Source: Theionarchaea archaeon
GTDB lineage: Archaea > Methanobacteriota_B > Thermococci > Methanofastidiosales > SZ-28-30
DNA length: 64,000 nt
Direction of reading: 5' to 3'
NCBI GenBank assembly: GCA_018992685.1
Contig: JACVGT010000018.1
Location: 192,001-256,000, forward strand
The notes under the pieces: generated by a model
Told to the model about the DNA's origin: nothing
Database searches by the model: none
What the model saw: only the letters and a program-made list of their open reading frames with translations
In this document: in pieces, positions 1 through 64,000 of the stretch
How the letters are laid out: each line of letters opens with the position of its first letter
Position numbering within the stretch: the stretch's first letter is position 1
Translations under genes and position numbers: made by a program

Positions 1-790
1 GATGGGAAAAAACATAGGATTGCAATACCCTCTTTTCAGGGTAGGGCCAGATCTTCAGGGTTGCTTCTGTAATGATTCCGAGGGTCCCTTCTGCTCCCAG
101 CAGGAGCATGTCAATCCGGGGGCCTGTGGAGGATTTGGGAACTGGTTTTGACCTGATAATTGTCCCCTGAGGGAAAACGGCTTCCAAGGAAATGAGTATG
201 TCATCAATCTTGCCGTATTTAGTGGAGAATTGACCTGCCGCCCTGCAAGCAAGCCACCCACCTAGCGTGGAGCAGTACAATGACTGTGGTATGTGTCCCA
301 GAGTGTAGCCCTTCTGATTGAGGAAGCGTTCCAAATTCATGCCGTTGATCCCTGGTTGGACAGTTATAGTCAAATTAGTATCGTCAAGGGCTAGAACTGC
401 ATTCATTCTCTTCATGTCGACGATAATTCCTCCCTGAACAGGGATAGCTGCTCCTAGTACTCCTGATCCTTCCCCAAAAGGTGTAACAGCCAGGTTTTCT
501 TCATTAGCCATCCTCATGATGCGAGAAATGTGATCTGCTGTTTCCGGCCACACCACGAATTCGGGAAGGGCAGGGACTTTCCCCTCTAACATCCATCTCA
601 GTGCAATGGGCCAGTAGTCTCTAGAATAGGACAGCCGATCCAGCTCCCTGTGAGACACATTTCGCTTACCCACTATCTTCTGTAGGTTCACCAGGATCTG
701 TTCTTTCTGTTCAGCAGACAACGGTGTCTGTGGGTAGACTATTTCGTAGTCCGAGCCATGAGTGTGTCCTGTAGTATTTTCTGAAGACAT
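1..790 (-). CDS. FAD-binding oxidoreductase, alkyl-DHAP synthase-like (partial; runs off window start)
   Basis: Not in ORF track; manual translation from ATG 790 gives GEGSGVLG, GHIPQSLYCSTLGGWLACRAAGQFSTKYGKIDD, GAEGTLGIITEATL (VAO/PCMH FAD-binding motifs). Confidence 0.85.
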   Translation of the reverse strand, partial: MSSENTTGHTHGSDYEIVYPQTPLSAEQKEQILVNLQKIVGKRNVSHRELDRLSYSRDYWPIALRWMLEGKVPALPEFVVWPETADHISRIMRMANEENLAVTPFGEGSGVLGAAIPVQGGIIVDMKRMNAVLALDDTNLTITVQPGINGMNLERFLNQKGYTLGHIPQSLYCSTLGGWLACRAAGQFSTKYGKIDDILISLEAVFPQGTIIRSKPVPKSSTGPRIDMLLLGAEGTLGIITEATLKIWPYPEKRVLQSYVFSH

Positions 791-1125
791 GATATTCACT
801 TCCTCAGTACCCGTATCAATAAAAGGTATTTAAATTCTCCTGTAGATTTTTTCTTTGCCTGAGTACATCGTTTAATTACTTTCTCTATTCCTCGTTTTTC
901 TTCCATACTTGTGGTTCCTCAATAAGACTCCTGACACACCCTGAGGTTGTCCGGGATGGAATCCTTTCAGGTTCTGAGAATCGAAAGTCCCTTGTGCCGG
1001 GTCTGATAGAGAGCAGTGTGAACACGCATTCTGCACGGATTTCATCATTTCTCCTTAGCGCAGGCAGGGAAATCCTTATATGGATAAGACGCCCAAGAAT
1101 AAGAAATGTAAAAGAGGTGAGAACC

Positions 1126-2268
1126 ATGAGGAAATTCGCGATAGGAGTTCTTGTTGCATTTCTGCTGCTGTCGTTGTATTCTGTGTCTGCTCCAGCACCC
1201 GAGAGAGTGATCGTGGTCTTTAATACGGGGCCAGATGTGGGGCTGGTGAGTCAGTACGGACAGGTTCATCAAACCTTCCACTTGATTCCTGCTGTTGTGG
1301 CGACACTCCCTCAGCATGCAGTTGAAGCACTCTCCAAGAACCCCAACATCAAGTACATTCAGATAGATCACTACAGGCCATACGTGGGCCCACCAGCAGA
1401 GGTGAAAGCCAAACCGGAACCTCCTGCTGAAGAACTTCCCTGGGGTGTGGACAGAATCGATGCTGACCTGGCTTGGAGCACCAGTAAGGGAACAGGTGTC
1501 AAGGTAGCCATCGTGGATACCGGGATTGACATGGATCACCCGGACCTGGTTGCAAACATTAAAGGCGGATTCAATGCCATTGCACCTTCCAGAAAGTACA
1601 AAGATCCCAGTAATTTCGATGATGATCATGGTCATGGAAGCCACTGCGCAGGAATCGTGGCGGCCGTTGACAATGAGATTGGGGTCATCGGTGTGGCACC
1701 AGAGGCATGGTTATACGGTGTCAAAGTACTAGATTCATCTGGTTCGGGGTATGATTCAGACATCATTGAGGGAATTCAGTGGTGCGTGGACAATGACATC
1801 CAGGTGCTCTCCATGAGTTTCGGAGGATATGATGATGATCAGACCTTCCACGATGCCATTGATGCTGCCTGGAATGCAGGATTGCTCCTGGTAGCAGCAG
1901 CCGGAAATGAAGGATATGAAGAACCTGACCTGTATCCTGCTGGCTACTCTACAGTGATGGCAATTTCTGCCATGGACTCCAGTGACGCAATCGTCGAATG
2001 GAGCAACACGGGCTCAGAAATTGAACTGGCAGCACCAGGTGTTAGCATTTACTCAACCTACAAGAGAGGTGGATACACTACCATGTCGGGTACGTCCATG
2101 GCCTGCCCCCACGTTTCTGGTACGGCAGCTCTGGTGTGGGCTGTTCATCCCAGTTACACAAATGCCCAGGTCAGGCAGACCCTCTGGAATACAGCGGAAG
2201 ACCTAGGGGTTTCTGGATGGGATCCATACTACGGCTATGGGTTGGTAGATGCTCAAGCAGCAGTTTGA
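1126..2268 (+). CDS. Secreted subtilisin-family (S8) serine protease with signal peptide and I9 propeptide
   Basis: VDTGID, HGSHCAG, GTSMACPHV triad; SD GAGGTGA 1114-1120 favours ATG 1126 over 994. Confidence 0.95.
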   Translation: MRKFAIGVLVAFLLLSLYSVSAPAPERVIVVFNTGPDVGLVSQYGQVHQTFHLIPAVVATLPQHAVEALSKNPNIKYIQIDHYRPYVGPPAEVKAKPEPPAEELPWGVDRIDADLAWSTSKGTGVKVAIVDTGIDMDHPDLVANIKGGFNAIAPSRKYKDPSNFDDDHGHGSHCAGIVAAVDNEIGVIGVAPEAWLYGVKVLDSSGSGYDSDIIEGIQWCVDNDIQVLSMSFGGYDDDQTFHDAIDAAWNAGLLLVAAAGNEGYEEPDLYPAGYSTVMAISAMDSSDAIVEWSNTGSEIELAAPGVSIYSTYKRGGYTTMSGTSMACPHVSGTAALVWAVHPSYTNAQVRQTLWNTAEDLGVSGWDPYYGYGLVDAQAAV

Positions 2269-2269
2269 A

Positions 2270-2293
2270 TTTAATTCTTTTCTTTCTTTTCTT
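2270..2293 (+). terminator. Oligo-T archaeal terminator
   Basis: TTCTTTTCTTTCTTTTCTT directly after the protease stop. Confidence 0.6.
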
Positions 2294-2500
2294 GATTGCG
2301 AACTCTTTGGTGGAAGTCATCAAAGTTCTGAGGTAGGTGAATGTGTAGCTGGGGTTGATTCACCAGGCCACGGTATGGAAGAGTGGCTTCACGCATCACT
2401 TTCTCGCTCTGAATTATCACAGTCAACAGCAGAACTCAGTTCAAAAGAAAGAGGTTGACCAGGGAGTCTGGTGTCAACCTCGGTTCGGTTTCCAGCGAAC

Positions 2501-3247
2501 CTATACCAATCTCTTGTAGGCGTGCCTGTACAGAGAACATCCCACGAATATAAAAATGTCTCCAGAAAGCCACAGAAGATCCACAGGATGGCCACTCCAG
2601 TACAACTCTTCCCAGGTGAGATACGAGAATGCCAGATCAGCAAAAGAGAACAGTATGAATCCTACTGAAATCAGGATCCATGATCTGCCTAGGCGGCCTC
2701 CAAAGTACACAAAGCACAGAAGAAAGGCAGCATACAGCAACGCCATATCACCAATGGGATACGTCAAGTCTAGGAATTTTTCTGTTGTGGAGATTTCATC
2801 TGATATTGCGATGGAATACAGCAACGTCCAGATCATTATGACAGAGGCAATAAGAACAAGAGCCAGAATTCCCGTTTTTTTAGCGCTGCCAAGATCTATA
2901 TCCAGTCTCCTATACTCCAGGAAAAGAGCAGCAAAAAGCACAGGATATCCAGCAAGCCAGGAGACATCTGCCACAGAAGGGAAAGGTACTTCCTGTAGGG
3001 TTTCTTCTAGATACAGCCACAGGGTTTCGCCTCCCAGGTACAGAAGCAGTCCCAGAGCCAAAAGCATCCACACAGTACTTTCTCCTTCTCTTTCTCTCAA
3101 GCGAAGCCAGGTGAGGACTGAAGCAGCGAACCCCAGGAAGGCAGCTATCACTGCAAGAGCGTCAGTGAGCGTTGGAGCGGGGTACACAGCATAAATAACA
3201 ACCGCCGCTGCCATAAAGAGAGCAGCTATACCATATTCAATTTTCAT
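2501..3247 (-). CDS. Multi-pass membrane protein, stand-alone sensor-like module
   Basis: About 8 TM segments; PFPSVAD..WLAGYP and LDLTYPIGD motifs resemble membrane input domains of bacterial GGDEF/kinase proteins. Confidence 0.7.
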   Translation of the reverse strand: MKIEYGIAALFMAAAVVIYAVYPAPTLTDALAVIAAFLGFAASVLTWLRLREREGESTVWMLLALGLLLYLGGETLWLYLEETLQEVPFPSVADVSWLAGYPVLFAALFLEYRRLDIDLGSAKKTGILALVLIASVIMIWTLLYSIAISDEISTTEKFLDLTYPIGDMALLYAAFLLCFVYFGGRLGRSWILISVGFILFSFADLAFSYLTWEELYWSGHPVDLLWLSGDIFIFVGCSLYRHAYKRLV

Positions 3248-4140
3248 AGGATACCTCCAAATATTTCTTTCATGGGAGAGTTCATTTCTCCTAGCAGCCT
3301 CCGGTAGAGGCTGTGAGTTGCTTCTTCTCCCAGTTCTCTCTTGAAAAGGGTTAACTCACATTTCATAAGGGTCTTCAGGATCTTCTCCCGTTCCCAGGGG
3401 TCTCGAGGGAGCTCTTCAAGCCTAAATTCAAGGTGTCCCACTTCCACTCCTTTGACCTTCTTAACGCATGATGATAGTCTTTTCCACATCTTTTGAGTCA
3501 GCATCGTACCCTTGAGGTCTGTGTAAGCAGAAAGAAGACCCTGCGACAACATAACGAAAGCATCTGTCAAGGGTAATGAGGCAAGCGGGTAAACGCTGAT
3601 AGAGGCTTGCATTTGACTCATATCGTTGAAGATTCTCTCCAGTGCGCCTGCTCCTCTCACAAGGTTCCCTGATGAGAAATGGAGAGCTGTTCTCGGCCCA
3701 CCATCTTCCATAGTGATGTAGTAAGCCCCACTCTCAGTTTCCAGCTCTACGAAGCCACTGAACTTTTCTGCTTCTAGACTCTTGAGCAGTGTCCTGAAGT
3801 CAGTGAAGGATGAAGAAAGGTTGTGATGCAGAGGCGTACACAGGAGAAGACGGGCTATCATTTCAACAATCTCTGGGGGGAGCATCACTCCTCTCACCTC
3901 ACCGGAATGCAATTCCTTGAGAATGTCATCGGCATGGTGCAGGCCAGGACTCCCATCGTGCATGCTGAAGGACCTCAGTATTTCGCCCTTCTCGAAGAGG
4001 ATGACAGCCCGAGTGTCACCTGTATCAAATTCCAGAAATCCAGTGAACCTGTCCTGTTCAAGAGAGAGTAAGAGTTTGTCCACGTTGACCAACTCAATAT
4101 TGATGGGCTTATAACGTGTGGTACCTTCTGGCAAGAACAT
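3244..4140 (-). CDS. Protein with two DUF2226/PATAN(DUF4388)-like repeats and helical C-terminus
   Basis: Internal repeat LLLSLEQDRFTGFLEF / LLKSLEAEKFSGFVEL; 4-nt overlap with downstream gene. Confidence 0.7.
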   Translation of the reverse strand: MFLPEGTTRYKPINIELVNVDKLLLSLEQDRFTGFLEFDTGDTRAVILFEKGEILRSFSMHDGSPGLHHADDILKELHSGEVRGVMLPPEIVEMIARLLLCTPLHHNLSSSFTDFRTLLKSLEAEKFSGFVELETESGAYYITMEDGGPRTALHFSSGNLVRGAGALERIFNDMSQMQASISVYPLASLPLTDAFVMLSQGLLSAYTDLKGTMLTQKMWKRLSSCVKKVKGVEVGHLEFRLEELPRDPWEREKILKTLMKCELTLFKRELGEEATHSLYRRLLGEMNSPMKEIFGGIL

Positions 4141-4515
4141 TTATCCACCTTCTGTGGGGTTCTGCACCAAGAGGTAAGTGAGTTCATTCTCCTCGAGAAA
4201 TCGCTCCAGGCTCCTCCTGTCAATATCAGGCAAGGGAGATATGTACAGTTCCTCTTCATCATACAGGAGTTCCTGCCATTTCAACCACAACTCGACCTGG
4301 CGCTGAGAGAGCTGCGTGACTTGCGTGTTAAAGGGAAGAGGAAGCGGAGACATCGTGTCGAGAGCTGAGCGACCTGAAACATCCTTGTATGACACGAGCT
4401 TAACACTTCCCCCTATGAAGAGAATTTTCCCCTTCTCAAAAGTAAGTGCACCGGTGAAATTCTTACCCCTAAGGATTGTAGTCAATGCTTGCACTGTTAT
4501 GCGATTATTATGCAT
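4141..4515 (-). CDS. Small DUF2226/PATAN-like protein
   Basis: ILRGKNFTGALTFEKGKILFIGG matches the neighbour's repeat; TATA at about 4545-4551 supports ATG 4515; stop abuts next start. Confidence 0.6.
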   Translation of the reverse strand: MHNNRITVQALTTILRGKNFTGALTFEKGKILFIGGSVKLVSYKDVSGRSALDTMSPLPLPFNTQVTQLSQRQVELWLKWQELLYDEEELYISPLPDIDRRSLERFLEENELTYLLVQNPTEGG

Positions 4516-4726
4516 ACTATCCTTGTTATGTGACTTTGAAGAGAATATAAACGTTACTATGATTATAGTGTTCAAAATGGTGAATATCCCTTCTTCTTCT
4601 GGTGAGACTGATGCGGTGAAGTCAGAAAGAGGCTGCTCTGAAGGGTTCTTCGGTTGAAGGTGTGGTCGTGTGATCATATCGTGAAGCACTGCAAACCCTC
4701 TTATTGGGGAAAGATATCCGTGCACC

Positions 4727-5197
4727 ATGGAACCCACCATACGAATCGCTCAGAAGCAGGACCTTGATGTGATTACAGAGCTGAACAGTGAACTTGCAGA
4801 TTACCATAGAGCTCTGGATGCGTACTACCGATCAGGCCAGGAGACCCGCAACGTATTCAATGAGTATGTACGTGAAATACTGGGGAAGAACCATGTGAGA
4901 ATTGTGGTTGCAGACATGGGAGGGAGAGTCGTCGGGTATTGTATTGGCAAGATTGAACCTACCAAACCATTCATTTCTCCCGAAAGAATCGGGAAGATAT
5001 CTGATGCAATTGTCAAAAAGGCATACAGGAATTGTGGAATTGGAAGACACATGGTGTACTCACTTTTTGACTGGTTTGAAGAACATGGCATTTGCCAGAT
5101 AGAACTTTCAGTGGATTCTCGGAACGAAGATGGAGTGAAAGCCTGGGAAAGTCTTGGATTTTACGAATTCATGAAGAAGATGAGAATAGAACTCTAA
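4727..5197 (+). CDS. GNAT acetyltransferase
   Basis: VKKAYRNCGIG acetyl-CoA motif; N..G..AWESLGF. Confidence 0.9.
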   Translation: MEPTIRIAQKQDLDVITELNSELADYHRALDAYYRSGQETRNVFNEYVREILGKNHVRIVVADMGGRVVGYCIGKIEPTKPFISPERIGKISDAIVKKAYRNCGIGRHMVYSLFDWFEEHGICQIELSVDSRNEDGVKAWESLGFYEFMKKMRIEL

Positions 5198-5588
5198 TGC
5201 ATCTGTGGTACCTGGTTGAGTGATACGCTTCTTTCCTCACACCGGAATGACTATTCCGAATCCTGCAACCTAAGGCATCAAAATGAACTTCCTGACCAGT
5301 GCCATTGGATTTGAAGGCAGAGATACAGTGGGGAGGAGAAGGATGGTGCGCCCCCAGTGGACTCGAGCCCTTCACTATAGCTCTCAAAGCCTGGACACTC
5401 TTCATGAGCGTCTTGACTTCAATCGTGGTCTTTTTGCCGTAGGACAGCACGGGGGGGAACTTCTGGGCAGTTCACATGTTTCGCAGTAGACCAAAGGTTT
5501 ATAAGGCCTCGACGTGGTGTATTATCGGATAACATATGCGAGCCTTTTTCAAGAAGCTTAACTATGTTACTAACCAGGAGGACTAGCT

Positions 5589-5753
5589 ATGAGAAGTAGT
5601 AGACCTCGCGGTCGTAGAAACTACGGGCCACGAGAAATGCATAAGGCAGTTTGTAGTGAGTGCGGTCAGGAGTGTGAAGTTCCTTTCAAGCCCACAGATG
5701 GCCGGCCGGTATACTGCAAGGAATGCTATATGAAAAGGAAGAAGGGTTACTGA
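5589..5753 (+). CDS. CxxC-x17-CxxC zinc-ribbon small protein (54 aa)
   Basis: Missed by ORF track: MRSSRPRGRRNYGPREMHKAVCSECGQECEVPFKPTDGRPVYCKECYMKRKKGY; SD AGGAGG, TATA at about 5498, T-tract 5782-5811. Confidence 0.92.
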   Translation: MRSSRPRGRRNYGPREMHKAVCSECGQECEVPFKPTDGRPVYCKECYMKRKKGY

Positions 5754-5810
5754 TTCTTTGAAATATAGTGGAAGAATAGACTTTATTTTTTGTTCCTTTA
5801 TTATTTTTTT

Positions 5811-7382
5811 TCATTGATTGACCTTGAATATGATGATATCTTCATTCTGGTAGACTATGGTAAACCACTCGGTGAAAAACTTATCGGGGGGGATTTCCAA
5901 TCCCCATTTCTCTTTCTGGAGATACGTGCCGAAATAACCAGTTGCTTCCAGGTTTCTCGAGTAGAATACATGCGTGATTCTATACCGTCTGATAATCTGT
6001 AGAGCTTCTTCCACGTCTTCTGTCGTATATAAAGTGTAGATATCATCCTGAACCTGTCCCGGTGCCTGTATATACGGGTAGTCCACATTTCGTAAGGGGA
6101 ACAGGCCTCCCAGTAAAGCTTTCCCTCCACATACACCAGCAATCATCTGGGCTCTGTAATAGTCTGCTACAATCAATGCATCCTCTGAGGAATTCCCCCT
6201 GAACCATACAGCGGCATCATACTCGGGCCGTGTGATTCCAGCATTGATCAGATCAAATGTAATGTCATACATCCACAAATTGAGAGCAAGTAACAGGAGG
6301 ACCCCTGAGAATACCACCTTGGCAGAGATTCTCTGGGTCAGCTTCCACACCAGGACCCCGCCTGCAATACTCACCGGCTGAGCGAGAAAACAGTAAAACC
6401 TGAACCCTTCCAATGGTTTGGCCAGTGTTTCCCAGGAAAGTTCAACGTGCCCAATCAGCTGAAGAATTGTCTCGTTCTGAGTTTCCAGAAAGAGGGGGAG
6501 AATCCACAGTCCCAGCAGAGCAAAATACCTGTCACGTTTCACAGCCAGATACACCAGCCCAACAGCACCCAAGAGCGCAGGAACAGCACCGAATTCAAGA
6601 AAGTGCTTCAACGGCGTATAGTATCCCGATGAGGATGTGAGCCCTTTGATCCACCACCAGTACAAATCCCTTGGGTACCACCACCAGAATGCCACCATTT
6701 GTGAGAGTCCGACAAGAACAACAAAGGCAATCAAGGGCCTCCTGATACTGTTTTGGGTAGCAAAGTATACGAGAACCATGAACAGCACCAGGATAAGGAC
6801 GAAATAGGAAAGATGAAAGAGAAAGGCGACACCCAGCAGAGTCCCCATGATGACCAGAGAGGTATTCCCATACTCTCCTTTAGCATACTTGATGAACCAC
6901 AAAATATACAGTGGAATGAGGAATAGCACGAATGATTGAGGGTCAGCTATCCCTGTCCAGTAGATGAAGCTGGAAGTAGCTGCCAGAATGACGGTGGAAT
7001 AGATAGCAATGTGCTGGCGGTACAAATATCGAGCCAGAACATATATGGACAGAGGGGACAGAGCCTCGAAAAAGGGAATTACCCGAGTGACAACTTCCGG
7101 GATAGTGAGAGTGGTAACCTTGGAGAGAGCTGCGAGAACCGCAACAGAGAGTGGTGGATACCACATGGGCACAAACCCGTAAGGGAGATATCTGATATCT
7201 GGCTCTGGAAGCCGCCCATGATCAAAGATGTGCTGGGCCATGCAAATTCGGTACCATACATCACCCTGAAAGGCAGGTAAGTGAGGATCTACCGCCAGTT
7301 TGGGCCCCAGTCTGATGGCTACACTAAAGAGGTAGATGGAAATGAGAAAGTACACTTCCCAGCGCTTCAGGTTCCACGTCAT
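5811..7382 (-). CDS. Polytopic GT-C fold glycosyltransferase (PMT/STT3-like)
   Basis: GDVWY, WYPPL loop, about 12 TM, C-terminal soluble domain (AAVWFRGNS..ALIVADY); start uncertain (7382 lies just downstream of a TATA). Confidence 0.75.
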   Translation of the reverse strand: MTWNLKRWEVYFLISIYLFSVAIRLGPKLAVDPHLPAFQGDVWYRICMAQHIFDHGRLPEPDIRYLPYGFVPMWYPPLSVAVLAALSKVTTLTIPEVVTRVIPFFEALSPLSIYVLARYLYRQHIAIYSTVILAATSSFIYWTGIADPQSFVLFLIPLYILWFIKYAKGEYGNTSLVIMGTLLGVAFLFHLSYFVLILVLFMVLVYFATQNSIRRPLIAFVVLVGLSQMVAFWWWYPRDLYWWWIKGLTSSSGYYTPLKHFLEFGAVPALLGAVGLVYLAVKRDRYFALLGLWILPLFLETQNETILQLIGHVELSWETLAKPLEGFRFYCFLAQPVSIAGGVLVWKLTQRISAKVVFSGVLLLLALNLWMYDITFDLINAGITRPEYDAAVWFRGNSSEDALIVADYYRAQMIAGVCGGKALLGGLFPLRNVDYPYIQAPGQVQDDIYTLYTTEDVEEALQIIRRYRITHVFYSRNLEATGYFGTYLQKEKWGLEIPPDKFFTEWFTIVYQNEDIIIFKVNQ

Positions 7383-7711
7383 ATGTTTTCTATGCTTCCT
7401 GTTATTAAACATTGCTGTCCCGCTGAGTCCTCGTGGCTGGATATGACCCACGTATTAAGTCACTCCTGCAGTACCTGTCACTAATGAGACCCTCACACGT
7501 GAAGAGGATCAAGAATCTTGTAGAAAGGATACCCATACTCCTCAAAAAATGACGTCATCGGCTCTTATGTCCTTCCCTATTGATTGTGTCAGGAATTTCA
7601 AAGAAAGAACACATTCATACAAGAATTCAGTGAAGTGGATATGATTCTCCAAGCATTTCGCTTTCCGAAAACCATTTAATACCCCCATCCTCATACTACT
7701 GTGGTGATTAT

Positions 7712-9526
7712 ATGCACGGATGGAATGGAAAGATCCTGCGAGTGAACCTAAACGAAAAAACATCTGCGGTTCAGTCCTATGATAGAGATTTCGCTCTCAA
7801 CTATCTGGGAGGTCGAGGATTTGCCATCAAGATACTTTGGGATGAACTCCCTGCAGGCACTGATCCTCTCTCTCCCCGGAACAAGCTGATTTTTACAACA
7901 GGCCCTCTGACCGGGCTCCCTGTAGCCAGCAGCGGCAAGATTGTGGTGGCGGCCAAGAGCCCTCTGACCAATGGATACGGTGATGGTAACCTGGGGTCAC
8001 GAGCTGCAGTCACATTGAGAAAGGCAGGGTACGAAGTCCTCGTAGTGGAGGGAAAAGCAGATTCTCCAGTCTACATCCTGATTGAAGATGATTCTGTTGA
8101 AATAAAGGATGCAAAAGACCTGTGGGGAAGAGGAACGTTTGATGTAGAGGATGACCTTACCAGAACCCATGGGAAAAGTGCAGGGGTCTTGCTCATCGGC
8201 CAGGCAGGGGAGAATCTGGTGAAATTCGCTCCTGTCATGTCACAGAAGGGAAGAGCAGGCGGTCGTCCTGGAATGGGTGCAGTCATGGGTTCAAAGAACT
8301 TGAAAGCAGTGGTCATCAGAGGAACGAAAGATATCCCTCTTGCAGATCCTGAGAGCCTTAAAGAACTTGGAAGAGATGCATATAAAGACATCAGAGAGAA
8401 GGAAAGCTATGACTTCTGGATTCGGCAGGGCACCATGCAAGCTTTGGAATGGGCTAACGAGAGCAGCTGCCTCCCAAGCTACAACTTCAAGGAGGGAGTC
8501 TTTGATGAAGCAAAAGGCATTGATGGGTACAAAGTAGAGGAACTGAAGGTGGATAGACGGGGATGCCCCAACTGCAACATGCAGTGCGGTAATGTCATCA
8601 AGGACATAGAGGGTCAGGAGGCGGAACTGGACTACGAGAATGTCGGATTGCTGGGCTCCAACATCGGAATTGGAAAATTGAAAGAGGTTGCCCTCCTAAA
8701 CAGACTGGCAGATGACTGGGGAATTGACACTATATCTGCTGGAAACATCATCGGCTTTGTCATGGAGGCCTCAGAAAAGAACCTACTATCAGAGACCTAC
8801 AGGTGGGGTTCAGTAGATGATGCGCGCTCTCTCTTGGAAGCTATAGCATTCAGAAAAGGATTTGGAAAGACCCTGGCTGAGGGTGTGAAACATACCGCAG
8901 CCACTATTGGAAAGGGCAGTGAGAAATGGGCGATTCAGTGCAAGGGGCTTGAGTGTTCTGCATATGACTGTCATGCAGCACCTGGGATGGCTCTGGCCTT
9001 TGCCACCTCCAGTATTGGTGCTCACCACAAGGATGCATGGTTGATCTCCTGGGAGATAGCAACGGATCGGTCTGGATACAACAGGGAAAAAGTGGCAAAG
9101 CTCATCGAACTGCAACAGCTGAGAGGAGGAGTCTTTGAAGGGTTGGTGGCCTGCAGGCTGCCCTGGATTGAAGTTGGGTTTGCTCTTGATTGGTACCCCA
9201 AGTTCCTGAAGGCAGCTACTGGAGAGAATCTCTCCCTGGATCAGTTGAAAACCGCAGGTGATCGCATCTTTGCATTGATAAGATGCTTCTGGAAGCGGGA
9301 AAATCCGGATTTTGGGCGTTCCTGGGACATGCCGCCTGAACGGTGGTTTACTGAACCATTAACCAAGGGACCCATGAAAGGTACAAAAGTGGACCGCGAA
9401 GGGTATACAAGGATGCAGAACTGGTATTATGAGATAAGGGGATGGGACAGTAACGGAATTCCCACCAGGAAGACGCTGGAATCGCTGGGGTTGGCCTATG
9501 CGGCCGAGGCTTTGCACATTGCATGA
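7712..9526 (+). CDS. aor: Aldehyde:ferredoxin oxidoreductase (W-pterin family)
   Basis: KSPLT, GRAGGRPGMGAVMGSKNLKA, CPNCNMQC, DDWGIDTIS. Confidence 0.95.
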   Translation: MHGWNGKILRVNLNEKTSAVQSYDRDFALNYLGGRGFAIKILWDELPAGTDPLSPRNKLIFTTGPLTGLPVASSGKIVVAAKSPLTNGYGDGNLGSRAAVTLRKAGYEVLVVEGKADSPVYILIEDDSVEIKDAKDLWGRGTFDVEDDLTRTHGKSAGVLLIGQAGENLVKFAPVMSQKGRAGGRPGMGAVMGSKNLKAVVIRGTKDIPLADPESLKELGRDAYKDIREKESYDFWIRQGTMQALEWANESSCLPSYNFKEGVFDEAKGIDGYKVEELKVDRRGCPNCNMQCGNVIKDIEGQEAELDYENVGLLGSNIGIGKLKEVALLNRLADDWGIDTISAGNIIGFVMEASEKNLLSETYRWGSVDDARSLLEAIAFRKGFGKTLAEGVKHTAATIGKGSEKWAIQCKGLECSAYDCHAAPGMALAFATSSIGAHHKDAWLISWEIATDRSGYNREKVAKLIELQQLRGGVFEGLVACRLPWIEVGFALDWYPKFLKAATGENLSLDQLKTAGDRIFALIRCFWKRENPDFGRSWDMPPERWFTEPLTKGPMKGTKVDREGYTRMQNWYYEIRGWDSNGIPTRKTLESLGLAYAAEALHIA

Positions 9527-9738
9527 AAGTGAAATTTCTGGGCTGGATCTCCTCACTGGCAGGAAGAAGAGAAATGCAGGTTGATCTAGACAATCCTGTC
9601 AAGTTAGGAGAAATTCTACCCTTTTCTTTACAGGGGAGGAGTATTATAATCATTGTGAACAATGAACCTGGTTCAGGAGAGACCGTAGTAAAGAATTCAG
9701 ACCAGGTTACACTCATGCCTGTGATTTCTGGGGGGTAG
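9523..9738 (+). CDS. moaD: MoaD/ThiS sulfur carrier
   Basis: 71 aa ending PVISGG; ATGA overlap with aor. Confidence 0.85.
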   Translation: MKVKFLGWISSLAGRREMQVDLDNPVKLGEILPFSLQGRSIIIIVNNEPGSGETVVKNSDQVTLMPVISGG

Positions 9739-9964
9739 GGGTCTTTCATTGTGCAGGTGTATCAAAGTGAATGGTGAGGTACTGATGGGGATTTACATGT
9801 GAAGAGAATTGTCTGAATACTGAATTCTGTCTTTCAGAAAAGACAACCCCCTTGTGGCAGGGCAAAGAGCTTCTTTTGAACCCCATAATGCAAAACCCAT
9901 TATCCTAGTATACCCCTGGAGTCATAATGAAAATCTTTTTAAATGAGAAGTCTCCACCTCTGGC

Positions 9965-10717
9965 ATGAAATGGTTACTTCCACTGTTACTCTTCATCTTA
10001 CTCTTGGGACCAGTGAAGGTGGTGGTGATCTCAAACTCCATTGATTACTCACCAGAACTCATCCAGTACATCAGTCAGGAATTTCAGACGATATCCATTA
10101 CTGCTGACCAGTTCCCTAATTATCAGAACTACCAGTACTTTGTGATACTGGGAGGGCCAGATGCTCCCGAGGGTATTGGGGAGCTTGTGAGTACCATTTT
10201 GTCACTCCGCGAACAGGAATATCTTCGAACTACAGAAGAATATAATTTGTTTATCAGGGTGAAGGACGGAAAGACTTTCTTTGTCCTGGCAGGATCAGAT
10301 CGGGAGCAGACAAGGCTGGCGGTGGACACTCTGAAAGATGATGTGTTGACATATATACCAAAGCAGCCCATCCAGTGGATGGATGACTACGAGGCTGCAC
10401 TGGAGAAGGCCCAAGCGGAGAATAAGCTGATTTATATAGACTTCTATACAACATGGTGTAAATACTGTACACAAATGGACGAAGAGACCTACAGTGAAAT
10501 TCGTATCATCAAACTGCTCACGGAAGACTTCGTAGCCGTTCGATTGAACAGGGAAGATCCAGAGAATGAGGATATTGTCTCGTTGTACAGAATTTTCGGT
10601 CAGCCAGTCGAGATTGTAATTAATGCTCAAGGTGAAATTGTCTGGACTCATCAGGGCTTTCTGGATGCACCTGAGTTATACTATTACTTGACTACCATTC
10701 TCTCTGAAACGCAATAA
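9965..10717 (+). CDS. Secreted protein with C-terminal thioredoxin-like domain
   Basis: Signal peptide; DFYTTWCKYC; TATA about 25 nt upstream (leaderless). Confidence 0.8.
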   Translation: MKWLLPLLLFILLLGPVKVVVISNSIDYSPELIQYISQEFQTISITADQFPNYQNYQYFVILGGPDAPEGIGELVSTILSLREQEYLRTTEEYNLFIRVKDGKTFFVLAGSDREQTRLAVDTLKDDVLTYIPKQPIQWMDDYEAALEKAQAENKLIYIDFYTTWCKYCTQMDEETYSEIRIIKLLTEDFVAVRLNREDPENEDIVSLYRIFGQPVEIVINAQGEIVWTHQGFLDAPELYYYLTTILSETQ

Positions 10718-10817
10718 AGTCCAACAGGGGATTTCAGGATTTATCCACCGAATTTCAATTGAATGAACCAAGGTTGAGTTTTCTCAACCACGTCCAGCTG
10801 ACCTTCTGGGAAACCAT

Positions 10818-11945
10818 TCATGTCTTACCGTCCAATTCATTCATCAACTCCCTGATGAATTCTGCCTTTGCCCTCATGGTGAACTCTTCTGTAATCAAAT
10901 AGGCCCTCTCAAGAACGTTGAGGATTTCAGAGAAGCCCGCGGACTCAGTATCTTCAGGAGTACGATCCTGCATTCTATGCAGCAGGTCTTCTATCTTGCT
11001 TCGGGTTGTTGACGCATACGCAAATCCACGATCATAGTAATTCAGAATCAATTCCGCAAGCGACACAGCTGGCCTGTACATCTTTGTGCGAGAGCCGGAA
11101 ACCTTCTCAACCACAATGAACCCTTCTTCAACTGCAACAGACAGCATATCTGATATAGTACTCTGGGGAAGCTGGGTCGACTCCTGTAGTGCTTTCTGCG
11201 TTGTGGTCTTCTCGATAATCACATCATGTACGACGATTAGCAGGTCTGCTGCACTTTGAGCGTAGAGGGGATTGAGACCTGTCTTGATTCCCCTGAAGTA
11301 CTCTCTCTTTAGTTCAATGTAGTGAAGAGGTGGCTTGCCCTCTGTAGATCTATCTTCTGTTCCAGAAAGATCTTCTGAACCCTTTAGACGACGGAGGAAA
11401 CCAATTACTTCGTTGGAGTTGAGAGCTGTAACCTCCGGAATGTTCAGACCGGCGAATGAACCAGACTGGAGAACTTTCTTGAATGTTATAAGGTTACTTT
11501 TTCGGACAGAATGCATGATCTTCAAGTAGAGCTGCAATTCTTCAAGATACTGAAGGAGTCTACGGTATGAAACATGCTTTAGTACCTTCTTTTCTGCTTT
11601 CTTCTGAATGGTGCGAATCATCTCTGGATTGATGTCTGGTATATCTGTCCTCCTGCTAAGTATGTCCACAAGAAACTGCTCTGGATCTTTCTCGTACGTG
11701 TAATAATGCTTTCGGTCACCCATGATCTTGAGCGTTCGTACTGGTAATGTCAACTGGATTTTCTGAAGAGCAAGGGAAACAGATGCCCGTGAGTATCGCG
11801 TCAGCTCCATGATTCTTTCCTGAGTAGTGGGTCCATCTTCTACAAGGAGTGCTGTCAAACATCCAAAGAAATTGTGATGATATCGTCTTCCATGGGCCTT
11901 TTCCATATACTGGACTAGCTCTCTCTTGAAGTCATCTCCTGTCAT
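10818..11945 (-). CDS. Transcriptional regulator with two GbsR/MarR-like wHTH domains
   Basis: TTQERIMELTRYSRASVSLAL and TTQKALQESTQLPQSTISDML. Confidence 0.75.
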   Translation of the reverse strand: MTGDDFKRELVQYMEKAHGRRYHHNFFGCLTALLVEDGPTTQERIMELTRYSRASVSLALQKIQLTLPVRTLKIMGDRKHYYTYEKDPEQFLVDILSRRTDIPDINPEMIRTIQKKAEKKVLKHVSYRRLLQYLEELQLYLKIMHSVRKSNLITFKKVLQSGSFAGLNIPEVTALNSNEVIGFLRRLKGSEDLSGTEDRSTEGKPPLHYIELKREYFRGIKTGLNPLYAQSAADLLIVVHDVIIEKTTTQKALQESTQLPQSTISDMLSVAVEEGFIVVEKVSGSRTKMYRPAVSLAELILNYYDRGFAYASTTRSKIEDLLHRMQDRTPEDTESAGFSEILNVLERAYLITEEFTMRAKAEFIRELMNELDGKT

Positions 11946-12002
11946 CTCGCATCACTGAGTCCTTTTTCCGGTCGCATGATACGCGCAACTATATGCGCTT
12001 GT

Positions 12003-12033
12003 TATTTCGAAACTTTTAAAAACTTTCGAAATA
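12003..12033. promoter_or_regulatory. Bidirectional TATA box enclosed by a perfect 10-bp inverted repeat (operator)
   Basis: TATTTCGAAA-CTTTTAAAAAC-TTTCGAAATA between divergent genes. Confidence 0.8.
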
Positions 12034-12044
12034 TAATTCTTCTC

Positions 12045-13448
12045 ATGGCCATGACACATCGTGTAGGAGAAATCAACTCTTTTCGACGGGCTGTAACACC
12101 GCAGGAACGAAGATTCGTTATGGCTCCCACATCTCACATCTCGCTGGGAGTCAAAGTAAAGGGGAACTTATCAAAAGAGTCATTGCGAGATGCCGTAGAC
12201 AAGATGCTGGTCACCTATCCTCTATTCGGTGTACGAATTCTATGGGATTATGAGATAACACAGTCTACAACGGAAGATGCTGCTGAGGTACCTGTGAAGG
12301 TATACAGAAGAGAATCAGAAACCAGTTGGCTGGAGGCATTGAACAAGGAACACTCAATCCCCATCAAACCCTCCAGTGGCCCTCTTACTCGCATCATTCT
12401 GGTGAAGGGCCCAGATGTATCAGAACTATTCATCTTCTGCCATCATTCCATTTGTGATGGGAGATCTCTGGAGTTTGCTCTTCGAGAGATACTCCTTCAT
12501 CTGAGAGATCCTGGCAGAGTTCCTCATCTACTTCCTGAGGTACCGCCACAGACTCCTGAGATATTTCCGGAAGGTGTTTCCAGGAGCAGACTCAAATTAT
12601 GGTTCATCGAACGACTCAACAAGAAGTGGCTCAAAGAGAAGGTACTGTTTGATGAAGAGGATCTGTTGAATGTATGGGAGTCATTTTGGAAGAACTCTAG
12701 CTATGGTGTTGAACTTGTCACCCTTGATGCGCGTGAAACACAGAACCTCGTGGAGGCATGTAGAGCTAATAGTGTAACAGTCAATTCAGCGTTGCTTGTT
12801 GCATTTGTTAGGGCACGATGGGAAGCTTTGGGACCCTACAAGGACACGGTGAAAATCGGTACTGCAGTTGATACTCGTGACCGACTTCGCATTACAGTTG
12901 GAGATGCAGTTGGTCTCTATGCAGGTGGAATATCTCTTGCATTCAAGTACAGAAGCGATCGTCCTTTCTGGGAGAATGTCCAAGAATACCATAAGGAGGT
13001 CAAGAGACATCTGAAGGACAACAATGTGTTTGGTCCCATATACGACCAAATCGCATTAGACCCGACGTTGCTCGATGCCTTGCTCTTTGCCATGATTGGA
13101 GATCAGGTGGAACCTCATCAGAGTCGATACAAGAAAATATCGGAGTTCGCCAAGCGTCAAAAAGGTCTCGTGGCAGAATATCTCGACAAGTTTTCAAGCA
13201 ACATACCGGATGTCATGAGCACCAACCTTGGTGTATTGAATCTACCTGATGAGATTCATGGGTTGGAGATAGAAGAAGCATTTTTCACACCCTCCTCTGG
13301 CTTGAAGATGGAAATCGTCCTGGGTGTTGCTACAGCTGGAGGTTGTCTTACTGTATCTTTGAACTATCATGATGCATATGTCGACGGTGAAAAGATCAGG
13401 CGCGTTCGTGATAGGGCTGAAGAGATATTGAAGACCATACTCCCTTAG
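12045..13448 (+). CDS. Stand-alone condensation-domain / CoA-dependent acyltransferase (PapA5/Atf1-like)
   Basis: HHSICDG catalytic motif, VTVNSAL, STNLG; start 12045 or 12051. Confidence 0.8.
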   Translation: MAMTHRVGEINSFRRAVTPQERRFVMAPTSHISLGVKVKGNLSKESLRDAVDKMLVTYPLFGVRILWDYEITQSTTEDAAEVPVKVYRRESETSWLEALNKEHSIPIKPSSGPLTRIILVKGPDVSELFIFCHHSICDGRSLEFALREILLHLRDPGRVPHLLPEVPPQTPEIFPEGVSRSRLKLWFIERLNKKWLKEKVLFDEEDLLNVWESFWKNSSYGVELVTLDARETQNLVEACRANSVTVNSALLVAFVRARWEALGPYKDTVKIGTAVDTRDRLRITVGDAVGLYAGGISLAFKYRSDRPFWENVQEYHKEVKRHLKDNNVFGPIYDQIALDPTLLDALLFAMIGDQVEPHQSRYKKISEFAKRQKGLVAEYLDKFSSNIPDVMSTNLGVLNLPDEIHGLEIEEAFFTPSSGLKMEIVLGVATAGGCLTVSLNYHDAYVDGEKIRRVRDRAEEILKTILP

Positions 13449-13670
13449 AAGTCGTACTGAGAAGACAAAAGATCATTCTTTTGCCTCGATTCTCATTTCG
13501 AAATGCTAATGCTGTTCCTGGCCCTGCACTCATGTCACTGAACATTAATCGTCTGACTAAGTGTTGAAGAGTAGCTTCAGAACCCAATGTTCTCACTACT
13601 CAGATGAAAACTGACTAACGCCTGCGATGAGGCACAGAAAAACTTAAGAAGGGTACTGCCATCACAGCGT

Positions 13671-14627
13671 GTGGACGCCATCACCTGTGAGCATGTGGAT
13701 AGAATTTTCGAAAGCAAAAATAGAATGGTGAAAGCACTCAATGATGTGACAATTACTGTGAAGAAGGGAGAACTCTTTGGGCTACTCGGTCCAAATGGGG
13801 CTGGGAAGACTACCCTCATCAAAATTTTGACTACACTACTCCTCCCTACATCAGGAGAAGCCCACGTTTATGGCTATGATGTCACCAAAGATGAAACCAA
13901 GATCAGACCCATTATCAACATGGTGTCAGGTGGGGAATTTTCTGGCTACGGACTACTAACCGTCCATGAAAATCTCTGGATGTTCTCTCAATTCTACGGA
14001 ATACCTGGAAAAGAAGCCAACAAGAGAATCGAAACCCTCATGGAACGGTTAGGAATAGTACATATGGGGGACAGAAAAATTAGAACATTATCCACTGGGG
14101 AAAGGCAGAAAGTAAGCATCATTAGAGCATTCATGACAGATCCACGGGTAGTTTTCCTGGATGAACCCACGTTGGGACTGGATGTGGAAACTGCCCGGCT
14201 GATCCGACGGTTCATTCAAGAATGGCTGGCACAAGACTCTCAGAGAACCGTCCTTCTGACTACTCACTATATGATGGAAGCAGATGAACTCTGCAGCAGG
14301 ATTGCCATCATTAATGAAGGGAAGATTGTGGCTCTGGACACTCCTGGAAACCTAAAGAACATGGTAAAAAAGGAAATCTCCCTGAACATAGAGGTCTTCC
14401 CAGAAATTAGAGTGGACTGGCTCAATACCCTAGAAGGTGTCATGGGATTCAATTCCAGGGATGCTGGAGGGAATCTCAATCTGAGGGTTGTGGTTGATAA
14501 CGATGCTACTGTGGGGGAAGTTCTCGCAGGTATTAGCCAGCGTGGAGGAAAGATCAGCTATTTAAACAAAGAAGAACCTACTCTCGAAGACGTCTTCCTC
14601 AAATTAACAGGGAGAGGACTGGAATGA
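13671..14627 (+). CDS. ABC-2 exporter ATPase
   Basis: GPNGAGKT, LSTGE, LDEPT, TTHYM. Confidence 0.95.
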   Translation: MDAITCEHVDRIFESKNRMVKALNDVTITVKKGELFGLLGPNGAGKTTLIKILTTLLLPTSGEAHVYGYDVTKDETKIRPIINMVSGGEFSGYGLLTVHENLWMFSQFYGIPGKEANKRIETLMERLGIVHMGDRKIRTLSTGERQKVSIIRAFMTDPRVVFLDEPTLGLDVETARLIRRFIQEWLAQDSQRTVLLTTHYMMEADELCSRIAIINEGKIVALDTPGNLKNMVKKEISLNIEVFPEIRVDWLNTLEGVMGFNSRDAGGNLNLRVVVDNDATVGEVLAGISQRGGKISYLNKEEPTLEDVFLKLTGRGLE

Positions 14628-15436
14628 ATGTCATGCTCAATCTCCGGGCTCTCAAGGGGAGAGCCTACCCACGAATGATTGGCGCAGTACGAGAACCCTC
14701 CTGGATGTTCTGGGATACATTCTTACCCATTCTCAGTATGGCCGCCTACATATACGTATATCGAAGCCTTGATGCCCCAAAGGAATTTGAAGGATTCGTG
14801 GTTTTAGGCGGAGTCATGACCACCTACTGGATGAACGTCTTGTGGGGAATGGCCTCCCAACTGTACTGGGAGAAAGAGACTGCAAACCTCCAGTTGTACC
14901 TGGCAGCTCCCATGTCAAAAATGTCGATTCTGGCTGGAATGGCTCTGGGTGGCATGTTTTCCACCAGCGTCCGCTGCATCAGCATAATTCTGATAGGCAT
15001 AGTAATTTTCAAGGTGGAATTTGTTGTCACCAGTGTAGGACTACTTCTCGGGATATTCGGTGTTACCCTAGTAGCTCTCTACGGGATGGGTATGGTGTTT
15101 GCCTCTCTCTTTCTCATGTGGGGGCGAGAAGCGTGGCATCTGAATATGATTATGGAGGAACCCATATACTTTCTCTCTGGCTACTCATTCCCGGTGAAGG
15201 CTCTGGGATCACTTTCAGCCTTTGCTACCGTGATACCCTTCACCCTGGGATTGGACGCCATGAGACAGTTGACCTTCCCGAGCATGGCTGCCCAGTGGGG
15301 ATTGGTGTCCCCTCACCTGGAGCTGGGAATATTACTGGTCATGAGCATTACTTTGTTGTACGTTGCCAGGCTCTCATTGGATCGCATGGAACGTATGGGG
15401 AGATCAAAAGGGACACTCACCATGAGGTGGCAGTAA
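14624..15436 (+). CDS. ABC-2 permease
   Basis: 6 TM; overlaps ATPase stop. Confidence 0.85.
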   Translation: MNVMLNLRALKGRAYPRMIGAVREPSWMFWDTFLPILSMAAYIYVYRSLDAPKEFEGFVVLGGVMTTYWMNVLWGMASQLYWEKETANLQLYLAAPMSKMSILAGMALGGMFSTSVRCISIILIGIVIFKVEFVVTSVGLLLGIFGVTLVALYGMGMVFASLFLMWGREAWHLNMIMEEPIYFLSGYSFPVKALGSLSAFATVIPFTLGLDAMRQLTFPSMAAQWGLVSPHLELGILLVMSITLLYVARLSLDRMERMGRSKGTLTMRWQ

Positions 15437-16251
15437 TGGCAATTAGGAGTTCACTATGGCTGGAATACCAGATTGAAGCCAATTGGACGTCACCTGTGAT
15501 ATTTATACTGTATAATACGTTAAAACCAGTCGGGGGCTCATTGTTACTTCTGGCCATGTACTATGTAGTCACTGGCGGCTTTCTGGGAGGTGAAGGCCTG
15601 TATTTTTTGTATATTGGTAACGCATTCTACATGCTGGTGGCCCAGACACTGTTTAGCGTGGGCTGGATCATCCACGATGATAGAGAGCACTACCAGACCA
15701 TGAAGTACCTGTACATATCGCCCCTGTCGTACTTCACCTACTTGATGGGGAGAAGTGCCATGAGATTTCTCCTGAGCTTACTCCCTCTGTCAGTGTTGAT
15801 AGGGCTGGGTATCCTTCTGAAGATACCATACCGCATTGAGATTCTGTTGCTGATTGGCACATTTTTTCTAGGATGGATTTTTGTTATATCGGCAGGGCTG
15901 CTCTTGTCAGGGGTCAACATGCTCACAGCGCGTCACGGGAATTCAATTGGACAGGCCTTTTCAGGGATATTCTATCTCTTTTCAGGGGTTGTCTTTCCCA
16001 TACACGTCCTCCCAGGTTGGGCAAGCACTGCAGCTCTCGGGCTGCCTTCAACGTATTGGTTCTCATTGGTGAGAAGGAGCGTCCTGGGAAAAGAGGTTGA
16101 CAGCATTATGAGTGGGTTCACCACAGGGGACGTTGCTGTCCGGTTGATCATTATTTCAGTACTATTCTTTGTGATTTCTTATCTCACGTTTAGACTGGCC
16201 GATTACCTGGCCAGGAAGAAAGGCATCATTGACATGTCCACTACCTACTAG
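15436..16251 (+). CDS. ABC-2 permease (second)
   Basis: TAATG overlap at 15434-15438 gives the start; SGVVFPIHVLPGW motif. Confidence 0.85.
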   Translation: MAIRSSLWLEYQIEANWTSPVIFILYNTLKPVGGSLLLLAMYYVVTGGFLGGEGLYFLYIGNAFYMLVAQTLFSVGWIIHDDREHYQTMKYLYISPLSYFTYLMGRSAMRFLLSLLPLSVLIGLGILLKIPYRIEILLLIGTFFLGWIFVISAGLLLSGVNMLTARHGNSIGQAFSGIFYLFSGVVFPIHVLPGWASTAALGLPSTYWFSLVRRSVLGKEVDSIMSGFTTGDVAVRLIIISVLFFVISYLTFRLADYLARKKGIIDMSTTY

Positions 16252-16289
16252 GGTATACTAGAGCTGGAGTTCCCATAGAATAGTTGAAT

Positions 16290-17411
16290 CTAGCCCACAA
16301 GGGACAACAATACTCCAGCAGCAATTGCTGAACCGATAACTCCCGCCACATTGGGACCCATAGCATGCATTAGCAGGTAGTTCTTGGGGTTCTCCTTCAG
16401 CCCGACCTTTTGAACCACCCGTGCTGCCATGGGAACTGCTGAAACCCCTGCTGCTCCAATCAGTGGGTTAACCTGCCCCCTGGTGAGAAAGCACATGAGT
16501 TTCCCAAACAGCACACCTGCTGCAGTGCCAAAACAGAATGCAATTAGCCCCAGAACGATGATTTTAATGGTCCCCATTGTCAGAAATTGGGAAGCAGTCA
16601 TGGTAGCCCCCACTGATAATCCCAGAAAGATGGTGACCAGGTTGATCAGTTCATTTTCAGATGCTTTCCACAACCTGTTGACCACTCCTGATTCTCTGAA
16701 AAGATTTCCCGCCATGAGCATGCCAATCAGGGGAGTAGCAGAAGGCAGAAGGAGTGCAGTCACGATGGTGATGGCAATGGGAAAAACAATCTTTGTCTTC
16801 TTGCTCACAGGTCGCAACTGAACCATCTCAATACTGCGTTCCCTCTTCGTGGTAAGTGCCCGCATGATGGGGGGCTGAATAATTGGAACCAGAGCCATGT
16901 ACGAATACGCAGCCACTGCCACTGGTCCCAGAAGATGTGGAGCGAGCTTGCTGGTTAAATAGATGGCAGTTGGACCATCTGCCCCTCCAATAATCCCTAT
17001 AGAAGAAGCTTCTGGTAGACTGAATCCAAGGTACAGTGCACCCAGTAGCGTCCCGAAAATTCCAAACTGGGCAGCAGCTCCCAGCAGGAAAGTCTTTGGA
17101 TTGGCCAGTAGAGGGCCAAAATCAGTGAGAGCGCCCACCCCCAGGAAAATTAGCGGAGGAAAGATACCATATCTAACTCCCTGATAAAAGAAATAGAGCA
17201 GTCCTCCCTCTTCCATCAATCCTGCCAGGGGAATATTGGTTAGAATCGCACCAAATCCAATTGGCAGGAGCAGTAATGGCTCATATTCCCTGGTGATGGC
17301 TAGATATATGAGAACACAGCCGATACCGATCATGACAACACTTCCCAGTGTGAGGTTGCTGAACCCTGTCAACTGAAGAAACTCACGCATCACGTCCTGC
17401 ATTTTAATCAC
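16290..17411 (-). CDS. mmdB: Na+-translocating decarboxylase beta subunit
   Basis: [33 protein letters not shown]. Confidence 0.95.
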
Positions 17412-17413
17412 CT

Positions 17414-17830
17414 CTAAGAAATGATTGCCAGTGAATCCCCTGTATTCACAGCCTGCCCTTCTTTCACCAGAATTCTCTTTAAGGTGCCTGTAAGTGGGGA
17501 CGATATCTGGTTTTCCATCTTCATGGCCTCCAGCGTGAACAGAAGGTCGCCTGCTGAAACCGTCTTCCCTTCCACAGCATGGATTTTGAGAATGGTTCCC
17601 GGCATAGGGGAAGGCACTGATCCTGGAGACATGGCTCTGGATGTGGGAATAGAGGGCGATGAAACAACGACGGGTCCCTGAGCGTGCAGGGTTTTCTCTT
17701 CCCTGACCCTCTCTTCCTGGATTGAGACTTCATATGGGACTCCGTCCACGATTACTGAATAGGAGGGTCCTTCTCCTTCTATTTCCACTTCATAGGGCTT
17801 GCCTTCAATTTCGACTGTGTATTTGGTCAT
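17414..17830 (-). CDS. mmdC: Biotin carboxyl carrier (gamma subunit)
   Basis: EAMKMEN biotinylation motif. Confidence 0.92.
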
Positions 17831-18086
17831 GGTATGATCTCCCTTGTTGTATCCACAAACTCTCTGCTACGGTGTCAAACCGGATGAAACCTTTTCTTTT
17901 CAGGTGGTAGGTCAGAGCACAGGCTATCACCGCCTTCACACGTGGCTCTGGCTCACCATGTGCAATCTGCTCTGCAGGCTCAGTCCTGAACATTCGTTCC
18001 AGTCCCCAGGCGATGACTGCTAAAAGCCCCAGAGCGGAAAACACGACCCCCATGCCCACCGCTGTCAATATGTATCCTGATACCAT
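17805..18086 (-). CDS. mmdD: Decarboxylase membrane anchor (OadG/delta)
   Basis: GMGVVFSAL N-terminal TM; operon position. Confidence 0.8.
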   Translation of the reverse strand: MVSGYILTAVGMGVVFSALGLLAVIAWGLERMFRTEPAEQIAHGEPEPRVKAVIACALTYHLKRKGFIRFDTVAESLWIQQGRSYHDQIHSRN

Positions 18087-18097
18087 GGACCATCCAC

Positions 18098-19642
18098 CTA
18101 CAACGGGATACTCCCGTGCTTTTTTCGGGGCCTGTCTTCTCTCTTTCTATGTAACATCTTTACTGCCTGTATGAGATGGTATCTAGTTTTTCTGGGGTCA
18201 ATGACGGCATCTACAAACCCACACCTGGCTGCTACATACGGATTTGCAAACCTCTCCCTGTATTGTCTCACTTTTTCTTCCCGCACTTTCTCGGGGTTCT
18301 CTGCCGCACTGATCTCTCTCCTATGGGCGACATTAACTGCACCTTCAGGCCCCATGACAGCAATCTCTGCCTGTGGCCAGGCCAGTACTAGATCAGTTCC
18401 GAGCTTCTTGCTGCACATGCATACGTAGGCTCCCCCGTATGCTTTTCTCACAATCAACGAAATCTTGGGAACATTGGCTTCAGCATAGGCGAACAGCATT
18501 TTAGCGCCGTGACGGATGATTCCGCCATGTTCTTGGGACACACCCGGAAGAAACCCAGGAACATCCACAATAGCAACCAGAGGAATGTTAAAAGCATCAC
18601 AGAACCTGATGAATCGTGCACCCTTGTCAGACGCATCGATATCCAGACAGCCAGCCAAGACTGCAGGTTGGTTCGCTACAATCCCCACCACTTTCCCGTT
18701 GAGGCGAGAGAATCCCACCACCAGGTTCCCGGCAAACAGTGCATGAACCTCTATGAACTCACCATTATCAACGACACTGCAGATGATGTCCTTGACATCA
18801 AAGACTTTCTGTGGATCTTCTGGGACAACTGTTAACAAAGACTCATCCTCCCTGAAAGGAGAATCAGTGACCTCTTTTTCTGGTGGGTCTTCCACATTAT
18901 TCGACGGTAGGTATTCCAGCAGCTTTCTCACCTTCAAGAGACACTCTTTTTCAGTCTGATCAAAGAAGTGGGCAACTCCGCTGCGCGTGCTGTGAGCGGC
19001 TGCGCCTCCAAGTTGCTCGAACGTCACCTCTTCACCGGTGACCGTTCTGATTACATCCGGCCCGGTGATGAACATGTGGGAAACTTGGTCCACCATGAAT
19101 ACGAAATCAGTGATCGCAGGTGAATAAACGGCTCCCCCTGCACAGGGGCCCAGAATGATAGAAATCTGTGGAATAACTCCTGAAGCAAGCGTATTGAACT
19201 TAAAAATCTCGCCATATCCCTCCAGAGAGGCCACACCTTCCTGGATGCGGGCTCCTCCTGAATCATTGATCTGTATGAATGGCACTCCGTTTTTCAAGGC
19301 CAGCTCCTGGGCATAGACAATCCTTCTGGCATGCATTTCTCCCAAGGAACCCCCCATTATTGTAAAATCCTGGCTTGCCACATACACCAATCGACCATCA
19401 ATGGTTCCACACCCCGTGACCACACCATCTCCCAAGAATTCTCTTTGATCGGCCACAAGGCCATGACATCCCTGGGAAATGAACATATCGATTTCCTCAA
19501 AGCTTCCCTCGTCAAGCAGGACAGAAATGCGTTCACGTGCCGTCAGTTTTCCTTTCTGATGCCGCTGTTCAATCCGTTCGAGTCCTCCTCCCAGGCAGGA
19601 TTCCTGCAGTTTTTCCTGGAGCTCCTTCAATTTTTCTTCCAT
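18098..19642 (-). CDS. mmdA: Methylmalonyl-CoA decarboxylase alpha (carboxyltransferase)
   Basis: DSGGARIQEG, GPCAGGAVYSPA, RKAYGGAY, KKHGSIPL. Confidence 0.93.
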   Translation of the reverse strand: MEEKLKELQEKLQESCLGGGLERIEQRHQKGKLTARERISVLLDEGSFEEIDMFISQGCHGLVADQREFLGDGVVTGCGTIDGRLVYVASQDFTIMGGSLGEMHARRIVYAQELALKNGVPFIQINDSGGARIQEGVASLEGYGEIFKFNTLASGVIPQISIILGPCAGGAVYSPAITDFVFMVDQVSHMFITGPDVIRTVTGEEVTFEQLGGAAAHSTRSGVAHFFDQTEKECLLKVRKLLEYLPSNNVEDPPEKEVTDSPFREDESLLTVVPEDPQKVFDVKDIICSVVDNGEFIEVHALFAGNLVVGFSRLNGKVVGIVANQPAVLAGCLDIDASDKGARFIRFCDAFNIPLVAIVDVPGFLPGVSQEHGGIIRHGAKMLFAYAEANVPKISLIVRKAYGGAYVCMCSKKLGTDLVLAWPQAEIAVMGPEGAVNVAHRREISAAENPEKVREEKVRQYRERFANPYVAARCGFVDAVIDPRKTRYHLIQAVKMLHRKREDRPRKKHGSIPL

Positions 19643-19713
19643 TACAGTTCTTTTCACTAGGGCTTAAAATAGCTTTCTCATAAAGTGGGGCTTGAAAGCG
19701 TAAGATTCAAATA

Positions 19714-20538
19714 ATGAACCTGACTACCAGTAATATGCATCTAGTAACTGCAGACGTACTCGATGAGTATGGCCTCCCCGACTTTTCTTTCATCATTGCC
19801 GATCCGGAGAACACTCGCTACGTACGAGACCTCGCACAGTTCTCCTACATCAAGGATGGATCTGACGTCGTAGGATTCCTGGCTTTTCACGAGCAGGAGT
19901 CCCAGATGGTCATCCATTATATCTCCCTAGATGAGCATGTTTCTCTGTCCAGTGCTGAAACCTTTATCAACAACCTCGCGTCCGGAAAGGAAGTCTACGC
20001 TGTTACCTACGATTGCAACAGGGCAACAGACCTTTTCGAAACCATGGGATTCTACAGGGAGGCTGGTCTCCAGTACATGGAGATGAAAACCATCCCCCAT
20101 TTCAGATCGCCCTATGGATTAGAATTCGTATCCATAGCAACCTCGAAAATCCCCCAAAAAATGTCCAATCTGTACAATACCTGTTTTTCAGTGTCTGATG
20201 GAAAGAAGACTCTGGAGGAATTTGTCGTTGACCCCTTTTCCACCACAGGAATTGATCTTATTTTGCGAAGAGAAGGGAGGAATATCGGGTTCTGGGTAGA
20301 TGTCACCTACTTCGGGACTGTGTGCTTCAACTGCTGGATCGGCATTGTTCCCCGACACAGAAGAAAAGGGTATGCAACTCAGCTAATGGAGTACGCTCTG
20401 ACTGTTGCCACTGAAAAAGGATGTACCAGAGCTGGTCTCCTTGTAAACCCGCGGAATGATGCTGCAGTGAGTTTTTATGATCAGATGGGGTTCGAAAAAC
20501 GGTGGGGAAGACTCCATTTTAGAAGCGAATCCGACTGA
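19714..20538 (+). CDS. Tandem GNAT acetyltransferase
   Basis: IGIVPRHRRKGYA, N.AA..FYDQMGF. Confidence 0.8.
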   Translation: MNLTTSNMHLVTADVLDEYGLPDFSFIIADPENTRYVRDLAQFSYIKDGSDVVGFLAFHEQESQMVIHYISLDEHVSLSSAETFINNLASGKEVYAVTYDCNRATDLFETMGFYREAGLQYMEMKTIPHFRSPYGLEFVSIATSKIPQKMSNLYNTCFSVSDGKKTLEEFVVDPFSTTGIDLILRREGRNIGFWVDVTYFGTVCFNCWIGIVPRHRRKGYATQLMEYALTVATEKGCTRAGLLVNPRNDAAVSFYDQMGFEKRWGRLHFRSESD

Positions 20539-20543
20539 GGTTT

Positions 20544-21461
20544 CTACATTTCCTTCAAGAAGTGAGGGGTGGCATCCCGCACTGGGTCGAATTTCTCCCA
20601 GTTTTTGACCACAGTACACACCATGGATACCTTGGAATGCAGTGAAGTCGGCAGCCTCAGAATTCGTTTAATATCTATGGTACATTTCCCATCGACCGAT
20701 TCTGCATTAACCAGTGATAGTTCCTCCAGCAAAGATTCCAGAGCTTTTTTCTTGATTATTCCTTCCAGGCGCATTTTATCTCTGCTGGTCAAAGCTTCAA
20801 TGATGGAATCTCTGTTCTCGAGAAGTGTTGAACCCCCTCTCATGGCAAGGCTCCTCATTTTGGAGAGTGTCACCCCACTCATCCTCCGGAAAGCTGAAGA
20901 ATACCCCTTCACCATGAAAAGATCTGAGGGAACCTTAGACCCTGTCACAAATGTGAAAACACTGCCCCTGTCTCTGATGCTCATGGCTTCCTCATCAGTA
21001 CACCTGACGTGATATCCCCTCCCTGAGTAGACCAGGAACAGCTTGCTCACTCCAAAGCTCTCTTTCAGCGTCTCGATGAGGGTCAGAGCGACATCTCGCG
21101 CATCTTCCAGGCAGATTTCACACACCTCCCCTGCTTTGCATTCGCATCGGCGAGCAGGGAGATCACGAGCATCAATATCAAATACCAGCTCAGCCCTCAG
21201 CCATCCTTCTCTCTGGGAAGGCACGTCGTAATGAGAAACACTGGAGTATATGGCGTACGGTGCAGCCTTTCGGATTCTGGAACTCAACTCGTCAAGAGAG
21301 GAAAAGGCATTGTACCTGTCATTTGGGCCTGTACCATCATTATCAAAGGCGAATTCCAGAAAGCGAAAATAATCAGTAATAAAAGAAGGAAGATCACGAG
21401 GATTCCATTCCCGAGCAAAATACTCTCGTCTATCTTGAAGGGTAGCTTCTCTGAACTCCAT
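20544..21461 (-). CDS. priS: DNA primase small subunit
   Basis: ELVFDID, YSGRGYH, IKRILRLPTSLH, Zn motif. Confidence 0.93.
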   Translation of the reverse strand: MEFREATLQDRREYFAREWNPRDLPSFITDYFRFLEFAFDNDGTGPNDRYNAFSSLDELSSRIRKAAPYAIYSSVSHYDVPSQREGWLRAELVFDIDARDLPARRCECKAGEVCEICLEDARDVALTLIETLKESFGVSKLFLVYSGRGYHVRCTDEEAMSIRDRGSVFTFVTGSKVPSDLFMVKGYSSAFRRMSGVTLSKMRSLAMRGGSTLLENRDSIIEALTSRDKMRLEGIIKKKALESLLEELSLVNAESVDGKCTIDIKRILRLPTSLHSKVSMVCTVVKNWEKFDPVRDATPHFLKEM

Positions 21462-22107
21462 GGTCTTTCTCTAAACGAGTTATTATTCCCCCAACCTCAG
21501 CTGAAATTTCATCAATTGATCTGGTTCCGTCAAGGGTGATAAGGGTTCCTTTGTCCTTGTAGTACTGGATCAGAGGAGTTGTCTGCTTCTTGTAGATTTC
21601 AAATCGGTGTGTAATAGCTCCGGGGGTATCATCAGCTCTTTGATACAGATCTTCCCCACACGTGTCACACAGACCTTTCTGGCGGGGTGGATTGTACGAT
21701 GTGTGATAAATGGCGTTGCACTCAGGACAGGTCAGCCTTCCTGAAAGTCTTTCCACCAGGCTATCAAGAGGTACATCAATGGAGATTACGGCATCAAGGG
21801 CGAGGTTCATCTCTTCCAGAACATCATCCAGTGTTGTGGCCTGCTCCAGGGTTCGGGGAAACCCATCCAGGATGAACTGGTCTCCGTTGGAAATAGCTTC
21901 TCTCACAAGTTCAATGACTATTGAGTCAGGAACCAGAGCTCCTCTTTCCATGTACTCCTGGGCCTTTGTACCTGCAGGAGTACCCTTGTCTGCTGCTTCC
22001 CTGAGGAGGTCTCCTGTAGAAATCTGAGGAATTCCCAGGCTTCTGGCTATTACTTGAGCCTGAGTCCCCTTTCCGCTCCCGGGGGGTCCAAGAAAAACGA
22101 TCCTCAT
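21430..22107 (-). CDS. adk: Adenylate kinase (bacterial-type, Zn LID)
   Basis: GPPGSGKGTQ, ILDGFPRT, CPEC..CDTC. Confidence 0.95.
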   Translation of the reverse strand: MRIVFLGPPGSGKGTQAQVIARSLGIPQISTGDLLREAADKGTPAGTKAQEYMERGALVPDSIVIELVREAISNGDQFILDGFPRTLEQATTLDDVLEEMNLALDAVISIDVPLDSLVERLSGRLTCPECNAIYHTSYNPPRQKGLCDTCGEDLYQRADDTPGAITHRFEIYKKQTTPLIQYYKDKGTLITLDGTRSIDEISAEVGGIITRLEKDHGVQRSYPSR

Positions 22108-22188
22108 ACTGTCACCTGAGCATACACAGAGTACCACCATAAAAAGCTTTTCAGTGCCAGGTGATTTGCCCAGCTATCTTGTCTCCAC

Positions 22189-23556
22189 TCACTGTTCAGC
22201 CATATTGGGTTCAGGGGGACTCTTCAACTCCTTCTCGAGAATGGCAAGATTCTCCCTATCAAAGGCCCTGCCGTCATAGCTCAGGATAAATCTGCACTGC
22301 TGCTGGACAACTCTGTCATCAAGACAATACAGAAACTTCATGATCGTGTCAAACGAATTGTGGATCATGAGAAACTCAAACCCTTCAAACAGTACGCAGG
22401 AAACGGGGTACTCTTTTATGAAACTGCTTATCATGTGAGTCAGCTTGGCGAGGTCGATGGGACTCACACTCCACGAATTCTCCTCATTGATGGCAAGCCA
22501 GATCATGGGGACACGGTCCAGGTCCCATTCCCTGAAAAAGATATCAGGGTGCTCTCTGCTCACCACAAGCCCGAAATCGCCCCGTATCAGCTGATCTCTA
22601 AAGATCCCCCTGGCTACCCCATAATCAGGTGAATCTACCCTGTAGGAGCTGCCCACAGGAAGTTTTTTCGCATGATCCATAAATGGACATTGTTCCCTGT
22701 ATTGAGCGAATATCTGACACCATGTAATCTGACTGCAACGATGGCAGTTGACGCCCTTTTCATTTGCACATATGTATATCGGGCACTCCCTCTTCTGCTG
22801 CTCCTCGGCTGCTGCACAACTCTTGCATCTCCCCGTCTGAAAAGAAGAACACAAAGAACACCTGCCTCCACACAGCGCATCTTTCATGGTCAATGCTTTC
22901 TGCACAGGGTAAATAATGGAACTTCCCTCCACATAGGAATATCCAAACGCCACCGTGCTGAATAAAGCAAACATAGACCCGATTTTTGGCAACCCCCATC
23001 CCATCAAAGGGGAGAAGACTTCAAAAATATAAGCAAATGCCATGGAAAACATGAATCCCTGCATCATAACGTCCACACGATGAATCTTTCCCAACTCTTT
23101 GAGTTTCATCCTCTCAGCATAGAGGAGTATGAATACCGTGACCGTCAGCGTGAGGTGAATCACTGCCAGATATAAAAACGTGGGCCCCGGCTCAAATGGG
23201 GGCGAGGTACCCGGCCGAATGAAAGCGTCTGTGAGGATTAGAACCATGAAGGGAATGCACAAGACTTTCGAGAAATAGTAAGGGATCTTGAATCTATTTT
23301 CGGAAATATGATAAGCCAGGTGATACAGTTCTGAAGGCAAAATGAAGAAGGGTATATACGACAGTCGTGTCCACCATATTGTCTCCCGATGTGAAGCTAA
23401 TGCACCCGCTTCGGTAATTCCCCACGCCCCAATAAGCAGTGCAACCAAGAAGAACCTTCTCACTATTTTTGAGTCGGGGGATTCCCAGTATATCCACAAT
23501 CCAATGCCGAGGCTGCACAAGGCTCCCAGCATGGCTGCAGCTCCGTAAACCTCCAT
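22189..23556 (-). CDS. 7TM sensor + Cys-rich (DUF3795-like) + DUF835 protein
   Basis: HisKA_7TM-like N-terminus; 11-Cys segment; GLVVSREHP..MIWL..LFEGFEFLMIHNSF..LEKE. Confidence 0.75.
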   Translation of the reverse strand: MEVYGAAAMLGALCSLGIGLWIYWESPDSKIVRRFFLVALLIGAWGITEAGALASHRETIWWTRLSYIPFFILPSELYHLAYHISENRFKIPYYFSKVLCIPFMVLILTDAFIRPGTSPPFEPGPTFLYLAVIHLTLTVTVFILLYAERMKLKELGKIHRVDVMMQGFMFSMAFAYIFEVFSPLMGWGLPKIGSMFALFSTVAFGYSYVEGSSIIYPVQKALTMKDALCGGRCSLCSSFQTGRCKSCAAAEEQQKRECPIYICANEKGVNCHRCSQITWCQIFAQYREQCPFMDHAKKLPVGSSYRVDSPDYGVARGIFRDQLIRGDFGLVVSREHPDIFFREWDLDRVPMIWLAINEENSWSVSPIDLAKLTHMISSFIKEYPVSCVLFEGFEFLMIHNSFDTIMKFLYCLDDRVVQQQCRFILSYDGRAFDRENLAILEKELKSPPEPNMAEQ

Positions 23557-23773
23557 TGCATCTACTCCCTTTCATCCTCCCCTCCTTTTCCTGAAAGAAT
23601 GTAGGAGTGCGATCATAAAAACCTTTCCATCCTGAACAGGGAATCTTCCGAGTGTGGAAAATACTCTTCGCCTGATTGGCAAAAAGTGTGAGGTCTGCTG
23701 TTCGTAGACGCGATCTTCTCAGTCACAATCAACAGTCCAGTGGGTACGTGCTGCATCTCGCGTTATGGGCACA

Positions 23774-24913
23774 CTATCCCACTACATACGCTTCTCCAGT
23801 GATTTCCCCTTCAAACCGGCTCAAGGTAAGATCATCTATGGGCATGGATGGTTTCCCATCTACAATGAGCTCAGCAACTAACTCAGTAACCTTGGGGGCA
23901 ACCATGAACCCGTGTCCACTGTAACCATTGGCCTGGCAGAACCGATCTACCCCCTCTGTCCATCCCAGAATTGGTTGTGCATCTGGAGTAACATCATACA
24001 GCCCTGCCCACTGGCGGAGAACATTGAGATGACCAAAGGCAGGCACCAGCTCAACCATGGTCCTGGCCATTCGTTTCAAGAACCGCAGACTCCCTGAAAG
24101 GTTGTAGGACGATGGTTCTTCAGGGTCACCAATACCTCCAATGATAGAACCATGCTTCTGCTGTGAGAAGTATATTCCTGTCTTAAAGGATATGACCATG
24201 GGATCCAGTACGTGTTCCAACGGTTCAGTTACCAGGATCTCATGACGGTAGGGTTTATTAGGCAAATCTACCCCCACCATAGCAGCAATGTCTCTAGAAT
24301 GGGCTCCTGCAGCATTGACTACGGTGTCGGTCTTTACTGTTCCCTTATCAGTCCTTACGGCCTGAATATGACCATCTACAGCTACAATGTCTGTAACATT
24401 GGTGAATTTGTTGATCTCAACCCCCATCTCCTGCGCTTTCCTTGCATATCCATGAACTACCCGGAAGGGGTTGGCATGTCCATCAGTCTGGCAGAACGTT
24501 GCTCCTGCTATGGGATCCGTATTCAACAAAGGGACAATCTCCTGAGCTTCTGCGGGAGTGATAAACCTGCTGTGGAGGCCCAGCGAGTTCTGCAACCTGA
24601 CGTTCTTCCTGAACTGATCCACGTCGTCCTCATATGCAATGATCAGGTACCCTCCCTGTTCATACTCAATGTCTGTATCAAGTTCCTCTGAGAGCTGCTC
24701 AAAAAGGCGCACACTTTCCATTGCCAGAGCAATATTGGCTTCTGTCGTGAACTGCTGTCTGATACCCCCACCGCACCGGCCGGAGGCTCCCGTACACAGA
24801 CCCCCCCTCTCCAGAACTACAACATCGGTCAGTCCCTTCTTCGCCAGGCTATAAGCAGTTCCACATCCCGTGACCCCTCCTCCTATGATCACTGCTTCTG
24901 CCTTTTCTCTCAT
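23774..24913 (-). CDS. pdhB: Dye-linked L-proline dehydrogenase / sarcosine oxidase beta-like FAD subunit
   Basis: IIGGGVTG, GASGRCGGGIRQQF, WAGLYDVTPD, GYSGHGFM. Confidence 0.85.
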   Translation of the reverse strand: MREKAEAVIIGGGVTGCGTAYSLAKKGLTDVVVLERGGLCTGASGRCGGGIRQQFTTEANIALAMESVRLFEQLSEELDTDIEYEQGGYLIIAYEDDVDQFRKNVRLQNSLGLHSRFITPAEAQEIVPLLNTDPIAGATFCQTDGHANPFRVVHGYARKAQEMGVEINKFTNVTDIVAVDGHIQAVRTDKGTVKTDTVVNAAGAHSRDIAAMVGVDLPNKPYRHEILVTEPLEHVLDPMVISFKTGIYFSQQKHGSIIGGIGDPEEPSSYNLSGSLRFLKRMARTMVELVPAFGHLNVLRQWAGLYDVTPDAQPILGWTEGVDRFCQANGYSGHGFMVAPKVTELVAELIVDGKPSMPIDDLTLSRFEGEITGEAYVVG

Positions 24914-25173
24914 TCTTCGTCACCTGCAAATAGTGATAGGGACAGGGGCTGTAAGGGTGGTCTGGTCGTGGGACGTGATACTTCTGCTGCAGATTTTCCA
25001 GTCTCCCGGGCTACCACCCTGGTTATCAGAGGTATACATGTCCGTCCCTGACAGGGCCCCATGCCGCACCTCAATACGTGTTTTATTTCGTCCAGCGTGG
25101 TATATCCCTGGTCAATGGCCTTCAAAATGTCTTCTTTGGTTATGTCCTCACATCTGCACACCATTTCCGTCAT
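24910..25173 (-). CDS. BFD-like [2Fe-2S] subunit
   Basis: CRCEDI, CGMGPCQGRTC, RPP. Confidence 0.88.
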   Translation of the reverse strand: MTEMVCRCEDITKEDILKAIDQGYTTLDEIKHVLRCGMGPCQGRTCIPLITRVVARETGKSAAEVSRPTTRPPLQPLSLSLFAGDEE

Positions 25174-25643
25174 TGAATCCTCCTCACATTGCGGACCTTC
25201 ATAGCCAGATCTCTTGGAACTAGAACAGATAAGACAGCAGTCTTATTCTTGTGAACTCTCACTCTTTCAATCTCACCCTTTCCGCACGGAGTTCCTTCTC
25301 TATCCAGGAGGTCAACTCGTTCTCCCTTTTCCGGAAGAGGGATGAATTCGTAAGGCAGCATCACCAGTGCTTTGTCCTGAGAATAGTCAAAATCCACCAC
25401 AAAGACTGCCAGCCCAGGGCATTCTGCAATGCAGGCGCCGCACCCCCCACACTTCTCAACAATGAGCTGTGGTCTGCCCACCAGTGAATCCTTAACCAGG
25501 GCATCAGAAGGACAGGCTGTCACACAGGGGTCGCAGGGGATGTCTTCAACACATTCAACAATGGCTATCTTTCCTTTGAGTTCAGGCGTCATCTCTTTCA
25601 ACTGAGATTCTGTAAGCACTCCTGTCTTACGGTGTTCATTCAT
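25170..25643 (-). CDS. 4Fe-4S ferredoxin subunit
   Basis: C..IPCDPCVTACP and CGGCGACIAECP. Confidence 0.88.
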   Translation of the reverse strand: MNEHRKTGVLTESQLKEMTPELKGKIAIVECVEDIPCDPCVTACPSDALVKDSLVGRPQLIVEKCGGCGACIAECPGLAVFVVDFDYSQDKALVMLPYEFIPLPEKGERVDLLDREGTPCGKGEIERVRVHKNKTAVLSVLVPRDLAMKVRNVRRIQ

Positions 25644-27060
25644 GCAATTCCTCCATTATGGCAAATACTCTCTCCTTTCCCTGACGGGCCCTTTCCCCAA
25701 AGGATCCTGAACGTAACAGCCGTAATTCTTCGTATGATTCTTTCGACTCCTTTTCTGTCTCAAGTGTTGATAGTCCCAGAGCTTTCACGCAGGAGAGGGC
25801 TGCTATTTTCCCCTCCATCATGGCAGTATTGGCTTCACCGATTCCTGCTGCATCCCCTGCAGCATACATACCCTTGACAGTCGTTTCCATTGCGGGAGAG
25901 TGTACTGGTGTATTTCCACCCAGTTCAGGGATGTGAGCAATCCTGCACCCTGCCTGACAGAAGAATTCAATTGAGGGCGATAACCCTACTGCCAGACAGA
26001 TTGTATCCACATCGAATTTTCTCTCGGTTCCAGGTATGTGATTCCAGTCTTTATCCAGTGAGACTGTGACTGCACCGGTCACGTACTCTTCTCCCAGGGC
26101 TTTCAAAATGCTGGTAGAGGTATAAATGGGAACACCGCACCGCCTGACCTTGGCTGCGTGTACGTGGTATCCTCCGATACGCGGAAGAGCCTCCACAACC
26201 CCCACTACTTTCACACCTGCCTGCAATAGCTGGTAGCTGACAATCAATCCCACATTTCCTGCCCCAACCATGAGTACTGAATTTCCGGGTACAATACCAT
26301 ATACATTCATGAGAGTCTGGACTGCCCCTGCTCCATACACACCAGGAAGGTCATTATTTTCAAAAAGCAGCATATTCTCAGAAGCACCTGTTGCCACAAT
26401 GACTTTCTCAGCCTCCAATTCAGCAAGGGTTCCATCTTTCACCAGGACAAGCCGGTGGCCCCTGTCATTGTAGTGCCCCACGACAGCTGCCTGCAGCATG
26501 ACGAAGGACTCAGCCTCCCGGTACAAGATCTTGGCAATCTCTGTTCCTCTGGTACCTGCACGTTCCCTGCTTGATCCAAAAAACTTGTGAGTCTGCTTAA
26601 CCAACTGTCCACCCGCATGGGGATTCTCATCGATGACCAGAACAGAAGCCCCATATGCATGGGCAGTCACGGCTGCATTGAGTCCTGCAGGTCCTGCTCC
26701 TATCACCGCAACTTGTGTTTTCATGTGGCTGATATGGGATTTCTTCGGCCCTGTAAACGGTTTCAAGACACCCTTGTGCTGTGATTCAACCACCATGCCC
26801 TCCTCAACCAGCGTGACACAGGTTTTAACATTGGGCACACCGTTGACATTCATCATGCACGAGGCACACTTCCCGATGGCACAAAAAAACCCCCTGGGCC
26901 TGGAATAGGTAATACTCCGGGAGAGGACTTTGATCCCTGCTGCATGGAGTGCTGCTGCAATAGTCTCTCCTTCATATGCTTCAAGTGGCCCTCCATTGAA
27001 GGTAAAATGGATTACTCTCTTTCGTTGAAAACTAAGGAGTGGATGCTCTGTGATTCTCAT
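25636..27060 (-). CDS. pdhA: Proline dehydrogenase / sarcosine oxidase alpha-like (2Fe-2S + FAD/NAD)
   Basis: RGFFCAIGKCASC, IGAGPAG, VATGASE, YAAGD; order matches the Thermococcales four-subunit PDH. Confidence 0.85.
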   Translation of the reverse strand: MRITEHPLLSFQRKRVIHFTFNGGPLEAYEGETIAAALHAAGIKVLSRSITYSRPRGFFCAIGKCASCMMNVNGVPNVKTCVTLVEEGMVVESQHKGVLKPFTGPKKSHISHMKTQVAVIGAGPAGLNAAVTAHAYGASVLVIDENPHAGGQLVKQTHKFFGSSRERAGTRGTEIAKILYREAESFVMLQAAVVGHYNDRGHRLVLVKDGTLAELEAEKVIVATGASENMLLFENNDLPGVYGAGAVQTLMNVYGIVPGNSVLMVGAGNVGLIVSYQLLQAGVKVVGVVEALPRIGGYHVHAAKVRRCGVPIYTSTSILKALGEEYVTGAVTVSLDKDWNHIPGTERKFDVDTICLAVGLSPSIEFFCQAGCRIAHIPELGGNTPVHSPAMETTVKGMYAAGDAAGIGEANTAMMEGKIAALSCVKALGLSTLETEKESKESYEELRLLRSGSFGERARQGKERVFAIMEELHE

Positions 27061-27245
27061 GATACTCGACCTACCGCTTGCATAGCTCTTATCCTATATA
27101 AGGTTTTAGCGCTTTAGCGAAGCTCTTCCTTTGTGAAGCAACCATTCTCTTTCATTGGTGTTGGCGAGAACCCATCACCAATGGGCCTCAGAATCGTCTG
27201 TCCTGACCTCCTGAGATAGTTCCACGTCCATGAAACCCCTGAAAT

Positions 27246-27539
27246 TCAGTAGATCTCCAGCAGGCGTCTTACAGCATTCTCTGCAATTCCTTCCAGATCA
27301 TCAAGGCACCTGTAGATATCCCCATCCACAATAGAATAGTAGATTGATTTTCCTTCCTTCCTATCTGTCAGTACATTCGCATCTTTAAGAATTCTCAGAT
27401 GCTGTGATACGTTGGACTGAGAGGTGCCGATGTAGGGCACAATCTCGCAAACACATTTCTCCCCATCCCGCAAGAATTCCAGGATATTCAACCGAGTTTC
27501 GTCACTTAATGCCTTCAGAATCCTGAGCTTAAGATGCAT
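27246..27539 (-). CDS. arsR: ArsR/SmtB repressor
   Basis: KALSDETRL, EKCVCEI, SQSNVSQHL. Confidence 0.92.
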   Translation of the reverse strand: MHLKLRILKALSDETRLNILEFLRDGEKCVCEIVPYIGTSQSNVSQHLRILKDANVLTDRKEGKSIYYSIVDGDIYRCLDDLEGIAENAVRRLLEIY

Positions 27540-27542
27540 AAT

Positions 27543-27564
27543 AATATTAGTGATGACTTATATT
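27543..27564. promoter_or_regulatory. Putative ArsR operator
   Basis: AATATTAG-N6-CTTATATT overlapping the arsR TATA; similar site at 31686-31703. Confidence 0.6.
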
Positions 27565-27670
27565 TAAACCTACGGGTACTGTCTCTCAACCGATCAATAA
27601 GTATATAAATACATCATTATATATTGGCCAATCATGCTGGACATCAACAAGATCTGTGAGGAGGAAGAGA

Positions 27671-28798
27671 ATGAAAGAAAAAAAACTATCCATCTTTGAG
27701 AAATACCTGACTGTATGGGTTCTTGGCTGTATTGCGGGAGGCATCCTCCTGGGAAAGCTGGCACCTGGAGTCGCTCTCGCTCTGGATTCATTCTCGGTCT
27801 ATCAGGTTTCAGTTCCGATTGCAGTGTGTCTCTTCTTCATGATGTACCCCATTATGGTGAAGATCGATTTCGCAGAGGTGGTGAGAGCTGCCAAAACCCC
27901 CAAACCTGTGGGACTCACTCTGTTCATCAACTGGGCAATTAAGCCTTTCACCATGTACCTGATCGCTTCTTTCTTTCTGGGGGTTGTGTTCAGAGGATTC
28001 ATTCCGGGAACTGAAGTAGTGAAGACAGGACAGGAGGTTGAATTGTGGAGAAGCTATATATCTGGTGCAATTCTGCTGGGGATTGCTCCCTGTACTGCCA
28101 TGGTTCTCATGTGGAGTTACCTTGCTAAAGGGAATGATGGGTTAACCCTGGTCATGGTGGCTATTAATTCTCTGACAATGCTGGTGCTGTATGCTCCTTT
28201 GGGAGGATTTCTCTTGGGAGTCAACGCAATGCCCATTCCCTGGCAAACTATTGTGCTGTCTGTAACCTTCTATGTGGCAGTGCCGTTGGTTGCAGGGTAT
28301 TTCTCCCGAAAACAGATCATCAAGTCCAAGGGAAAGCAGTGGTTTACTGAGAAATTCTTGCATCTCCTTACTCCAGTAAGCATTGTTGCACTTCTGGCGA
28401 CCCTGGTATTACTATTCGCCTTCAAGGGGGAGGTAATTGTTGAGAACCCCCTGACCATTCTGTGGATTGCTGTCCCTCTGTTCGTTCAGACAGTCGTAAT
28501 CTTCAGTCTGGGATACTTCGTGCTGGCCCGTCTGCTAAATCTATCCTATCACGATGCAGCCCCGTCCGCAATGATAGGTGCTTCAAACCATTTTGAGGTG
28601 GCAATTGCAACCGCCACGATTCTGTTCGGGCTATCATCAGGTGCATCCCTGGCTACTGTTGTCGGGGTGCTCATTGAAGTGCCTGTCATGTTGATGCTGG
28701 TTTCTGTCTGTAAGAGAACATGCCATCTCTTCTCTGAATGCAATCTGGACCTGCCTCAGTGTCACAACGATTCTGAGGCAGATAGTACTGCTCATTGA
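27671..28798 (+). CDS. acr3: Arsenite efflux permease Acr3
   Basis: [29 protein letters not shown]. Confidence 0.95.
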
Positions 28799-28818
28799 CA
28801 GGATCTTCCCTTTTTTCC

Positions 28819-29631
28819 TCAGGAAATTTCCCCGCTATTCTTTGACCTTCTCTCTGCAAGTTCCCGTGCTATTACCAATCCCACACCTATTATGCCTACT
28901 ACAAGGGGAAGCCACCTGATGAGCGTGGGGTCAGAACTCACACAAGGGACAATATAGGATATGCCCACACTGATGAGGACAACTCCCAGGACACTGCTGA
29001 CCTCCCTCCACAGATGAGAAAGCCTCTGGAGAGCGGTCCTCGCCCTGGTAGCCCCGAAATACAGCAGACCTGTGTACACAAGTATTGGCACATTGACTCC
29101 TAATCCAAAAAAGAGAGGCAGAGAGTACCCTTCTGATACCTGGACTGCCAGCGGGATCAACATTCCAAAGAAGAGCGCAGCAGAGTACGGGCAGAAAGCA
29201 AGCCCCAGCAGGAGTCCCAGTACCAGTGCTCCCACAAGACCCATGGTATGGGTCTTGAACATCAATCGGGCAAGAATCCCTCCTCCAAAGCCCCGATTAA
29301 TGGAAATCACGTTCAAGAACAGCGCACCGAAGAGAATGAGCATGCATCCCAGCAAAAGACTTCCTGCAGTCTGAGAGAATAGCGCAATCTTGCCGATGGT
29401 GTGACCTGCAGAGATCATCAGACCACCAATGATCAAGAACGTGATGATTCTTCCCAGACTGATAAGGGTTCCCACCACCACAGCATACTTGGGCAAAACC
29501 ATTGTGCGGGATATGAAGGCTGCTCCTGAAACATTGGCGGCCAGTGCACAGGGACTGACTGCTGTCACCAGCCCCAGAAAGAAGGCAGTGGCAATTGGGA
29601 TCTGGTTTGTTGCTTGTGTCCAATCAAACAC
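28819..29631 (-). CDS. ArsG/CcdA-like membrane protein
   Basis: SPCALAAN and LAFCPYSAALFFGMLIP; GTG 29631 follows SD GGGAGG. Confidence 0.8.
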   Translation of the reverse strand: MFDWTQATNQIPIATAFFLGLVTAVSPCALAANVSGAAFISRTMVLPKYAVVVGTLISLGRIITFLIIGGLMISAGHTIGKIALFSQTAGSLLLGCMLILFGALFLNVISINRGFGGGILARLMFKTHTMGLVGALVLGLLLGLAFCPYSAALFFGMLIPLAVQVSEGYSLPLFFGLGVNVPILVYTGLLYFGATRARTALQRLSHLWREVSSVLGVVLISVGISYIVPCVSSDPTLIRWLPLVVGIIGVGLVIARELAERRSKNSGEIS

Positions 29632-29647
29632 GACATGACCTCCCAAT

Positions 29648-30082
29648 TCACAGCTGCTGTAGCGCATCGTCCAGCACTGTTTTCAGCAGGCTAATATAGC
29701 GGTCGTGGTCAAAACAATACTGCCACACTTCTGCATTTTCATTGATATGGTCAGTACCTTCTTTCACTATGTTAATGTACAACGAGGCGCCATACGCGTC
29801 GTATTTACTGGCCAGCTCCGGATTTTCCTCAACACAAACATCCAGGTATCTGATCGTCTCGGATTCAAATTCTCCTGGGAAGAATTCTTTGATAGTTTCT
29901 TCCGCCCACTTGCCCACGTTTATGCAACAGGTACACTGATTGATCCTGTGAAAATGCACCACCAGAATCTGGGATTCCTTTGTCACATCAGTTGACATGT
30001 CAGAGGATGGTTCCTCTGGGCTGTCTTGTAGGCACAGGCTGAAAGCCATCAAGATTCCGAGCAGGATAAGAGCGCGTCTCAT
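29648..30082 (-). CDS. ArsF-family thioredoxin-like (lipo)protein
   Basis: Signal/lipobox FSLC; VHFHRINQCTCC. Confidence 0.75.
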   Translation of the reverse strand: MRRALILLGILMAFSLCLQDSPEEPSSDMSTDVTKESQILVVHFHRINQCTCCINVGKWAEETIKEFFPGEFESETIRYLDVCVEENPELASKYDAYGASLYINIVKEGTDHINENAEVWQYCFDHDRYISLLKTVLDDALQQL

Positions 30083-30345
30083 TCCGAACCATCTCCTAAG
30101 ACCTTTTTCACCGCGCTTTCCAGGGTTTCGACAGACGGTATCCTGCCAACCTCCACTGTCAGATCGTTGACCATTACAGTGGGAGTCATCATAATGCCAC
30201 ATTCCTCAGCCTCCTCTGAAAACACATCGCACTTCTTCACAGTTACTCCTTCAAATTTCTGAGCCACTTCAGCTGCAACCTTCTCTGCACCTTTGCATTT
30301 TGCGCAGCCAGGCTCAGGACCGAACACACGGATAACGACCTCCAT
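30079..30345 (-). CDS. Small redox-active disulfide protein (thioredoxin family)
   Basis: PGCAKC, IMMTP, GRIPS. Confidence 0.85.
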   Translation of the reverse strand: MEVVIRVFGPEPGCAKCKGAEKVAAEVAQKFEGVTVKKCDVFSEEAEECGIMMTPTVMVNDLTVEVGRIPSVETLESAVKKVLGDGSE

Positions 30346-30366
30346 TTTACCACCTCCTCATTTATT

Positions 30367-30639
30367 TCATTCTCTGGGTTGATCTCTTTTTAGATCGGTG
30401 ATGAAAGCCTTGATCTCCTTGATATCAGGAAATGAAATGGCACCTTGGGGACATAGCGACTGGCAATTGGAACAGCCCACCACACACTGATACGGGTGAT
30501 CCACTTTCGCGGTAGTGCCTTCCATTTGGTATACAGAATGAGGACAGAACTCAAAGCACGTCTTGCACGCGGTACACTTCTTTTCATCAATGGTAGGAAA
30601 CCACGGGATTTTTTCCCTCTGAATATTGCGCCACATCAT
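30367..30639 (-). CDS. 2x[4Fe-4S] ferredoxin
   Basis: CTACKTCFEFCP and CVVGCSNCQSLCP. Confidence 0.9.
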   Translation of the reverse strand: MMWRNIQREKIPWFPTIDEKKCTACKTCFEFCPHSVYQMEGTTAKVDHPYQCVVGCSNCQSLCPQGAISFPDIKEIKAFITDLKRDQPRE

Positions 30640-31676
30640 GCTATCCCTCCATAGACTATTCCTGAGATACTGGCAAAGAGGATTACGAGTCCAATATACG
30701 TGAGTGTTTTCTGCGTCCCCAGAACTTGTCTGATGGCCAGCATATTAGGCAGGGAAAGAGCAGGTCCCGCCAACAACAAGGCCAATTCTGGTCCCTTTCC
30801 CATCCCAAGGGAGACCAGGGAGTTTACAATGGGGACCTCAGTGAGTGTTGCAAAATACATCAATGCTCCTGCAACAGACGCAATCACATTTGCTGATACA
30901 GAATTTCCTCCCACAAATCGGGACACATAGGCTGGAGGCAGCCCTTGTTTGATAATACCGGCTACAAAGACACCGACAAGTAAGTAGGGTATGATTAGCT
31001 TGGAGAGCTGCCACGTTTCGCTCATCCACAGCCTCGTCTCTGAACGATCTTGCCACGCAATCACAACATATATCAGCACTACCAGCAATCCAATGACCAC
31101 CGGCCACTTCACCACCCCCGGCAAGGTGGAAGCTCCAATTACCAGAATGAGCACCAAATCCACAAAGAATAGCCATTTCCTATACGATCTATCTTCAGAT
31201 TCAGTAAAGCTCTTGCTCTTGGGTAGAGGGGTGATGCTGTCTTCTTTCTGATAGATAAAAGCCATGATCAGCCCGATGACTACTGCCATGAGGATCGCAA
31301 GGACAGCCCTTGCTACTCCAATTTCGACTCCCAACACACGGGCGGTAAACACAATGGCCAGAATATTGATGGCTGGGCCTGAGTATAAGAAGGCTGTGGC
31401 AGGTCCTATCCCTGCCCCTCTCTTGTAGATTCCTGCAAACAATGGAATGACTGTGCATGAGCAGGCAGCCAGAATGCATCCAGAAACGGAAGCTACAGGA
31501 TATGACACATATTTCTTGGCCTGGGCTCCAAAATATGCAAGAACCGATTGCTTGGAGACAAAAACAGCTATTGCTCCAGCAATGAAGAACGCAGGCACCA
31601 GACAGGTAACCACATGTGCCTGCAGGTAATCGAGGAGTTCAAGAACTCCTGCCTCGAGTAGGGTTACGACATTCAT
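30636..31676 (-). CDS. arsP: ArsP-family permease
   Basis: ACSCTVIPLF, FLYSGPAIN, YFATLTEVP, GPALSLP. Confidence 0.85.
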   Translation of the reverse strand: MNVVTLLEAGVLELLDYLQAHVVTCLVPAFFIAGAIAVFVSKQSVLAYFGAQAKKYVSYPVASVSGCILAACSCTVIPLFAGIYKRGAGIGPATAFLYSGPAINILAIVFTARVLGVEIGVARAVLAILMAVVIGLIMAFIYQKEDSITPLPKSKSFTESEDRSYRKWLFFVDLVLILVIGASTLPGVVKWPVVIGLLVVLIYVVIAWQDRSETRLWMSETWQLSKLIIPYLLVGVFVAGIIKQGLPPAYVSRFVGGNSVSANVIASVAGALMYFATLTEVPIVNSLVSLGMGKGPELALLLAGPALSLPNMLAIRQVLGTQKTLTYIGLVILFASISGIVYGGIA

Positions 31677-31685
31677 ATATCCACC

Positions 31686-31703
31686 TATCAGTATATGCTA
31701 ATA
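31686..31703. promoter_or_regulatory. Putative ArsR operator for the arsP operon
   Basis: TATCAG-N6-CTAATA between TATA (about 31710-31717) and the start. Confidence 0.55.
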
Positions 31704-31730
31704 TATTCATTTATAAATGTTGCTATTCTG

Positions 31731-32423
31731 CTAGAGAGAAATAGAGGTTACCTGCTCTTTCAGGTGGATATGGTTTCTCTTCAACTGAGATGTGAAAACC
31801 ATGAGGTTGACACCTTGCTCGGCTGCCTTCCGCAAAGCAGTCGTAAACTGAGGATCTGTTTCTTTGTTAGGTGAGAATGCAGACGCATCTGGTCTTTGTA
31901 TGAGGAACAGAACATAGGAGATGTATCCCAGGTTCGTTGCAGAGGTCAGGGTTTCTACATGGCGTCTGCCCCGTTGAGTTGGGGCATCTGGAAACAGAGC
32001 CAATCCGTTTTTCACCAGAGAGACTCCTTTTACTTCTATGAGTATTCTGTGGTCGAGGCAGAAATCAATCCTGGAATTCTGAAATGAAAACTCCGGGACA
32101 ATCTCCCGATATTCAGGCAGGCCAGGAAGAGAGGTTTCTTGAAGTGCCTTTTTGACCAGTTGGTTTGGAACTCGAGAATCGCAGCACACAGGAGTTGAGT
32201 GCGTGTATATAACTACCATATCATAATGAGTTCTCCTGTGGGATCCTGGCTCTTTACGAAGCAGAACGGGGACTCCTTCAACCAAGAGCTCCTCAAGTCG
32301 TCCCGGATCGTGAAGATGAGCTTCCTTTATGCTGCCATCAAGCAAAACTGTACATAGAAACCTGTTAACCCGTTTGATGAACCGTCCTCTCACGAGTTCT
32401 CCTAGGTGAATGGAAGCCATCAT
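31731..32423 (-). CDS. sfsA: SfsA PD-(D/E)XK nuclease
   Basis: RVNRF, SRIDF, IEVKGV, FPDAPTQRG. Confidence 0.92.
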   Translation of the reverse strand: MMASIHLGELVRGRFIKRVNRFLCTVLLDGSIKEAHLHDPGRLEELLVEGVPVLLRKEPGSHRRTHYDMVVIYTHSTPVCCDSRVPNQLVKKALQETSLPGLPEYREIVPEFSFQNSRIDFCLDHRILIEVKGVSLVKNGLALFPDAPTQRGRRHVETLTSATNLGYISYVLFLIQRPDASAFSPNKETDPQFTTALRKAAEQGVNLMVFTSQLKRNHIHLKEQVTSISL

Positions 32424-33295
32424 CCTGACCTGATATTGAGAATTCTGGCCATATTTTCGCCAAATATCTTTGCCTGATCTTCCTCACTGATCTGAAGGGA
32501 GTCAAGAATGAGTCTCTGCTCCTGTAGTATGCTGTATCGGTATCCTCGGGGGAAAAAATTGGAATCTGTTCCATATATGAGTCTTTCTGGCCCCAGGACC
32601 TTCAAGCATTTTTGGAAAACCTCTTTCAGAGTGATCTCATAGGGCAGATACTCCATCCATCTATTGGAGCTCGAGGTATCAAAATAGATATTCTGACATT
32701 GGTAGCTCAAGAAGAGGGACTCCCGCAAGAAGCCGCATCCAAAATGAGCCAGAATGAAGGTAACGTCGGGGAAATCTCTTGCCACAGGATGAAGATCTAT
32801 GGGATTCCCATATCGTAGATCACTGAAGTACCCAATTGAGACGCCAAAATGGATGGTAACTGGAATTCCCAATGCCTGTGCTGTCTCATACACAGGGTAG
32901 CAGCGTTTGTCTGAGACAGAAAACCCCCTGTTTACAGGATAGAGTTTCAACCCTTTCAGCCCCGCTCTAATGTCTTCTTCCACCATGGCAGGAGCGTCCT
33001 CTTCGGTGGGATCAACACTGGTAAACCCGATGAACTGAGTATCTTTTACAAAAGAGAGCATTTCATCATTGTGAGGCTCATGTGTAAGAAAGACTCCCTT
33101 CCATATGTTATATTTATTGAACTCCGACTTCCACAGTTCCGTTGTCTTCTGAAGTGAGTGTAACTCAAAACGTGGGATCTTGAACTGCTCTCTCCTCTTT
33201 TTTATTATGGACTCTTCCTGTTCAGATCGCGTCCATTTTCTTACCATGGAATCTGTCGCAAGATGCATGTGACCGTCAATAATAGGGAAAGGCAT
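32420..33295 (-). CDS. Amidohydrolase_2 family protein
   Basis: IDGHMH, GLKLYP, LAHFG, YGTDS. Confidence 0.88.
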   Translation of the reverse strand: MPFPIIDGHMHLATDSMVRKWTRSEQEESIIKKRREQFKIPRFELHSLQKTTELWKSEFNKYNIWKGVFLTHEPHNDEMLSFVKDTQFIGFTSVDPTEEDAPAMVEEDIRAGLKGLKLYPVNRGFSVSDKRCYPVYETAQALGIPVTIHFGVSIGYFSDLRYGNPIDLHPVARDFPDVTFILAHFGCGFLRESLFLSYQCQNIYFDTSSSNRWMEYLPYEITLKEVFQKCLKVLGPERLIYGTDSNFFPRGYRYSILQEQRLILDSLQISEEDQAKIFGENMARILNIRSG

Positions 33296-33528
33296 GACCG
33301 GGATGTGAATTATGTGTATATAAACGCTTCCATGAAAAAAGACTGAGAATTCCTTATTCAGGTCATTCAGGGAATCCACAGGAGCTACGATTTCTCCCAG
33401 AGTTGCTGGCTGAAATACAGCTGGAACTTCGCTGCAAATGGACTAAAATCCTCACGGAGCATTCATGACTGTGACAGTAGTCACAAAGTGATGGAAATCT
33501 ATTTAAGCCGTTCGTTTTCTTGACATGG

Positions 33529-34758
33529 ATGATGGATGAGAACAATCCCCGCCCTGTTGAGAAGACTGTCAGATTACAAGGTCATCTCGTGGATTCGGAC
33601 ATTATGTCTTCTGTACTGGACAGAATCGTAAGCTTGGAAGGCAAATTTAGATTCGAGGAGTTTGATATCGGAAAGACAAATGTTGATCCTTCTGTCACAA
33701 TCCTAACAGTTTTCGCAAAAGACAATGAACACATGGGACTGATACTGGGAGAATTGACCCAGCTTGGAGCGTTTGTTGATGATGAGAACGCCATGGTGGA
33801 GAAAGCCCCAGCAGACTGCGTGGTCCCTGAGAATTTTTATTCCACAACAAATCATCGTACAGCAATTAGGATAAAGGGAACGTGGGTAGAAGTGGAGGAG
33901 CAAATGATGGACAGTGTCATTGTCGTTTCTCCTGATTATGAGAGGGCTTCATGCAAGAAACTCCGTTACATAGAGAAGGACGATTATGTCGTTGTTGGAA
34001 CCAGAGGCATACATGTCATGCCCAGAGAAAAATCCAGGAAGCGATCCATCTTTGACTTCATGCATTCTGTGGTAAGCTCTGAAAGGAATATCACTGTCTT
34101 CGTAAAACAGGCAGCCCATATCATGAAAGACATCAAATCAGCGGGAGGGAAAACATGTGTTGTTCCAGGACCAGCCGTAATCCACACCGGGGGCTCACGT
34201 CACCTTGCCAGTTTGATAAGGAAAGGGTATATTGACGGTCTTCTTTCAGGAAATGCGCTTGCGGTCCACGATGTAGAGACCATGCTGTTCGGAACTTCTC
34301 TGGGTGTTTCCCTGGAATCTGGACAGAGTGTTGAGGGAGGACACAGGCACCACATGGCAGCCATCAACCACATAAATAAATACGGGGGCTTGAGGGGACT
34401 ATTCGAGAAAGGGCTGTTGACCTCTGGAATTTTCTTTGAGTGCTTGAGTCATGATGTTCCATTCGCACTTGCAGGATCTATCAGAGACGATGGACCAATT
34501 CCAGATGTTATTACAGATGTGAGAACTGCCCAGGAGCAATACATTGAATTACTGGAAGATGTCGATCTGGTGCTCATGCTGGCAAGCATGTTGCACTCCA
34601 TCGCCGTTGGGAACGTTCTCCCCAGCTATGTGAGGACAATCTGTGTGGACATAAATCCGGCTGCAGTTACAAAGCTGGTTGACAGGGGTTCTTTTCAGGC
34701 ATTTGGCATCGTGACTGATGTGAGTTTGTTTCTCAGAGTACTGGATTCTCTGCTGTGA
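33529..34758 (+). CDS. TIGR00300-type protein (AgrE/ArgZ-type ornithine cyclodeaminase-like)
   Basis: GHLVDS, FYSTTNH, GPAVIHTG, LAGSIRDDGP, KLVDRGS. Confidence 0.85.
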   Translation: MMDENNPRPVEKTVRLQGHLVDSDIMSSVLDRIVSLEGKFRFEEFDIGKTNVDPSVTILTVFAKDNEHMGLILGELTQLGAFVDDENAMVEKAPADCVVPENFYSTTNHRTAIRIKGTWVEVEEQMMDSVIVVSPDYERASCKKLRYIEKDDYVVVGTRGIHVMPREKSRKRSIFDFMHSVVSSERNITVFVKQAAHIMKDIKSAGGKTCVVPGPAVIHTGGSRHLASLIRKGYIDGLLSGNALAVHDVETMLFGTSLGVSLESGQSVEGGHRHHMAAINHINKYGGLRGLFEKGLLTSGIFFECLSHDVPFALAGSIRDDGPIPDVITDVRTAQEQYIELLEDVDLVLMLASMLHSIAVGNVLPSYVRTICVDINPAAVTKLVDRGSFQAFGIVTDVSLFLRVLDSLL

Positions 34759-34974
34759 TCAACATTAGTCTGCTTGAATCCACCTGCGGAACGGGTCACA
34801 GGAAGAGAGCTCTGAAAGAGTCTTTCATGAGAACTCAAGAACAAGGAGTGTCTCGCGGCTGTCATTACCGGTGTACGTGGGGCTGATTCTGACTGTGGTT
34901 ATCCTGCTCACGAATGTTTCGGAGAGAATTCAACCCCTGCAAACCCTTAAAAGAACGCGCCAATAATCACCATC

Positions 34975-36111
34975 ATGAAGAAGCTGAAGCTTTACGACTG
35001 GCACACGGCACATGCCAAAATGGGCGAATATGCTGGCTGGCACATGCCCCTATGGTATTCTTCAGTGAAAAATGAACATCTGGCAGTGAGAAACAATGTG
35101 GGAATATTCGACGTCTCCCACATGACGGAGATCTATGTAGGAGGGAAGGATGCCCTCAAATTCCTGCAGTATGTGGCAACTGCTGATGTGTCAATTCCTC
35201 CCCCCATATCTACCACCTACACGACCTTCCTCAATGAAAGGGGTGGAATTAAGGATGAAGGACTTATTTACAACCTTGGCGACAAGTACATGATTGTGTG
35301 TGATGCAGTAGCTATGGAAAAGCTGTACTCCTGGCTGATGTCCCTGAAAGGGGCTGCTTCTCTAGCCGGTGATCTTGATGTAGGTATTACTAATAAGACT
35401 TTTGACATCTCATTACTTTCGGTTCAGGGCCCCAAAGCCCGTGCCATAGCTGAGAAGCTTTTTTCCATCGACATTCAGGATTTGTGGTGGTTCCAGTGCC
35501 GGGAAACAGAGTACAAAGGCGAACCCGTTCTCCTGTCGAAATCAGGATACACTGGCGAGAATGGATTTGAGCTCTTTGTGGAGATGGATCCTTTACCCTT
35601 ATGGGAGAACCTACTGGAGCTGGGGGCAGCGCCTTGTGGACTTGCCACGCGGGACACCACCAGAATTGAGGCCGGATACACGTTATATGGTCATGAAACC
35701 ATGGAAAAACAGGTTCTTTCCCAGCCGTACGATGAATACACACCCCTCCATGCTGGGTTCCACCTGTGGGAATTCTCCCCCATCAAATGGGAAAAGGACT
35801 TCGTTGGAAAGGAAGCACTGGAAATCCAGAAACGAATGGGTATTGACAAGAATCTTATCCATCTGGAGATGGTAGACAGGGGAATCCCCAGAGAGGGATA
35901 CATCATCACAAAGGCTGGAACCCCCATCGGGGAGGTAACCAGCGGGACACAATCAGTGATAACAGGAAAGGGAATTGCCATTGGATACAGTTCTGAAGGC
36001 AAACCTGGAGAATCAGTGGAAATCATTATAAGGGAAGAACCAAGGAAAGCAACCATAGTGACGCCGCCCTTTTACGACCCCAAGAAATATGGAGCATTCA
36101 GAGAGGTGTGA
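34975..36111 (+). CDS. gcvT: Glycine cleavage aminomethyltransferase T
   Basis: FDVSHM, GYTGENGFE, RIEAGY. Confidence 0.93.
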   Translation: MKKLKLYDWHTAHAKMGEYAGWHMPLWYSSVKNEHLAVRNNVGIFDVSHMTEIYVGGKDALKFLQYVATADVSIPPPISTTYTTFLNERGGIKDEGLIYNLGDKYMIVCDAVAMEKLYSWLMSLKGAASLAGDLDVGITNKTFDISLLSVQGPKARAIAEKLFSIDIQDLWWFQCRETEYKGEPVLLSKSGYTGENGFELFVEMDPLPLWENLLELGAAPCGLATRDTTRIEAGYTLYGHETMEKQVLSQPYDEYTPLHAGFHLWEFSPIKWEKDFVGKEALEIQKRMGIDKNLIHLEMVDRGIPREGYIITKAGTPIGEVTSGTQSVITGKGIAIGYSSEGKPGESVEIIIREEPRKATIVTPPFYDPKKYGAFREV

Positions 36112-36114
36112 CTC

Positions 36115-36501
36115 ATGAAATACAAAACCAAGGAAGGATTGTACTACACGAAAGAGCATGAATGGCTGAACGTGGAAGATGGCACTGGTACAGTGGGACT
36201 GTCCCACTATGCTGCAGAAGAACTGGGAGATATCGCGTACATAGAACTCCCAAAACCTGGGAAGGTTACACAGGGAGGAAAATTATGCGAAATTGAGTCA
36301 GTCAAGGCAGTATCAGACATATATGCACCGGTTTCTGGCCTCGTAGTTGAGGTGAACAATGCGCTGACTGATTCGCCAGAACTAATTAATCAAGACTCGT
36401 ATGCAGCCTGGATATGCAAGATTGACATAGAAGACAAAAAAGAAATCGAAAAGCTCATGTCTGCCCAGGAATACGCCACATATGTAGAGTCTCTCACATA
36501 G
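36115..36501 (+). CDS. gcvH: Glycine cleavage H protein
   Basis: EHEW, IESVKAVSDIYAPVSG. Confidence 0.95.
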   Translation: MKYKTKEGLYYTKEHEWLNVEDGTGTVGLSHYAAEELGDIAYIELPKPGKVTQGGKLCEIESVKAVSDIYAPVSGLVVEVNNALTDSPELINQDSYAAWICKIDIEDKKEIEKLMSAQEYATYVESLT

Positions 36502-36886
36502 AGAGATCGGGACCAGAGCGAACCAGCCCGATAACACGTAGGATGGTGCGAACGGAAAGCAGATGTGAAAATGAGGTAACGCACATTGCATGAGTCTTCG
36601 GGTTTTTGAACACCTTGGAGTACTGCGTCCACACAGATAATGGCTGAGCCACGGTTACAATCCCCGGCACTTTGCGAGCGACAAGATCAGCTTTCATCAA
36701 CCCTCTGTGGCTTCTGTAAGATCGTCCTGAACCCATATTCCGAAGAAAGGGAGATTCTTGCTGCTGAAGCTTTGATTCTCGTTCCTGCATTTATTTCTTC
36801 CTGAATTGAAAATTAATCCCAGATAAGGAACCTGTAACCCTCAAGTAAATACACCATAGTCACACCCTGGCATGAAGGAAAATTCA

Positions 36887-36903
36887 GAAAAAGAAAAGAA
36901 AAT
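36887..36903 (-). terminator. Oligo-T terminator of the histone gene
   Basis: TTTTCTTTTCTTTTTC on the minus strand just after the stop. Confidence 0.65.
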
Positions 36904-36917
36904 GAATGATTGTCCAT

Positions 36918-37115
36918 CTATCTAAGCGCCAGCTTGACGTCCTCAGCTTTCACTGTCTTGCGTCCAGCGTGCTGAGCGTATTCTACAGCGAGTTTTGAGA
37001 TTTCGATTGCTTCTTCTTCAAGTATGCTAGCGAGTGCCTTAGCGGCGGCCTCAGAGACTCGCTCTGCACCGGCCTTCCGCATAATCCTGTCAATGGGCCT
37101 GTGAGACAATGCCAT
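36918..37115 (-). CDS. Archaeal histone (HMf family)
   Basis: [24 protein letters not shown]; SD GAGGAGGTG. Confidence 0.95.
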
Positions 37116-37194
37116 GATAGCACCTCCTCTTTAAGCTTTATTTTGCGATCAGATTCAGGTTTTGAATCAATTTTATAATCATCTCTCTTCTAAC

Positions 37195-37215
37195 CCTTTT
37201 TAAACTTTTCGGTTG
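37195..37215 (-). promoter_or_regulatory. Consensus BRE/TATA promoter of histone
   Basis: CAACCGAAAAG-TTTAAAAA-GG. Confidence 0.75.
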
Positions 37216-37254
37216 AAGGGACTAAAGAACATCAAATTTGAGGTTTTAATTACT

Positions 37255-38139
37255 TTAGACTAGAGTTGCGCTTCTGTTTTTGCTGACAACTGTAAGCTTC
37301 CACCGTGAACCAGATAAAACCTCGTCAAAGAAGACAAGGGTAAAGATGAGGTTCATGTTGCTAGTCCTTTCGAGAAATTCACAAAAAGAAGAAAACTCAT
37401 GGAGAGTCGTGCAAGGTAATGTACTTTTCAGACCAGTGGAGAAGGCTTTGTGTGCTGTTGATGATGAACTGGAGGTCCTACCCGGTGGCTCGTGTTCATG
37501 AGGCAATACAGGTTGGATATCCTGCCTTGAAGGACACAATCCCCGTATGACACAGGATCGACATTCGGGATTATGAGCATGACATATAGCTCTTCCATGG
37601 TAGATGAGCAGGGTTGAAAAGTGAAGCCATTCCCTGCGAGGGACGATACGCATGAGATCTTTCTCAACCTGTTGCGGATTCTCCTGTGAAGTCAACCCAA
37701 GTCTTCGGGACAATCGGTTTACGTGAGTATCCACAATGATGCCTTCTTCTTTGCCAAAAGCATTTGAAAGGATGACGTTGGCTGTCTTTCTTCCAACACC
37801 AGGTAGAGTGGTTAAATCTTCCATGGAATTAGGGACAGTACTGTGGAAGTTCTCTACAATCTTTTGGCACGCGCCTATGATGAAGGCAGCTTTGCTCTTA
37901 TACAATCCAAGAGGTTTGATGAAGCCCTGAAGGGCCTGGAGGTCGACTTCAGCAAAGTCCTTGCATGTCCGATACTCCTTGAAAAGTGCTGGCGTTATTC
38001 GATTTACCCGCTCATCAGTGGATTGAGCTGATAGAATGGTCGCAACGAGAAGCTGAAGAGGATTCTCAAAGTCCAGTGTTATCACCGCATGGGGGTATTC
38101 CTTTGAGAGCCGCATGATAATGTCTGACACTCGTGACAT
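37255..38139 (-). CDS. nth: Endonuclease III (with unexplained C-terminal tail)
   Basis: LSAQSTD, LPGVGRKTAN, VDTHV, C-x6-C-x2-C-x5-C. Confidence 0.9.
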   Translation of the reverse strand: MSRVSDIIMRLSKEYPHAVITLDFENPLQLLVATILSAQSTDERVNRITPALFKEYRTCKDFAEVDLQALQGFIKPLGLYKSKAAFIIGACQKIVENFHSTVPNSMEDLTTLPGVGRKTANVILSNAFGKEEGIIVDTHVNRLSRRLGLTSQENPQQVEKDLMRIVPRREWLHFSTLLIYHGRAICHAHNPECRSCVIRGLCPSRQDIQPVLPHEHEPPGRTSSSSSTAHKAFSTGLKSTLPCTTLHEFSSFCEFLERTSNMNLIFTLVFFDEVLSGSRWKLTVVSKNRSATLV

Positions 38140-38165
38140 GTTATCCGTACTCACTAGTCCATTCA

Positions 38166-38921
38166 CTATCTGTGGATTCTGGTCCCGTCCACCTCACCTG
38201 AAACAGCCTTGGTCAGGGTATTCTCCCTGATGAGATTGATCAGATTGACTTCAATTCCAGGAATCTCGGAAATCTCCTGGAGTTTTCCCTTCATACCGAG
38301 TGTAACATCCCCCACTTCTCCTGCAGAAATCGAATCCAAATCGGCAAATGTGATATCTTTCAAAAGGTGAGCACTCTCGGTTCTGGGATCTTCAGTGTAC
38401 AGCCCATCCACTTCAAGCCCAAAAACAACCTTTCGGGGACTGAGGGCTCCAGCCAGATAGGACACTATCTGATCTCCTGACAAGATGCAGAATCCCATCT
38501 CTGTATCTGTAACTACGTCACCATAGAGGACGGGCGTGCAACCCAGAGCCAGTAATCCTTTAACTGGTTCAAGGAAACTGTGTGAAATCCTTTTGTTTTT
38601 ACAGATAAAGCAAGCTGAAGGCTGCACTGACACAGCACTAACACCATGCCTCAACAGAATCGAGAGAATGATCTGGTTAAGCTGGGTCATTGAATATCGG
38701 GTCTGAGAGACACCGGACAGTTGCCCGAGATCAGAAAACCCCTTGTGCAGACAATACTCTTTTGCCAGTGGATGCCCATAGCTCCCTCCTCCATGAACCA
38801 GAATTACCTGCTCACTGACCTCGCCTATTTGGCTGGCCGCATTCTCAATTACCTCAGGACGCGGCGTGAAGTCCTTGCTCTTGTCTGTTACAGCAGAGCC
38901 ACCCAGCTTGATAATGATCAT
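38166..38921 (-). CDS. ipk: Isopentenyl phosphate kinase
   Basis: KLGGSAVTDK, HGGGSYGH, SGD, DVTLGMKGK. Confidence 0.9.
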   Translation of the reverse strand: MIIIKLGGSAVTDKSKDFTPRPEVIENAASQIGEVSEQVILVHGGGSYGHPLAKEYCLHKGFSDLGQLSGVSQTRYSMTQLNQIILSILLRHGVSAVSVQPSACFICKNKRISHSFLEPVKGLLALGCTPVLYGDVVTDTEMGFCILSGDQIVSYLAGALSPRKVVFGLEVDGLYTEDPRTESAHLLKDITFADLDSISAGEVGDVTLGMKGKLQEISEIPGIEVNLINLIRENTLTKAVSGEVDGTRIHR

Positions 38922-39051
38922 GATTTTTCCAGCCACTTGTATATTATATGTGCTAGTGCGAGAACAACCAGCAGTGGCCAGGCACACCGTATGACATAGA
39001 AAACCACAAGAGCCAGGATGATGGCCACTATCAGCAATGTGATGTCAACCT

Positions 39052-39675
39052 TCACAAAAACACCTCCACTCTCTCTTTACCCTTACCCACATTCTTCCGT
39101 TTCAGCTTTGAAAGATATCCAATCTCTTGTGTTGACTTCGTATGTAACCCACCGCAGGGCATGGGGTCATACCCCTCAATCTGAACCAGTCTCTTGTTAC
39201 CTTCCCACCACGCTGTGATGGGTCTGTCCTCATCAATAAGAGCCGAAAAACGCTTTTCCAGTGCAGCCCGTTTTGGCTCATCCAGGACGTCATCGTAAAC
39301 CAAGTCCAGTCTGCTTTTTTCTGCCTCCACATTGGAACCTGCGCTTGCAGATATGCCAAATAGCTCCCCTGCCACATCAAAGAGAAGATGGAGAGCAGAA
39401 TGCATACGCATGACAGCATATCGGTAATCCCAATCCAGTAAACACCTCACTGTATTCCCCTGCAGGAAGGGAGCCTGGTCCAAAACGTGCACAACATCTG
39501 ATCCCAGTTCGAAAACATCCTGAATTTCTTGATTGGAAATAGTCCCTCTATCATGGGGTTGTCCTCCACCAGTAGGGTAGAAAATTGTATCTTCCAAAAT
39601 CACCTGGTTGTCATCCACTTTCTTTACTGCAGTTTTCAGTTCTCTCAGGTATGGATCGAGGTAGTATTTCCACAT
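39052..39675 (-). CDS. alaX: AlaX trans-editing protein
   Basis: [22 protein letters not shown]. Confidence 0.9.
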
Positions 39676-39805
39676 TGTGTCACCACCCTCCAGGGGGAGT
39701 CTTCCATTATATAGATTGCGCTTGATCTCGTATGGGGGGTTGGCCTCAGTCATGGACACCACATATATTTATAAGCTCGAGTCAAAAGTAGACACGGTGA
39801 CTTCA

Positions 39806-40198
39806 ATGAGGAAGATTCGCGTGCTTGTGGCAAAACCGGGATTAGATGGCCATGATCGAGGCGCAAAAGTGGTGGCCAGAGCCTTGAGAGATGCAGGAAT
39901 GGAAGTCATCTACACCGGATTGAGACAAACCCCAGAGCAGATTGTGGAGACTGCCCTTCAGGAAGATGTGGATTGCGTAGGACTCTCTATCCTTTCTGGA
40001 GCTCACATGACATTGGTCCCAAAGGTAATCGAATTGTTGAAGAAGAATCAGGCTGCGGACATGCTTGTGGCAGTGGGAGGCATCATTCCTGATGAAGATG
40101 CAGCCAGACTGAAAGAAATGGGAGTACGAGGTGTCTTCGGTCCGGGGACTTCAACCCAGGAAATCATCACGTTTATTCAATCTCATGTAAGTGCATAA
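39806..40198 (+). CDS. Cobalamin-binding subunit of acyl-CoA (methylmalonyl-CoA) mutase
   Basis: [24 protein letters not shown]. Confidence 0.92.
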
Positions 40199-40199
40199 T

Positions 40200-41129
40200 A
40201 TGGAACTGGTAGATCGACTCCTGGCAGGAGACAGAAGGGCCTGCGCCCGCCTCATCACCCTGGTGGAGAACGAGGCCCCGGAAGCACAACAAGCACTCAA
40301 AGAAATTCATCCCCATACCGGGAAAGCACATGTAATCGGGGTAACAGGTCCTCCAGGAGCGGGAAAATCCAGTCTGGTGGACAAACTCACCCAGTATTAT
40401 CGGGAACAGGGAAAGACCGTTGGAGTCATCGCAGTTGATCCTTCCTCGCCTTTTACAGGTGGTGCTCTCCTGGGGGACAGGATCAGGATGCAAGAAAGAT
40501 CCACAGACCCTGGCGTGTTTATCAGAAGCATGGGTACACGGGGTCACATGGGGGGACTGGCCCTCACCACAAAAGATGCTATCAAGATTCTGGATGCATT
40601 TGGTAAGGATATTATCCTTGTTGAGACGGTGGGGACTGGCCAGGATGAGATAGACATCATAAGAGCTGCAGATACCGTACTGGTGGTGACGATGCCCAGT
40701 CTAGGAGATGATATCCAGGCTATAAAGGCCGGAATCTTGGAGATTGGAGATATTTTTGTGGTTAACAAGGCAGACCTCGATTTTGTGGATAAGGCAGTAA
40801 TGGAACTGGAAATGATGCTGGATTTCAATTCAGGTAAGGGGTGGCGTCCTCCAGTGGTGAGGACTGTGGCCAACATGGGGGGAGGTATTGAGGAACTGGC
40901 TGAGGCTATTCAGGCACACATTGAATACTTGAAGAAAGAAGGTCTCTATGAGGAGAAAAGGAGACTGAAGGTTGAGATGGAACTCCTGGAAGTACTGAAC
41001 AGACGTGTTGTCAAGGAAGTCCTTGAAAAAGCCAAAAAAACCAATGAATTCGACAGGTTGGTTGATCTAATACTGGAACGAGAGACAGACTGTTATTCAG
41101 CAGCAGAAACCCTTCTGCAAAAGAAATGA
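40200..41129 (+). CDS. meaB: MeaB/ArgK GTPase chaperone
   Basis: GPPGAGKS, AVDPSS, ETVGTGQ, NKAD. Confidence 0.93.
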   Translation: MELVDRLLAGDRRACARLITLVENEAPEAQQALKEIHPHTGKAHVIGVTGPPGAGKSSLVDKLTQYYREQGKTVGVIAVDPSSPFTGGALLGDRIRMQERSTDPGVFIRSMGTRGHMGGLALTTKDAIKILDAFGKDIILVETVGTGQDEIDIIRAADTVLVVTMPSLGDDIQAIKAGILEIGDIFVVNKADLDFVDKAVMELEMMLDFNSGKGWRPPVVRTVANMGGGIEELAEAIQAHIEYLKKEGLYEEKRRLKVEMELLEVLNRRVVKEVLEKAKKTNEFDRLVDLILERETDCYSAAETLLQKK

Positions 41130-41290
41130 AATCCCCTTGCCTCTCATCATCTGAGAAAATGGCATTATCTTGTATGATTGATTGCACTGTTACCTGACAT
41201 CGTTGAAAAGAAGAACATGGATTCGGAAACAGGTTGACATTTTGGTGACAAAAGATTTATAAGGCGTAATCCGTTCTCATCATCTACTGA

Positions 41291-41331
41291 CAGAAACAAG
41301 TTGAAGGACTTGTTCATGATGGATGAGGTGA
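41291..41331 (+). promoter_or_regulatory. K-turn in rpl7ae 5' leader (autoregulatory element)
   Basis: CAGA-AACAAGU/ACUUGUU-CAU-GAUG: 7-bp stem, 3-nt bulge, tandem G.A/A.G, then U-A and G-C; 3 nt before SD GAGGUGA. Confidence 0.8.
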
Positions 41332-41335
41332 TTTT

Positions 41336-41701
41336 ATGCCCAGTTATGTCAAATTCAAGGTACCAAAAGAAGTAGTGGAAAAGGCTTATGAAGCACTTGA
41401 ACTCTCACGGGACACAGGAAAGGTAACGAAAGGAACCAATGAAACCACCAAAGCAATTGAACGCGGTGTGGCCAAAATTGTGTTTGTTGCTGAAGATGTC
41501 ACTCCTGAGGAAATCGTAGCACATCTTCCCGTGCTCTGTGAGGAAAAGAAAATCCCGTACGTATATGTCCCCAAGAAGTCTGACCTTGGCACGGCCAGCG
41601 GTCTGGACGTGGGGACTGCATCCTGTGCCATTGTCCAAGCAGGGAAAGCCAAGAAAGAAGTGAAAGCCCTGGCCAGCCAGATAAAAGAGTTGACCGGTTA
41701 G
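41336..41701 (+). CDS. rpl7ae: Ribosomal protein L7Ae
   Basis: [27 protein letters not shown]. Confidence 0.97.
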
Positions 41702-41724
41702 GAACGAAGGTGAAAGTGATATCC

Positions 41725-41940
41725 ATGGACGAGAAGCTTGGTACTCCTGCAGAAGTTGTAGAAGTGAGAACGCGAACTGGTGCCACTGGAGACATCTTCC
41801 AGGTCAAATGCAAGATTCTGGAGGGTCCAGACAAAGGAGGAGTGAGAACTCGGAATGTGAAAGGACCCATCCAGGTGGGAGATGTTCTGGTTCTCATGGA
41901 GACTGAACGCGAAGCCAAGGAAATCAAGGTGCCCAGATGA
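41725..41940 (+). CDS. rps28e: Ribosomal protein S28e
   Basis: RTG..QVKC, RNVKGP, ETEREA. Confidence 0.95.
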
Positions 41941-41950
41941 AGGTGAGAAC

Positions 41951-42121
41951 GTGAAATGCAGTTTCTGCGGGAAGGACATTGAAAAGGGAACCGGCAAGAT
42001 GTATGTGAAGAAGGATGGCTCAGTTCTGTACTTCTGTTCGGGGAAATGTGAAAAAAATATGGTTAACCTGCGGAGAAAACCACGCAAGTTCAAGTGGGCT
42101 CGGCAGGAGCAGATAGAGTGA
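41951..42121 (+). CDS. rpl24e: Ribosomal protein L24e
   Basis: CSFCG..GTGKMYV..FCSGKC; GTG start after AGGTGA. Confidence 0.95.
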
Positions 42122-42125
42122 TCGC

Positions 42126-42704
42126 ATGGAACGTACATTCTGCATGATAAAACCTGATGGAGTACAGCGGGGACTGGTGGGAGAAATTCTCTCACGGTTT
42201 GAACGTGCCGGTCTCAAATTGGTGGGACTCAAAATGGTCCGTCCCACAAGACAGCAGGTTGAGAGTCACTATCCTTCAACAGACAGCTGGTTTACCATTG
42301 TGGGAGAGAAAACATTGAACTCATATGCAGAATTAGGACTGGATCCTATGAAGCATCTGGGAACATCCTCAGCATTGGAGATTGGAAAGATTGTCAAAGG
42401 TTGGCTTATCGATTTTATTTCTTCTGGCCCCGTGATCTGCATGGTGTGGGAGGGAAATCACGCTATCCAGAATGTACGGAGGCTTGTGGGGAATACACTA
42501 CCCATAAATGCAAATCCTGGGACTATTCGGGGCGATTTCGCCTGCGATTCCCCAGATCTTGCCAATCAAAAACGTCGACCCATTCGGAACCTTATCCACG
42601 CCTCGGGAGACCCGGAAGAGGCTCGGCACGAAATCACGTTGTGGTTCAAAGAAGAAGAACTGCACACCTACCAGAGAGCAGATGAATCAATCATGGTTGG
42701 GTAG
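42126..42704 (+). CDS. ndk: Nucleoside diphosphate kinase
   Basis: IKPDGVQRG, PGTIRGDF, NLIHAS. Confidence 0.95.
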   Translation: MERTFCMIKPDGVQRGLVGEILSRFERAGLKLVGLKMVRPTRQQVESHYPSTDSWFTIVGEKTLNSYAELGLDPMKHLGTSSALEIGKIVKGWLIDFISSGPVICMVWEGNHAIQNVRRLVGNTLPINANPGTIRGDFACDSPDLANQKRRPIRNLIHASGDPEEARHEITLWFKEEELHTYQRADESIMVG

Positions 42705-42746
42705 CACGTATTCGTGTCAGCTTTCTGTGGGTTTCACGGTGATCCC

Positions 42747-44486
42747 ATGATTCGCCAGCCAATTATTTCAGTTCTTGGTCACGTAGACCACGGAAAAACC
42801 ACCCTCCTAGACTACGTCAGAAAAAGCGCAGTGGCCCAAAGAGAGTCTGGGGGAATTACCCAGCACATCGGAGCCACTGAAGTGCCTATTGAAGTCGTCC
42901 AGGGGATTTGCGGCGACATTCTCAAGAACTGGAAAATCACCATCCCTGGCCTCTTGTTCATTGACACTCCTGGACACAGGGCTTTTGTCAATCTACGGAC
43001 CAGAGGAGGCTCCCTGGCTGATCTGGCTGTCCTGATCGTGGATATAAATGACGGGTTCCAGCCCCAGACACTGGAGTCCATTACTATTCTCAAGCGACTG
43101 AAAACCCCCTTTGTGGTAGCTGCCAATAAGATTGATCGCTTGGGCTGGAAAGGAAGCGACGTTTCCTTTGTCAAATCCGTGAGGGAACAGGCAGAATTCG
43201 TGCTGCAGGAATTGGAGGAGAAAATGTGGTCATTAATTGGTGATCTGTCCCTCAACGGATACGAAGCAGACCGATTTGACCGGGTCAGAGATTTCACTGA
43301 GAGAGTGGCCATCGTGCCCATCTCAGCCAAGAATGGAGTGGGCGTGTCAGAAATCTTGATGCTCATTGCTGGGCTATCCCAGCGCTTTCTGGAGAAAAAG
43401 CTGGCTCTGGACCTGACGGGAGAAGCCAAAGGAACCATTCTTGAAGTCAAAGAAGAGGTGGGGCTGGGGACTACCATCGATGTCATTCTGTACGATGGCA
43501 CCCTGAGCAAAGGAGACGCCATTGTACTGGGTGGGATGGAGGATCTCATTTCTACCAAGGTGAGGGCTCTCTTGAAACCCATGCCCCTGGACGAGATCAG
43601 GGACCCGCGTCAGCGATTCCAGTACCTGGATCTGGTATCTGCTGCGTGTGGAGTCAAAATCTCAGCGCCCGCCCTGGAAAGGGCTCTGGCCGGTGCACCT
43701 CTCTGCATTGATACCCCTGAAAACAGACAAAAGATACGAGAAGAGATTCAGAAAATCCGTATTGTGAAGGAAGCCTTGGGAGTAGTCATCCGTGCTGACA
43801 CGCTAGGAACACTGGAGGCATTAGTATCTGAGCTCAAGGACGTGGTGACCATCAGGAAGGCAGATGTGGGGGAAGTGGGAAAGACAGATGTCATGGAAGC
43901 CCTGTCAGTAAGAAAAGAGGACTACTACCTGGGAGTAATTTTTGCCTTTAATACGAAAGTCACTGAAGAGGCCCGTCGGGTGGCAGAAGACAACAGAATA
44001 AAGATTTTTGAAGATGACGTCATTTACCGGCTCACTGAAGGCTACACTGAGTGGGTCGAAAAGGAAAAACTTAAGGAAATGACCAGGAAGAGGGAAGTAT
44101 TGATCATCCCCTGTAAGTTCAGGATTCTCCCTGAATACATATTTAGAACCACCAAGCCTGCCATCGTAGGGGTGGAGATTCTGCTGGGAACTCTCAAACC
44201 CAAGTATGATGTAATAACAGGTGAAGGAAAAAGAGTGGGAACCATCAAGAGTATCAAGAGCAGAGATGAGTTCCTCTCTGAAGTTCAGAAGGGTGAGCAG
44301 GTAGCAGTCTCCATAGAAGGACCCACTGTGGGAAGACAGATTTCTGAGGAGGAAGTTTTATATAGTGATCTCCCAAAAGAAGATTATAAAATCCTATTGA
44401 AATCTGACCTTTCAGAGGACGAACGGCAGGCTCTGGAAGAAATAGACCAGATCAAAAGAAAGCACAATGAGTTCTGGTATTTGTAG
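42747..44486 (+). CDS. infB: Translation initiation factor aIF5B (IF-2)
   Basis: [26 protein letters not shown]; no intein. Confidence 0.97.
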   Translation: MIRQPIISVLGHVDHGKTTLLDYVRKSAVAQRESGGITQHIGATEVPIEVVQGICGDILKNWKITIPGLLFIDTPGHRAFVNLRTRGGSLADLAVLIVDINDGFQPQTLESITILKRLKTPFVVAANKIDRLGWKGSDVSFVKSVREQAEFVLQELEEKMWSLIGDLSLNGYEADRFDRVRDFTERVAIVPISAKNGVGVSEILMLIAGLSQRFLEKKLALDLTGEAKGTILEVKEEVGLGTTIDVILYDGTLSKGDAIVLGGMEDLISTKVRALLKPMPLDEIRDPRQRFQYLDLVSAACGVKISAPALERALAGAPLCIDTPENRQKIREEIQKIRIVKEALGVVIRADTLGTLEALVSELKDVVTIRKADVGEVGKTDVMEALSVRKEDYYLGVIFAFNTKVTEEARRVAEDNRIKIFEDDVIYRLTEGYTEWVEKEKLKEMTRKREVLIIPCKFRILPEYIFRTTKPAIVGVEILLGTLKPKYDVITGEGKRVGTIKSIKSRDEFLSEVQKGEQVAVSIEGPTVGRQISEEEVLYSDLPKEDYKILLKSDLSEDERQALEEIDQIKRKHNEFWYL

Positions 44487-44496
44487 AGGTGATCTA

Positions 44497-45144
44497 TTGG
44501 AATTCAAGGTAATCATATCTGATGGTGGAAACACCTATCAAAAAGAAATCAAAGGAGAAGAAGCAGCCCGTCTGGTAGGCCTCCGCATTGGGGAGCAGTT
44601 TGACGGCTCCCTGATTGGAGAGTCAGGTATGCTCCAGATTACAGGAGGAACTGACAAAGATGGGTTTCCCATGAGAAAAGGGATTGCAGGTCCCAGAAGA
44701 GTGCAGGTCCTGCTGCGGGGAGGTCCGGGATTCATCCCCACCCGTGCAGGGGAACGCCGGAAGAAGAGGGTGCGAGGAGATACCGTTTCTGAGACTACTG
44801 TCCAGATAAACACAAAAATGGTTGGAAAACCCGGAAAGAAGAAAGTGGAGAAGAAAGAGACAGAGCCTGAAGAACGGGCAGAAGAAGTGGAAAAGAAAGA
44901 GGAAAAACCTCCAAAGGCCAAAGAAGCCAAAAAGGAAGAAAAGGAGAAGCCAACTGCAAAACCAATCCCCCTCACCAAGATATATGGCGTGGGAAAGGTC
45001 ACAGCAGAGCAGCTCCAGGCAGCAGGGATAACCAGTGTACAGGAATTCCTGGCTGCAGACATTCAGAAAATCTCCAAGAAATCAGGGCTAACCCCCGCCC
45101 AGGTAGAAAAGCTGCTTGAAGAAGCACGGAAACTAGTGGGGTGA
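44497..45144 (+). CDS. rps6e: Ribosomal protein S6e with charged linker and C-terminal HhH domain
   Basis: [22 protein letters not shown]; TTG start after GAGGTGA; tail [15 protein letters not shown]. Confidence 0.92.
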
Positions 45145-46358
45145 TCCAGATACCTGCAGAACCCAAACAATCAGAAATAAACATTGGAATGATCGGTCAC
45201 GTGGATCACGGGAAGACGACGCTGACGAAAGCTCTATCCGGGATCTGGACAGACACCCATTCAGAGGAACTGAGAAGAGGAATTACCATTCGCCTGGGAT
45301 ATGCGGATACTACTTTTAGAATGTGTCCTCAATGTCCTCCCCCACAGTGTTATACTGTGGAAGAGACCTGTGGTGAGTGTGGCAAGGCCACCAAAGTGCT
45401 GAGGAGAGTATCATTTGTGGATGCTCCTGGCCATGAAACACTGATGGCAACTATGTTGTCTGGTGCAGCCATTATGGATGGCGCAGTTCTGGTCATAGCT
45501 GCCAACGAACCGTGTCCCCAGCCACAGACCAAGGAGCATTTGATGGGGCTGGAAATCTGCGAGATACGAAATGTGGTGATTGTCCAGAACAAGATTGAGC
45601 TCATATCAAGAGAAGAGGTCATGGAAAACTACAACCAGATCAAGAGATTCACCAAGGGAACGATCGCAGAAAATGCCCCCATTGTACCCGTGTCAGCCAT
45701 GCACGCAGTGAATATTGATTTGCTGGTACAGGCAATAGAGAGGTATATTCCCACCCCCTCTCGAGACCTGGAAAAGTCTCCCCGTATGTATATTGCCCGT
45801 TCTTTTGATGTGAATAAGCCAGGAACTGTGCCTGAAGATCTGGTGGGAGGAGTCATAGGGGGCTCTTTGCTGCGAGGGCAGCTCAAGGTTGGAGACGAGA
45901 TTGAAATCAAACCAGGGATAGCAAGAGAAGTCCTTGAGGCAGACGTTGCCTCGCTGCATGCGGGAACTACCGAAATAGATGTGGCCACTCCGGGAGGGCT
46001 AATGGCTATCGGGACGAGACTGGATCCATCTCTGACCAAGTCTGATTCTCTCTCAGGATCCGTAGTGGGTGCCCCGGGAATGCTTCCTCCATTGTGGAAA
46101 CAGCTGACCCTGAAGGTACATTTGCTGGAACGGGCCATTGGTACCAAGGAAGAAGTGGAGATCACTGAGATTAAGAGGGGTGAAACTCTTATGTTGAACA
46201 TCGGAACAGCCAAAACTGTGGGTGTGGTGTCCAAACCAGGGAATGAAATCGAGATGGAACTGAAGCTTCCCATTTGCGCAGATCCAGGTGAGCGAGCCGC
46301 CATTTCACGGCGAATCGGTGCTCGATGGCGATTGATTGGATATGGCATCATCCAGTAG
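45141..46358 (+). CDS. eif2g: Translation initiation factor aIF2 gamma
   Basis: [34 protein letters not shown]. Confidence 0.97.
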
Positions 46359-46719
46359 TCCCGTACTGATCGACACGAATTTTGTTCTGAGTTGTTATCG
46401 GTTCAAAATACGTCTTGACGAAATCCACCAAGTGGTTGAGGAAAAGCACCACATCGTAGTGCCCGAAAACGTCCTAGCTGAACTGAAGAGCCTGCATCTT
46501 ACGGGATCTAACAAAGAGGGACAGACTGTCATGCTTGCTATTCTTGAAAAGTACCCCACTATACCACTTCACGGTGCCGTGGATAGATCACTGCTGGACT
46601 ACGCAGCAGACCACACGTGTATTATATGCACCAACGACAGGATTCTGAGAAAAGCATTGAAGAAAATGGGAGCCCGAGTTATTATGGTCAGGGCACAATC
46701 TCACCTCGTCTTGGACTGA
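46342..46719 (+). CDS. PIN-domain protein (Fcf1/Utp24-like)
   Basis: LIDTNF, V..EL, TNDR.L; position after aIF2 gamma. Confidence 0.85.
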
Positions 46720-46906
46720 CATTCTTCCTGACAAATAGTGCCTGTCCTACTTCCTTTTACCGTGACGAGGTTGTCTCACAACATTTCAAGACATTCCAGA
46801 ATGTTGAATGAAACATCGCGATATTCGCGGAGCTTTGATATGAAGATTTGCGATCTTCACCATTATTTCTTCGCGAAAAATACAATAATTGAAAATTCTA
46901 CCTCCA

Positions 46907-46946
46907 TTCACACATTTTCACAACGATTCACAATAACCTTTATATA
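46907..46946 (+). promoter_or_regulatory. Three TTCACA direct repeats at 10-bp period upstream of BRE/TATA
   Basis: TTCACA at 46907, 46917, 46927, then TAACCTTTATATA. Confidence 0.65.
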
Positions 46947-47014
46947 CACTGGAGGAACTTACCTGAAGTGGGGAAGGTGAAGACGCATGAGGATAGGAGG
47001 AGATAGGTGCTAGT

Positions 47015-47344
47015 ATGAACATAGATGATGTAAACCATATGCTCGCTGAACTCCAGGGGAGTGTTCGTGGTGTGAAGGGCTCATTCTTGGTGAAAAAAGA
47101 TCGAGTTATCACAGAGAACCAGTGTGACTCTACATTCATTTCTTCCTCGCTATTCTTCCTTGTGGACCAGCTCAGGACTCAGGATAAAGAAGTATCTCAA
47201 ATCGTGATGCAGGCGGAAGACCGGTTCACTGTTTTCGTGTTTGAAGACTATATTTTGGGAGTTCTTTCTGAAGGAAGTACAAATATACCCTACTTAGGGC
47301 TGTTGGCCGGACGTATACTTAGAGAGTTCAATGGACATTTCTAG
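47015..47344 (+). CDS. Roadblock/LC7-like protein
   Basis: LAELQGSVRGVKGSFLV..and TNIPYLGL pattern; 109 aa. Confidence 0.6.
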   Translation: MNIDDVNHMLAELQGSVRGVKGSFLVKKDRVITENQCDSTFISSSLFFLVDQLRTQDKEVSQIVMQAEDRFTVFVFEDYILGVLSEGSTNIPYLGLLAGRILREFNGHF

Positions 47345-47481
47345 CTGCACTCTTTCACTCCCGTCAAGACCAGTTCGTGCAGAAACGCAGAAGAGGTGAG
47401 AGAGCAAGACCAATTTGTAGTGCTCGTTTTAGGTCTCTCCACAACAGTTACTCTTAAATATGATTAGAGCCCAGATGCTCT

Positions 47482-48576
47482 ATGGAACAGCAGGGTTCTT
47501 ACAGGGCGGATGACTCATCGGTAACGGAAAAGCGAAAGGAGGATCACATTAACATTTGTCTTCAGCAACATGTCGAGTCTCAGATTGGGCCAGGGTTTGA
47601 TGACATTTTCCTGATTCATCAATCAGTTCCAGAGGTAGATTTTTCTCAAATCTCTACAGAGGTTACTCTTTTTGGCAAGACATTGGATGCCCCCTTGCTG
47701 GTGGAAGGAATGACTGGAGGAACAGCGAGGGCGAAGAGTCTCAATGAAACCATGGCAACTGTGTGTCAGCGATTGAAGCTGGGCATGGGGGTGGGCAGTC
47801 AGAGAGCCATGATAGAAGACCATGCACTTTCCTATTCTTACAGCGTGAGAGAGAGTGCTCCTGACATACTGCTCATTGGGAATCTGGGACTTCCTCAGTT
47901 CATCATGGGATATACTGGAGTCGAGGCGGAGCAGGCAATCACCACCATAGGGGCGGATGTTCTGGCTATTCATCTCAATCCCCTACAGGAAGCCGTTCAA
48001 CCAGAAGGAGACTGCAACTTTGAATCTGGAGTTAAAGTCTTGAGATCGTTGAAAAAAGAGATAGATGTCCCTATCATCGCCAAGGAAACGGGTGGTGGCA
48101 TGTGCCGTGAGGTGGCGAAAAGGCTGTCGTTTCTTGATGGACTGGATGTCGGTGGATTAGGAGGAACGTCCTTCTCGGCTGTGGAATACTACCGAAATAC
48201 AGAAGAGGATAGGGAGATTGCAGCTCAGTTCTGGAACTGGGGCATGCCCACGGCAGTGAGTATTGTGGAATGTGCTGGAGCTCGAGCCCTGATTGCATCC
48301 GGGGGAATCCGCACAGGCATTGACATGGCCAAAGCGATAGCCTTAGGTGCTGACTGCTGTGGCCTCGCCCTGCCTGCACTGAAAGCAGCTGTGGAAAAGG
48401 AAGGTACACTTGAAGAAATGCTGACACGTATGATCAAAGAACTGAAAATTGCTATGTTCCTCTGTGGATGCAAAACCCTCGATCACTTGAAAAGGACCCC
48501 CGTGGTAATCACAGGAAAAACAAGAGAATTCCTAAAAGAAAGAGGAGTGAAAACAGAGCTGTATGCTCAGAGGTAG
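47482..48576 (+). CDS. fni: Type 2 IPP isomerase
   Basis: RKEDHI, GMTGG, HLNPLQEAVQPEGD, KETGGG, ASGGIR. Confidence 0.95.
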   Translation: MEQQGSYRADDSSVTEKRKEDHINICLQQHVESQIGPGFDDIFLIHQSVPEVDFSQISTEVTLFGKTLDAPLLVEGMTGGTARAKSLNETMATVCQRLKLGMGVGSQRAMIEDHALSYSYSVRESAPDILLIGNLGLPQFIMGYTGVEAEQAITTIGADVLAIHLNPLQEAVQPEGDCNFESGVKVLRSLKKEIDVPIIAKETGGGMCREVAKRLSFLDGLDVGGLGGTSFSAVEYYRNTEEDREIAAQFWNWGMPTAVSIVECAGARALIASGGIRTGIDMAKAIALGADCCGLALPALKAAVEKEGTLEEMLTRMIKELKIAMFLCGCKTLDHLKRTPVVITGKTREFLKERGVKTELYAQR

Positions 48577-48583
48577 CTCCTGG

Positions 48584-49228
48584 TTATTCTTTCTTCTTCC
48601 TCATGAATATTCCACCCATGCAACCTGCGAATGCAATCCGGGCAACAGGCACAAGGTACGAGACAGGAAAAGCCACCATCAGAAGTACAGCGAAGTTCTG
48701 AACAGGGAATCGTCCCGAAGCAATCTTCTTGAAAGTCATGGAGCATACCATCAAATAGGAAACTACAAGGGCTGCACCGATCACTAGGATTTCATGCATG
48801 TGACCAGATACGGCGAAAACCAGCAAGAGAGCGCCGATAGGAATTGGCATACCAATAAAGGTTCCTTCCTCCATTTCTTTGAAACTGACATTGTACCGGG
48901 CCAGCCTCAAAATACCGGCAACGAGATATACCACTGAAACCACCGCGATCCACCAGTAATCTACATATGAATAAATAAGAAGCGCAGGTGCTATCCCAAA
49001 AGACACACAGTCTGAAAGGGAATCGAAATTCATTCCGAATTCAGATTCAGTTTCTGTTTTACGAGCAAAATATCCATCAAATCCATCTGCTACTACTGCT
49101 ATTAGAATTAATCTTGCAGCCAGATCAATATTATTGCGCATCAAGAATATCATTGCAAGAAATCCCAGAGAGATATTTGAAATCGTTAAGATATCTGCTT
49201 TTTTCAAGTAGGTCTGCATTTCATGCAT
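48584..49228 (-). CDS. pssA: CDP-alcohol phosphatidyltransferase (archaetidylserine synthase-like)
   Basis: DGFDGYFAR..FG..FDSLSD..FGIAPA, RLARYN. Confidence 0.88.
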   Translation of the reverse strand: MHEMQTYLKKADILTISNISLGFLAMIFLMRNNIDLAARLILIAVVADGFDGYFARKTETESEFGMNFDSLSDCVSFGIAPALLIYSYVDYWWIAVVSVVYLVAGILRLARYNVSFKEMEEGTFIGMPIPIGALLLVFAVSGHMHEILVIGAALVVSYLMVCSMTFKKIASGRFPVQNFAVLLMVAFPVSYLVPVARIAFAGCMGGIFMRKKKE

Positions 49229-49355
49229 GCGCTGGTTTCTGTTGGCTCTCGCTTATAACTGTTTCCATTGGAAGAAATGAAATTTCATCCAATTTCAACT
49301 AAATGAGAGAAATAAGAAATAAGGCTACAAAATGAGGGTCGAAATGGGCAAAAGC

Positions 49356-51512
49356 TCATTCACACTGAGTGTAACCGCAACGTGTACAAACCCAACATCC
49401 TTCCTCCTGATGCATAATGCTCTTACAAAGGGAACACACAACTACCGGCTTAGGCGAGGGCCCAACCTTAGGGATGAATGTTCCAGATCCTTTCAATTGA
49501 GCTTCAACTGCTCTGGATATTGCCTCAGGACAGGATAACACAATGGTGTCTTCATCAGAAACACAACCGATACACCGGACTCCCTGTATTTGCTTCAGCA
49601 CAGCATTCATTTCGATCCCTGACCTCAAGGCTAGACTAATCAGCCGCCCTACGGCTTCACTGAGGGGGGGACATCCTTCGCCCCCAATATTCACAAAGAC
49701 CTCACATACACCCTTTTCATCCTCATTCACCGTGACATACAGGTTCCCGCAGTTTCCGATCTTGAACTTGGTAGTGGTACCCCGCATGACATGTTGCCGT
49801 GTCCTGGGCTTCTTCCCTGATGTTAACACTTGTTCCAATCTGCTTCTGTCCCTGTACACTGTAATCCCTTTGCATCCCAGTGTGTATGCAAGAAGAAAAG
49901 CACCTTTTACATCTTCTCTGGCGGCAGAATGAGGTAGGTTGATGGTCTTAGAGACCGCATTATCTGTGTATTTTTGAAAAGCTGCTTGCATTCTCACATG
50001 CCACGGATAATCAATTTCAAGAGCAGTCCTAAATAGACTTTGTATGTGTCCAGGTACTCTGCCATTATTCTTGACACTGCCCTCTTCTGCAATCTCCTTC
50101 ATCAGTACATCTGAATGAAATCCTTCTCTCCGGGCAGTCTCCTCTAGATATGTGTTCACCACCGGCAATTCTTCATCAACAGCCTTGCGTACGTAGGCCA
50201 AAGCGTAGTATGGCTCAATCCCGGAAGAACAGTCAGCAATGATGCTGAGAGAGCCAGTTGGAGCCACTGTGGTGGTCGTGGCATTTCTCATGGGGGAAGA
50301 ATATATCGATTTTTGAATATTGGGAAAAGAACCTCTTTTTTCTGCCAGCTCTTCTGAAGCTCTCTTAGACTGGACCTGAATGAATTCCATAATTGCCTCT
50401 GCAGTCTCAAGCCCCTCCTCAGAATCATATGGAATTTCGAGTTGGACTAGTAAATCAGCAAATCCCATGACTCCTAATCCAACTTTTCTATTGCCCCTGG
50501 TTACGTGGTCAATCTTCTTGAGAGGAACCTTATTAACATCAATAACGTTGTCCAGGAAATGGATAGCAGTTCTCACCGTCTTTCCCAATCTTTCCCAGTC
50601 CACTTTCAGGTTGCCAGGTTTCTCATCTGGCACAACCATATTCCCCACATTTATGGATCCCAGGTTGCAGGACTCATAGGGGAGTAAAGGCTGCTCTCCA
50701 CACGGATTTGTAGACTCAATTTCTCCCAATTGAGGTGTGGGCTGGGTCTCATTTATCCTGTCAATAAAGATCAGCCCCGGCTCTCCATTCTTCCATGCCT
50801 GTTCTACAATTCTATCAAAGATTTCTTCTGCTGAAATCGTTCTTACCGGGCTCTTGGTTCTGGGGTTTGTGAGTTCGATCTCCCCTCCATCCTCAAGAGC
50901 TCTCATGAATTCATCAGTGACAGCCACGGAAATATTGAAATTTTGCAGAGCCTCCTCATACTCTTTGCAGGTGATAAATTCCAGGATATCGGGATGATCA
51001 ACGCGCAGTATGCCCATATTGGCACCTCTTCTCTTCCCCCCCTGAACCACCACATCAGTGGCTGCATCGATGACCCGCATGAATGAGATGGGTCCTGACG
51101 CTTTGCCATCGGTGGAGTGCACAATATCCCCTTTGGGCCTCAGCCTGGAGAAGGAAAACCCTGTTCCCCCTCCTGACTTGTGAATAAGAGCAGTGTCCTT
51201 CACTGTCTGGAAAATGCTTTCCATGCTGTCTTCTATGGGCAATACAAAGCATGCTGACAACTGCTGGAGCTTTCTTCCTGCATTCATCAAAGTGGGAGAA
51301 TTGGGCAGAAAAGCAAGAGATGTCATAGCCTCATAAAACTCATCAGAAACTTTTTGCAGGTCTGTCTTCTCGTCATAGACCAGATCTGCCTGAGCCACCG
51401 TATCTGCCACTCTTCTAAAAAGCTCTTCCGGGGTCTCTGCAGGGGCTCCCTGATCATTCTTCTTGAGATACCGCCGCTCCAGAACTTTTCGTGCATTTGG
51501 TGAGAGCTCCAT
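49356..51512 (-). CDS. nrdJ: Class II (AdoCbl) ribonucleotide reductase with TSCPD-type Zn tail
   Basis: FLPNSPT, QLSACF, TNPCGEQ, APTGS, SKTIN, LSCPEAI; no intein. Confidence 0.93.
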   Translation of the reverse strand: MELSPNARKVLERRYLKKNDQGAPAETPEELFRRVADTVAQADLVYDEKTDLQKVSDEFYEAMTSLAFLPNSPTLMNAGRKLQQLSACFVLPIEDSMESIFQTVKDTALIHKSGGGTGFSFSRLRPKGDIVHSTDGKASGPISFMRVIDAATDVVVQGGKRRGANMGILRVDHPDILEFITCKEYEEALQNFNISVAVTDEFMRALEDGGEIELTNPRTKSPVRTISAEEIFDRIVEQAWKNGEPGLIFIDRINETQPTPQLGEIESTNPCGEQPLLPYESCNLGSINVGNMVVPDEKPGNLKVDWERLGKTVRTAIHFLDNVIDVNKVPLKKIDHVTRGNRKVGLGVMGFADLLVQLEIPYDSEEGLETAEAIMEFIQVQSKRASEELAEKRGSFPNIQKSIYSSPMRNATTTTVAPTGSLSIIADCSSGIEPYYALAYVRKAVDEELPVVNTYLEETARREGFHSDVLMKEIAEEGSVKNNGRVPGHIQSLFRTALEIDYPWHVRMQAAFQKYTDNAVSKTINLPHSAAREDVKGAFLLAYTLGCKGITVYRDRSRLEQVLTSGKKPRTRQHVMRGTTTKFKIGNCGNLYVTVNEDEKGVCEVFVNIGGEGCPPLSEAVGRLISLALRSGIEMNAVLKQIQGVRCIGCVSDEDTIVLSCPEAISRAVEAQLKGSGTFIPKVGPSPKPVVVCSLCKSIMHQEEGCWVCTRCGYTQCE

Positions 51513-51847
51513 GACTACTCCTACCTCCTTCATCCATATAAAACTTTCTACTGCGATAGGAACTTTATCTCGACGAGTGACATATGCAGCTGAACCCAAT
51601 AACATCTGCTTTGCCAGACTCAATACCCGCATTTTTTTTGGCTCTTTCTAAATTATCCACCGTAAATCGAATCCATTTCAATCTGAAACTCGGTGGATAA
51701 TTGCTCACGTCTGGAATAATATCTGAACAATCTAACACCAGAGGTTGTGATGGTAGTAGAAATGATGCGCCACTGATTCTGGGAATGCCAACAATTTGCC
51801 AGGAGTCGGCCAGCAAAGTATTTATAGATGTGCAGACCACCGATGAC

Positions 51848-53269
51848 ATGAAACGTACCTTCATCCTTCTCATCATAATATCAGGATGCATTGGCCAGCA
51901 ACAGCTCTCTTTTCAGTCCTGCAGTCCAGCAGAACAGGCTGTGACAATCGTCGAGGGAGAAGAACTGGAATTTTCCTGCATATTAACAGAGCCACAGAAT
52001 GCATCGTATACGTGGCTCGTGGATGGAGAAATAGTTTCACAACTCAGCTCCTTCACGTTCAGCGAAGAGCCAGGGGCCTATACGGTTGCCTTGGAAGTTA
52101 CCAATGGGAGAAAGACTATTTCCAATGGATGGGAAATCACTGTTGAAGAGTCCCCAGAATCATTGGATTTTCCAGCAATTGAATCAAGAGTGGAAGTTAT
52201 TCGTGGATTGAAGTTCTTGGAACCGGTGAGAAGGGTTATTATAGGTAGAATGGAGATGCGAGAGAACTTCCTTGAGAGTATGCAGGAAGAGAAGGAAGCT
52301 ATAGAAATAGAACAGAAAGTGTATGAAGCCCTCCATGTATGGAATCCTGAAGACAGTCTTTTCCAGGTACACGTAGATGTCCTGACTGAACAGGTTGCAA
52401 GTTACTACGACACAGGAGATCACACATTCTATCAGGTGGTCGATCTAGGCAGCCCTCTTGCATACCGGGAGTTTATTGCCTCCCACGAACTAATCCATGC
52501 CCTTCAGGACCAACATGACTATCTGGACTTTGATACAGAGAACGATGATGAGTACCTAGCATTTCTCTGTCTTGTGGAAGGGGATGCTCTCTTCCACGAA
52601 TATGAATACTTGTACAAGATGCCCTATCAGAAGCAGGGAGCCATATTCAATTATATAAAGAATCTCAATGTGCCGGTTGTCAATTCATTTCTGGAGAATC
52701 TGCTGACAGTGCGGTATGATCTTGGAATCAATTTCATTATCGAAATGAGGATGATTAGTATTGACAGCCTGTACGAGAGACTGCCGTCATCTACAGAGCA
52801 GATCATTCATCCAGATAAATATATGTCAAATGAACAGCCAATTCTCTCAGATGTCCCTGTTATGCCGGGGTGGGAACTTATCGCTGAAAATACGCTGGGA
52901 GAAGCTTTCATCGCTACCGTTTTGAAAGAATACCTTGATGCTGAACAGGCAGATGCTGCTGCTTCCGGCTGGGGCGGAGATTCATATGGCTACTATGAAT
53001 GGCTAGATGAGTACCTTTTCATCATAAATAGTTACTGGGATACTGAAGAGGATGCTTCAGAGTTCTTCATAGCGTACTACGATTTTACTGCTTCATGGAG
53101 CAATGGAATAGTGAAGAAGAGTGGCTCAACCATGTATGAGATACCCACAGGATTCATCTCCTTTGTGTGGAAAGGGAATCAGGTTACTGTAATAGAGGCA
53201 TCCTCCCGGGAAGCTGTTGAACAAGCGCTTTCTGTGCTGGGTGGGAACTCCACGGTAGATTTCTGCTAG
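51848..53269 (+). CDS. Surface lipoprotein with PKD/Ig domain and zincin-like domain
   Basis: Lipobox ISGCIG; HELIHALQDQH..EGDA; GWGGD. Confidence 0.75.
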   Translation: MKRTFILLIIISGCIGQQQLSFQSCSPAEQAVTIVEGEELEFSCILTEPQNASYTWLVDGEIVSQLSSFTFSEEPGAYTVALEVTNGRKTISNGWEITVEESPESLDFPAIESRVEVIRGLKFLEPVRRVIIGRMEMRENFLESMQEEKEAIEIEQKVYEALHVWNPEDSLFQVHVDVLTEQVASYYDTGDHTFYQVVDLGSPLAYREFIASHELIHALQDQHDYLDFDTENDDEYLAFLCLVEGDALFHEYEYLYKMPYQKQGAIFNYIKNLNVPVVNSFLENLLTVRYDLGINFIIEMRMISIDSLYERLPSSTEQIIHPDKYMSNEQPILSDVPVMPGWELIAENTLGEAFIATVLKEYLDAEQADAAASGWGGDSYGYYEWLDEYLFIINSYWDTEEDASEFFIAYYDFTASWSNGIVKKSGSTMYEIPTGFISFVWKGNQVTVIEASSREAVEQALSVLGGNSTVDFC

Positions 53270-53408
53270 AATGGGGACAGTGAATCAGGTATTCAGGATC
53301 AATACTCTTCTCCGTCTCACTCTATCCTATCCCCTGATTGCACTATAGAGAATGTGACAACCTATCTGCCTTTGAGACTCCTTCTCGTGTACCTGCTACC
53401 AACAACTG

Positions 53409-53451
53409 CAACCGAAAGCTTTATAAAGGAAAGTTACTACCAAAGTAGTAA
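53409..53451 (+). promoter_or_regulatory. Strong BRE/TATA promoter with operator palindrome
   Basis: CAACCGAAAGCTTTATAAAGG (18/21 identical to the histone promoter), then TTACTAC-CAAA-GTAGTAA. Confidence 0.75.
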
Positions 53452-53530
53452 GTAATAAACACGACTTCAATCATATTCTTTCCTCCTTGGAGTCAGGCGA
53501 AATGTCTGGCTACCACCTTCTTTTCTTTTT
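53445..53530 (+). ncRNA. Candidate small regulatory RNA (about 85 nt)
   Basis: Promoter, G.U-containing hairpins, UCAUAUUCUUUCCUCC segment, U-rich end; no ATG-started ORF of meaningful length on the + strand. Confidence 0.6.
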
Positions 53531-53663
53531 CTACAGATTACCACGGGACTCGTCAAAGGTATTGAGCGATCACGCCAGTGAGCCAGGCCATTCTGGAGGA
53601 ATTGAGCCACTAGACTGCTTCTGACGAGCAAAAGTATTTATAACAGATAACCACACGTGCACT

Positions 53664-54872
53664 ATGCGAGTTGCTTGGCTCCTCTGTCTGTGCGCCCTGA
53701 TGGCACAATCCCTGCCAGATCCCCTCGTGCTTGACTCCTTTGAAAGCCAAGAAGGATGGGATCAGGTGGCAGCAGAGGGATGCTCAATCAGGCTCACATT
53801 GGACAGGATGAATTCTCGGGAAGGTCAGGCCTCCATTCGGATTGAAGCTCAATTTCCAGAAGGCTGTGAAGAAGGACGATGTTACGCAGGGATGACGCGC
53901 AGAGTATCTGGATTTGAAGGATACCACTTTTTCAGATTTTGGATAAAGCCGGATGCTGCAGCATCCAATGCAGTTTTTGCAATCCATCTAGCCATTTCAG
54001 GAGGCAGGGAAGGGTTTTGCCTTGTCCCTCTGGACCAGACAGGATGGCATCTAGTTACTGTTTCTTTCACGGACTTCGAAAGTGACAAAAAGGAAACCAT
54101 ATCCTTTTCACCCGGTGACATTGAAGCTGTTTCCTTACTTTTGGCATCAAACAAGGCAATGAAAACAGTGATCAATGTCGACGAGCTTCTGGTGCTGCAG
54201 GATTCCAATGGAAATGGAATTCCTGACAAAGATGAGACCAATATGCTTGAGGCAGCAAGAAATTCCGAACAAATGGCAGATCGGTACTATGAAAACGAGG
54301 ACTATGAGAAAGCAAGGAAATACTACGAGGAAACCAGAAGTCTCTATCAGAAGGCAGGGAATGCTGAAAAGGCCCAGGAAATGGACAAAAATGCCAAACA
54401 ATGTGTTGCTTTGCTGGAATATGAACAAGCAGAAGAGTCCTATGCTCAAGAGGATTACGCCAGCGCTATGGAAGCATATGAAAGAGCCAGGAGAGAATTT
54501 GTCCTTCTGGGAGACCTGGATATGGTAGGCATCATTGAAGAGCGACTGGGAGAACTGAGCGCCCTGACAGGAAAACCAACCTCACCCCCTCCAGCCAGAA
54601 CTGGTCTGCCTCCTGCCAGCGAGAGACCTCGAAGTGGTGGAGCAGGGGGACTGTTTCTAGTGCTGCTTCTGGTGGCTGTTGTGGGGGGAGGAGTGTACAT
54701 GTGGAAGTTCAGGAAGCCTGCTCAGCCAGAACCGGAAAAAGAGACGGAACCTGCCCTCCCTTCAGAAGGAAAAGCTGAAGAAATCCGCAAGTTGAAAGCT
54801 CGATTCGTATATGGCGAAATCACCAGAAAGGATTATGAAAAGAAATTGAGAGAATTGGAGGGCGAATCATAG
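53664..54872 (+). CDS. Membrane-anchored protein: CBM-like + TPR + TM + SHOCT
   Basis: Signal peptide, jelly-roll motifs (GWHLVTVSFTDF), DSNGNGIPD, TPR repeats, GEITRKDYEKK. Confidence 0.7.
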   Translation: MRVAWLLCLCALMAQSLPDPLVLDSFESQEGWDQVAAEGCSIRLTLDRMNSREGQASIRIEAQFPEGCEEGRCYAGMTRRVSGFEGYHFFRFWIKPDAAASNAVFAIHLAISGGREGFCLVPLDQTGWHLVTVSFTDFESDKKETISFSPGDIEAVSLLLASNKAMKTVINVDELLVLQDSNGNGIPDKDETNMLEAARNSEQMADRYYENEDYEKARKYYEETRSLYQKAGNAEKAQEMDKNAKQCVALLEYEQAEESYAQEDYASAMEAYERARREFVLLGDLDMVGIIEERLGELSALTGKPTSPPPARTGLPPASERPRSGGAGGLFLVLLLVAVVGGGVYMWKFRKPAQPEPEKETEPALPSEGKAEEIRKLKARFVYGEITRKDYEKKLRELEGES

Positions 54873-54912
54873 GTTACGCGGCTCAACCCAGGGTTCTGAG
54901 TTCCATTGCAGG

Positions 54913-55638
54913 TTATTCCTTCAGAAGAATCACCAAACCGCTGGGAGTTTCCAGTTTGATCAGCTGCCCCTCCTTGGTGACGTAGGCAACGTATCCTTCG
55001 GGTGCAGAGAACGTCAGCGTGTAGCATGACCAGCTTTTTCCTGCAGCCTCCATGAGGGAAGGTATTTCCGCAACAGATGCTCTGACCGCGACTCTTTCCA
55101 TGGGCTGAGGTGCAAACACATTGGCAGCAAACGTTCCGTCGGGGACTATGAGGACTGCTGAAAACATCAGATCCCACTGGCCAATCATGTTGTTGTCCAC
55201 GCACAGCGTGTTTACGGGCAATTCTATGGTTTTATCATAGGCGGAATCGGGACGGGAGGCAACAACATACACTGATTCCTCTGAGAAATCTGCTTTCACC
55301 GTGTGCAACTCGCCATCAATTGTACCCTCAAACTCGTAGTGCAGGCATCGATCTGATGTGTCCACGATATACATGGCCTCAATATGCAGCGTCACTTCAT
55401 TGCTTTCTATGTCTGTTACTGATTCTATGAAATAGGCGTCTATCCCGTTATACAGTTCCTGCTTAACAACAGAATAGCTATTGTAACCGATGTAGACTCC
55501 ATCACTAAAAAACTCAAAGGTATGACCTGTCCCCACCTCGAGGCTCAGGGGCTGCACATTGTATTGGGGAGTCTGGCCCATGCACATCGAAAGAAAGCAC
55601 AGGGCCACAATGCTAGTGGCTATCATCAGTGAATTCAT
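54913..55638 (-). CDS. Putative lipoprotein (beta-rich)
   Basis: Lipobox-like LSMCMG; TATA at about 55659-55667. Confidence 0.6.
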   Translation of the reverse strand: MNSLMIATSIVALCFLSMCMGQTPQYNVQPLSLEVGTGHTFEFFSDGVYIGYNSYSVVKQELYNGIDAYFIESVTDIESNEVTLHIEAMYIVDTSDRCLHYEFEGTIDGELHTVKADFSEESVYVVASRPDSAYDKTIELPVNTLCVDNNMIGQWDLMFSAVLIVPDGTFAANVFAPQPMERVAVRASVAEIPSLMEAAGKSWSCYTLTFSAPEGYVAYVTKEGQLIKLETPSGLVILLKE

Positions 55639-55807
55639 GCTCTCCCATAGAGGGATGCTTTTAAAAACCTTCCTTTCTCGTTGCTGAATTCTCTGTAAGT
55701 ATGAAGAGTAATTCAGTGTTCTTTTACTGCAACTAGCGTCGATCATTTTAATTCCTGGAAATGTAGAAAGGCGGAAGTTTTATATTTGTAGAAAATATTG
55801 CATCTAC

Positions 55808-58800
55808 GTGTCTGAAGCAAACACAAAGTTGATAAATCAAGCTGTGCGGGCTCTTGTAGAAGATGCAAAAGACGCTTTCATTGTCGTGGGTATTGAAGGA
55901 AAAATCCACCTTCTTAATAGAAAAGCACTTCGTCTTACCGGCAAGAATGAATCTTGTCTTGTGGGAGCCCCTGTAACAGACATCCTCACTGTACCTGGGG
56001 GACTTAGCATTTCTGCAGATTCTTCAGGTGATGAAGAAAGAGTTGTAAGAGCCCGTATGGCTACGTCAACCGGAAGAATTCCTGTCGATGTCCGGATAAA
56101 ACCCCTGTGCAATGGCACGGGATGTGTCGGGGCTGTCCTCATGATAAGAGGGAGAACCAGAGGGTTCGAGTTTTTAAGCTCCTTTGAGACAATGGGTGCA
56201 ATCCTTCAGAGACATTCTGACATAGAGCAGATTTACGAGACTCTGGGGGGGGAACTATCCCGCCTCCACATCAAAGTACTCCTGCTTGGCTACGAGAAAG
56301 AGTATTGCACCGTGGAATTCCATACACTGAGCAGCAAAAGAATGCGCATTATGGAGTTTATTGGAAGAGTGGTTTTCTCCACAATCAAGTTGAAAATAAC
56401 AGAAGAGGCATTCAGGAAAATGATGATCCAAAAAGCCCTCTTTTTCAATAATGTTTCTTCCATTGTGGAAAGTGCATCCCTGGACTATACAAGTGACGAC
56501 CTTAGGCAATTCCTCTCTTCAATTGGGATTTCCAGGGGGATCGCCGTGCCCCTACTGGCAGAAGATAAGGTATCGGGCATCCTCATGGTGTTTTCGTCTG
56601 AATTTATACCTGATGATACTCCTTCGGCATCCACGCTAGGGATTCAGGTATCTGTTGCCCTTGAACGGGCCCACCACTTCCAGCGGCTGGTTACCGATCT
56701 TAAAGCCCTGGAAGGACAGATTGCCATCAGAACTCAGGAACTGGTCCGGGTGAAGAATCAAATGGAAAGTATCGTGCAGAGCTCAGCAGATGCAATCGTT
56801 GCTACTGACTTGGAGGGAACGATAACCTTCGTTAACAGAGGGGCTGAAAGTATGTTTGGATTCCCCAAATCAGTCATTTTAGGGCAGCCCATTACCAATT
56901 TCTTTGCTGAAGGAAAGAAAGCAGCAAAGAGCTTGAGAAAGATTGTGTTAGAAAGGGGACGCATTGAGAATGCAGAGCTGTCTTTTAAAGTGAGTGGGGG
57001 AAGGTTGGCACCCGCACTGGCTTCTTTTTCTCTACTAAAAGATGAGAAAAGCAACGTCACTGGCATAATGGCCGTGTTGAGAGACGTCACCGAGCAGAAG
57101 AGGCTGCAGGAAACTCTCGAATCCCTGAATAGTGCAGCCAACCGTATCCAAAAATGCAGAACCCTGGAAGAGATCTTAAAGATCACTGCTGAGGAATTGA
57201 AGCGATTCAATTTTCACGTCGTATTCATGCTGTTCAACAATGACCACAGAAGAGGGAGAATCTCCCACATGACATCGAAGGAAAGACTGCAGCCAGTCGA
57301 GAGGAAAATGGGGAAACCCCTGAATGATATTGATTTTTCTCTTGAGAATCCACTGTATGACCAGCTGATCAGAAAAAAGGAAGCCATCTTCATTCAAGAT
57401 CTGCGATCCTTCTCCAGGTTACTTGTACCGTTCCCCATCACGAAGGTCTTTGATGAAGGATTTGATTTGCTGGAAATCTCGGACAAGAAAGCAATAGCAG
57501 TTCCTCTCATCCTTCATGACGAGGCAGTTGGGCTGCTGGGCGTACTGTCTGATGTGATCACTGCTCACGATATCCCCTCTATGACAGCTTTTGCCAACCA
57601 AGTATCCACAGCTCTGGAAAATGCCAGGCTGCTGGAAGAGAGTCAGCAGAGAGCAAGTGAGCTGACCAGGAACCTAAAGGAACAGGAAATGCTGCGAGAA
57701 CTGAATACGCGGCTGTTCCAGGCACGTTCCAGGAAAGTGGTGTTTGATGCAGCTTTTGAACGTATCCAGCAGATGGGATATCCCCTGTGTGTCCTTGTCA
57801 TGTTAAATGAAGAGAGGGATCGTGCCATGGTGGTCAGACTGGAAATGGACGATTTTTTGGTGGAATCCGTTCAGGATATGATTAGAACTGTGATCCCAGG
57901 ATTTACTATTAATGACTTTGCTGTTCCTGTTGAGAAGAACACTGTCCTTAGCTTGTTTTTTGAGAAGGAAATACCCCTGGTTACCTCTGACATCAGACAG
58001 AGCTCAGGCACAGTTTCCTGTGTTGAGCTCACAACCCTGTATGAAGCATTTACCTGTGGAGCATCCGCACGTGAACCCCTTATAGCAGAAGTAGCAGACC
58101 TCTTGCCCTACCGTTCGTGCATGGTATTTCCCATCAGGGTTGGGGGGCAGACCGTGGGAGCTATGGCTGTGGCCAGCAGTACCACGTTTTCTGAGAAGGA
58201 ATTTGCACTGATGAATACAGCAGGAGAAATGGTATCCAGCGCTCTGGAACGGATTACTCAGTCTGAGAAACTGGCCGAAACGCTGAGCGAACTGCGGGCC
58301 GTGCAGAGAATCAACACGCTACTGAACATGGGGGCGCCCCTAGAACAGATTCTCTCCCAGATATCCACTAGCATTGAACGGGTATACCGATACCAGTTTG
58401 CCTATCCTCTGCTTCTCGATCCTTCTCGAAGATACCTCACCTTTAACCACATACAAGTCCCTCCCCCCATGTCAGAGAAAATCGTGGCTGCGTTTGGAGT
58501 GAACCTTGACAAATTCAGGTATCCTGTCACTGAAGATGCCGTGTTGCTGGATGTGGTCGTCAAACAAAAGAAATGCATCATTCGAAACGGATTTGAGGAT
58601 TTAGCTGCGGCGATCCCCATATCCGCAATAAGTCGTGCAATTGAGATGTTATCCAGCGATTTCTCTCACAACCTTGGATTGAAAGAAGGGGGCAGCATCA
58701 TGATCGCCCCTCTGCCTTATGGAGATGAGGTTATTGGAATCTTGCTTCTGGGGCACAATAAAGTCCTGACTGAAGAAGATTTCAACCGACTGGAATATTT

Positions 58801-59590
58801 CCTGGACCAGGTGGGAATCGCAATGGCGAAATCAGAGGTGGAGCACCGACTGAGACAGTCTCTCCAAGAGCTGAGGGAACTGGACCAGATGAAATCAGAG
58901 TTCATTGATATTGCTTCCCACGAACTGAGAACTCCTCTCACCACGTTGAAGCTGTATCTGGAGATGATGGCCCTGGAACAATACGGGAGAGTTACTGATC
59001 AATTGAGGGAACGCATCCGAGTCATGGAAGAGGGGGTCAACAGACTTGAAGACATTATCAATCAAACCCTGGTGGCATCCAGGCTCATCAAGAACAAACT
59101 AACTCTGGAAAATGAGGCAGTTTCTCTCCTGGATGTGACTACAGAAGTTGTCCGCCAGCTGCGTCCACTGTGGAATTCCAAACACCAGAACATTTTCCTG
59201 GAGAGTCCTCCTGACCTTCCTCTCATAGAAGGAGATAGAAACGCATTGTTTACTGCAGTGAACAACCTGGTGGACAACGCGATCCGCTATTCTCCTGAAA
59301 ATACAGAGATACTGATCAGATTCATCGTATATCCTGGCGAAATAGAATGTGTGGTGATAGACCATGGATGTGGCATCCCCGCAGAGCACACTGAGAAGAT
59401 CTTTGATGAGTTCTATATTGTGCCGAGCGAGACCGAATATGCAAGAATGGACGGAAGAACTGGACTGGGGCTGTTCATTGCAAAAGGGATTGTAGAGAGA
59501 CATAATGGAAGAATCTGGGTGGAAAGCGTTCTGAACGAGGGCTCAGCATTCCACGTTGTACTGCCCAGCCCACAACCGCGAAGCACATAG
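55808..59590 (+). CDS. Cytoplasmic multi-PAS/GAF histidine kinase
   Basis: 2 PAS, about 4 GAF, SHELRTPL, NLVDNAIRY, DHGCGI, GLGL. Confidence 0.93.
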   Translation: MSEANTKLINQAVRALVEDAKDAFIVVGIEGKIHLLNRKALRLTGKNESCLVGAPVTDILTVPGGLSISADSSGDEERVVRARMATSTGRIPVDVRIKPLCNGTGCVGAVLMIRGRTRGFEFLSSFETMGAILQRHSDIEQIYETLGGELSRLHIKVLLLGYEKEYCTVEFHTLSSKRMRIMEFIGRVVFSTIKLKITEEAFRKMMIQKALFFNNVSSIVESASLDYTSDDLRQFLSSIGISRGIAVPLLAEDKVSGILMVFSSEFIPDDTPSASTLGIQVSVALERAHHFQRLVTDLKALEGQIAIRTQELVRVKNQMESIVQSSADAIVATDLEGTITFVNRGAESMFGFPKSVILGQPITNFFAEGKKAAKSLRKIVLERGRIENAELSFKVSGGRLAPALASFSLLKDEKSNVTGIMAVLRDVTEQKRLQETLESLNSAANRIQKCRTLEEILKITAEELKRFNFHVVFMLFNNDHRRGRISHMTSKERLQPVERKMGKPLNDIDFSLENPLYDQLIRKKEAIFIQDLRSFSRLLVPFPITKVFDEGFDLLEISDKKAIAVPLILHDEAVGLLGVLSDVITAHDIPSMTAFANQVSTALENARLLEESQQRASELTRNLKEQEMLRELNTRLFQARSRKVVFDAAFERIQQMGYPLCVLVMLNEERDRAMVVRLEMDDFLVESVQDMIRTVIPGFTINDFAVPVEKNTVLSLFFEKEIPLVTSDIRQSSGTVSCVELTTLYEAFTCGASAREPLIAEVADLLPYRSCMVFPIRVGGQTVGAMAVASSTTFSEKEFALMNTAGEMVSSALERITQSEKLAETLSELRAVQRINTLLNMGAPLEQILSQISTSIERVYRYQFAYPLLLDPSRRYLTFNHIQVPPPMSEKIVAAFGVNLDKFRYPVTEDAVLLDVVVKQKKCIIRNGFEDLAAAIPISAISRAIEMLSSDFSHNLGLKEGGSIMIAPLPYGDEVIGILLLGHNKVLTEEDFNRLEYFLDQVGIAMAKSEVEHRLRQSLQELRELDQMKSEFIDIASHELRTPLTTLKLYLEMMALEQYGRVTDQLRERIRVMEEGVNRLEDIINQTLVASRLIKNKLTLENEAVSLLDVTTEVVRQLRPLWNSKHQNIFLESPPDLPLIEGDRNALFTAVNNLVDNAIRYSPENTEILIRFIVYPGEIECVVIDHGCGIPAEHTEKIFDEFYIVPSETEYARMDGRTGLGLFIAKGIVERHNGRIWVESVLNEGSAFHVVLPSPQPRST

Positions 59591-59691
59591 GTCAATACCA
59601 CTCCTGCAGCCAGACCATTCTTGAAAAGGGAAGAAAAAAAGAAAAAGGTGAGAGGGGGGAACACTTTTAAGTCAGGCAATCATCTCACCTT

Positions 59692-61068
59692 ATGGATAAG
59701 ATAATCTGCATCTCCCTTGCTGTAATCCTGGCATCAGTGGGGGTGTGTGGTTCTGTACATGCTCCTGGCGTCGTCTTCTCCCATATGTCTGGAGAGGATA
59801 CGCCATCTGAATCCAGTCCACCTGACGTTGTATGGAGATACTATACTGATCGTTGTATCACTTCTTCCCCTCTCGTTTACGAGAACATGGTTCTCTTCGG
59901 GTCAAGAGATTGGTCGGTCCACTGTCTTGATGCTAACACAGGCACCGAGATCTGGAGTTATCGAACCAGTGGACAGGTAGATTCCTCTCCCAGAGTCTAC
60001 GAGAATAAGGTGTACATCGGCTCACGAGATGACAGCGTGTACTGTCTGGATTTAGCTACAGGGGAAAAGATCTGGTCTTTCAAAACGGAAAATGATATAG
60101 CTTCCTCCCCAGCTCTCTTTGAAGGGAAGCTGTATATTGGGAGTAAGGACGCAATCCTCTATTGCCTGGAGGCTGAGACGGGAACTGAGATATGGCGGTT
60201 CCAGGCGGGAGCATATGTTTTCTCGTCTCCTGTTGTAGAAGACGGCCGGGTTGTTTTTGGCTCCATAGATCAGAATATATACTGCATTGATGCTGAAACA
60301 GGTGACGTGCTGTGGAAGGTTTATACAGGCGACAAGGTGTACGCTTCCGCCCTCATTGAGGGAGGAAATGTCTACATTGGGTCTTGGGATGATTACATGT
60401 ACTGTCTGGATCTGGAAACGGGTAAAGAAATCTGGAAATATAAGACCATGCACAACATTTACTCTTCTGCAGCTTTGTATAAGGGGTATGTCTACTTCGG
60501 ATCAGTCGACTATAACATATATTGTGTGGAAGCAGACACGGGCAGGTTTGTCTGGCGGATCTTCACGGGGAATTATGTCACCTCCTCACCGACGGTAGTC
60601 GATGACAGAGTGTATGTGGGTTCTGTCGATTTCAACCTATACTGCCTCAATTACAAAACGGGTGGGATTTACTGGACGTTTCTCACTCATGGAGATATTG
60701 AATGCAAGCCGGCAGTAACCCCTGATTATATCTATATCACATCCTGTGATGGCCATCTATACTGCCTGAAACGAAAATTAAGCACGCTCAAGGTTGTGTC
60801 TGAGCCTGAAGGAAGTGATGTGTACATTGATGGAGAGTATCAGGGGAAGACTCCTCTGGAACAGGTGATGCCTCCCAACGAGTACTTGGTTACAGTGGAA
60901 TCAAAAACCGGAGTAAGAACCAAGAAGATCATACTGCAGGAGGAGGAAACAGAGGAAATCACATTCGACCTTCAGAAGAACCCCTACTGGTACATCGGGC
61001 TAGGGGGAGGTTGTGTTGCGATTATTCTTTTCCTTGTAATCTATAAAGTCAGTCAAAGAAAAATCTAG
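59692..61068 (+). CDS. PQQ-like beta-propeller + PEGA surface protein with C-terminal TM
   Basis: About 8 repeats of 40 aa (SSP..VYIGS.D..YCLD..TG..W); SEPEGSDVYIDG..GKTP. Confidence 0.88.
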   Translation: MDKIICISLAVILASVGVCGSVHAPGVVFSHMSGEDTPSESSPPDVVWRYYTDRCITSSPLVYENMVLFGSRDWSVHCLDANTGTEIWSYRTSGQVDSSPRVYENKVYIGSRDDSVYCLDLATGEKIWSFKTENDIASSPALFEGKLYIGSKDAILYCLEAETGTEIWRFQAGAYVFSSPVVEDGRVVFGSIDQNIYCIDAETGDVLWKVYTGDKVYASALIEGGNVYIGSWDDYMYCLDLETGKEIWKYKTMHNIYSSAALYKGYVYFGSVDYNIYCVEADTGRFVWRIFTGNYVTSSPTVVDDRVYVGSVDFNLYCLNYKTGGIYWTFLTHGDIECKPAVTPDYIYITSCDGHLYCLKRKLSTLKVVSEPEGSDVYIDGEYQGKTPLEQVMPPNEYLVTVESKTGVRTKKIILQEEETEEITFDLQKNPYWYIGLGGGCVAIILFLVIYKVSQRKI

Positions 61069-61345
61069 GGATTGCATTTGACTGAGGAAGAAACAGAAAA
61101 CCTTATATGGTATACATTTTCATAAGACACATATCCTGATAGCTGGATGTGAGAATCGTGTCAAGAGCCATGCGTGCACTGGTCGTCTATTCTGATGGAA
61201 TTTGGGTGCTTTGTACATTTTGCATGAAGATTCTACGGGATCAATTCTTGAGAATGGGTACAGAAATCCCAGTTACGGGACTATCGTCTGCAATTTCTCA
61301 AACAGCACGTCTAGAACTGCATTGTAGCTGAACGGAGGGACAGAA

Positions 61346-62428
61346 ATGATGGAGATTGTTCACAGAACGAGGGACATCGACAGGGAAGAGTGGAACGCCC
61401 TGACAAGGGGAGCGAGACCCGAGACCCACTATAACTGGTTCCTGTTTTGTGAGGATATTGGCCAGAGGCGAAATCTGACATACTGTCATGTTATCTATAA
61501 AGACAGCCAGGGGACTATCAGGGGGATGCTGCCAGCATACTCCCTTCATATTTGCTTGAGAGATTTTCTGGTTTCATTTGGTCTTCTCTCTCTGGCCCGG
61601 CTGACACCCGTACTGAAAACGCCCTTCAAGATCACAGAAGTTCACATCCCCTATTCTGTCGATTCCTTGTACCTTGGAGACCCACTGTACTTCAATCAAT
61701 GTCTACGGTTCCTGGAGGAGTTTTCAAGAGAACGCCGCCACGCTTTTCTCTTTGTCAAGGATTGCAGCAGTCACCTGGATCTTCCTCAGTACACATGTGT
61801 GGAACAGTTTCCTGAAGTGTGCATGACACCCTATCCTTCCTGGGACGCGTATTGCGGCAGCCAGCAGGGGCGGCGGGCAAAGAACATACGATATGAATAC
61901 AGGAAGAGTGTTGAACACGGAACAAAAACCTACATGGTGGAGGATTTGGGAGGATACAGCACTCTCCTGGAGACTATGGAAACGAATGTGTGGGAGAAGA
62001 ACAAGAGCTACTCAGAGCCTATTAAAGGGTATTTCAAGAAGATTGAGGAATATGTTCCTGACTTGACCAAATGTATTTTTGCGGAAAATGGAGGAGAAAT
62101 CGCGGGATATTTATTTCTTCTGGAAAATGACTCATCAATAACGTGCAAACATGCAGGAAGAAATTATTCATGCTCAGATCCCTATGTTTATTTTCGATTA
62201 TTGTATGAACTCATCAAATACTCAATCAAACAGAAGAAGCCAGTGTCCATTGAAAAAGCCAGTTACGATGCTAAATTGCGAAGAGGATTTAAACTAGTCG
62301 AGAAAAGGAGCTATCTTAAGTCGAACCTCCTTGCATTAGGAGATCTCTATCTCAGGTTGATCAAGAGGGCCAATAGAAGGGTAGCGACCCAGGTAGAAGA
62401 GATACGATCCCTCCAAGACGCAACATAA
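61346..62428 (+). CDS. FemAB/DUF482-like GNAT-fold protein
   Basis: WNAL, SWDAY..RR..IRYE, YFRLLYELIKY, YDAKLRRGF. Confidence 0.65.
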   Translation: MMEIVHRTRDIDREEWNALTRGARPETHYNWFLFCEDIGQRRNLTYCHVIYKDSQGTIRGMLPAYSLHICLRDFLVSFGLLSLARLTPVLKTPFKITEVHIPYSVDSLYLGDPLYFNQCLRFLEEFSRERRHAFLFVKDCSSHLDLPQYTCVEQFPEVCMTPYPSWDAYCGSQQGRRAKNIRYEYRKSVEHGTKTYMVEDLGGYSTLLETMETNVWEKNKSYSEPIKGYFKKIEEYVPDLTKCIFAENGGEIAGYLFLLENDSSITCKHAGRNYSCSDPYVYFRLLYELIKYSIKQKKPVSIEKASYDAKLRRGFKLVEKRSYLKSNLLALGDLYLRLIKRANRRVATQVEEIRSLQDAT

Positions 62429-62522
62429 TAGTACTCACGATGAGGTCAGGATACAGGACAAATGTGAATTGACTCTTTCATGAACCAAAAACCCTTTTAA
62501 AATCGACGTCTCTAGTAGACGT

Positions 62523-63626
62523 ATGGATTTTCATTTACAGTTCAATATACTCAAGAATGAAGTGGAAGAGCGAATTGCTTCATTCCTGGATGCAAGGAAA
62601 GATAGTCCAATATTAAGAGGATTCTACGACGACATGAGGAGCCAGGTTCTAAAGGGGGGAAAAAGGTTGAGACCAATAGTCATGATCCAGACCTACGCGG
62701 GGTTCAAAGAAAAGGATCAATCTATTCTCACTGCGTGTCTCTCCTGTGAATTTGTCCATTCTGCTTCTTTGATACTTGATGATGCAATGGATGAAGATAT
62801 TCTGAGACATGGCAAGAAAACGTTCAATGCCATCTATGCAGATAAGATTTTTGACTCTATGAACTTTTCCTTTCAAAAATATGGGAGAGGTTCCTCCTGG
62901 ATTCAAAAGGAGGGGCTTTTTGACCTATTATATGTGCAGAGAGCATTATCACGGTATTCCTATGCTATGTCCTCCCTGGCCTCTAACTTGCTGTACTCCT
63001 TATCAGTGAAATGTCTCAGTGAAGCAGGATTCGATAAGCAGGTTACGCTAAGGGCTCTGGCCCTTCACAATGAGATGTTCAGGCAGCTCAACGAGGGGCA
63101 GCTCCTGGATATGTTCATGGAAAAGAGGCAGTGTACTGAACAGGACTACTTGGCCATGATCGACAAGAAGTCGGGGCTCCTGTTTGCCTTCCCTATGCGG
63201 ATCGCAGCCATCCTGGCTGGAAATGATACTCCTGCCCTGGATCAGTACAGCTTCCCCATGGCCAGAGGGTTCCAGATACATGACGATATTCTGGGGACTT
63301 TCGGAGGAAAAGAAACAGGGAAACCTTCCGATTCAGATATCAAGAAAGGAAAAAGGACACTCCTGGTAATCACGGCAGTGAAGGAGGCTACAGAAGAACA
63401 GAAAGAGGCTATGGATGCAACCTTGGGAAAACCTGATGCCACTGAGGAAGAAGTGGACAATGTGAGAACGATTCTGAGGGAAACCGGGGCACTGGAATAC
63501 TGCCAGGAGAAAGCACGCAGTTTCACAGAACAGGCCCGGAAGGCACTGGAACCAATTCCCCTGAAGGAGGAGCAGAATGTGTTCCTGGGGGATCTCGCTG
63601 ATTTCGTTGTGGAGAGAGATTTCTGA
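62523..63626 (+). CDS. trans-Polyprenyl diphosphate synthase (divergent)
   Basis: GGKRLRP, DDAMD, GQLLDM, FQIHDDILG, GKP..SD..KGKRT. Confidence 0.88.
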   Translation: MDFHLQFNILKNEVEERIASFLDARKDSPILRGFYDDMRSQVLKGGKRLRPIVMIQTYAGFKEKDQSILTACLSCEFVHSASLILDDAMDEDILRHGKKTFNAIYADKIFDSMNFSFQKYGRGSSWIQKEGLFDLLYVQRALSRYSYAMSSLASNLLYSLSVKCLSEAGFDKQVTLRALALHNEMFRQLNEGQLLDMFMEKRQCTEQDYLAMIDKKSGLLFAFPMRIAAILAGNDTPALDQYSFPMARGFQIHDDILGTFGGKETGKPSDSDIKKGKRTLLVITAVKEATEEQKEAMDATLGKPDATEEEVDNVRTILRETGALEYCQEKARSFTEQARKALEPIPLKEEQNVFLGDLADFVVERDF

Positions 63627-63670
63627 ACAAAATCATCATCCAAAGACAAGCACGTGCAGGCATAGGTATT

Positions 63671-64000
63671 CTACTTCCACAGACTGACTCTGTCCTCAGC
63701 CCCTCTTTTCCTCTTAAGCTCTTCCAGAAACTTGTACACTGTGGCATGCATACAACCCTGCATCAACATGTCTACCGCTCTCTTGGCATCTGCCACGTTC
63801 TCAAATTCCCCCAGAATGGACACAGTTCTCCCGTACACACTGACATATGTTCCTGTCATGTTCTCAATGATCTTCCTTGTCATTCCATTCTTTCCAATAA
63901 TTCGGCCTCTCACTCTCCGTAAGGAATTTTCGGATTTTCCAAAATAATCTTCCAGGTCAATTACCTCCAGAGCTGTATTATCGTCCAGAAGGCGCAAAGC
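63671..64000 (-). CDS. KH-domain rRNA-processing protein aDim2/Pno1 (3' part)
   Basis: RVRGRIIGKNG.TR..IE, H.TVY.FLE; start lies beyond the window. Confidence 0.88.
   Translation of the reverse strand, partial: ALRLLDDNTALEVIDLEDYFGKSENSLRRVRGRIIGKNGMTRKIIENMTGTYVSVYGRTVSILGEFENVADAKRAVDMLMQGCMHATVYKFLEELKRKRGAEDRVSLWK

Follow-up and report, generated by a model that had tools for sequence, protein, structure and literature searches.

A gap between two genes in the 64,000-nt stretch of DNA analysed here (the window) holds a conserved, putative transcription unit without a protein gene. The best explanation, to which we would assign a probability of roughly 70%, is that the unit encodes a small RNA (sRNA) that acts in trans, is gated by a repressor, and covers the ribosome-binding site (RBS) of S-layer mRNAs. 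According to this model, the unit would be an independent non-coding gene for an RNA of about 80 nt, driven by a BRE/TATA promoter of consensus strength. A putative dimeric DNA-binding protein would sit on the sequence TTACTA-N6-TAGTAA across the start site, and the sRNA would be made only upon its departure. The RNA is predicted to be unstructured over its 5' two-thirds and to end in a 3' hairpin and a U-tract. Two nearly identical S-layer paralogs would be its targets: the seed would form an unbroken duplex with positions -13 to +4 of their mRNAs (SD, spacer, AUG and one base), and a second block would pair with codons 6-8. Such pairing would occupy the landing place of the 30S subunit, blocking initiation and possibly exposing the mRNA to decay. 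The very strong promoter would fit the titration of a very abundant mRNA.

Layout of the unit, its promoter and the putative operator

The intergenic gap is 394 nt long and is flanked by two ORFs on the plus strand, and no protein gene is present in the unit, in agreement with its preliminary description. The features of the locus, in positions of the window, are as follows.

51701-53269, plus strand: ORF of 522 aa, the 5' neighbour of the unit
53409-53429, plus strand: promoter, a consensus match, composed of BRE CCGAAA (53412-53417) and TATA box TTTATAAA (53420-53427)
53434-53451, no strand: putative palindromic operator TTACTA-N6-TAGTAA, from an inverted-repeat search, lying over the predicted start
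53447-53530, plus strand: predicted small RNA of ~80-84 nt, its start taken from TATA geometry and its end from the T-tract
53465-53470, plus strand: another short block for pairing, CUUCAA, which reads CUCCAA in most members of the family; conserved in the alignment
53471-53487, plus strand: seed UCAUAUUCUUUCCUCCU, antisense of the SD, spacer, AUG and next base of S-layer genes
53488-53515, plus strand: 3' hairpin with conserved core 53491-53498/53504-53511, from the MFE structure and the family consensus
53518-53530, plus strand: T-tract TTCTTTTCTTTTT, read off the sequence, a likely archaeal termination signal
53664-54872, plus strand: ORF of 402 aa, a surface-protein gene, the 3' neighbour of the unit

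The promoter had been described as identical to the histone promoter at 18 of 21 positions. The 21-mer CAACCGAAAGCTTTATAAAGG (53409-53429) does have a single other match in the window at three mismatches, on the minus strand at 37195-37215, and this site sits upstream of a histone-fold gene on the same strand (36924-37100, PF00808). The core CCGAAA..TTTATA is found 51 times in the 3.03-Mb genome as against 0 times for the reversed control, and thus represents a real promoter consensus. An ORF of at least 60 aa follows within 160 nt for 40 of these sites; the unit belongs to the 11 for which none does. Since the BRE is 5' of the TATA box, transcription is predicted to run rightward, on the plus strand. 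The start of the RNA was estimated by means of the neighbouring leaderless gene and its homologs, where the TATA-to-ATG distance is 27-28 nt; the same distance applied to the unit promoter places the start at about 53447-53448, within the right arm of the palindrome.

At the other end, the T-tract agrees with the U-tract proposed to close the unit at about 53530, and the block of conservation ends at 53532. Oligo-T alone suffices for archaeal termination. A scan of 53200-53800 for promoters and terminators of bacterial type gave no match, which in the case of the terminator is explained by the fact that the T-tract begins a few bases past the hairpin and does not abut the stem. Read from its sequence, the unit would therefore possess a promoter and a terminator separate from those of any coding gene. 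In RNA run X16, a single contig was found here, covering 53754-53952 and thus outside the unit; such contigs cannot prove absence.

The palindrome is perfect and lies over the predicted start, as first described: its arms, TTACTAC (53434-53440) and GTAGTAA (53445-53451), are 7 nt each, 100% complementary, and separated by a gap of 4 nt. By our estimate, an isolated 7-nt palindrome is not beyond chance, and the weight of this one comes from its conservation and recurrence. The half-sites are kept in the units that BLAST identified in sister genomes, with a variable spacer between them. A scan for the motif found that TTACTA/TAGTAA separated by six nucleotides gives 3 perfect sites and 12 with at most one mismatch, compared with 0-1 perfect sites and 1-7 with at most one mismatch at spacings of 3-5 and 7-9. 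The looser palindrome TACTA-N4-8-TAGTA is not enriched (43 matches on both strands versus ~42 expected from base composition), meaning that enrichment is limited to full half-sites at N6 and to the promoter-proximal position. The operator motif comes right after the TATA box at 12 promoters in the four genomes of family f1, versus 2 in the control. One such site precedes a 1,527-aa Ig/CarboxypepD_reg surface protein, whose orthologous promoters keep it in this genome (G000) and in two sister genomes (G001 and G002); another is at the promoter of an S-layer paralog in the third (G003).

The conservation of the palindrome, and its recurrence at an equivalent position in other promoters, make repressor control of the unit a reasonable inference. 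The sequence TTACTA-N6-TAGTAA matches no known regulator motif that we could assign, and the protein presumed to bind it is deduced from the site. One candidate, an RHH-like gene that adjoins the unit on one metagenome contig (L124) and is 1.4 kb away on another (L140), was dropped, as its homolog in this genome is on a different contig (C14), far from the unit, and has a different repeat at its promoter.

Conservation, structure and coding potential

In a related strain (DNA runs X6 and X11), the block 53408-53532 is ~94% identical, with seven differences. No relationship is seen before 53408; 106 different letters stand in place of 53533-53663; and in the next gene identity falls to 82%, with 48 of 264 letters differing. 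From this comparison, the island of conservation corresponds to the span from promoter to terminator, and is better kept than the adjacent coding gene. Of the five differences listed, one is in the palindrome spacer (53441, C>T), one in the seed (53477, U>C) and two in the hairpin loop (53499 and 53501), while a change at 53467 converts a U.G pair of an alternative stem, discussed below, to C-G.

A BLAST search of 41 relatives found the region in all three other genomes of family f1, and matches to the promoter only elsewhere. The f1 units share the BRE/TATA, the palindrome, the CUUUCCUCC stretch, the hairpin and the T-run. In metagenomes, a pattern scan returned 67 stretches, 18 of which hold ~21 units with the full architecture, the remainder being chance matches without a BRE; on three of the metagenome contigs, two copies of the unit are arranged in tandem. 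The pattern demanded CTA-N6-TAGTAA and YTTTCCTC, and the conservation of those letters among the metagenome units is by construction. Shared features that were not part of the pattern are the BRE, the extra TA of the palindrome before CTA, the hairpin, the T-run, the TAAACACG block past the start, and CUCCAA; similarly, CAUAU before CUUUCC, also absent from the pattern, is kept in 13 of the 16 aligned members. The family can thus be characterized by a BRE/TATA promoter, which every member has, a TTACTA-N6-TAGTAA operator, an unpaired CAUAUNCUUUCCUCC seed, a hairpin with compensatory changes, and a T-tract, every complete member ending in a T-rich run.

A covariance model (R1) built from 14 family members identifies the unit as the single strong match in its own genome (77.8 bits), together with a weak match on the minus strand to the S-layer start on contig C31 (E 0.53). 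The model has three matches in G002, two marginal ones in G003 (E 0.07-0.18), and none in G001, a genome that is 88% complete. A strong promoter followed by TTTCCTC within 28-58 nt is found 14 times in the four f1 genomes versus once in the control. Across 121 genomes of the class, this arrangement is also present in three of the four genomes of one f2 genus and in 2 of 85 f5 genomes, and in none of the f3 (0/17), f4 (0/7) or f6 (0/2) genomes. The covariance models of Rfam 15 gave no match in the 64-kb window at gathering scores, and in E-value mode three chance matches in 53200-53750 (E no lower than 1.9; 13-17 bits, where the cut-offs are 40-75). The earlier suggestion of an undescribed family is supported by the lack of a match in Rfam and by the presence of related units in sister genomes and metagenomes.

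Other collections add no further members. Viral contigs yielded 12 pattern matches, none with the family architecture, and a genome collection yielded 37, of which three are family members already known from the sister genomes and the other 34 have no BRE. A loose pattern, CATATTCTTTCCTCC with two mismatches, was also tried on the whole order and set aside as uninformative, since it matched 34 of 34 genomes at a level only modestly above the control; its matches are mostly the reverse of ordinary gene starts.

In the MFE fold of the RNA (-14.3 kcal/mol), a stem forms between 53488-98 and 53504-15 and the seed is left unpaired. The mean probability of being unpaired is 0.93 in the seed versus 0.60 in the remaining RNA, and in all 16 family members the seed is more unpaired than the rest of the molecule. 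The preliminary description had proposed that this segment is exposed in each of two alternative folds. The exposure of the seed stands; the existence of two folds as a conserved property does not. The alternative stem (53463-70/53487-94, -7.3 kcal/mol) is possible in the window, where the block 53465-53470 can pair with 53487-53492, and it is not recovered as a consensus of the 16 aligned members.

The main hairpin, by contrast with the alternative stem, is a family feature, as the expected covarying stem among related archaea was indeed found. RNAalifold applied to the 16 members gives one helix of eight pairs, four of which have changes on both sides. Of 120 hairpin cells, 90% are paired, 17 of them as G.U, and not one of 500 column shuffles attains the observed percentage paired or the covariation score. 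Sliding the hairpin partner by 1-3 columns reduces pairing to 5-44%. The 17 G.U cells would be A.C on the other strand, which, in combination with the BRE lying 5' of the TATA box, indicates a plus-strand RNA, in line with what had been argued from the G.U pairs of the window alone. Two relatives (L005 and L006) do not have the consensus hairpin. Taken singly, the RNA of the unit has an ordinary fold energy (z = -1.33, with 18 of 200 shuffles folding equally well), and fold-energy z-scores are not significant on either strand.

Viewed from the other strand, the unit has a certain likeness to a gene start. Allowing for an internal gap, its reverse complement is similar to the opening ~40 nt of the S-layer mRNA, and the minus strand reads like an SD and an ATG followed by a short frame (MIEVVFITYYFGSNFPL in the window). 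The unit could therefore be a decaying, functionless inverted fragment of the 5' end of an S-layer gene, or else a tiny protein gene on either strand, both of which we regard as extremely improbable. Against these readings, the promoter, operator, seed, hairpin and T-tract are all kept across many diverged relatives, conservation is higher in the island than in the adjacent coding gene, the hairpin has compensatory changes, and tandem copies exist on several contigs. Likewise, no conserved ORF is found on either strand of the unit. The plus-strand ORF at 53487-53624 crosses the variable loop and the terminator, and, among the family members examined, the frame behind the minus-strand mimic runs for only 1 to 22 codons before a stop. 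A minus-strand codon pattern, named in the preliminary description as the observation that would speak against an RNA, was thus looked for and not found.

The position of the unit relative to the 402-aa gene suggests another arrangement, in which the unit is a cis element (a leader, an attenuator, or a source of transcriptional interference) of the gene at 53664-54872. Homologs of this gene lie 3' of the unit and in the same orientation in the related strain and in metagenome loci L115, L133 and L135/L141. Such a cis role is nevertheless very unlikely. In four of four syntenic loci, the downstream gene has its own conserved promoter, GCAAAAG.TATATAACAG, located 27-28 nt before the ATG codon. 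This spacing implies that the mRNA of the downstream gene is leaderless, and a leaderless mRNA offers the seed no SD. In addition, the T-tract closes the unit, and the 100-270 nt between the unit and the gene are conserved neither in sequence nor in length. The synteny is a feature of the metagenome loci and not of the sister genomes, where tblastn with both flanking proteins against 17 loci gave no match, indicating that the units in G001, G002 and G003 have other neighbours. A cis-regulatory leader or riboswitch would have no promoter between itself and the gene it controls; here, a predicted promoter intervenes.

The predicted S-layer target and a possible wider circuit

GGAGG is present upstream of 399 of 1,671 long ORFs, so that SD-led initiation is normal in this organism; the 3' end of 16S rRNA in the same genus reads ...GAUCACCUCC. 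The predicted RNA had been noted to contain the exact antisense of an SD and start codon at 53471-53486, and the segment UCAUAUUCUUUCCUCC is the exact antisense of GGAGGAAAGAAUAUGA. The corresponding 16-mer, GGAGGAAAGAATATGA, occurs twice in the 3.03-Mb genome, once antisense to the unit and once at C31:20859, where it constitutes the SD and start (C31:20871) of an ORF beginning MKLRKIGAVLAGAALLGATLAGAAAQ. One more base brings the perfect complementarity of the seed to 17 nt, at G000:C31:20858-20874, where a PF05124 S-layer gene (SL1) has its SD and start. A twin of this gene (SL2), at the opposite end of C31, differs at codon 2 (MELRK...) and provides a 16-nt complement. Both genes are cut by the contig ends after 80 codons; the C31 target ORF matches Pfam S_layer_C at 1.8e-14, and a longer copy of 352 aa in G001 does so at 7.5e-15.

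No other gene in the genome has an exact antisense match to the unit as long as these 17 and 16 nt. The next longest are 15 nt, one of them over a start codon that opens a frame of four codons, and the other two off start codons. The spacer AAAGAAT, moreover, is found in none of 150 other GGAGG-N7-start regions. The duplexes that RNAduplex forms with the two S-layer starts have energies of -32.5 and -31.8 kcal/mol and join the second block to the seed, CUUCAA pairing with UUGGAG of codons 6-8 of the S-layer genes, which would make this block a second point of contact. Used to rank targets, duplex energy does not discriminate: it places the S-layer regions second and joint third among 8,870 candidate initiation regions (mean -13.7, sd 4.6), one other gene reaching -33.0.

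Judged by contiguous pairing over the same 8,870 regions, SL1/SL2 is the unique best match for five of the 16 family members. These five are the members with U-variant seeds, namely the window unit and four metagenome members, and the matches extend for 17-18 nt. Members with C at seed position 7, which include the related strain, find a better match of 14-17 nt at C24:34736. This start, GGAGGAAAGGAUAUGG, heads a 1,379-aa surface protein with CarboxypepD_reg repeats, and the preference of the C-variant seeds for it means that the target set may be wider, or may differ between organisms. For members whose best match is neither the S-layer nor the C24 start, the match is only 11-13 nt. None of the metagenome units has a target on its own contig, except for one unrelated start on L124.

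In the sister genomes, the 15-nt initiation region of these S-layer genes is identical between G000, G001 and G002, and the surrounding UTRs differ. Two units of G002 each have two mismatches to the initiation region of their own genome, and each has further pairing with the coding region. In the case of the first, the pairing is with AUUAAG of codons 2-4 across a bulge; in the case of the second, it is with UGAGAUU, which includes the AGA at codon 2 that is specific to G002. In G003, the A-type initiation cassette heads genes for a beta-helix protein, a BNR-like protein and a TFB paralog, and not S-layer homologs.

The G003 genes, along with the C24 start, also raise the question of whether a genuine sRNA might have a broader range, pairing with the cassette GGAGGAAAG(A/G)AUAUG shared by several abundant secreted or surface proteins. 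At a high level, such an RNA might even imitate the 3' end of 16S rRNA and affect SD sequences at large, CCUCC being common to the RNA and the 16S tail. The window seed could pair with the C24 start by way of two G.U pairs, and duplexes of ~-30 kcal/mol are predicted for about 10 other starts. We consider this broader role unlikely, if clearly less so than a fragment or a cis element. Within the genome that harbours the unit, 16-17 contiguous pairs spanning a start codon are reached at the two S-layer starts and nowhere else. Furthermore, the seed is conserved past CCUCC and through the spacer to CAU, something that a general anti-SD sequence does not need, and the second block finds its match in codons 6-8 of the S-layer signal peptide. 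Put most cautiously, the target of the family is one particular initiation cassette found on abundant surface-protein genes; in this genome, the two S-layer paralogs carry it.

Silencing of the S-layer paralogs by the window unit may not be an isolated case. Contig C10 holds a second gene-less unit with the same type of promoter and a different palindrome, ATTGATTAGCAAT. The seed of this unit, CCAUAUUCUUUCCUCCUAU, lies within a large loop and matches SL2 over 19 nt and SL1 over 17 nt; the window and C10 units share the seed over 16 nt, in the same sense. In this genome, five more promoters have the C10 palindrome after their TATA box, one of them with a single mismatch, and a third type of S-layer paralog has it shortly before its BRE. 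Related sequences are present at that position in the homologs of the third-type paralog in G001, G002 and G003. For the other gene-less units of the genome (C3, C22, C23 and C1:287374), no long antisense match at a gene start was found.

Two RNAs with an equal seed and different operators would thus converge on the same S-layer target. As the operator of the window unit is shared with other surface-protein promoters, its sRNA would be made together with those genes: the same site at the same promoter position should give the same direction of response, so that the sRNA is expected alongside alternative surface proteins. It is tempting, though decidedly tentative, to view this as a surface-coat switch in which two putative factors, one for TTACTA-N6-TAGTAA and one for the C10 palindrome, each gate an sRNA that silences the standard S-layer paralogs at the RBS, the two operators also being placed at promoters of alternative surface proteins and further S-layer paralogs. 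If this were true, one signal would turn on a new coat and, through the sRNA, silence the abundant and long-lived mRNA of the old one. As to their origin, the seeds look as if they were derived from inverted copies of the 5' end of the target itself.

Relation to known systems

Very few archaeal trans-acting sRNAs have a known target, and the regulation and exchange of S-layer paralogs is poorly understood. A full-text literature search found no archaeal sRNA aimed at an S-layer gene; in the retrieved portion of a Thermococcus kodakarensis transcriptome paper, the S-layer gene is mentioned only among highly expressed genes. The unit provides a testable pair, the RNA of ~80 nt and its predicted site of 17-19 nt in identified genes, as well as a defined operator with which to find the regulator and a second RNA that converges on the same site. 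A covariance model now exists for the RNA family, which so far is confined to one family of uncultured sediment archaea.

The closest parallel is with Methanosarcina mazei, where intergenic sRNAs including sRNA41, sRNA154 (through loop 2) and sRNA162 mask ribosome-binding sites (PMC5867862, PMC3510493). These sRNAs repress translation, and their expression is condition-dependent (PMC5867862). The predicted RNA of the unit resembles them in being archaeal and trans-encoded, with an exposed anti-RBS stretch and pairing at the initiation region (PMC5867862). While the RBS-masking mode is thus known from M. mazei, the unit RNA appears to have no sequence relation to any described family, including the M. 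mazei sRNAs, to which it is related neither by sequence nor through Rfam, and its lineage is a different one (Thermococci / Methanofastidiosia). The M. mazei sRNAs have metabolic gene targets, whereas the predicted target here is an S-layer gene. The pairing proposed here also differs in its length, 17-19 contiguous nt with the start codon among them, and in having a further block within the coding region. It is predicted from sequence, the whole case being built on comparative analysis for an organism that is not in culture.

A functional analogy can be drawn with the envelope sRNAs of bacteria. MicF, MicA, RybB and OmrA/B silence the mRNAs of abundant outer-membrane proteins; they are strongly induced, pair at the SD or AUG, and several of them converge on one class of target. 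The likeness of the unit to these sRNAs is one of function and not of membership, since the domain of life and the type of promoter are different, and no Hfq-type chaperone is implied here. Control is also exerted differently, in that the bacterial sRNAs depend on an alternative sigma factor and the unit would depend on a putative operator over the start site.

It is this operator that connects the unit to a third group of systems. Archaeal repressors of the TrmB-family, SurR and Phr type, from the Thermococcales, bind palindromes over the start, just downstream of the TATA box. A palindrome between the TATA box and +1 is expected to block the recruitment of RNA polymerase, and its recurrence at several promoters defines a regulon. 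The site in the unit is similar on both counts, lying between TATA and +1 and recurring at several promoters. The difference from TrmB-, SurR- and Phr-type regulons is that one putative member of the regulon described here is a non-coding RNA.

A second gene-less unit and the S-layer genes

A second gene-less unit is found in the same genome (G000) on contig C10, where a consensus promoter, a palindrome and a seed occur together, with orthologs in two of the sister genomes, at G001:C151 and G003:C38. The palindrome of this unit, ATTGATTATCAAT, lies immediately after the TATA box and is different from that of the small-RNA unit in the window. The seed, CCAUAUUCUUUCCUCCUAU, is the same in both units, and on C10 it sits in a loop closed by a stem of ~13 bp. 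The second S-layer paralog is a perfect antisense match to the C10 unit over 19 nt.

Second unit and S-layer paralogs (G000)
C10:8525-8730, + strand: second gene-less unit
C31:1-240, - strand: S-layer paralog, facing outward
C31:20871-21110, + strand: S-layer paralog, facing outward

The two S-layer paralogs, which are the predicted targets of the seed, lie at opposite ends of one contig, and their first 80 codons are identical with the exception of codon 2. Evidently, the S-layer paralog repeat has broken the assembly in G000, and likewise in the sister genomes G001 and G002. The paralogs differ in their promoters and 5' UTRs, and one of them, in both G000 and G001, has an operator-like sequence, CTACTA-N7-TAGCAA, immediately next to its BRE.

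The window locus, its related strain and the downstream gene

In the public DNA runs X6 and X11, the window's own strain or species is outnumbered by a close relative, with depths of 22 and 15, respectively, for the relative versus about 3-4. At the syntenic locus (window 53408-53927) the seed of this related strain is the C variant, with C at seed position 7 (53477 T>C).

The small-RNA gene remains adjacent in several relatives to a gene of 402 amino acids (window 53664-54872) that has no Pfam match; by eye, its product starts with a signal peptide and includes a membrane helix at the C-terminus. The promoter of this gene (window 53630-53666, +) is conserved at loci L115, L133, L135 and L141, and because it stands only 27-28 nt ahead of the AUG codon, the mRNA is probably leaderless. 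By eye, a similar helical tail (…NYIAA.N.ALKA… / …YYEKILQEL…) ends several secreted or surface proteins of family f1, and may represent a common anchoring or assembly module.

Proteins with a similar helical tail, by eye
L080 and L083 (G003)
G000:C24:34736-38875
window 53664-54872: the 402-aa gene

The histone promoter (window 37195-37215, -) has TTTAAAAA behind its BRE where the small-RNA promoter has TTTATAAA, the BRE being identical; histone-fold genes number six in G000.

Other ORF-less promoters and operator-type motifs

In G000, seven further consensus promoters lack an ORF of 60 aa or longer in the 160 nt that follow.

ORF-less promoter units (G000)
C3:107576, +: CCUCC stretch, then T-run
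C22:20459, -: CCUCC stretch, then T-run
C23:9243, -: CCUCC stretch, then T-run
C1:287356, +
C5:70953, +
C6:11841, -: paralog of C21 unit; GGGAGGUGA, SD-like stretch, then ATG
C21:1040, -: paralog of C6 unit; the same arrangement

None of the four units checked (C3, C22, C23 and C1) gave a long antisense match to a gene start.

In G000 the motif ATTGATTAGCAAT has sites at C1:287374, C21:5818, C21:24619, C24:24476, C22:36501 and C13:149. At several promoters it comes straight after the TATA box; in a third type of S-layer paralog it is found just upstream of the BRE, a position that is occupied by related sequences in the homologs of this type in G001, G002 and G003. The ATTGATTAGCAAT sites look like the regulon of a second putative factor. 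At L074 (G003:C21), a perfect TTACTA-N6-TAGTAA stands shortly before the BRE of a TFB paralog with TFIIB repeats and a zinc ribbon, which also carries the initiation cassette GAGGAAAGAAUAUGA, the one that is mirrored by the small RNAs.
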